Part shown: piece after piece, positions 1-35,926 of the stretch
Numbering within the stretch: the stretch's first letter is position 1
How the letters are laid out: every line of letters starts with the position of its first letter
Made by a program: the position numbers and the translations under genes
The notes under the pieces: model-generated
What the model saw: the letters and a program-made list of their open reading frames with translations, nothing else
Databases searched by the model: none
Told to the model about the DNA's origin: nothing
Origin: Octopus bimaculoides
Taxonomy: Eukaryota
Length of the DNA stretch: 35,926 nucleotides
NCBI RefSeq assembly: GCF_001194135.2
Contig: NC_068987.1
Span: 25,768,222-25,804,147, forward strand
Direction of reading: 5' to 3'

Positions 1-279
1 CTCGTAACACGAAAAGTAGTGCATCCAGCACTATTTCCACTCCTAATGGGTAGAAACGAACGTTCTGCGAGCGACAGTGACTTTATTGGTGATGCTACAA
101 CGATGGTGTTGGTGATGATACTTGTGCTGGGTGGTAGTGATGATTATCGTCGTCGTGGTGGTGGTGGTGGTGGGGGGGGGGACGGCTGGCGTTTGAAAGA
201 TCATATTATGACCTGTTAGATAAATCTCCCACGCTCTCTACACTGTCTAATCGTAGCCGTGTAGTTTAGTTATTAGCCC

Positions 280-415
280 CACCGTCACCATTACTTTCCG
301 TCACCGCCACCACTGCCTCCACTACCATCATTACCATCATCATTAAAAGCAATACTTTCCGTCATCACCATCACTGCCTCTGCCACCACCACCACCACCA
401 CCACCACTACCATCA
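280..415. repeat. CAC/CAT trinucleotide low-complexity tract
   Basis: Degenerate (CAC)n/(CAT)n. Confidence 0.85.
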
Positions 416-420
416 AACCA

Positions 421-570
421 ACGAGAGGGTCTTTACGTAGTCACTTAGCATGCTAGAAATAGCAACCAAATTCCCATACACGCAAACCAATTGTCTTAAG
501 ACATCAACATGTCAGAAAATACGGTCCTGGGTTCCCTAAATAGACGTGATCGTCACGACTGGAATGTTAA
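421..570 (+). mobile_element. Dispersed repeat family D copy (probable non-LTR-derived)
   Basis: Motifs GCTAGAAATAGCARCCAAAT and GTCACGRCTGGAATG recur, decayed, at about 9905-10010, 10110-10185, 16105-16230, 20495-20612, 22503-22700, 25800-25950, 29450-29530 (+) and 29030-29175 (-). Confidence 0.65.
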
Positions 571-863
571 GTTTGCATAATCAGGGGTTAAGTAACATCA
601 GTGGCACTGCAACCACCGCCATCACCATCACCACTACCAATATTCTTCCATCTGTGTCCCACAGTCTTTTCGCGAAACTGGGTGAGATTAGTTTCAAGTA
701 TCAAATTTTGTTTAGTTTCGTTCAGACAGACTAGGAAAGAGGGTGATTGCAGCGACATCTAGAGAGAGGCAAGGCAGAGAAATGTAGAAGATGAGAAAGT
801 AGTTTAGAATGAGCGTGAGTGAGAGTTAAGAAGCCAAGGAAGACAGAGAAAGAGAGTGAAAGG

Positions 864-867
864 GAGA

Positions 868-935
<68 letters not shown>
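864..935. repeat. (AGAT)/(AG)n microsatellite
   Basis: Direct reading. Confidence 0.97.
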
Positions 936-1578
936 NNNNNNNNNNNNNNNNNNNNNNNNNNNNNNNNNNNNNNNNNNNNNNNNNNNNNNNNNNNNNNNNN
1001 NNNNNNNNNNNNNNNNNNNNNNNNNNNNNNNNNNNNNNNNNNNNNNNNNNNNNNNNNNNNNNNNNNNNNNNNNNNNNNNNNNNNNNNNNNNNNNNNNNNN
1101 NNNNNNNNNNNNNNNNNNNNNNNNNNNNNNNNNNNNNNNNNNNNNNNNNNNNNNNNNNNNNNNNNNNNNNNNNNNNNNNNNNNNNNNNNNNNNNNNNNNN
1201 NNNNNNNNNNNNNNNNNNNNNNNNNNNNNNNNNNNNNNNNNNNNNNNNNNNNNNNNNNNNNNNNNNNNNNNNNNNNNNNNNNNNNNNNNNNNNNNNNNNN
1301 NNNNNNNNNNNNNNNNNNNNNNNNNNNNNNNNNNNNNNNNNNNNNNNNNNNNNNNNNNNNNNNNNNNNNNNNNNNNNNNNNNNNNNNNNNNNNNNNNNNN
1401 NNNNNNNNNNNNNNNNNNNNNNNNNNNNNNNNNNNNNNNNNNNNNNNNNNNNNNNNNNNNNNNNNNNNNNNNNNNNNNNNNNNNNNNNNNNNNNNNNNNN
1501 NNNNNNNNNNNNNNNNNNNNNNNNNNNNNNNNNNNNNNNNNNNNNNNNNNNNNNNNNNNNNNNNNNNNNNNNNNNNNN
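936..1578. other. Assembly gap (N run) between (AG)n and (TG)n microsatellites
   Basis: Continuous N; flanked by AG repeat 864-935 and TG repeat 1579-1593. Confidence 0.99.
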
Positions 1579-1813
1579 TGTGTGTGTGTGTGTTCATGCA
1601 CATCTTTTGTCGATATATATTGAAGACGCATTTAAAGAAAACCGAAATATAAACTGCTGCTTTTTGAACACGGTCTCAAGATATATTTGTTCTGCACCCA
1701 GTCATACCTGCTCCTTTGAAATGCATTGAACGATAACGTCATTCAATACAGACTTACCAACAATGTATTTATCCGTTGTAAATCTGCAACGAAGGACACC
1801 ACTGTTCACAAAT

Positions 1814-2129
1814 CTCTTTTTTCGCCCTTTCAAAGCCTAGGCCAGGCTCATGGGCCCGGTTTCACGGTTTCTATGGCGTATGTGTTCCTCCCAGCTGGAC
1901 GGGACGCCAGTCCATCGCAGCGTCACTCAAGAAACAGGAAGAAAAAGTAAGAGAAAGTTGGGACGAAAGAGTACAACAGGGGTCGCCACCACTACCCCCT
2001 GCCGGAGCCTCGTGGAGCTTTTAGGTGTTTTCGTTCAATAAACACACACAACGCCCGGTCTGGGAATCGAAATCGCGATCCTCCGACCGCGAGTCCGCTG
2101 CCCTAACCACTGGGCCATTGCGCCTCCAC
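1814..2129 (-). mobile_element. tRNA-derived SINE family A, alternative-tail variant
   Basis: Head GTGGAGGCGCAATGGCCCAGTGGTTAGG with A box TGGCCCAGTGG and B box GATTTCGATTCCC; 13-bp TSD ACTGTTCACAAAT (1801-1813) / ACTATTCACAAAT (2130-2142). Confidence 0.93.
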
Positions 2130-2188
2130 ACTATTCACAAATAGCAATATAAATGAAACAATCTTGAAGGACGACTTACCCAGACTAG

Positions 2189-2434
2189 GGATCTATTTTA
2201 AAACGGGGGCANNNNNNNNNNCTCTATTCAGCTGAATAGACGTCAGTGATTGGTTGAAATTACAGGAATACGACAACTTTAACATGGAATAACTTGCGAT
2301 GTACATTTTTTTGTTAAGAAGGCTAAGAGTAAAAGATGTTTTATATGACACATTCTACCAGTGTCCCAAGTTTCAAAGTGTTTCGTTAGTGTTTCGTTAA
2401 GAAAATACTGGTGCCCCCGTTTTGAAATAGATCC
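2189..2434. mobile_element. MITE with 23-bp TIR and 8-bp TSD (GG-terminal, Merlin-like)
   Basis: GGATCTATTTTAAAACGGGGGCA (2189-2211) versus reverse complement of 2412-2434, one mismatch; CAGACTAG at 2181-2188 and 2435-2442. Confidence 0.9.
2212..2221. other. 10-N assembly gap inside a MITE
   Basis: 10 N directly after the left TIR. Confidence 0.99.
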
Positions 2435-2920
2435 CAGACTAGTGCAACTGTTCCGCACATGATGTTCTACACAATTGACGAAACATGATTGCCTAACCTA
2501 GGTTTTAATCACATTGGTCTTACACTAGCTGAAATATCCCATTTGCATACGCCACGACTCAACAACTCCAGATGATCGCAGTAGTTTGCTAACTGCTGTA
2601 GTTGATCCTGGCAGTTGATAGTTTGTCTTTTCATCCGCACAGCGTCTAGTGATATCATCATTGACTTAATAAGTTCATCTGCCGAAACAGTTCACATCTA
2701 CCATGCTGCATCTCATGATTTTCAACATACTCTGGATCGAGTGTTTACATACATGCTATTTAACCCATCGCAATAGTAGTACCTGACAGGTGCTATTACT
2801 CCGGATCAGAGTAGGCCTGGGACCAATAGTGGATAAGTGGTTACATTCTCCTCAAAACCATGGAATTCTCACTACTAGATGTAACTTAAGGTCATATTCA
2901 GGAATATAAATAGATAAATA

Positions 2921-3336
2921 GGCGCAGGAGTGGCTGTGTGGTAAGTAGCTTGCTTACCAACCACATGGTTCTGGATTCATTCCTACTGCGTGGCACCTTG
3001 GGCAAGTGTCTTCTACTATAGTCTCGAGCCGACCAAAGCCTTGTGAGTGGATTTGGTAGACGGAAACTGAAAGAAGCTCGTCGTATATATGTATATATAT
3101 ATATGTGTGTGTGTATGTTTGTGTGTCTGTGTTTGTCCCCCTAGCATTGCTTGACAACCGATGCTGGTGTGTTTACGTCCCCGTAACTTAGTGGTTCGGG
3201 AAAAGAGACTGATAGAATAAGTACTAAGCTTCCAAAGAATAAGTCCTGGGGTCGATTTGCTCGACTAAAGGCGGTGCTCCAGCATGGCCACAGTCAAATG
3301 ACTGAAACAAGTAAAAGAGTAAAAAGAGTAAAGAGT
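2921..3336 (+). mobile_element. tRNA-derived SINE family B, full length
   Basis: Head GGCGCAGGAGTGGCTGTGTGGTAAG, central CACCTTGGGCAAGTGTCTT (CORE-like), internal TA/TG microsatellite, GTCGA-N5-TCGAC hairpin, (GTAAAAGA)n-type tail. Confidence 0.9.
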
Positions 3337-3655
3337 ATAAATAACGGCAGTTGAAGGAAAAGAAGTGCCAGTACTCAGAGTCTGTGGTTGTCTTTTTTCC
3401 TACTCTCCAGACTGGTCAATCTTCGCAGTTGAGACTTTTGGGGGTTTCCAGATAATTGTACTCTTAGGATGTACGAATCGAGCGAAGTGCTAAGTGCGGG
3501 GTCTACAAAGTGAAATGAAGTGACGGTGGTGTTAAGAAGACCATGTGTCGGGTGTTTTATGAGCAGGGAGTATATGCAGCTAGCTAGAGTGGTTGATGAG
3601 ACGATTCCACTGTTGCATGCGGTTTACCTGCTCATTTACACTTTAGCGTGCAGTT

Positions 3656-3834
3656 TAACCCTAACTGTAAACCCTAAATCTAAACCTAAACCCTAAACCT
3701 AATCCTAAACTCTAAATGCCATATGCTATAACCCTAACCCTAACCCTAACCCCTAACCTTAATCACTAACCCTAAACCCTACCCCTAAATATTATCCCTA
3801 ACTTCAAACCCTAAACCCTAATCCTAACCCCTAA
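3656..3834 (+). repeat. Degenerate telomere-like (CCCTAA/CCCTAAA)n interstitial array
   Basis: Multiple CCCTAA, CCCTAAA and CCCCTAA units; near-perfect TAACCC run at about 3729-3752. Confidence 0.85.
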
Positions 3835-4593
3835 GCCGTATCAGATCATTTCACAGTGTAGACTACAGATACTGCAGTAGACTGCACGCTGATGAAGCAC
3901 CTATGAGACAATGAGCGTGATCATTCAAAACCTATCTAGGAATCGTTATACAGTTAGGGAGGGGGGAATAAAGCTATATAAATTAATGAGTTGTTTCCCA
4001 TAGTTTTTTTTTGTGAGTATGGGAGACAACTCAAGACATATTTTGGTGTAACTCAGACCTTTTCAGTGTAGCATAGGTCTCTTGATATTCTCTGAATCAC
4101 TGAGTCAATTTTGGAAATAGAACTGTTTAGTGATTACGTACGTAGTTTGAATTTAGTTGATAAGCAGAAGCTGGATTTAGAGTAACATTTGTTTTTATAA
4201 GATTAAGTAAATATACGAAAGCACATATACACATACATACACGCTTGTGCCAATACATATGTACATAAATAGAAACATAAGTATCTACACACACACACGC
4301 ACACACACGTAAGTACACCAATTCATACCTGCATCCGTACATCTATAGGTACGTTCCCTGCACAAACACATCCATACCTGCGTACATACGTACTCCCAAT
4401 ATGTAAAACAGATAAAGAGAGGAATAAGCAGAAAGAAACGGGTGGGGTGAAGGTCTGGAATGGATAGAGGGTAAGGGAGTGGGGAGAGATAGTAACACTT
4501 GGACGAAGGAAATACGGCCAAATGGCTTGAGTGTGAGTCAAGAGGTCAAATTAGGGAGAAGGAACGAGAAATGTAATGTAATATATGTATTAT

Positions 4594-4976
4594 GTGGAGG
4601 CGCAATGGCCCAGTGGTTAGGGCAGCGGACTCGCGGTCATAGGATCGTGGTTTCGATTCCCAGACCGGGCGTTGTGAGTGTTTATTGAGCGAAGACACCT
4701 AAAGTGCCACGAGGCTCCAACAGGGGATGGCGGCGAACCCTGCTGTACTCTTTCACCACAACTTTCTCTCACTCTTACTTCCTGTTTCTGTTGTGCCTGT
4801 AATTCAAAGGGGCCAGCCTTGTCACACTGTGTCACGCTGAATATCTCCGAGAACTACGTTAAGGGTACACGTGTCTGTGGAGTGCTCAGCCACTTGCACG
4901 TTAATTTCACGAGCAGGCTGTTCCGTTGATCGGATCAACTGGAACCCTGGACGTCGTAAGCGACGGAGTGCCAACA
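4594..4976 (+). mobile_element. tRNA-derived SINE family A, full length
   Basis: Same head and body as 1930-2129; tail ending GACGGAGTGCCAAC shared with the 14783 and 16353 copies. Confidence 0.95.
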
Positions 4977-4994
4977 TGTGTTACGCGGTGGCAG

Positions 4995-5143
4995 CACTAG
5001 CGTAGCTAGAGGGACGGAGAGGCGGTCCGCCCCGGGCGGCACTTTTGGGTCTGCTGTAGGCAATATGTGTTTTTCATGGGATCCACGGGGCGGCAGACGG
5101 AAGGCTCACCCCGGGCGGTATACACGCTAGGTATACGCTCGTG
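4995..5143. mobile_element. GC-rich hAT-type MITE (149 bp)
   Basis: Perfect 8-bp TSD GGTGGCAG (4987-4994, 5144-5151); imperfect TIR CACTAGCGTAGCTAG versus CACGAGCGTATACCTAG. Confidence 0.85.
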
Positions 5144-5680
5144 GGTGGCAGAGCTAAGGAACAATGTGTATGAATACAGGTTATTACCAGATTCGAACCC
5201 GTAAGAAAGCTGTTGCACCAAGCATATATAAACTGGTAATAACCTTTCTGTGTGTGTACGGAGACGTGGTCACGGCTGGAACAGTTTTCATTGTAGATCC
5301 GCCGGATCATGTTTGACATGGAGTTATATAACACCTACAATATCAACAACAACAACAACAATAAAACCAACAAAAGTAGACATGCAGACGGATGGTACCA
5401 TGTACTTTGATGGTAGAACAGATTTCGAAAGTATAGTTGTTTTGGTAGTGGAAATTAATAACAGACGTAGCGTGACGATGATAGGTGTGGCGGTAGTGGC
5501 GGTGGGGTTGGGGAGGGGTGGAAATTGGTACATACGGTAAAGATGATATTGGTTGGTTGTTGTGATAATGACTGGTATAGTGGTAAAGGATGTTGGTTCT
5601 GGTGGTGGTGGCGGCGATGATGGGGGATGTATATTGGTGTTAATAGGAGTGCTAGTTTTGAGTTGCGACCAAGTTGTGCC

Positions 5681-5812
5681 GGTGGTGGTGGTGGTGGTGG
5701 TGGTAATTGTAGATAATAGCAGAATTATTGGTGGTAGTTGTTGTTTGGTGGTGGTGAGAATTAGAACTGTGCCAGTTGCCAGTGATCATTGTTGCGGTAG
5801 TTGTGGTGAGAT

Positions 5813-5846
<34 letters not shown>

Positions 5847-5865
5847 TGTTGTTGTTGTTGTTGGT
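5681..5865. repeat. (GGT)n, (AGT)n and (GTT)n compound microsatellite region
   Basis: Direct reading; accounts for ORF 5553-5960. Confidence 0.9.
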
Positions 5866-7709
5866 TGCTGAAAGAGACGAACGAGAAAGAGGTGGGAGGG
5901 AGTTTCACACCGACTTCAGCAACACCCGTCTCCCAACCGTTCTGCCGTCACCATATATGACAAGCTAACAAGTGATCAACCGGGATGGTGTACCACACTT
6001 AAATCAGTCGCTGTTGCTTCGTTACTGTGACGTTAGTTCCTGTGAATTTCTGAGACAGAGGAGGAATAGACAAAGAGAGAGGCAGGGCGAGAGAGAGAGA
6101 GGCAGGGAGAGAGGCAGGGCGAGAGAGAAAAAAAGAGAAAATAGCAACAACTTTCTATTTTTCGAGAGCTGCATTTATTTCTATCCCTATCGTTGTAGAG
6201 GGCCCCCACCCGCCATTTGAACAAGCACAAAACCTCTACTACCCTCTAAACAACCACCACCTATCCGGCACTCAACCATCCAACTAGACATCAACGCTTG
6301 CAACCCCACCCCCTCGCCACTCATACAGCGTCTCGTTTCTAAAAAGTTGGCAACAAGACTTTTCTTTCATTCATTATTAAAAGGAAGTGGACTTCGATCT
6401 AATTGGGCTGCCTTTTTAAGGCGTTTTTGTAGGGTGTAAAGGACAATTTTGAAACACCAACTCCATTTCTTCACACAAATTTTTCCACTGCCACTATTAC
6501 TACGACTGCTATCATTCTGCCTGGGAAAAGAAAGAAAGAAAAAAAAAATAGGAAAAGGAAAACGAGACGTTTAATCCAACCAACTTACACACCCCTTATA
6601 GCCTTGTGAAGTTAGCTAGTCTCGTCTGCCAGCCTGCTAGACAGACAGACAGACAGGCAGACGGTGAGATCCCCTTCCCATAAACATCAAACCAGCTGGT
6701 TCTGTAGCAAAAGTATCGCTTATCTTTCCCCGCTGGACTTACTTTTCTCTGCCTTAAACCTGCACCTGTCTTGGAGTAACGTTTCAGAAGATTTTCAAGG
6801 ATTTATTATTAATATTATTTTATTCAATTTCTTTTTTTGAAAAAAAAACAAAACAACAAAAAAACGAAGAAATGACGTGTTGTTGTTGTTGCTGCGAATC
6901 GAAAAGCCCTGGAGGTCAGTATTTATCGCACCCATATATATTATACATATGCACGCACTATTAGTAGTATTAGTGCAGGGTACTATAACTGTATTTGTTG
7001 GGAGTTTTTATTTTTTTAATTTTCACAAGATACTGCAACAGATTCTTGTATTCTGTTTTATTGCATATATGTAAGCTTTTGTGTATGTTTGTATGTATCA
7101 GATATTAAGATTATACATGTATTTTCATATTTAAATGTTCTAATCAGTTATAATTACTATTTTATTTTGATTATGATTCCAGGAGTTACGCTTATTTTAT
7201 ATATATATGTATATATAAAGTGCCAACTCTTCGTTGTTAGTATTTAAACATACACGTGACTTGTATTGATATGTGTGTGTTATAATAGTGAGAAATTCAA
7301 TACAGTGTATGTTGTATTGGTACAATTGTCGTTTTTGTTTTGTCTTTCGTAGCAAAATATGATTCTCACAAGTACAAGGCACATAAACACGGTAGGGCTG
7401 AGGAGGAGGTTTATATAACCTTTTAATCGGTGTCACTACTAAAATGACGAGTACACATTCAATTTATTTTGTGTAGTTTAAACAGTGGAGAAAAGGTAAC
7501 GCCTGTGAGGTCCTTGCAGACTAATGTGGGAAAGGGTTCAATGTCTTCCTTAAACTGAAGACTTAATCCGAATAGTTGCAACAGAATAGACTCCACTAAA
7601 TACACCTAGGGATGCTAAGGTATTAAACCAGATGAACGATTCGGTCTCTCACCCCAAATCAGGAAAGGCTGTCCAATCCCTCTGATTAATTTCTCTTTAG
7701 CTTTTTGTT

Positions 7710-7956
7710 TCCCGAATTTCAGACATAACTTATCGAGGTTAAAAGTATAATGGGCTAAGTCGACCATGACGAAATTCGAACTCAGAACATTAACAGAATA
7801 CAAGTAAATATTTTTTCGAAAAATCCGACCAAAATATTTGTTCTACTACTTTTTCTGAGTTCAATTCACACCATTGATCAATTAGGTCCCTTTCCACCTA
7901 CGCAGAGATCAATAACATAAGTACTTGTGAAGAACTGGGGTCGATGTAATCGACTT
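7710..7956. mobile_element. Two decayed SINE-C fragments (minus 7710-7830, plus 7880-7956)
   Basis: GAACTCAGAAC and GTCGAC on the minus strand; AAGTAC...CTGGGGTCGATGTAATCGACT on the plus strand. Confidence 0.6.
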
Positions 7957-7957
7957 C

Positions 7958-8000
7958 TCTGATAAAGGTACACGGCTACATGCCGTGTACCTTTATCAGA
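7958..8000. repeat. Perfect inverted repeat, 19-bp arms and 5-nt loop
   Basis: TCTGATAAAGGTACACGGC-TACAT-GCCGTGTACCTTTATCAGA. Confidence 0.95.
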
Positions 8001-8651
8001 AATCCTTTCTTTTTATTTATTTATTACAATATATGATAGCCATATCTTTACAGTACACTAGGCTTAAACAAAATATTGTTGTCTCTAACATTCAATATTC
8101 TCAGTTTGTATGTATCTTACGAAATCCAGACGTGAAGCCACCCTAAAAATAAATTGTAGCATTAAATATTCTCTGTTTGCAGTACTTTTTAGGAGTTGCT
8201 TTTAAGCTTGATTTTAATCTAAAAATTCATTTACTTGGCTAGATTATCCCCTCTCTCTCTCTCTCGCCCTCCCTTTTTGATAACTAGAAAATTAAACCCA
8301 TTCTAAGGATTTCCTACAAAAACGGATAAATTAAATTCACACAACACACACGCGTGAATGCTTTCTAAGCACCGAAAGGCACTTCAGAACTTAACACCCG
8401 TTGTATAGAATGAAGATAAGAAAACAGTATTGCACCATTCAGTTGAACGAAAGATAATCCGCTACCTATTTCAGACTGTTCTATGTATGAAGACAATTGC
8501 TATGGTCCCATAAATGTAACGAGATATTTGCAACCAATTTAATCTGGTAAACTCAAATAACAGGTAGTTCAAACCACATTCACTTGTCAACTTGTATTCT
8601 CGCACGCCACTACATATTTATGTATGCACTGACAATGTTACACGCTTAAAT

Positions 8652-8981
8652 CAGTGCTCTGCAACCAATATTCCGCAGCACACTGGTACGCCACGAGACG
8701 ATGCTGAATATAATTTTTTTGGCACTACTTAAATCCAGAGGTCCCGATGCATCTACGTAACGATATGAAAGAGACTGTTAGTTTTTAGGGTTAGTTTTAG
8801 GGCTTGGGTGTCATTACACGTCCACACAGCGTACATTGAAAATGTTTTGTACGTAATAGCTGTATTTAAGTATTACCATTTTTTCCCCCTGTACTTTTAG
8901 CTATATTTTTAGTTCAGGTGCGCCGCCGAAATTTGAAAAGAATGTACGTGCCGCAAGTGAAAAAAGGATTGCGGAACACTG
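8652..8981. mobile_element. hAT/Charlie-type MITE
   Basis: TIR CAGTGCTCTGCAA versus CAGTGTTCCGCAA; flanks GCTTAAAT / GTTTAAAG (6 of 8, central TA); subterminal GTGCCGC motifs. Confidence 0.75.
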
Positions 8982-9043
8982 GTTTAAAGACGCGTATACA
9001 CATATCATCATGCACATACACAGAACATTTATACATTTATACC

Positions 9044-9162
9044 AGGCATGACTGTATGGTTGAGAAGTTCTCACTGCTCGGCACTTGAAAAAGGTCTTCT
9101 ATAAGTTCGGGTTGACCAAAGCCTTGTTAGTAAAATTATGTTAACAGAAATTACAGAAGCCC
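9044..9162 (+). mobile_element. Decayed SINE-B 5' part
   Basis: GGCATGACTGTATGGT...GACCAAAGCCTTGT...AGAAGCCC. Confidence 0.6.
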
Positions 9163-11001
9163 CCCTCCCCCTGACCACTTTTGTTCTTGGGAAGTACACG
9201 GGGATTTCAATCCGTCGCCCATTTTACTGCCAACATCTGGTTCTCACTTTTTAGCGGAGCCCATTATGCCCAAAGGTTTTGAGGTTGGTCTCTCCTCTGA
9301 GAGTAAGTCCCATCCATCATCCCACTTATCACGGAGACTCTGGAAAGTGTCATGAAGTTATCCATTCTTCCTCTTAGATTATTAGATAAATTAACAGATA
9401 ACTTTTAATTAAATATATATATAAACTTTAAGTACTATTTACAACAAAATACCTTGTCTCTGTTGGTACTCGAACCATGCATCTGTTCCTTGCTGTGTGT
9501 ATGTTAAAGAAATATATCAGTGCATTGCTTTTCTGACTAAACTAAACCACTTACAAATCGACCCTCATATCATCACTGTGGATTGATTTGATGTCAAGAA
9601 CAGATATGTACCCCGCACATACACACGCTCACTGTATACATACATTGTATATAAAGACATCTAAACAAACATAAGTATATAAATTTTCCTACACTCTTAT
9701 TTATACTTACACACATACAAATGTATATAAACACTCATTTGCTCGTATGTGTGTAACTGGGGGTACTTAGACGAGCAAGTTGTACACGCTAAGCCACAAA
9801 CAATATCTATGTTTTGGTAACTGCATGTGTAAAAACAAACATACACACGCACACACACACGCTCTCTCTCTCTCTCTCTCTTTCTGTAGTTATTCCCTTT
9901 AATTTGTTGACATACACCACTGAGGAAGTCTCTGCTGTTCTTCGAAATTCTAGAAATAGAAGTCGCACCACTCCCTCAAATTACACTCTATGTTTGGAAA
10001 AGGAAACGACTATTGTATAATGCAGAATTTGAAGGAGGGATGGGCACAATTTGAATGCTTTCCATCATGAACGACACTGATCGAACCTGGGGTTTTACAA
10101 CAAATAATGGAAACCCCATGGGGTTGATTGACTTGCTAGAAATAACAGCTCAAATGAAATCAAGCTACACCCTATATCTAAGATCTCATGTTAACGTTTA
10201 TATGTATATATATCTTTTACTGGTTTTAGCTGAGGGCTGTGACTATGCTGGGGCATTGTCCACCCCCTCTTCACACACACACACACACACACATTTAACG
10301 ATATATTATGCCTTACAAGGCTTACTCAAGAGAATGCTTTATTCCAACTTCTTTATCTTGAATATTCCCAAACAACATCCTCAAGTATCGTATTTCTATT
10401 TTTTTGTTGGGTGGGTGAGAGTGAGTTTAAGAAAGGGGCCGTCTAATTGGCTCCAGATGCCTTGCAAAATAATTCCCAAATATAAATATCACCTTCCCTC
10501 ATTATAAATAAATAAAACAAAAAGAAATGAGCTACATAATGGATGTCAAAAGGAAAGATTAGAATGAAATATAGATTGATGTAGGCTTGTAGTTGGAAGA
10601 CGGCTTAGAAATTAACTTCACTGCCTCTAAAGCATGAAGAGAGCCAAAAAGGCTTATATTTTCCTCTCTTAACAAATGTGTCAATGAAAGATTGTCATAT
10701 GTATGAAACCACATTGGAAATAAGCATGGTTTTATCATACCAACTTGACACATATCGTTTTTACAACGCTCTTATTTCGTCACAGCGGTAAGTTGTACTT
10801 CTCTCAACGATTAATTAGACTGGGCCAAAGCAATGCTCGTAAAGATACAAACGTTTACATAGAAAAATCGTTCCGGTCATATGTCGTACTTAAGTGGCTG
10901 TGGACCAGAGCAATGTTGTCGGTAAAGATAGGAACTTACAAGCTCAAAAATCCTCAACCAATTACAACTTCTTGCCTATACAAAGAATCAACAATCCTTT
11001 T

Positions 11002-11192
11002 TACTATAGACACAAGGCCTGAATTTTTAGGGGGAAGGGATAGTCAGTTACATTGACCCCCAGTACTCGACTGGTACTATCATCGACGCCGAAAGGATGA
11101 AAAGCAAAGTCGAAGGAATTTGAACTCAGAACGTAAAGACGGACGAAATGCCGCTAAGCATTTTGCCCGGTGTGTTAACGAGCTCGTCACCT
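11002..11192 (-). mobile_element. SINE family C
   Basis: Reverse complement of TTCTGAGTTCAAATTCC...GTCGAT...GGCCTTGTG. Confidence 0.85.
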
Positions 11193-11224
11193 TCGCAAAG
11201 AATCGATAATATCAATAAAGTGGT

Positions 11225-11391
11225 GGCGGGGACACACTCAGCCACACATACACGACGAGCTTTTCTCGGTTTCCGTCTTCTAAATCCTCTCGCATGGCTT
11301 TGGCCGACTCAAGTTTATAGTAGAAGACATTTGCCCAAGATGCCACGCAGTGGGACTGAACTCGGTTCCATGTGGTTGGGAAGCAAACTTC
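11225..11391 (-). mobile_element. SINE family B, 5' end lost in gap
   Basis: CATTTGCCCAAGATGCCACGCAGTGGGACTGAAC matches the reverse complement of the 2921 copy. Confidence 0.85.
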
Positions 11392-12120
11392 NNNNNNNNN
11401 NNNNNNNNNNNNNNNNNNNNNNNNNNNNNNNNNNNNNNNNNNNNNNNNNNNNNNNNNNNNNNNNNNNNNNNNNNNNNNNNNNNNNNNNNNNNNNNNNNNN
11501 NNNNNNNNNNNNNNNNNNNNNNNNNNNNNNNNNNNNNNNNNNNNNNNNNNNNNNNNNNNNNNNNNNNNNNNNNNNNNNNNNNNNNNNNNNNNNNNNNNNN
11601 NNNNNNNNNNNNNNNNNNNNNNNNNNNNNNNNNNNNNNNNNNNNNNNNNNNNNNNNNNNNNNNNNNNNNNNNNNNNNNNNNNNNNNNNNNNNNNNNNNNN
11701 NNNNNNNNNNNNNNNNNNNNNNNNNNNNNNNNNNNNNNNNNNNNNNNNNNNNNNNNNNNNNNNNNNNNNNNNNNNNNNNNNNNNNNNNNNNNNNNNNNNN
11801 NNNNNNNNNNNNNNNNNNNNNNNNNNNNNNNNNNNNNNNNNNNNNNNNNNNNNNNNNNNNNNNNNNNNNNNNNNNNNNNNNNNNNNNNNNNNNNNNNNNN
11901 NNNNNNNNNNNNNNNNNNNNNNNNNNNNNNNNNNNNNNNNNNNNNNNNNNNNNNNNNNNNNNNNNNNNNNNNNNNNNNNNNNNNNNNNNNNNNNNNNNNN
12001 NNNNNNNNNNNNNNNNNNNNNNNNNNNNNNNNNNNNNNNNNNNNNNNNNNNNNNNNNNNNNNNNNNNNNNNNNNNNNNNNNNNNNNNNNNNNNNNNNNNN
12101 NNNNNNNNNNNNNNNNNNNN
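11392..12120. other. Assembly gap (N run)
   Basis: Continuous N; truncates a SINE-B head on the left and abuts (TA)n on the right. Confidence 0.99.
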
Positions 12121-12416
12121 TATATATATATATATGTGTATATATATTACATAGGATTCTTTTGAAAGCCGTGTGGTATGTCATGCTACTTTCCCCAGAA
12201 AATCACAGGCTTCTACTCCAACACCCTACACAGCTGATTTTCTTTCACATTCTAATTCTTCCACACTAACAAGTCAGTCACATCGACTTCAATTTCGTAT
12301 TCGGTTGTTTTCATTAAATACACAAAAAGAACTTACGAATCTACTCTATATTTAATGTGATATCACGAAATTCATCCTTTTTCTCTACTTAATTCTGCAA
12401 ATCTAAAAGAGGATAT

Positions 12417-12438
12417 GTGTGTGTAGGCGTCATATATG

Positions 12439-12471
<33 letters not shown>

Positions 12472-12808
12472 AGGTGTCTATATGTGTGTCTATATATATG
12501 CGTCTGTGTCTATATACATGCGCCTTTATATGCGTCTGTATATATATGTATGTATATGTCTGTGTGTCTATATATATAATATATGCATCCGTTTGTGGAC
12601 TCTAAATCTTCTTTAACAATTCGTATTAATGACTTTTATACCTCTCAATTCTACCTCAGTTCATTTAATTGTATTTATATGTCGTTACTTTTCATAAAAA
12701 AGCCTTTATTTTTTTTTTATATCCAATGTGCATTTTCTCTTTTTTCTTTTTACTTTTCCCCTATTTATACCACGTGTAGTCTCTTTTCTCTTTGAAACCT
12801 ATTTCTAT

Positions 12809-12840
<32 letters not shown>

Positions 12841-12920
12841 CATACATACATGTACACACACACACACGTGTGTGTGCGTCTATGCGTGTGTGTATGCATA
12901 TATATGCGAGTGTATGCATA
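12417..12920. repeat. TA/TG/CA compound microsatellite blocks (12417-12580, 12808-12920)
   Basis: Direct reading. Confidence 0.9.
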
Positions 12921-13193
12921 CGTACAAATTGATAAATGCAGCTGTTGAGATGCCACCGATAATGCCTTCCATAAGCACACGTTCTCAGAACTAGGGAAAT
13001 GCAATGGTGTGCTTTACACACGTTTTCCGGTGACATGAAATCAAAGAGATGAAATTCAATTTTAAACCGTAATTCAGTCATGAATTAAGTCGTTTTGTTC
13101 TGATCTCTTTCGGCGGGATCTATGTAAAGTATTCCAGTCGTTTTGTCAAAGGTAATACATACATACATATACCTTTTTACTATAATGCAAGTT

Positions 13194-13394
13194 GGCGTGC
13201 TTGTTTAATCGTTAGCACTCTAGACAAAATACTTAGCGCCATTTCTTCCAGCTTGATGTCTTAAGTTCAAATTCGGCCGAAGTCGATTTTGCTTTTTACC
13301 CTTTCGGGTCGATGAAATTAATTACTTATTGAGCGCTGGGGTTGATGTAATTGACTTAACCCTCTTCTAAAATTGCTAGACTTTTGTCAAAATT
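13194..13394 (+). mobile_element. SINE family C
   Basis: AATCGTTAGCAC...AGTTCAAATTCGGCCGAAGTCGA...GGGGTTGATGTAATTGACT. Confidence 0.8.
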
Positions 13395-13580
13395 AAACGA
13401 ACTCTAGTGAAAGCCGCCGAGTATGTAACAAATACTCCTTCGCTTATTGTGATCGCTTGGCAACACTGTGACACTGTCACTAGTAAAACCAATTGTCCTA
13501 AATATCGTTCATACAGTTTTGAAGCATAAGACATTAGTTCTAGACTTAGGAAGTAACGTCCTCTAGATAGCAGAAAATGT

Positions 13581-13625
13581 GGATCTTTTCAATCTCAGTC
13601 ACAGTGACTGAGATTGAAAAGATCC
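13581..13625. mobile_element. 45-bp perfect hairpin element with 8-bp TSD (minimal MITE)
   Basis: GGATCTTTTCAATCTCAGTCAC-A-GTGACTGAGATTGAAAAGATCC; GAAAATGT at 13573-13580 and 13626-13633. Confidence 0.88.
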
Positions 13626-13920
13626 GAAAATGTCATGGAAGCTCTATAACGGACGCTGAATGTGTAGACAGGTCGTAATTTTTCTTAGAAACGATATAAA
13701 TTGAATTGGAATTGAATATAAGATTGTATTATCAGTGAGCAGAAATAGGAAATATGATGCGCCAAAGTCCAAAACATTTATCATATAAGACCCCTTTATC
13801 TTTGATAAGTCTCTAAACAAAATTGATGCTGATTTTAAATTATTTTAAAACTTATTCAACACTATGGTGAAGAGAAAGGAATTATACGGATGAGAACTTT
13901 ATTTTGTCTAATAGAAAAAA

Positions 13921-14150
13921 GGCGGCGGGCTGGCAGAATCGTTAGGACATCGGACGAAATGCTTAGTGGAACTTCACCTGTCTTTACGCTCTGAGTTCAA
14001 ATTCCGCCGAGGTCAACTTTGCCTTTTAACCTTCTGAATTGATAAAATAAGTAACAGTTGAGCAATGGAATCGATGCAATGGAATCGATGCAATCGACTT
14101 ACCCCTACCCCGAACATACTGGCCTTGTGCCAAAATTGGAAACCATTAAT
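13921..14150 (+). mobile_element. SINE family C, full length
   Basis: GGCGGCGGGCTGGCAGAATCGTTAG (A-box-like), GAGTTCAAATTCC (B-box-like), 3' ATCGAT-GCA-ATCGAC; internal 14-bp duplication. Confidence 0.88.
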
Positions 14151-14782
14151 AAAGGGAGAGAGAGAGGTGCAAAAAGTTTTGACTGATAATTGTGTAGGGT
14201 TTGGTAATATGTCAATTTGAATACGTCAATTTGAATACCATTGAGTTAAACAACTCTAGTGATCCTAACAATAAAAGGCACAATATCTAACTTGGAACCG
14301 AAAAACTGTATTTTAGTGCCAAAATATCGTTGTGTATATGCTTGCGTAGACACATGCACAGAGACAATGTTTAATCTTGTATATAGCTGGTACCTTCCTC
14401 TATTCTTGCTCGTGGGAATTTCATATGCACATTTCTTCATCACATTTCGTCAGCCTGTGAAACTTCGAGTTGCAGCTCAAATGTTATCAGCTGAATACTA
14501 AAAATATTAAGTATTTTTCCTTCCGTTTACGAAACGAATCATATATAAGCAGATGTATTATATAGTAATTATATAATTTATGCAATTAACTAGCTGTTTA
14601 GTTTCCTTTTTACTAATTGCTAAATGGCAAACATGGTCCTATATCACGAGAGACTGAGTAATCTACATCTCAGATTAATCTTCTTGTCACACTATTTCCT
14701 TTTTACCAGAAAGAATTCTCAAACCATGAGACATTATACTGATACTTGGTTTTTCGTTTCTGTCACATTATTATTGCCAGAA

Positions 14783-15176
14783 GTGGAGGCGCAATGGCCC
14801 AGTGGTTAGGGCAGCGGACTCGCGGTCATAGGATCGCGGTTTCGATTCCCAGATCGGGCGTTGTGAGTGTTTATTGAGCGAAAACACCTAAAGCTCCACG
14901 AGGCTCCGGCAGAGGATGGTGGCGAACCCTGCTGTACTCTTCCACCACAACTTTCTCTCACTCTTTCATCCTGTTTCTGTTGTACCTGTAATTCAAAGGG
15001 TCAGCCTTGTCACACTGTGTCACGCTGAATATCCCCGAGAACTACGTTAAGGGTACACGTGTCTGTGGAGTGCTCAGCCACTTGCGCGTTAATTTGACGA
15101 GCAGGCTGTTCCATTGATCGGATCAATTGGAACCCTCGACGTCGTAAGCGACGGAATGCCAACAACAACAACAAAC
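14783..15176 (+). mobile_element. SINE family A, full length with (AAC)n tail
   Basis: TSD TATTGCCAGAA (14772-14782) / TATTGGCAGAA (15177-15187). Confidence 0.95.
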
Positions 15177-15179
15177 TAT

Positions 15180-15815
15180 TGGCAGAATAGTTAGAACGGC
15201 GAACAAAATGCATTGCAGTATTTATCTCTGTTCCGAGTTCAAATTCCTACCGAATTGAACTTTCTCATATCTTTCATCTCACTACAATCTGTAAATAAAG
15301 TACCAGTGAAGTCCTGGAGTCGATGGTACCGACCTTAAATTAACAGAAAATTGAACTGGCAGAATCGTCAGCGCGTCGGACAAAAACGCTTAGCGCCATA
15401 TCTTCCGGCTCTTTACGTTCTGAGTTCAATTACCGCAGAGGTCAACTTTGCATTTCTTTCTTACGACGTCGATAAATTGTTGTACCGGTCAAATACTAGG
15501 GTCGATGTCATCGACAAGCCCCCTACCCCGAATACTTCAAGCCATATATATGCCTATAGTAGAAATAATAATAATTATTATTTTTATTATTATTATTGTT
15601 GATAGTATTAGTAGTAGTAGTAAGAAGAGGAAGAAGCTGATAGATTGGATTGACTGGTAAACGAAGTGCCTTGCGGTATTTAGTTCAATTCGTACCGAGA
15701 CTGAATTTGCTTTTCTTCTTCACTTGATAAAATTGAGTACAACTTAAGTTCTGGGGTCAGTGTAATCGACTTATCTCGACCTTAACAAACGTGTGTGGTT
15801 TGGTGCCTAAATTAT
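15180..15815 (+). mobile_element. Cluster of three decayed SINE-C copies (about 15180-15335, 15355-15545, 15645-15815)
   Basis: Each has GAGTTCAA-like and GATAAA..AGTAC...GTCGAT..ATCGAC-like blocks. Confidence 0.75.
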
Positions 15816-16352
15816 CACTGTTATTATTAATACGTTTTAGATGTTATCTTATCTGGTCGAGTTTTTTTTAGAACGATAACTAAACTGACTTCCTGTTTCC
15901 ATCAAAATCAATAAAAGTAAGATACGGACGCGTCGTCCTCATAGTCACTATCATTGCCATCGTCTTCATCATTGTCAGTATCCTCACCAATATCGTTGCC
16001 CTTCATCATTATTATCATGTTTATCATGCGATGTTTATCGAAGTATTAAATATTTTAATGTTTGTACCATACCATTACATTTATAACTATTATTGAGTAA
16101 ACTGGCGAGAGGGAACCTCTACGTGATCATTCGACCTTCTAGTAATATCAGCCAGTTCTCTCTCTCAAATTACGCCCTAACGTCTTAAAAAATAAAAGGA
16201 AAGGGCAAACGTATTATAGTCCTATGCCTTCAAAAAAAAAAGTGGGGGCGGGAGAAAGGGTTTTCGCTTTTGCTCATAGGCCTGTTCGATTCAGCTGTCT
16301 TGGGGCTGTACTACAACAGCAAATTGATTTATTATTGTTTGTTCAAGAGACA

Positions 16353-16696
16353 GTGGAAGCGCAATGGCCCAGTGGTTAGGGCAGCGGACTCGCGGTCGTA
16401 GGATCGCGGTTTCGATTCCCAGATCGGGCGTTGTGAGTGTTTACTGAGCGAAAACACCTAAAGCTCCACAAGGCTCCGGCAGGGAATGGTTGCGAACCCT
16501 GCTGTACACTTTCACCACAACTTTCTCTCACTCTTTCTTCTTGTTTCTGTTGTACCTGTATTTCAAAGGACCAGCCTTGTCACACTCTGTGTCACGCTGA
16601 ATCTCCCCGAGAACTACGTTAATTTCACGAGCAGGCTGCTCCGTTGATCGGATCAACTGGAGCCCTCGTCGTCGTAACCGACGGAGTGCCAACACA
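16353..16696 (+). mobile_element. SINE family A with 42-bp internal deletion
   Basis: Perfect 11-bp TSD TTCAAGAGACA (16342-16352, 16697-16707). Confidence 0.95.
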
Positions 16697-16735
16697 TTCA
16701 AGAGACATGCACTTTAGAATATGAGTGGTGTTGGC

Positions 16736-16893
16736 AATGGGGCGAGTTCTGAGTTGGGATTCCGCCGAGGTCGACTTTGCCTTTCATCTTTTCAGGGTCG
16801 ATAAAATAAGTACCAGCTGAGCACTGGAGTTGATATATTCAGCTTATCCCCTCCCCCACTTTGCTGGCCTTGTGTCAAAATTTCAAGCCAGTG
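16736..16893 (+). mobile_element. 5'-truncated SINE family C
   Basis: Perfect 14-bp TSD TGAGTGGTGTTGGC (16722-16735, 16894-16907). Confidence 0.88.
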
Positions 16894-17318
16894 TGAGTGG
16901 TGTTGGCTGAGTTTAGATTTTCTGTGTCAGTCAAACAATATGGAATAGAGAGTAGGGAAAATTACTTTTGGGCGCTCTCTGCATGGAACCCAAAGTTTCA
17001 ATATTGGTGTTAACATACGTAATGTAATGAATGGACCAGTAAATCGTAACTTTTAGTTACGATTTACTAGTTCATTACATTACATCCATGGTGCGAAAGA
17101 ATCATTATTTTGCTTGTCTATTCTGGCTAAGAAAAGCAAAGTGGGGCAGCTCTGAAATTTTAATTAAAGATAAAAATAGAGTATGAGCAATGCCCTAGGA
17201 AGTAATATACCGTTTAAATTATGCAAATTGTATATACGGATTCGGAGCCTAATTTATACTTGTGGGAGACAGAGTGGAAATTTTGATGTTCAAGTATTAA
17301 GTTGTGTTATATATTAAT

Positions 17319-17650
17319 AGGCGTGTCTGATTGGTAAGATGTTTACTTCCTAATCACGTTTCCGGGTTCAGTCCCACTGTATGGCATCTTGGGCAAGTAT
17401 CTCCTAGTATGGACCTTAGCCGCTCAAAATCTTGTGAGTGGAACTGGTGGACAGAAACTGAAAGGAATCCGTTGTGTGTGTGTGTGTGTCTTACAACCGT
17501 CTGACGTTTGTAGGGGGGGGGGACTCTACAAAAGAGAACGATAAAATAAGTATCTGGCTTTAAAATTTGTACTGGGGTCGATACGTTCGACTAAAACCCT
17601 TTAAGGCATTACCCCACAGAATGGCCCGTGTGTCCAGTGACTGAAACAAC
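17319..17650 (+). mobile_element. SINE family B, decayed
   Basis: GGGTTCAGTCCCACTG..GGCATCTTGGGCAAG...GGGGTCGATACGTTCGACTAAA...GACTGAAACAA. Confidence 0.85.
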
Positions 17651-18461
17651 TAATGGGTTAATATAATGGGAATTATAACGTACTACAATATCTTTATAAT
17701 GTTGAGAGTGGTTTTTTAACAAATATTCTAAGTAAACAACCAACCTAAATAAAGTTGGGATTCCATTGTGTTACGAAATTTTCATCGTTAAACTGTTTTC
17801 TGGTGTCGGTCATGTCTTGCGTACATGTATGCTCCAGACAGTTACATATACACGGGTTTTCTCGTGTTTAAGACGATGCTTGCCAAACCAAACGCGACAC
17901 GCTACAAGTAACATCGCGTGATTACAAATAATCTCTCAATGCAGTGGTTGACAGGTTTGTTTCACTAAATAAGTAGTTTAGTTATTGGCTCATCCACTTT
18001 ATGTGTGTGTAAGGAAGGGGAACATATAAAAATTGCTTCATTTCTTTTTTATGTAAATGAAAAACAAAAAAATCTTTTTGGTGATTTAGTGCTGATCAAT
18101 GAGGTACTGTCAAACGATTGACACTATCTTTAAAACAATTATGATCATCGATATTATCATGGAAGGAGAGAGAAAGTATTTGCAAAGTTCATTACACGTT
18201 CACTGGTCATCGATTTTGTGAGTTCCATCATTTTCCCCATTCAAATACATTTCTTCTTCTCTCTCTGTGTGCACTAAGTAACGTGTAGCCTGTATTTCTT
18301 TTTCTTAACAGGCCCATACTTAGGAGGATCTAGTGCAAAGTTGACGTGACCTAAATGACATAACATGGTTATATGGTTTAATCATCACAGAATGACGGGA
18401 GAGGGGCACTGCCAACGACCATTGCTGGCCTTCCCAGATATGTTTGATGTACAGATTAAAC

Positions 18462-18702
18462 CAGCTGTTCTCAACCATTGTTTGCTTTTTGATTCCTATT
18501 TTATTCAAATGGACCCTCGTAGACAGACATTCGATGTTTAAAAGCCTTATATTTTTATAATTAAATATTATTAGGAACTGCGTAAAGAAAATTTTAATAA
18601 TTTGTGTAGTGTGCAAGAATAACCAATTTCTGACACAAATTTTAACAGCAAAATCTTATATGGAGCCCCAAGGGTCATATGGACCCCGGTTGAGAATCAC
18701 AG
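18462..18702. mobile_element. Old hAT/Charlie-type MITE
   Basis: Shared TIR core TTCTCAACC at both ends; subterminal TGGACCC; TSD decayed (only the central TA is retained). Confidence 0.6.
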
Positions 18703-18966
18703 GCCTAGAACATTTGAAGTCAATTACTACAGGGAAAAACCTATGCGATTTCAGCGGGTTAACCCTGCCGTGCAGAGAGAAATGTTGACAGTGATTAGTG
18801 AAAGGGTTACAGAAGGGGAGACGGTATTGTAATGATAGGAGGAGGGATGTCGGGTGGCTTGGGTGGATATTAGCGTGCAACTAATGCTCAGGAATATAGA
18901 CCGATAGAGTAGCAATAGAAAAGCCAGGAGGTGGGAGATTACGTCTGTGGGCTAGAGGTTGTAGTG

Positions 18967-19254
18967 CAGTGGTTCCCAAAGTGGGTGATACTTTCCCTCC
19001 TCTCTGGGGGCGGTGGAAAGATCCAGGGATGGAGGAGGCGCTGAAGAAAAGTGGGGTGATAATGGGGTGGTCAAAAGTAGGTGATGGATGTAAAAACGAC
19101 ATAATAATGGGTTAAGTTAAGTTTTATTTGTGAAATAGAGCTGTTTTGAATTTGCTGCGGAAAATGGGCTACGTATGTGGTGGTGAATGGGGGAGGCGCT
19201 AGAAATATGGCTCGGGTGCCCATATGGCTCGGGTGAAAAAGTTTGGAGCCACTG
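18967..19254. mobile_element. hAT/Charlie-type MITE
   Basis: TIR CAGTGGTTCCCAAA versus CAGTGGCTCCAAA; flanks TTGTAGTG / TTGT-GTG; internal ATATGGCTCGGGTG twice (19205-19218, 19222-19235). Confidence 0.75.
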
Positions 19255-19516
19255 TTGTGTGATGGCAAGTATTTCTGTTAAGAAGTCGGGTAGCCTTAAT
19301 TTGTTGGAGGCTTTTTTTTTTTACAAAGTCTAAGATATCCGTATGTAGAGAACTGGCACTGTCTCAGTTTTGTGAACAGTATTGTCTTGTGGAATTCACT
19401 TGAGTTTTATAAAGGTTCAACAACTTTTGGGGGTGATATATCGAAGAACAATGATCTCCTTCAGGTTATCTTACTGATGTAAAATCTGTTTCGGTAAGAT
19501 AATCTTTTATGCGAAT

Positions 19517-19660
19517 GAAGGCATGTGGCCTAATGGTTAGGATGTTGGTCTCGTGATCATAAGATGGTACTTTCAAGTTTTGATTTGGTGCGTTGTGTCT
19601 TTGAGCAAAGCACTTTAGTTCACGTTGCTCCAATCTTCTCAGCTGAAATTGAGTACCAGC
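19517..19660 (+). mobile_element. tRNA-derived SINE family E
   Basis: GAAGGCATGTGGCCTAATGGTTAGG head; GTGTCTTTGAGCAAAGCACTTT..TTCACGTTGCTCCA body; related copy at 21596-21776 (-). Confidence 0.75.
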
Positions 19661-20780
19661 CTATTACTGGCTTAGTTCTCTATTCTTATCAGCTGTCGCA
19701 CCCATCAATGTTCCGTTGTGTCAACAGTGAGAAGATAAGAGGTCTACGTCTGCCCGCGACTACACAGGCAGCTAAAACAAGTGAACGTATGGTCCTTGCT
19801 ACTAAATCATACTCGCTTGCGAGTGACAGCCATACATGTATGCCGAGATAACCCAAAAGATACGTCCGGCAACACAACTATCTCGCAGTGAAATAAACTA
19901 CATTAAAAAGTCTTTGTTCACTGACGCTTTCCCGAGAGAATGCTGTTCAAATGCTTTTGAAATTGCCTGAACTGTATATAATCCGCGCGGTTATGAAACT
20001 GTGTTTTGAGTTAGCAATTTTCCCATAGCTATTCTCAGGAAAATATCAAATGGCCCTTAACAGAAATAACATTGTGGGCAACATTATTCATCAAGTGTCT
20101 TAGAAAACTATTAAAATTCCTTATGTCTTTAAAATTCGTTGTACCGTGACAACTGAAAATAGAAGAAAATACTGGATTTTAATCAAGTTGGGTGCGGTGA
20201 GAGGGTACAAAAAGGAGAAAATTATTTTAATAGGCTTATGAAATTAACCCGCACTCGTGCACCCCCCCCCCACTTCCTACAGATATGAAGACGAAAATGG
20301 AAGTGTATACTGTGGATGCGCATAGCAGATTAAACAAACTCGTCCATACAAACATCGCGTCGTTACACACACGTGTGTGTCTGTGTGTGTTGTATGCTTG
20401 GGTCCTCAACCTCTGATGGAGTTGTAGAGATGCCCTATTTACACATGGACATATACAAATGTGTGGGTGTGAACTAAACTTACCACCCAAGAAAAGAACA
20501 TATTAGATAATGAATGGACTCCTGGATGCACCGTTTCTGGGGGAAAGGTATAGGATGGTCACGGTTGGAATGCTGATGATCATATGTAGTCTCAATCAAA
20601 GCTGACCTTAGACTAAACAATTTGGTGCTTTTTAGTTACCCCATTAAAAAATTGGGTTATCTCCCCGAACTAAAATTGTTTAACCCTCAATAAAACAAAA
20701 CCAAAAATTTATAAATTAATAAACATGAAAAGTGAAAAGATTAAAAATCTTATTGAATCTAATAATAATTTTATTAAAAA

Positions 20781-20985
20781 GGCGGCGAGCTGGGCGAAAT
20801 ACTTAGCGGTATTTCGTCTGCCGCTACATTTTTGAGTTCAAATTCCGCCGAGGTCGACTTTGCCTTTCATCCTCTTGAGGTTGATAAATTAAGTACCAAT
20901 TGCGTACTGGGTCGATCTAATCGACTGGCCCCTCTCTCCAAAAATTTCGAGGCTTGTGCCTAAAGTAAAAAAGAATATTTTTCTA
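20781..20985 (+). mobile_element. SINE family C
   Basis: GGCGGCGAGCTGG...GAGTTCAAATTCCGCCGAGGTCGACTTTGCC...GTCGATCTAATCGAC. Confidence 0.92.
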
Positions 20986-21541
20986 ACAAATCGTACAAAA
21001 CTGAAAAAAATTAATAAGCATGAAAACTGAAAAAAATTAAACATCTTATTGAATGTAATAACATTTTTGTAACAAATCATATCATGCTTACTGAGGAGGC
21101 CAAAAGTCGACATTGCGTTGAAGTACTGAATCAAAAGGATATAACGCTTTCAATCCAATCTTTTGTCGCCACATAAACTCAACATTTTAGTGGGGAGATA
21201 GCCCAATCTTTTAATGGGGGTGAGATAACCAAAAAGTACCATGCATGCTATTCGATGATCTACCGACTGCCTCCATATGACTGAGAAAGCAAAAAATGGT
21301 TACATCTATAATTACTAGTCTATAATTACTAGTCTGATTGAATCGGCATCACCAATATTTAAGCAGCAACTATGACAATTCTCATATATGACTGACCTCA
21401 TGCTCGTCCTTTTAGCTAAGTCTGTCACGAGTCCAAAGGCCAACAGGTAGGTCAGAGCTTATCGTGAGTGGTTTGAAATATTATATATTGCAGTATAATT
21501 TTCATTTTATATGACTAGACATGTTAAGAGCATGAGTAGTT

Positions 21542-21595
<54 letters not shown>
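21542..21595. repeat. (GTA)n microsatellite
   Basis: About 18 perfect units at the 3' end of a minus-strand SINE-E. Confidence 0.97.
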
Positions 21596-21776
21596 TTTCC
21601 GAACGGATGTCAATTTCCAGCATCTACTGGTGGTACTAATTTCTAGCTGAGTGGACGGAAGCAGCGTGAAATGAAGTACTTTGCTAAAGAATGCAACACA
21701 CTATCCTGTCGGAGAATCGAATCCTCGACATACCGATCGCGAACCCAACGCCCAAACAGCTAGGCCACGCGCCTTC
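21596..21776 (-). mobile_element. tRNA-derived SINE family E
   Basis: Reverse complement reads GAAGGCGCGTGGCCTAGCTG...GGATTCGATTCTCC...TTCACGCTGCTTCCGTCCACTCAGCT. Confidence 0.8.
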
Positions 21777-22296
21777 GTATAGATAAGACCAGACGTAAAA
21801 TGACTATCTATTTATCTTTCATATCTGTCTGTCTATCAATCTATCTATCATCTCTTTCTATTCATATCCGCTCTTTTCTGTCTCTTCTTTTAAAGGACTG
21901 CAGTGAACAGTCCAGCTGATCGTGTGTTGCGTCTTCTGAGGTAATTAATAACAAGCCACAGAAGCGAACGGTTCAATTCTAAACAATACACTGGTCTTCA
22001 TAGTGTAAAATGTGTTTATTACTCAACCTCTGCTTGCCTCCCAAAGGGGAACGAGGTTAGTAGTTTATGTCTAATTTACATGCCAAAAAAATATATAAAG
22101 AAAGAAAAAATTAAGAACTTTTTTTATAAGCTTTTTTATATCACTCTACACTTGTGAGACCGTCTCTCAGTTTTTCGTATAAAACCGCTTGTTTTAAAAT
22201 ATCCAGTAAATTAAAGCTGCCATCTATATTTTTTTAATGCAAGCACCATTGCTAAATTTTTCCAAATACCTGCACACTTTATTACTATCAAATCAT

Positions 22297-22480
22297 TTCT
22301 AACATAGACACAGAGCCAGATGTTTGGGGGAAATGGTCACAATCGATTATATCGACCCTGGAAAGATAAAAGGCAAAGATGACCTCGGCTAGATTTGAAC
22401 TCAGAATGTAGAGAGCCGAAATAACATAACACAAGGCATTTTGTTCGACGCTATAACGATCCTGCTAGTCCATCGCCCTT
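22297..22480 (-). mobile_element. SINE family C with internal deletion
   Basis: GATTTGAACTCAGAATG, GACCTCGG, ATCGATTATATCGACCC. Confidence 0.8.
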
Positions 22481-22844
22481 TGAATGGTCAAAATTAATAA
22501 CGAGGAGCTTCTATGCGATCTCTCGACCTGCAAGAAATAGCAGACAATTCTTCCTCAAGCCACAACCTACCATCTTAAAAGGCTACCACATTGGGTAATG
22601 TCCTAAGATATCCTAGACAATCCTGAAGGCAAGATAATGTGTTAACGGCTGGAATGTATTTTATCATTTGTCATCTCTTGCCTAAAAGCAATCTATTCAT
22701 GAAGAATAACATTACAAAAGCCGTCCAAAGCCTAGATCTAAAAGTTATAGAAACCTAATCTTTGTATTTACTGAGTAAATACGGTCAGCAAATTATTTTA
22801 ATGAAGTAAAAGAAAAGCGCAGATTAGCTGTTTATTTAAAAGTT

Positions 22845-23145
22845 AGTTTCGTAGTTCTGCGTCCGATTCTCCTGCGCATCTTGAGCAATGCCTTGTGAAT
22901 GAAATTAGGTTGACTGAAACAGCGGAAACTCATCGAACAACTCTGCGTTTGCGTGTGTGCGTATTTAGCTATGTAAACCGGTACATTAAATTGAGTAGTT
23001 TAGCTTTCCGTCATTCTAATGATCAATGGTACGAAGATCAAACTGAAATAAAAACTGGAGTCGATATGATCGATAGAAGCTCATTGAAAGGCGTGATCCA
23101 ATTTGCTCACAAGCCAATGGCTGAAATCGGTAATAGAATGAAAGG
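22845..23145 (+). mobile_element. Highly decayed SINE family B
   Basis: CATCTTGAGCAA, GCCTTGTGAATG, CTGGAGTCGATATGATCGA, GGCTGAAA remnants in family order. Confidence 0.55.
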
Positions 23146-23589
23146 GAATAAAAAAAAAATGATAGAAAATCCCCCAATTTCTCGTGATGTCACTGATTTA
23201 ATTAGCTTCTAAATTAGAAGCAAAAACTAAACCGTATCTAGTGTCTGTAGCGACCAATCCTTTCTACGCAATGACTTATATAAAACGCCCTAAACATCCG
23301 AGATTTGTCTGATGCCGTCTTCGGTTGATTTTAACCATGTCTGATGTCAAAAGCAACCTACGTATTTATTAAATTCTGACGTATGCATGAAGGACATATT
23401 TTAGGGAAAAGCGCAATCATTAAATCAGTTTTTGGTGTCAGTGCTTATTTTATTTTATCGTTCCCACATTCCCGAAACGATGGAAGACAATTGACATTGT
23501 CGTATATAAAATAAGCACAGTACGTTTTGAGTTCAAATCATGCTTGACATTCTGCGCTACCGTCTTTTCTATGACGAATGCACCGGATG

Positions 23590-24180
23590 ATGCAGACCAT
23601 GGGTTGTAGAAACACAAAAGTGGATCGAGCGCGACTGGAACGATTTCGATTTTGAATATGTTTGATCAGAATTGATCTGGGACTCTTCTGTCTCAACGAG
23701 TCCATCGAATGGCGGGAAATAACTAGTGCGCAGGGCTGCAGCGTGAGAGCTGATCTCCTTGATCCTACTAAGGGCCAAACAGCAATAACATTTTTGCCTC
23801 TGTCCCTTATAAAAGAAAATTTATCCGTATGCAATATGGCTTTATATATACGTATATATATAAAATTCTATTTCTTTCATATGTGTTCTCCTGTAACATC
23901 ACCATTTGCGGGGTTAAACTATATTTATTAATTGGTGGGTCTGCAGGTCATTCGGGGCCTATGGGAGGAAAGGATGAAATTATCTTCATACCAGAGACCG
24001 GAGCCAGTTACTTGCAACAGTAGAATTTCACTAAAAGTGCAGATGGTGATGTTAAACCACCTGTGTAACAGCCTCTGCAACGAGCTTCCACATAGTTTCG
24101 GTCTATAAAATTTGCCCAAAGTATAACGCAATAAGAAGCGGACTTTTTAGCCGTACAGCAATGTCTGCACTCAGACCTGA
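23590..24180 (+). pseudogene. Decayed DIRS-like tyrosine-recombinase retrotransposon fragment (MT-like domain then YR N-terminus)
   Basis: 23671-23811 reads IDLGLFCLN...D...FLPLSLI, compared with DIRS IDLFASRLN...D...FPPFSLI at near-identical spacing; 23953-24023 reads RGLWEERMKLSS..RP / SYLQQ*, compared with RGLSEEA.KIILSSWRPG..SYL.KW; by-eye alignment with stops and frameshifts. Confidence 0.6.
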
Positions 24181-24485
24181 TCACTTCAAATTACTTAAAC
24201 TGCCAAGATTAGGGTAGAAGGTTAATTATCTCTTGACTCTGATTGCGATAAAGGATTTTTATGTGATCTAATTACATCATTTTCAACACCTTTCTTAAAT
24301 TTAGTGTTGTATATGTTTGTTTGTTTTTATCTAACCATTATTTTTCTTATTTTCGTTTTCTTTTTCGAAAAGTAAAACTATTGGTTAACTCACATTATAT
24401 TACCCATTCCTCTTTCTTCTACTCACAATGCAGACTCTTTGTCGATTTATTGATTCTGCCCTCATGTTATAAATATCCTCTTCTG

Positions 24486-24668
24486 CTATAGGCACAAGGC
24501 CTGAAATTTTGGCGGAGGAGGTCAGCCGATCAGATCGACCCCAGTATGCAACTTGTACTTAATTATCGACCCCGAAAGGACAAGTCGACCTCGGGGGAAT
24601 ATGAACTCAGAACGTAATACCGCCAAGCATTTCGCCCGGCGTGCTAACGTTTCTGCCAGCTAGCCACC
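24486..24668 (-). mobile_element. SINE family C
   Basis: GAACTCAGAACGTAA...CTAAGC-like block, TTCGCCCGGCGTGCTAACGTTTCTGCCAGCT. Confidence 0.9.
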
Positions 24669-24716
24669 TTTCGCTAATGTTGAACTACGGGCGCAATAAG
24701 TGTGCTATCCCTTTTA

Positions 24717-24832
<116 letters not shown>

Positions 24833-24851
24833 TACTCGTTTCGATTATTGG

Positions 24852-25178
24852 ATGCTAGGGTTTAGTCAAACAGATCGATCCCACTACTTATTAAACCTGG
24901 TTCTTATTCGGTTGGTCTCTTTTGTCTAACTGCTAACTTACGAGAACGTGAACAAACCAACACCGGTTCTCAAGCGGTTGGGGGAAGAAACACACACCTC
25001 ACACACATACATATATACCTACGACGAGTTTCTTTCAGTTTCCATTTATTAAATCCGTTCACAAGGCTTTGGTCGGCTTGATGTTATATTGCAAGACACT
25101 TGCCCAAGGAACCACTCAGAGGGATTGAAACAGAAACTGTGTTATTGGGAAGCAAGCTTCTTATCAGACAGTTATGCT
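24852..25178 (-). mobile_element. SINE family B
   Basis: GACACTTGCCCAAGG, CACAAGGCTTTGGTCGGC, TTTCAGTTTCC. Confidence 0.85.
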
Positions 25179-27294
25179 TACATATAGAAGGATTTTCAAA
25201 GCCATAAATATTGTACGCGCTTAAAAACCCGCAAAGCCCCCTCTCAAAAGCTTTAAGGAAATAGAAAATTAAGAGTTGGACAATACAACGTCATCCAGTA
25301 AAAAAAAAAACAACAAAAAAAACAATGTCGTTTTAAAAACAGGGAATATATGTATTTTAGCTTAAGAACTCGGATCATAGATCACAAAAACCGAAAAAAT
25401 AACAAAACAATAATAAATAAATGGCTACTTGAAATTCCAAACTACCACCTGCGCCTGATGAATAAGGGAAAGGCCAGTGGAAAAGCTGAATTTCTTTCAC
25501 AACAAACATTTATATATGTTTTGTAGTATTGGATGGTGACGTGCAATCAGCTCTCGACGGATGTGCAAAGTGCGATTGCATTTAGCCAGATGTTCACACT
25601 TGTTCAGACGCATTCTTTTTTGATAGCTTTTGTGACAGACAATAGAACTTTAACCATTCTACAGTTAGCCACATGACTAAGAATTCTTTATCACCTTCAA
25701 TCAATATTGGAAATCGCCGAAATATTAGATAACTTAAACCCTAATGTTTGCGATGTCAACGGATCTCAAAATTAGTCAATTAATTAAAAAAAAAAAACTA
25801 TGCTCCATGTAATCGTTTATTTTAGGGACGAGACAGTCGTCAAAACGCAATCAGATTATAACCATCTTAAAATAAATATATGGACACCTTGGAGATTGTA
25901 ACCCACTGATAGAAAAAAAATGCCGATATGGTCATGGTTGGAACGCCTTTCGAAATAGGTGTGCTACCAGTTTCCGCCGCAAAATAGAGACAACGGTATC
26001 TCATCGGAGAAATGAACACAGCGAGGTGGAGTAGCTACCGCTGCGAGTGTTGCAAGTAATTCACCGCGGCAAGGTCATCGTGGTCATTACCACGGGGCGC
26101 GGCTGAGATCCCCATTTATTCTGGGGTGTGTGGCACATCACCTCCTCCTCCATCATCCGCTGCTTTACTCCCTCATCTTTTTCGTTTTCTTTTCTTTTCT
26201 CTCTTCTTTCCTTCTTTTCTTTTTTCTTTGCATTTAAATGTTCTTATAAAATAAAAACGTTACAGTAATATGTACCCCGAATAAAATCAATTGAGAATAT
26301 TGCCTGTGATGTATAAACAGCGAATCCAAAAACGCGGTCTTCGACACTTACAAGGCTTTGCCACATTGAAGTGGATCTGGTGTAGAGGGCTTTTTCTAAG
26401 AGTTGCCTTCTCAAGCACCATGTAAAAGTAAATCTTTCAGCAAGCACCGAAAAGTATGTCTGTGCATTTATGTAGCTGCTGTTGTTACTGATAATATTAT
26501 TGTTACTGCTGTTGATATCAAACTCGAATCAACTGACAATTTGCCAAACATCCTATCTAAGTTATTTTATCATCCACAAGTTTTCCTTTCTGCCTTGTGT
26601 ATATTTTTCTTTCGGTCTGTATCAAAAGTTAACTTCTTTCTCCTATACCCCTTCAATTTAGCCTCAAAACATTATTGGCCATGGGTTGAAAAAAAAAAGC
26701 AGCAACGAAGATGCGGCTGAGCTGATAATAAAAAAGAAATTAAATAAAAAATAAAGGAATGAATAGAAAATATCATTTTTAAATGCCAACAATTTCTTGG
26801 AAAAGTGGAGTTAAGGGAATCACTCCATTCGGCCAGAATTCCTTCCTGTATAACTGAATGGTAAAAACAGATGAGTGCTGTTACAGCTGCTGTTGCTACC
26901 ACTACTTCCATTATCATCATTATTATCATCATCATCATCTCCGTGGTGGAGATGATGATGATGATAATAATCTGTCTGATTATGATGATGGCGATGATGA
27001 TGAGTGCGTTATAAATAGCTCTATGAAACAGAAATAAATGGAAATATTGAAATGTGACTAGTTTGAAAATATAATAGTTTGTTTCGTTTTGTGTAATTGC
27101 AGACATTAATTGCGCGTAATGAAGTAGTAGTTTCCGTATTTCTGTGATTAAACTTGTTCGTTTTCTATGCCTCAAAGTTACAAAACATTTCTGTTGATGT
27201 AGTACAAGTAAGTTCTCAGAGACCAGTCAATATCGAAGGGACCTATCAAGCAAAGACGATCCTATCGTGATCATCCTGTCCTTTTCATACCTTT

Positions 27295-27526
27295 AATATG
27301 TTCATCCGGAAAGTTCGTGCCGATTTTTAAAGGAAAGAAAAAGGTCAATAAATACTTGCCATTACATGTTTAATCGACCAAATATGAACCATTTTGTTGC
27401 ACAATGCGTCTCCATCATTCCTTGAACTTGAAAATACCCTCTTCCCAGAATTGAGGTGGTTTCATGGCAAATAAGTCTAAAGGTGAGCTACTATAAATCG
27501 GCACGAACTTTCCGGACAACCCAATA
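27295..27526 (-). mobile_element. Mariner deletion derivative retaining the transposase C-terminus
   Basis: Perfect 22-bp inverted repeat (27305-27326, 27495-27516); right end ...CAACCCAATA with TA; minus strand 27370-27477 reads DLFAMKPPQFWEEGIFKFKE*WRRIVQQNGSYLVD*, a typical mariner terminus. Confidence 0.9.
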
Positions 27527-29029
27527 CATTATTAGAAGTGTCTTTTTTTTTGTTTTTATTTTATTTTTTAAGACTCTAGTGTGTAATTTGAAAGAGATTT
27601 GGTTGATATTTCTAACAAGTCTATTTCCTTTATTGTTTCGATATCATATTCGTATACATAACTCTGTCAGTCCTGATTGGGCAGATCTACGCCCTACATA
27701 GTTTGATCAAACGACGAAGTATCATCCATACAAGTATTGTCCAAAATGTGCCTTCATGACTCGAAGCGACTTTTCCGCCTGCTAGAATTAAAATTAGCAG
27801 CCTAATCTTCATCATTCTACTGTCATTAAAAATAAATAAGGCATAGTAGATAATTCAGCAGTGAATGAATTATACAAAAAGCTAAAAACAGAATATTTCT
27901 TTGTCATTTTACTATGAGAGTTCAAATAATACCAGCATAGATGGAATAAGTTCCTGGAGAAATACTTAGGATCGATATAACTAACGGTCTTTTTCCTAAT
28001 ATATGTGCCCTTGGGCTTGTGTTAGAAACCACATTTATTCCCGTAGTCGTCACCATTATCACCGTCGTGCAGCTGACAACTGGAATGTTAATTGCTTTCA
28101 TCAAAACCTCAGGGTCTTCAAATTGAAAGATAAGACAAAAAGACGTGTAGTTGGTGCAGATTTACTTTTTCAACTTAAGGTTCCTCTTCGCGCGCGTGCG
28201 TGTGTGTGTGTGTGTGTGTGTGAGAGGAGGAACATACTGGGAGTAAATACCCAATGTAGTAAAGCTGTAGGCACGAATTAAGTAAATTGACTAGAAGAAG
28301 TCTTATCATTTGTGACGATATTATTATGATAGGTGGGGGTGGAAGTGAATTGTAAATGTGTGTGAACATATATTGCAAACCTCTAATAATTTACTCAACA
28401 ACACAAATTTATATGGTTTTAGATAGAGAATACAACCCAATTAAAATTTAAGCAAATTTATTACACTGACAAATGAACCAATAGGAGTTTGTCATCCCAC
28501 CATCACCACCATGCATTGAAAGAGAATTCACTCCAACATATTTTTGCAAAAAAAAAAAAAATAATGATAGTAAGTAAATAAATAAAACAGCCATGCTAAC
28601 GAACCTTAATATCTCAAATAGGTATACGAACATACAAGATAGCTAGATAATCATGTTTCAAACATATACTGGAGTGAAATATTATACGAGTTCTTAAGAG
28701 ATCTTAGAAACTCATGAAGTAGGTAAGATTTTCACATTGGTAAACTCTGTTTACCAAAGGTACCATTAGTAAATTAGAGAGAAAAAAGAAGAATTCTATT
28801 AAATAATGCAATAAAGCTGTCAACGATGGCAGCTTGCATGAGGCAAAAATGATTAACATTCTGTAAAACAAATATTTTTCGCTGTCCACAAGGCAAATCA
28901 TACAAACAACGACAGCCATGTGCTATCTGACCAGTACGCAAAAGAGGCAGATGCATTCCAATTTGTGAACTTGATAGAACAGATGTTCATATTGTTTAAC
29001 TCTACACGGTATTAAGTTGTACATATTTA

Positions 29030-29175
29030 CGAAGGCGTTCCAGCTTTGACCATCCCGTCTTTTACATATCTAGGACTACATTGTCCAAGATGTTATGTTT
29101 ATACTTGAAAGAATAGGTCTTGATTTGAGAAATCTTTGGCTGCTATTTCTTGCAGGATGTGCAACCACGGAGAGA
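29030..29175 (-). mobile_element. Dispersed repeat family D copy
   Basis: GGCGTTCCAGCTTTGACCATCC...TTTGGCTGCTATTTCT is the reverse complement of the family D motifs. Confidence 0.7.
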
Positions 29176-29692
29176 ATCGGCCGTTGGCGCACCCGACCCC
29201 TAATATGTAAACATTATATCCGATGATAGATGTAAAGCCAACTGTTTGAAATTTAGCTCTTTGTAACCCGCCACCCCAAAATATCTATCTCGTACCTCGG
29301 GTTAACAGTTAGCCACTATTGTTTTATCCATTTAATTTATATAAGCTTCTCCAGCCAGCAAGAGAGCCTCTGTATCATAGATCGTTCTGCTAAAAACAAC
29401 CACCGAATATCCATCAAAGCACACACGACAGAGGGGTTTCTTTTATTAAAAAAGATGTAATAGTACATTGGATAAATATAGTTCTCGATACACACGAGAC
29501 AGGCGTGGCTGAAAAACATTTGATCAAAGGGGTTATATTTATCCCCACTTAAATGTGGATGTTCAATTAGAACAAACTATACTGCGGTAGTTACCACGAG
29601 AGAAACTCGCTTACTGGCTTTTTGCTGCAAAATGCACTTTGTTTATATCGCTAGTTGGAGATAAAACCCTGCTACTTCCAGCACCGAGACTA

Positions 29693-29736
29693 CCAGAAGA
29701 CGTGATTTCGACCTTGTTTGGTCTTGTCACTGATGG
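29693..29736 (-). ncRNA. Decayed type I hammerhead-ribozyme motif (Penelope-like relic)
   Basis: ccatca-GTGACAA-gacc-aaacaa-ggtc-GAAA-tcac-GTC-ttctgg; helix II, GAAA and GUC intact; two changes in CUGANGA. Confidence 0.5.
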
Positions 29737-31111
29737 ATACTAGACCTAGAGGCAGCAATGATTCATCTCCCCGCCAGCGATATATAAATTGACAGTACCA
29801 GAACAGACGCTACTGTCGCGATTAGCCAGTTTGTTAAATATATATATTAGTGACCCCAGTAAAGTTTGTTCTGATAGAACATCCACGCTTCAGTAGGGAT
29901 AAACATTCTCGGAATTAATACCGCCTCTGTTGCTAATACATATTTGATCAAAGATCGGCTAGCTTGGGGTTGAACTGAGCCTCGCAACGACAGCAGCAAA
30001 ACCTTATTGTTCTTGCCAAAAGAAAGTCGTATTCTGGGTTTCTCGGTCTTTGATCACAGGAAAATATAATTATAGTTAAAAAAAAATCTGGGATATTGTA
30101 TTTGTAATTAGGAATTAGCAATAGTTTAAGCGTTCGTTAAATCTGAACACAAAGAAGTTAAAGAAATAATTTTATTTCTGGCATTTGTTTACTCTGTGTA
30201 AATGTCAGCCAGTCATACTTAATTGTAAATTTGTCTGGGAGAGGGGGAAAAAAAAAAACTAAGAATGGCTGCTGCATAGTAATGTGGGTGAACTCTAGCA
30301 TGCTTCATGTAGTATACTAAGAAATTTAAATTAAAATCACACATTTTAGTGATGGGATTGCATTTTGTGATAAAGTGGATACAAGAGGAGGCCAGAAAAG
30401 ACGCGCGAGTCAGGTGGGCCTGAGTGCTGAGGAGCAAATGCCCCTGTGGTAGCTGCAGAAAAATCGGAAGAGGAAACAATGAGGCTGGAACGTAATGGCA
30501 GGAGACTTAATACTAATCAGTCATATCTCTTATTTATTTATTTTTTTGTGCAATCTAAGAAGTTTGTGTAGTGGCAGCAATGTCCTGAATCTGAAATCTC
30601 CCCCACTAACGTTTGGTTATTATTTCTCTTAAAATGAAATATGTAGTTTAAATGTGACAGTTTGATGGAATCATATAGCGTTCATTTATTTTTAATTTCA
30701 CTTATACTATATCAGAAATAACAGCGGACGATAAATTCAGGCTTTCACTTTCAGACTATTTTATCTGTTAATTCCTACAACAACCCCGACCCCACCTATG
30801 CGCAGGCATATCATATATCTACAAATCAATCCATTAATCCTTTCGTTAGTCAATCTCTTAGTACTTAAGATTTTGCTATAGGAAATTGCTACTCCTTTCG
30901 CCGACTTTCTTGGAGGATTTTAACAATTTAGTTCGCTTTTATTCGGTCTATATTTCCATAGTAATAATCAGAAAACCATTAGATTAATTAAACGGTTTTA
31001 ATCCCGGAATTTAATGGATTAACTTGGCCTTTCACTGAGTCTTGCAGAGTCAATAAAATAAATTAGAGTCAAATACAGGCTTTGATTTATCTTCATAATT
31101 GTGTCGGTTCT

Positions 31112-31420
31112 TGTAGCAGAGTTAGAATTTATAATTAACAGCATTTCGTCCGCTTTCACGTTCTGAGTTCAAATTCTGTCAAGGTTGACTTTGCCTTTCA
31201 TTTTTTTTCTGGGTCAATGAAATAAGTACCAATCGAGCACTTTGGGCGATGTAATCGACTAGCCCCCACTCCGAAAATTTCAGTCCTTATTTCTTTAGTA
31301 GAGAGGATTATTATAAAGGCGGCAAGTTGGCAGAATAATTTGTATGCCGAACAACATGCTTAGCGGCATATCGTCTGCCGTTACGTTCTGAGTTCAAACA
31401 CCGCCAAGGTCGACTTCATC
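31112..31420 (+). mobile_element. Two tandem SINE-C copies (31112-31314 and 5' half 31318-31420)
   Basis: Both carry ACGTTCTGAGTTCAAA. Confidence 0.8.
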
Positions 31421-32300
31421 TTCACTATATACTTTAAATAGACTCAATATATTCTGAGTTTAAATTTCGCTGTGCAGTTTAGAGATTAAATTCGAAATGT
31501 ATACTGGGATTCGTTAATCAACTTTACCTCTCTCTCCCTTACAGTTTACTTTCTCTTGTTCCCGAAATACGCACGTAAACAATTCACTAACTCGTATTGA
31601 ACGATTTAGGCCATCTTGTGTACCTTTACCTCATGGACTACAATAGCATTAACACAAATGACATGGTCAATGTATTCGATTTAAAAGTGAGAGTAACTAT
31701 GAAATCAGGGGATGTGGAACTGTGCAAAACCACGTTGTGGGATTGTTGTTCAAGTCCTCCGTTTTAATATTGACAGAAATACATTATCCAATTAAATAAC
31801 ATCCTATGAAAAGAGAGTATCGAGCAAGCTTACATTTTTGTGTTTTATTTTTGTTCTAACATGCATTTACATGGTTTTATATATATATATATATATATAT
31901 AACCGCACGTGGATTGTTGGCAATTTTACCTTCTTTCTCTTTGGACTTTCCTCTTTCCGACGAAGAGCTATGTTCGAAACGTTTACAACTCACACCTTTC
32001 ACCGAGCGTCAAATTACTATATAGCTTGTGCACGTCCTCACGTTCGCTTTTTTCTTTTTCTCAGTTTTTAATTTTGTTCTTTGGATTGGCTATGCGTGCG
32101 CGCGCATACATACATACATACATATATATATGCATGCGCACGCGTGCATATATACAAATACGTATGCATGTATATATGCATATGTGTTTGCATGTTTTGA
32201 TTTTCACTTTAGATATAGAATGACATGAGAGCGAGAAATATCGTCAACTTGTATGGTATTTCTACAAATTTAACGAGGTGAAGCGAGAGAAATGCATTAT

Positions 32301-32370
32301 CCGCCATCTTGCGTGCGCTGAATTCAAACGTTTTCTATACCTCTATAACATAGATAACCATTTTCCCGCC
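32301..32370 (-). promoter_or_regulatory. Candidate promoter motif cluster: E2F, CHR, YY1
   Basis: Minus-strand order GGCGGGAAA (32362-32370), TTTGAA (32323-32328), CAAGATGGCGG (32301-32311); outside recognised repeats. Confidence 0.35.
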
Positions 32371-33238
32371 CTTATACACCTATGTGATCGGCTGCTCTGC
32401 CTGACATGCTTATAAAGACCCCATTTTTACTTTCGTTTAAAAGATATTTGGGAATATTGCTTTTCAAGCCGGCTTTTTTCTTGAAAGTGCTAACGTGGAT
32501 GTTATTTTAAAGATAGCCATATAATCGTGCTATCTTAAGAGATAACGTCCCTGTAACATTTCCTCTTAAACCGGACTAAATAAAATAAAATTAAAAAAAC
32601 TGTTAATAAAGAGAAAAAAAATGCCTTTCATTGCCAACTTCCATCAAGCAGTTTCCTATGAATGCTATGCACAAACATATATATACATACATACATGTGT
32701 GTGTGTGTGTGTGTGTGTGTACACAAATAAGTATGTACATACATTATAAGAGGTTGAAGTTTCGCCAAAGAAGCTTATCAAACAATTTGTTTGATAAGCT
32801 TCTTCGAAGTCACAGTCAAGTTGCCTTTATAGAATAAATAAATATTGTATTCTGCATCGTGTGTTCAGTCCTTTCTTTAATTAATGTCTGTTGTTTTTAG
32901 ATATTTAGAGCACATCATTATTATTATAATACATATGTAAATATTATACATACACAAGAACGAATGCGTACGCGCATGTTACACATACACTCGTGTGCGT
33001 ATGTAACATTTGGGTGCTCAGGCACACGCACATATGTGTGTGTATATATGCGAAACGATAACGTACCGACTGTACTTGTCATATCTCGTGGCATATTCTT
33101 TTTCTCAACCAGTAATCATATATGATTGCCCGTTCCACTTTAAAGAAACACAAATACTTTACACAGATGCACGTATCTTATCTCCAAATGAAGTCGGAGA
33201 TTTATATATTTTCTAAGCTTTTTTTACAGGCGTCCAAA

Positions 33239-33248
33239 NNNNNNNNNN
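33239..33248. other. 10-N assembly gap
   Basis: 10 N followed by (TG)n(TA)n. Confidence 0.99.
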
Positions 33249-33268
33249 TGTGTGTGTGTGTGTGTGTG

Positions 33269-33312
<44 letters not shown>
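33249..33312. repeat. (TG)n(TA)n microsatellite
   Basis: Direct reading. Confidence 0.95.
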
Positions 33313-33315
<3 letters not shown>

Positions 33316-34031
33316 GGGTTATCAACCCGGGCAAAATACTTTATAAGCTCTCTGTTAGTCAAATTTACTACAGTAAAGAAAATATGTAATGACCATTATT
33401 TATGCCTTGTATTTTCGTGACTAGGAGTGAGTAACATGTATCCTTTGAGGCCCTTTAGTGCATTAAAAAAACGTACATTTTGTATTGGTTACATGGCTAA
33501 TATATTTATATATTCATTGTAATGTTCTTACATCCTTTAAAAAAGTCATTAAAAGGTCAGTTTGTATTTTAATCTCTTACTTTAATATTCATAATTACAT
33601 TTTCGTATGAGATGTAATTGTATTTTTCCGATTATTTGATATTTTTTTAATGCGGTCTTATTAGATTACATGTAATTCAACGCAGCTTTCAAATATAAAA
33701 TAGGTACTTGGCCTTTTGAAAAAAATCTTTAAACTAGTGCAAAGATATATAAGAAATTCATAATTCTTTCTGGTTTCTTGCCCAGTTGTACGCCATATGC
33801 TAAGGGGGAGGAAAAGGTACTCAGCAAACCTGATTTATCTCAATCTTTTCAACTACTGAGATCAATCGTTTTGATTCGCTCCAAAACGCGTGTGCTTATA
33901 CCCACTACTTTGTCAATAATAACGTCATAAGGTCTCGCTTTTTTCTTTTGAGATCAATTTCTTTCACTTTTCCCTTCTTTCCACACCCATTCTTTGTCAG
34001 CATTTTCGTTCTCTCTCTCCCTCTCCGCATG

Positions 34032-34032
<1 letters not shown>

Positions 34033-34073
<41 letters not shown>
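34033..34073. repeat. (TA)n microsatellite
   Basis: Direct reading. Confidence 0.97.
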
Positions 34074-34074
<1 letters not shown>

Positions 34075-34078
<4 letters not shown>

Positions 34079-34600
34079 CAAAATGGGACAAGAACGCAAA
34101 ACATCCAGACAGTTAGGTGATACAAAAAAGGGACAACAAAATATCCAGACAGACGATACAAAGAAAACAAGGACGGGTCATTCGGAGTTTTCTTTCCTCA
34201 GTCGAGTTCCAGATTCTTTGCAATTTCGGCTGGTTATACTCGAGATTGCTCCAATCGGGCTAGCCCAAGGAAAAACTGAGCTAAGAGCATTAGCTTCCTT
34301 GGAACAAAGCAGTGAATGTATACGAAAACAAGGATGGAAAAAAAAACCGAGAATGTTACACAAATACAAATAATAGGACATAACAACAAGTGTTTTTCGA
34401 CTAAGTACGAATTAAATTAAGCTGGCGTGTGGAAATAAAGCCTTACAGCAGGGATACAAGATTTCGCAGACACAGAGAGGAATATAGATGTTGTACGGAC
34501 GACGGCCGAACCAAGAAAGAAAGATCAGGCTTGACCGAACGCTGGTCACGTGGGGAGAGAAGAGAGAGAGGTAGAGGCAGAGAAAAAATGACATATATAA
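34075..34600 (-). mobile_element. Probable interspersed repeat, Penelope pseudo-LTR candidate
   Basis: Abuts (TA)n; two imperfect ~40-bp internal repeats with ATCCAGACAG; CTGAGGA..CCGAA core-like motif on the minus strand; single copy here, family status from recollection only. Confidence 0.35.
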
Positions 34601-35485
34601 TCAACAGATTATACTGATATCAGATTATACTCGCTTTTAATCGATTGTAGTCTTGTCCACGACATATTCCTCGAAGTTGCCCGTAAACAGTGCGACTCGC
34701 TCACTTCTTACAATTCCATTGATAAACTTCGATTTCTTAACGTTTAGATGATAACCATACGCACGCCCGTACATTTAGGGCAAACACTTCTGTACTGAGG
34801 ATGTTGCCGTACTCTGTCTCCGAATGCAGGAGTCGATGACTCATCAGCTCAGTAAGTGTTTCTGGCCCCATCCACGACGCCGGGGACCATTCATTGATGT
34901 ATGTTATAAAACTGCCACGCACGAGTTTTGATGAATCAGATGTTGCGACTCTAGGCCAGATGTTTCTGCCATCTTCGATGCTCATTTTTGCTGCAATGTA
35001 TATCCAACGTATTATTTCTTATAGTACAGATATTACAGCGTGTGCAATTTATATTAGCAGTACGAAATATTTCTCGTTTTAGAATGTTTTTAAACACCCA
35101 CGAGACCTTTTTTCTTTTAAATAAACAGGCTCTTTGATTTATATTTTGAACATCATAAATTCTTTAGCTGCAAAAAAATGCTTCGTTTTCATTATTTTTT
35201 GAAGTTTCATTTAATTTTAACAATTTCTTTTTAAGCAAGCTACTGATTACCATTAGCGGATTTGCAGCTGCTGTACCTTTTAATGTAAATACATTGTGTT
35301 TGCGTTGGAAGCATGTAAACATATTTTGTTTATATTTGAAATCATTTGTCGATGCACTTTCAATATATTAAGGACGAGAATGTAATTACCAAAGCAAACG
35401 ATATACACACACATGCGCGCATATTTGCATGTGTGTGTGTGGTGTTTTGCATTGAGGAATAACACTATTTCATTTATAATTAAGA

Positions 35486-35926
35486 CTAGCAGAAATACCC
35501 GGCTTTGCCCGGGTTAAAGAGAATAATGAAATCTAAAAACGCCGTCTAGACTACGCAACCCTCAACTGTTAGTAGCTACGATACCATATTTCTACATTAA
35601 TAACTCTCCAATCCATGCCAGCATGGAACATAGACATTAAGTGGAATGCCAGTCTCTCATCTAGGAGGGCCTTGAAATCAATGTTACCAACTGAGGACTG
35701 TGTGTGTCGCAGTGATAATAAAAAGACCCAAAGTAGGTCTGCAACGAAATAATTTTACTTAACACTTTGCAAGTGAATCAGTAGAGGCAAAGATGCGTCT
35801 CATTTACTTGACAATTTATGCACCACATTGCAGAAATCACAATGTAAGTATATCTGAAAGGGTAGTCTTACACTGTTGTACCGTTGAATTACAAATAATG
35901 CTCATCTGTTATGTTCGGGTTAAAAT
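35486..35926 (-). mobile_element. Helitron 3' terminus; element continues beyond the window
   Basis: Minus strand: ACCCGG-GCAAAG-CCGGGT hairpin (35497-35514), 7-nt spacer, CTAG (35486-35489), then target T. Confidence 0.8.

What the first reader, a model, noticed from the sequence alone, without database searches (positions are those of the whole stretch)
13573..13633. A 45-bp transposon made only of two TIRs: perfect hairpin with a perfect 8-bp TSD
Seen: GAAAATGT-[GGATCTTTTCAATCTCAGTCAC-A-GTGACTGAGATTGAAAAGATCC]-GAAAATGT. The arms are 22 bp without mismatch, the loop is 1 nt, and the direct repeat abuts both ends exactly. The termini GGATCT...AGATCC and the TSD length match the otherwise unrelated 246-bp MITE at 2189-2434. 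Known: GG ends with an 8-bp TSD are Merlin hallmarks, and MITEs are normally well over 50 bp. Inference: either a GGAT-terminal family transposes as a bare TIR pair, or a longer MITE collapsed after insertion. Either way it leaves a cruciform-prone DNA site and a 22-bp RNA duplex of siRNA/ADAR size. This is the best candidate for something undescribed in the window.
Basis: partly seen in the sequence, partly recalled or inferred. Interest (0 to 1): 0.75.

Follow-up and report, generated by a model that had tools for sequence, protein, structure and literature searches.

The report
Two-end stub of an octopus transposon
A 45-base perfect hairpin flanked by an exact 8-base duplication is real and consists of just the two end-repeats of a Merlin-type octopus transposon; it is most likely a relic left in place after a longer element lost its interior, not a new kind of 45-base jumping gene.

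Summary
GAAAATGT lies at 13573-13580 and 13626-13633. Between them are 22-nt arms GGATCTTTTCAATCTCAGTCAC with no mismatch around one central A (13603). Chance cannot produce this.

New context: the window is Octopus DNA, probably O. bimaculoides. GGATCT ends with 8-bp duplications mark a Merlin group there. The TIR of the 246-bp MITE at 2189-2434 recurs 525 bp downstream of a Merlin transposase ORF on an O. bimaculoides contig. The same contig holds a 710-bp GGATCT element with a perfect 8-bp duplication. That element is a hairpin along its whole length.

Best reading (about 0.55): a longer, probably foldback-like, Merlin MITE inserted at GAAAATGT and later lost its interior symmetrically in place. 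A worm-like-chain estimate makes pairing of the two ends of a 45-bp duplex about 10^37 times less likely than for a 246-bp MITE. This argues against a self-moving 45-mer (about 0.15).

No second copy of this 22-mer was found in 151 kb of Octopus DNA. Interest is modest.

The parts
13573..13580 (.). Left copy of the 8-bp target-site duplication, GAAAATGT
   Evidence: sequence. One search shows the repeat is exactly 8 bp and not extendable.
13581..13602 (+). Left terminal inverted repeat (arm), GGATCTTTTCAATCTCAGTCAC, 22 nt
   Evidence: The first 13 nt match the TIR of the MITE at 2189-2434 at 12 positions.
13603..13603 (.). Single central base (A/T), the only unpaired position and the junction between the two arms
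   Evidence: Folding opens 3 central nt.
13604..13625 (-). Right terminal inverted repeat (arm), exact reverse complement of the left arm
   Evidence: 0 mismatches on the minus strand.
13626..13633 (.). Right copy of the 8-bp target-site duplication, GAAAATGT
2181..2442 (+). Sister element of the same GGATCT-ended group. It is a 246-bp MITE at 2189-2434 with TIR GGATCTATTT[T/C]AAAACGGGGGCA. Its 8-bp duplication CAGACTAG lies at 2181-2188 and 2435-2442. A 10-N assembly gap at 2212-2221 sits right after the left TIR.
   Evidence: Its TIR and interior recur on O. bimaculoides contig L021 next to a Merlin ORF.

Best explanation
The 61-bp feature is what remains of one insertion by a cut-and-paste DNA transposon of an Octopus Merlin group. 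That group has GGATC(T) termini and makes 8-bp target duplications.

Proposed sequence of events:
1. A longer non-autonomous element inserted at GAAAATGT and duplicated it. The element probably had halves that were inverted repeats of each other, like the 710-bp foldback found on an O. bimaculoides contig.
2. Everything between the outer 22 nt of each end was later lost in place.

The favoured route for step 2 is symmetric central deletion of an unstable palindrome. That could happen by replication bypass of a hairpin, or by cruciform or hairpin cleavage followed by end joining. The alternative route is repair of a transposase-made break in which only the protein-bound or staggered-cut end stubs survived and were joined with one extra base.

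The product is an inert scar. It keeps the transposase-recognised termini and a strong hairpin potential, but it is too short for its two ends to pair, so it no longer moves.

Shown: the structure; its kinship with Merlin-group elements; and the existence of foldback relatives.
Inferred: the former longer element at this site; the deletion route; and the immobility.
For: - The structure is exact and far beyond chance.
- Apart from simple repeats, only two TIR-plus-8-bp-duplication objects exist in the window. Both start GGATCT, and 12 of the first 13 nt match.
- GG termini and 8-9-bp duplications define Merlin, and O. bimaculoides is unusually rich in Merlin, with 191 protein hits (PMC8101967).
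- The window is Octopus DNA. Its SINE and another repeat hit O. sinensis, O. vulgaris and O. bimaculoides loci at 73-92%. The interior of MITE246 is 94.6% identical to O. bimaculoides contig L021.
- On L021 a PF12762 (DDE_Tnp_IS1595) ORF at 3223-4056 is followed at 4580-4602 by ...AAAAAGATCC. That sequence is 95% identical to the MITE246 TIR and lies in right-end orientation.
- L021 5575-6284 is a 710-bp GGATCT element with perfect TIRs of at least 26 nt and a perfect 8-bp duplication, TAACGTTG.
- That 710-bp element is a foldback along its whole length: nested inverted repeats, DNA hairpin -168.6 kcal/mol, z -23.6. Its subterminal region matches the one beside the Merlin ORF at 88%.
- Natural animal palindromes do shrink by central deletions, including symmetric ones. 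Human PATRR11 is the example (PMC3197554).
- MITEs arise from longer elements by abortive gap repair and microhomology joining (PMC3814204).
- P transposase leaves 17-nt stubs of each TIR at the donor site (PMC7776569).
- A worm-like-chain estimate gives the local concentration of one end near the other as 3e-45 M at 45 bp, 1e-18 M at 80 bp and 3.5e-8 M at 246 bp. The equation is the one quoted in PMC3687335, and it reproduced that paper's value at 1287 bp.
- No second copy of the 22-mer with up to 5 mismatches occurs in 151 kb of Octopus DNA.
Against: - No longer element carrying this exact TIR was found, so the supposed parent is hypothetical.
- The perfectly symmetric 22/22 outcome with a 1-nt centre is not what random deletion end points would give. 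It needs a symmetric mechanism, which is inferred and not shown.
- The 22-nt arms are about the length of a complete TIR in this group (23 nt or more, and 26 nt or more, in the sisters). That is also what a minimal functional element would keep.
- Made1 (80 bp) shows that nearly TIR-only MITEs can amplify despite being shorter than the DNA persistence length. The stiffness argument is therefore not absolute.
- 151 kb is a tiny sample of a genome of several Gb. Absence of further copies says little.
- The metagenome and prokaryote collections hold no DNA of this host (control), so their negative results are uninformative.
- Reads, alleles and orthologous sites could not be examined.
Confidence: 0.55

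Rival explanations
1. A bare pair of TIRs that transposes as such. On this reading a 45-bp Merlin MITE family is mobilised in trans by a Merlin transposase, and this copy is a recent insertion.
For: - The 8-bp duplication and the arms are perfect, as for a young insertion.
- The arms are about one full TIR long for this group.
- There is a precedent in Made1: 80 bp, two 37-bp TIRs plus 6 bp, thousands of copies (PMC1784062).
- MITE finders usually ignore anything under 50 bp, so such a family could have gone unnoticed (inference).
- Meeting one in a single 36-kb window hints that such objects are not very rare (weak inference).
Against: - The two ends of a 45-bp duplex are about 15 nm apart and point away from each other.
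- The worm-like-chain estimate of their mutual local concentration is about 10^37 times lower than for a 246-bp MITE, and about 10^26 times lower than for an 80-bp element.
- No second copy was found in 151 kb of Octopus DNA.
- No other TIR-only mini-element of any GGATC type was seen in that DNA.
Confidence: 0.15
2. An excision scar made by a long staggered cut. On this reading the Merlin-group transposase cuts the non-transferred strand about 22-23 nt inside each end, as P transposase does at 17 nt. Each excision then leaves both TIR stubs between the intact duplications, joined by end joining. This is a specific sub-case of an in-place relic.
For: - The architecture is the same as P-element imprecise-excision scars. 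P transposase makes 17-nt staggered cuts inside its 31-bp repeats (PMC7776569).
- A fixed cut position explains the exact 22/22 symmetry. The single central base fits a 1-nt overlap or a 1-nt addition (inference).
Against: - Nothing is known here about Merlin cleavage chemistry.
- No other such scar was seen in 151 kb.
- Short palindromes between apparent 8-bp repeats elsewhere in the window turned out to be parts of longer tandem duplications.
Confidence: 0.12
3. An assembly artefact. On this reading a longer MITE at this site was collapsed to its two TIRs by the short-read assembler or its gap closer.
For: - The assembly has trouble at TIRs. A 10-N gap sits directly after the left TIR of the MITE at 2189-2434, and there is a 10-N gap on contig L021 from the O. 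bimaculoides assembly.
- The window holds 5 perfect short palindromes in 36 kb, against 2 in 115 kb of other Octopus loci, most of them from the O. sinensis and O. vulgaris assemblies.
Against: - Where this assembler failed at a TIR it left Ns, not a fusion.
- The arms are only 22 nt, shorter than usual k-mers. The centre-spanning words must therefore exist in reads for a de Bruijn assembler to write them (inference).
- An artefact would not be expected to end exactly at a symmetric point with a single central base.
Confidence: 0.08
4. A palindrome unrelated to transposons, for example fold-back (snap-back) synthesis during break repair, with a chance flanking repeat.
For: The window contains other perfect short palindromes without flanking repeats, at 7958-8000, 17038-17068, 32768-32804 and 26919-26971. 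Some palindrome-forming process may therefore act here.
Against: - Neither arm has a source copy nearby.
- An exact 8-bp abutting direct repeat and termini matching a Merlin MITE at 12 of 13 nt are not expected from such a process.
Confidence: 0.03

Closest known systems
Merlin superfamily MITEs (DDE_Tnp_IS1595 / IS1016-related transposons)
   Same: Termini start with 5'-GG and the target duplication is 8 bp (PMC8101967). The sister TIR recurs beside a PF12762 ORF in O. bimaculoides.
   Different: Published Merlin TIRs are 24-462 bp, with some families at 23-29 bp, and elements are hundreds of bp or more. Here the arms are 22 nt and nothing lies between them. No autonomous copy with this exact TIR was found.
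Made1 / MiHsmar1 (human mariner MITE)
   Same: It is made almost only of its two TIRs (2 x 37 bp plus 6 bp). It is a near-perfect palindrome and forms stable RNA hairpins that became miR-548 genes (PMC1784062).
   Different: It belongs to Tc1/mariner with a TA duplication, is 80 bp long, and has thousands of copies proving mobility. Here the element is 45 bp, has an 8-bp duplication, and is known from one copy.
P-element imprecise-excision scars
   Same: Intact 8-bp duplications bracket stubs of both inverted repeats, giving a short palindrome. The cause is a 17-nt staggered cut inside each repeat followed by end joining (PMC7776569; scar structure from my own knowledge of the Drosophila literature).
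   Different: It is a different superfamily with CATG termini and a THAP9-type transposase, and the stubs are at most 17 nt. Here the stubs are 22 nt with GG termini, and the cleavage chemistry is unknown.
Foldback-type elements and unstable natural palindromes (for example human PATRR11)
   Same: The whole element is a hairpin. Such palindromes shorten by central deletions, some of them symmetric (PMC3197554). A 710-bp foldback of the same GGATCT group exists.
   Different: PATRRs are not transposons, and their short variants are still more than 200 bp. A collapse down to 45 bp has not been shown for this group.
Deletion-derived MITEs made by abortive gap repair and microhomology joining (Gnome, Elf, Goblin from Ozma)
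   Same: An internal deletion of a longer element keeps both ends (PMC3814204).
   Different: Those keep subterminal sequence and remain mobile families. Here nothing but the TIRs remains.

Membership tests
Merlin superfamily | TIRs begin with 5'-GG | tested here: met
   Both arms start GGATCT. The criterion comes from PMC8101967.
Merlin superfamily | 8- or 9-bp target-site duplication | tested here: met
   An exact, non-extendable 8-bp GAAAATGT lies on both sides.
Merlin superfamily | TIR length within the described range (24-462 bp; some families 23-29 bp) | tested here: inconclusive
   The arms are 22 nt, just under the published lower bound. The true TIR of the parent family is unknown.
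Merlin superfamily | The same termini are found on a copy that encodes a DDE_Tnp_IS1595 transposase | tested here: inconclusive
   This is met in part for the sister TIR. L021 4580-4602 lies 525 bp downstream of a PF12762 ORF, but the left end is missing. The 45-mer's own 22-mer was not found in L021-L028.
MITE (a mobile, multi-copy non-autonomous family) | Many near-identical copies with different target duplications | tested here: inconclusive
   No second copy was found in 151 kb of Octopus DNA. That sample is far too small, and the whole genome was not available.
MITE (a mobile, multi-copy non-autonomous family) | Usual length of about 50-800 bp | tested here: not met
   The element is 45 bp between the duplications.
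hAT superfamily | 8-bp duplication together with the terminal motif YARNG | tested here: not met
   The duplication length fits, but the termini read GGATC. The motif is from my own knowledge.
P-type excision scar | Intact 8-bp duplications enclosing stubs of both TIRs | tested here: met
   One search shows the architecture. This is a resemblance in form only.
P-type excision scar | A transposase that cuts the non-transferred strand many nt inside the element | not testable with these tools
   This needs biochemical mapping of cleavage by the Merlin-group transposase.
TIR-only palindromic MITE (Made1-like) | The element consists of two TIRs with at most a few internal bases | tested here: met
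   The structure is 22 + 1 + 22 nt.

The most novel reading that the evidence does not exclude
A family of sub-50-bp, TIR-only Merlin elements that really transpose as bare end pairs. This would imply that the transposase can cut and integrate ends that cannot be looped together. It might do so by pairing ends in trans, by cleaving the two ends one after the other, or by sharply kinking the DNA. It would also imply that current MITE finders, with their 50-bp floor, miss a whole size class. A second novel reading is that Merlin transposases make a 22-23-nt staggered cut, as P transposase does at 17 nt, and scatter such scars.
Probability: 0.15. Interest if true: 0.7.

Novelty: new member of a known kind. 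Interest (0 to 1): 0.35.

Why it matters
If it is a relic, it is an ordinary though unusually clean record of how palindromic MITEs decay. It also adds a small annotation fact: Octopus genomes carry a Merlin group with GGATC(T) ends, several TIR variants and foldback derivatives.

It would matter more in two cases. Many identical 45-mers would set a new lower size limit for DNA transposition and expose a blind spot of MITE-finding software. Many scars with variable centres would give the first hint about Merlin cleavage chemistry. Perfect 22-bp hairpins in transcribed regions would also be candidate substrates for small-RNA or editing pathways in cephalopods, but nothing here shows that.

Tried and rejected
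No reads, alleles, long-read check or RNA evidence could be obtained.
2. Exact look-ups of window ORFs next to the site found nothing on record: 58, 52, 106 and 150 aa.
3. A protein-database search with a composite of all open frames flanking and crossing the palindrome gave no hit at E <= 10. A local phmmer test showed that a perfect match to the 14-aa peptide through the hairpin would score only E of about 250 to 9e4. That route cannot detect other copies.
4. The 22-mer is absent from metagenome contigs and genome contigs. A control with the window's abundant SINE core found only high-GC bacterial chance matches, so those collections hold no host DNA and the negatives mean nothing.
5. There is no match to plasmids or phages, so it is not a vector-like sequence. 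No paper prints these TIRs or the SINE core.
6. I looked for shorter scars, meaning 8-bp repeats around small palindromes. Four candidates vanished once the repeat had to be exactly 8 bp; they are parts of longer tandem duplications.
7. No paralogous empty site exists in the window.
8. The window gave no tRNA genes, no Rfam families, and no Pfam domains in the ten most protein-like open frames.
9. Logan contigs L026 and L027, and the O. sinensis and O. vulgaris Merlin loci L022-L025 and L028, gave no clean GGATCT TIR pairs. Only the ORF region is conserved with L021.
10. The idea that the centre GTCAC-A-GTGAC reveals a microhomology junction was dropped. The centre of any palindrome is palindromic by definition.

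Full report
**Observation**

The sequence at 13573-13633 is exactly as described. It reads GAAAATGT, then GGATCTTTTCAATCTCAGTCAC, one A, the exact reverse complement of the 22-mer, then GAAAATGT again.

- The 22-mer has no other match in the window with up to 3 mismatches, and none in 100 shuffles.
- The direct repeat is exactly 8 bp.
- I scanned the whole window for perfect 8-bp direct repeats that abut inverted termini. Apart from simple repeats, only this object and the 246-bp MITE at 2189-2434 came up, and both begin GGATCT.
- With one 1-nt gap, 12 of the first 13 nt of the two TIRs agree. Among 2,649 other GG-started positions in the window, none reaches 12.
- The object is therefore real, not chance, and related by its termini to the MITE.
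- Predicted hairpin energies are -22.8 kcal/mol (DNA) and -34.1 kcal/mol (RNA).

**Where it comes from**

The window shows no coding, tRNA or Rfam signal. It is full of a tRNA-like SINE and microsatellites.

A paper on Merlin distribution reports 191 Merlin protein hits in Octopus bimaculoides (PMC8101967). I took one of those proteins from its supplement and searched the protein collection with it. I then fetched the genomic loci of the Octopus hits.

- The window's SINE and a second repeat match these O. sinensis, O. vulgaris and O. bimaculoides loci at 73-92%.
- The interior of the 246-bp MITE matches O. bimaculoides contig L021 at 94.6%.
- The window is therefore Octopus DNA, probably O. 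bimaculoides. That assembly shows the same 10-N gap style.

**Family**

Merlin elements are defined by TIRs that start GG and by 8-9-bp duplications (PMC8101967). Contig L021 gives three relevant findings.

- A PF12762 transposase ORF at 3223-4056 is followed, 525 bp downstream, by ...TGGCCCCCGTTTTAAAAAAGATCC at 4580-4602. This is 95% identical to the TIR of the window's MITE and lies in right-end orientation. The left end is not on the contig, so the link is strong but incomplete.
- L021 5575-6284 is a 710-bp element with perfect TIRs GGATCTTTGGGGTTTGACGGGCAACA and a perfect 8-bp duplication TAACGTTG.
- That element's subterminal sequence matches the one beside the ORF at 88%.

GGATC(T) ends plus 8-bp duplications thus mark an Octopus Merlin group with several TIR variants. 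The 45-mer carries a further variant. Its own 22-mer was not found again in 151 kb of Octopus DNA.

**How the 45-mer arose**

The 710-bp sister element is a foldback. Nested inverted repeats run along its whole length, and it folds as one hairpin of -168.6 kcal/mol (z -23.6).

Long palindromes are unstable and lose their centres. In the human PATRR11, both symmetric and asymmetric short variants arise this way (PMC3197554). The routes proposed in the literature are hairpin or cruciform cleavage with end joining, and centre-break revision (PMC3300023).

A symmetric central deletion of a foldback MITE keeps the two termini and the duplication and yields a shorter perfect palindrome. That is what is seen here.

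A second in-place route is repair after transposase cutting.
- MITEs are known to arise by abortive gap repair and microhomology joining (PMC3814204).
- P transposase leaves 17-nt stubs of each repeat at the donor site (PMC7776569). These give palindromic scars between intact 8-bp duplications.

I favour an in-place relic (about 0.55 to 0.6 over all routes). Central deletion of a foldback parent is the most likely route. The former parent at this site and the route itself are inferred, not shown.

**Why not a mobile 45-mer**

Cut-and-paste transposases pair the two ends of an element. I used the empirical looping equation quoted in PMC3687335, which reproduced that paper's value at 1287 bp. 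The local concentration of one end near the other comes out as follows.

| Separation | Local concentration |
|---|---|
| 45 bp | 3e-45 M |
| 80 bp | 1e-18 M |
| 246 bp | 3.5e-8 M |

The estimate ignores protein-induced kinks. Made1, at 80 bp, did amplify (PMC1784062). I therefore keep a mobile 45-mer at about 0.15 rather than excluding it. What speaks for it is the perfect state of the arms and the duplication, and the fact that the arms equal about one TIR.

**Other rivals**

- Assembly collapse (about 0.08). This assembler leaves Ns at TIR boundaries rather than fusing them, and 22-nt arms are shorter than usual k-mers.
- A non-transposon palindrome (about 0.03). This does not explain the exact 8-bp repeat and the Merlin-like termini.

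Many identical 45-mers with different duplications would not prove that the 45-mer moves. A transposase with a fixed staggered cut would scatter the same scars. The discriminating data are of two kinds. One is the state of the same site in other individuals and species: empty, or filled by a long element. The other is whether the central base is constant or variable across copies.

**Limits**

- No whole genome, no reads and no expression data were available.
- The collections that could be scanned for DNA patterns hold no host DNA.

**Verdict**

The object is real and cleanly preserved. It is a TIR-only remnant of an Octopus Merlin-group element, most probably an immobile relic. It is a new member of a known kind, and its interest is modest unless a genome-wide scan shows many copies.

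Noticed in passing
window 7958-8000, 17038-17068, 32768-32804, 26919-26971: There are four further perfect short palindromes: arms of 19, 14, 18 and 24 nt with loops of 5, 3, 1 and 5 nt. None has a flanking direct repeat. The last is built of inverted trinucleotide repeats. That makes 5 in 36 kb, against 2 in 115 kb of other Octopus loci. The one at 7958-8000 interrupts the 3' part of a SINE copy. Its right arm loosely resembles the SINE tail, which would fit fold-back copying.
   Followed up: partly
window 2212-2221: A 10-N gap sits immediately after the left TIR of the 246-bp MITE. The assembler broke at the inner edge of the TIR, so the true TIR length and the left interior of this MITE are unknown.
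   Followed up: partly
L021 5575-6284 (O. bimaculoides LGKD02092233.1): This is a 710-bp foldback element with GGATCT ends and the duplication TAACGTTG. Its centre (about 5890-6020) is made of TTAGGG-like telomere-type repeats in inverted arrangement. Its right arm is 94.6% identical to the interior of the window's 246-bp MITE, yet the two carry different TIRs. That suggests the ends have been exchanged between elements.
   Followed up: partly
L028 11625-11890 (O. sinensis CM016877.1): Two GGATCGACTAGTCACGACTAGCTAGC ends face each other across 102 AT-rich bp (27 nt at 100%, flanked by 46 nt at 85%). They lie about 800 bp downstream of a Merlin ORF. This is an outer-ends-inward arrangement whose meaning I did not work out.
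   Followed up: no
window 13188-13368, 13918-14085, 16747-16856, 20830-20910, 31135-31272 and others: There are many diverged copies of one tRNA-like SINE. The 45-mer lies in unique sequence between two of them. A second repeat of about 380 bp occurs three times at 87-95% identity (4593-4976, 14782-15164, 16352-16694).
   Followed up: partly
window 936-1578 and 11392-12120: Two long N runs of 643 and 729 nt are flanked by (GA)n and (TA)n/(GT)n microsatellites. They are probably scaffold gaps at simple repeats.
   Followed up: no
window 12154-12176 and L021 5792-5809: Two sites partly resemble the 45-mer's TIR. GGATTCTTTTGAAAG lies next to a gap in the window. GGATCTTTTCCCTTGAAT lies inside the 710-bp foldback and shares its first 10 nt with the TIR. 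Neither has a partner end, so they may be chance.
   Followed up: partly
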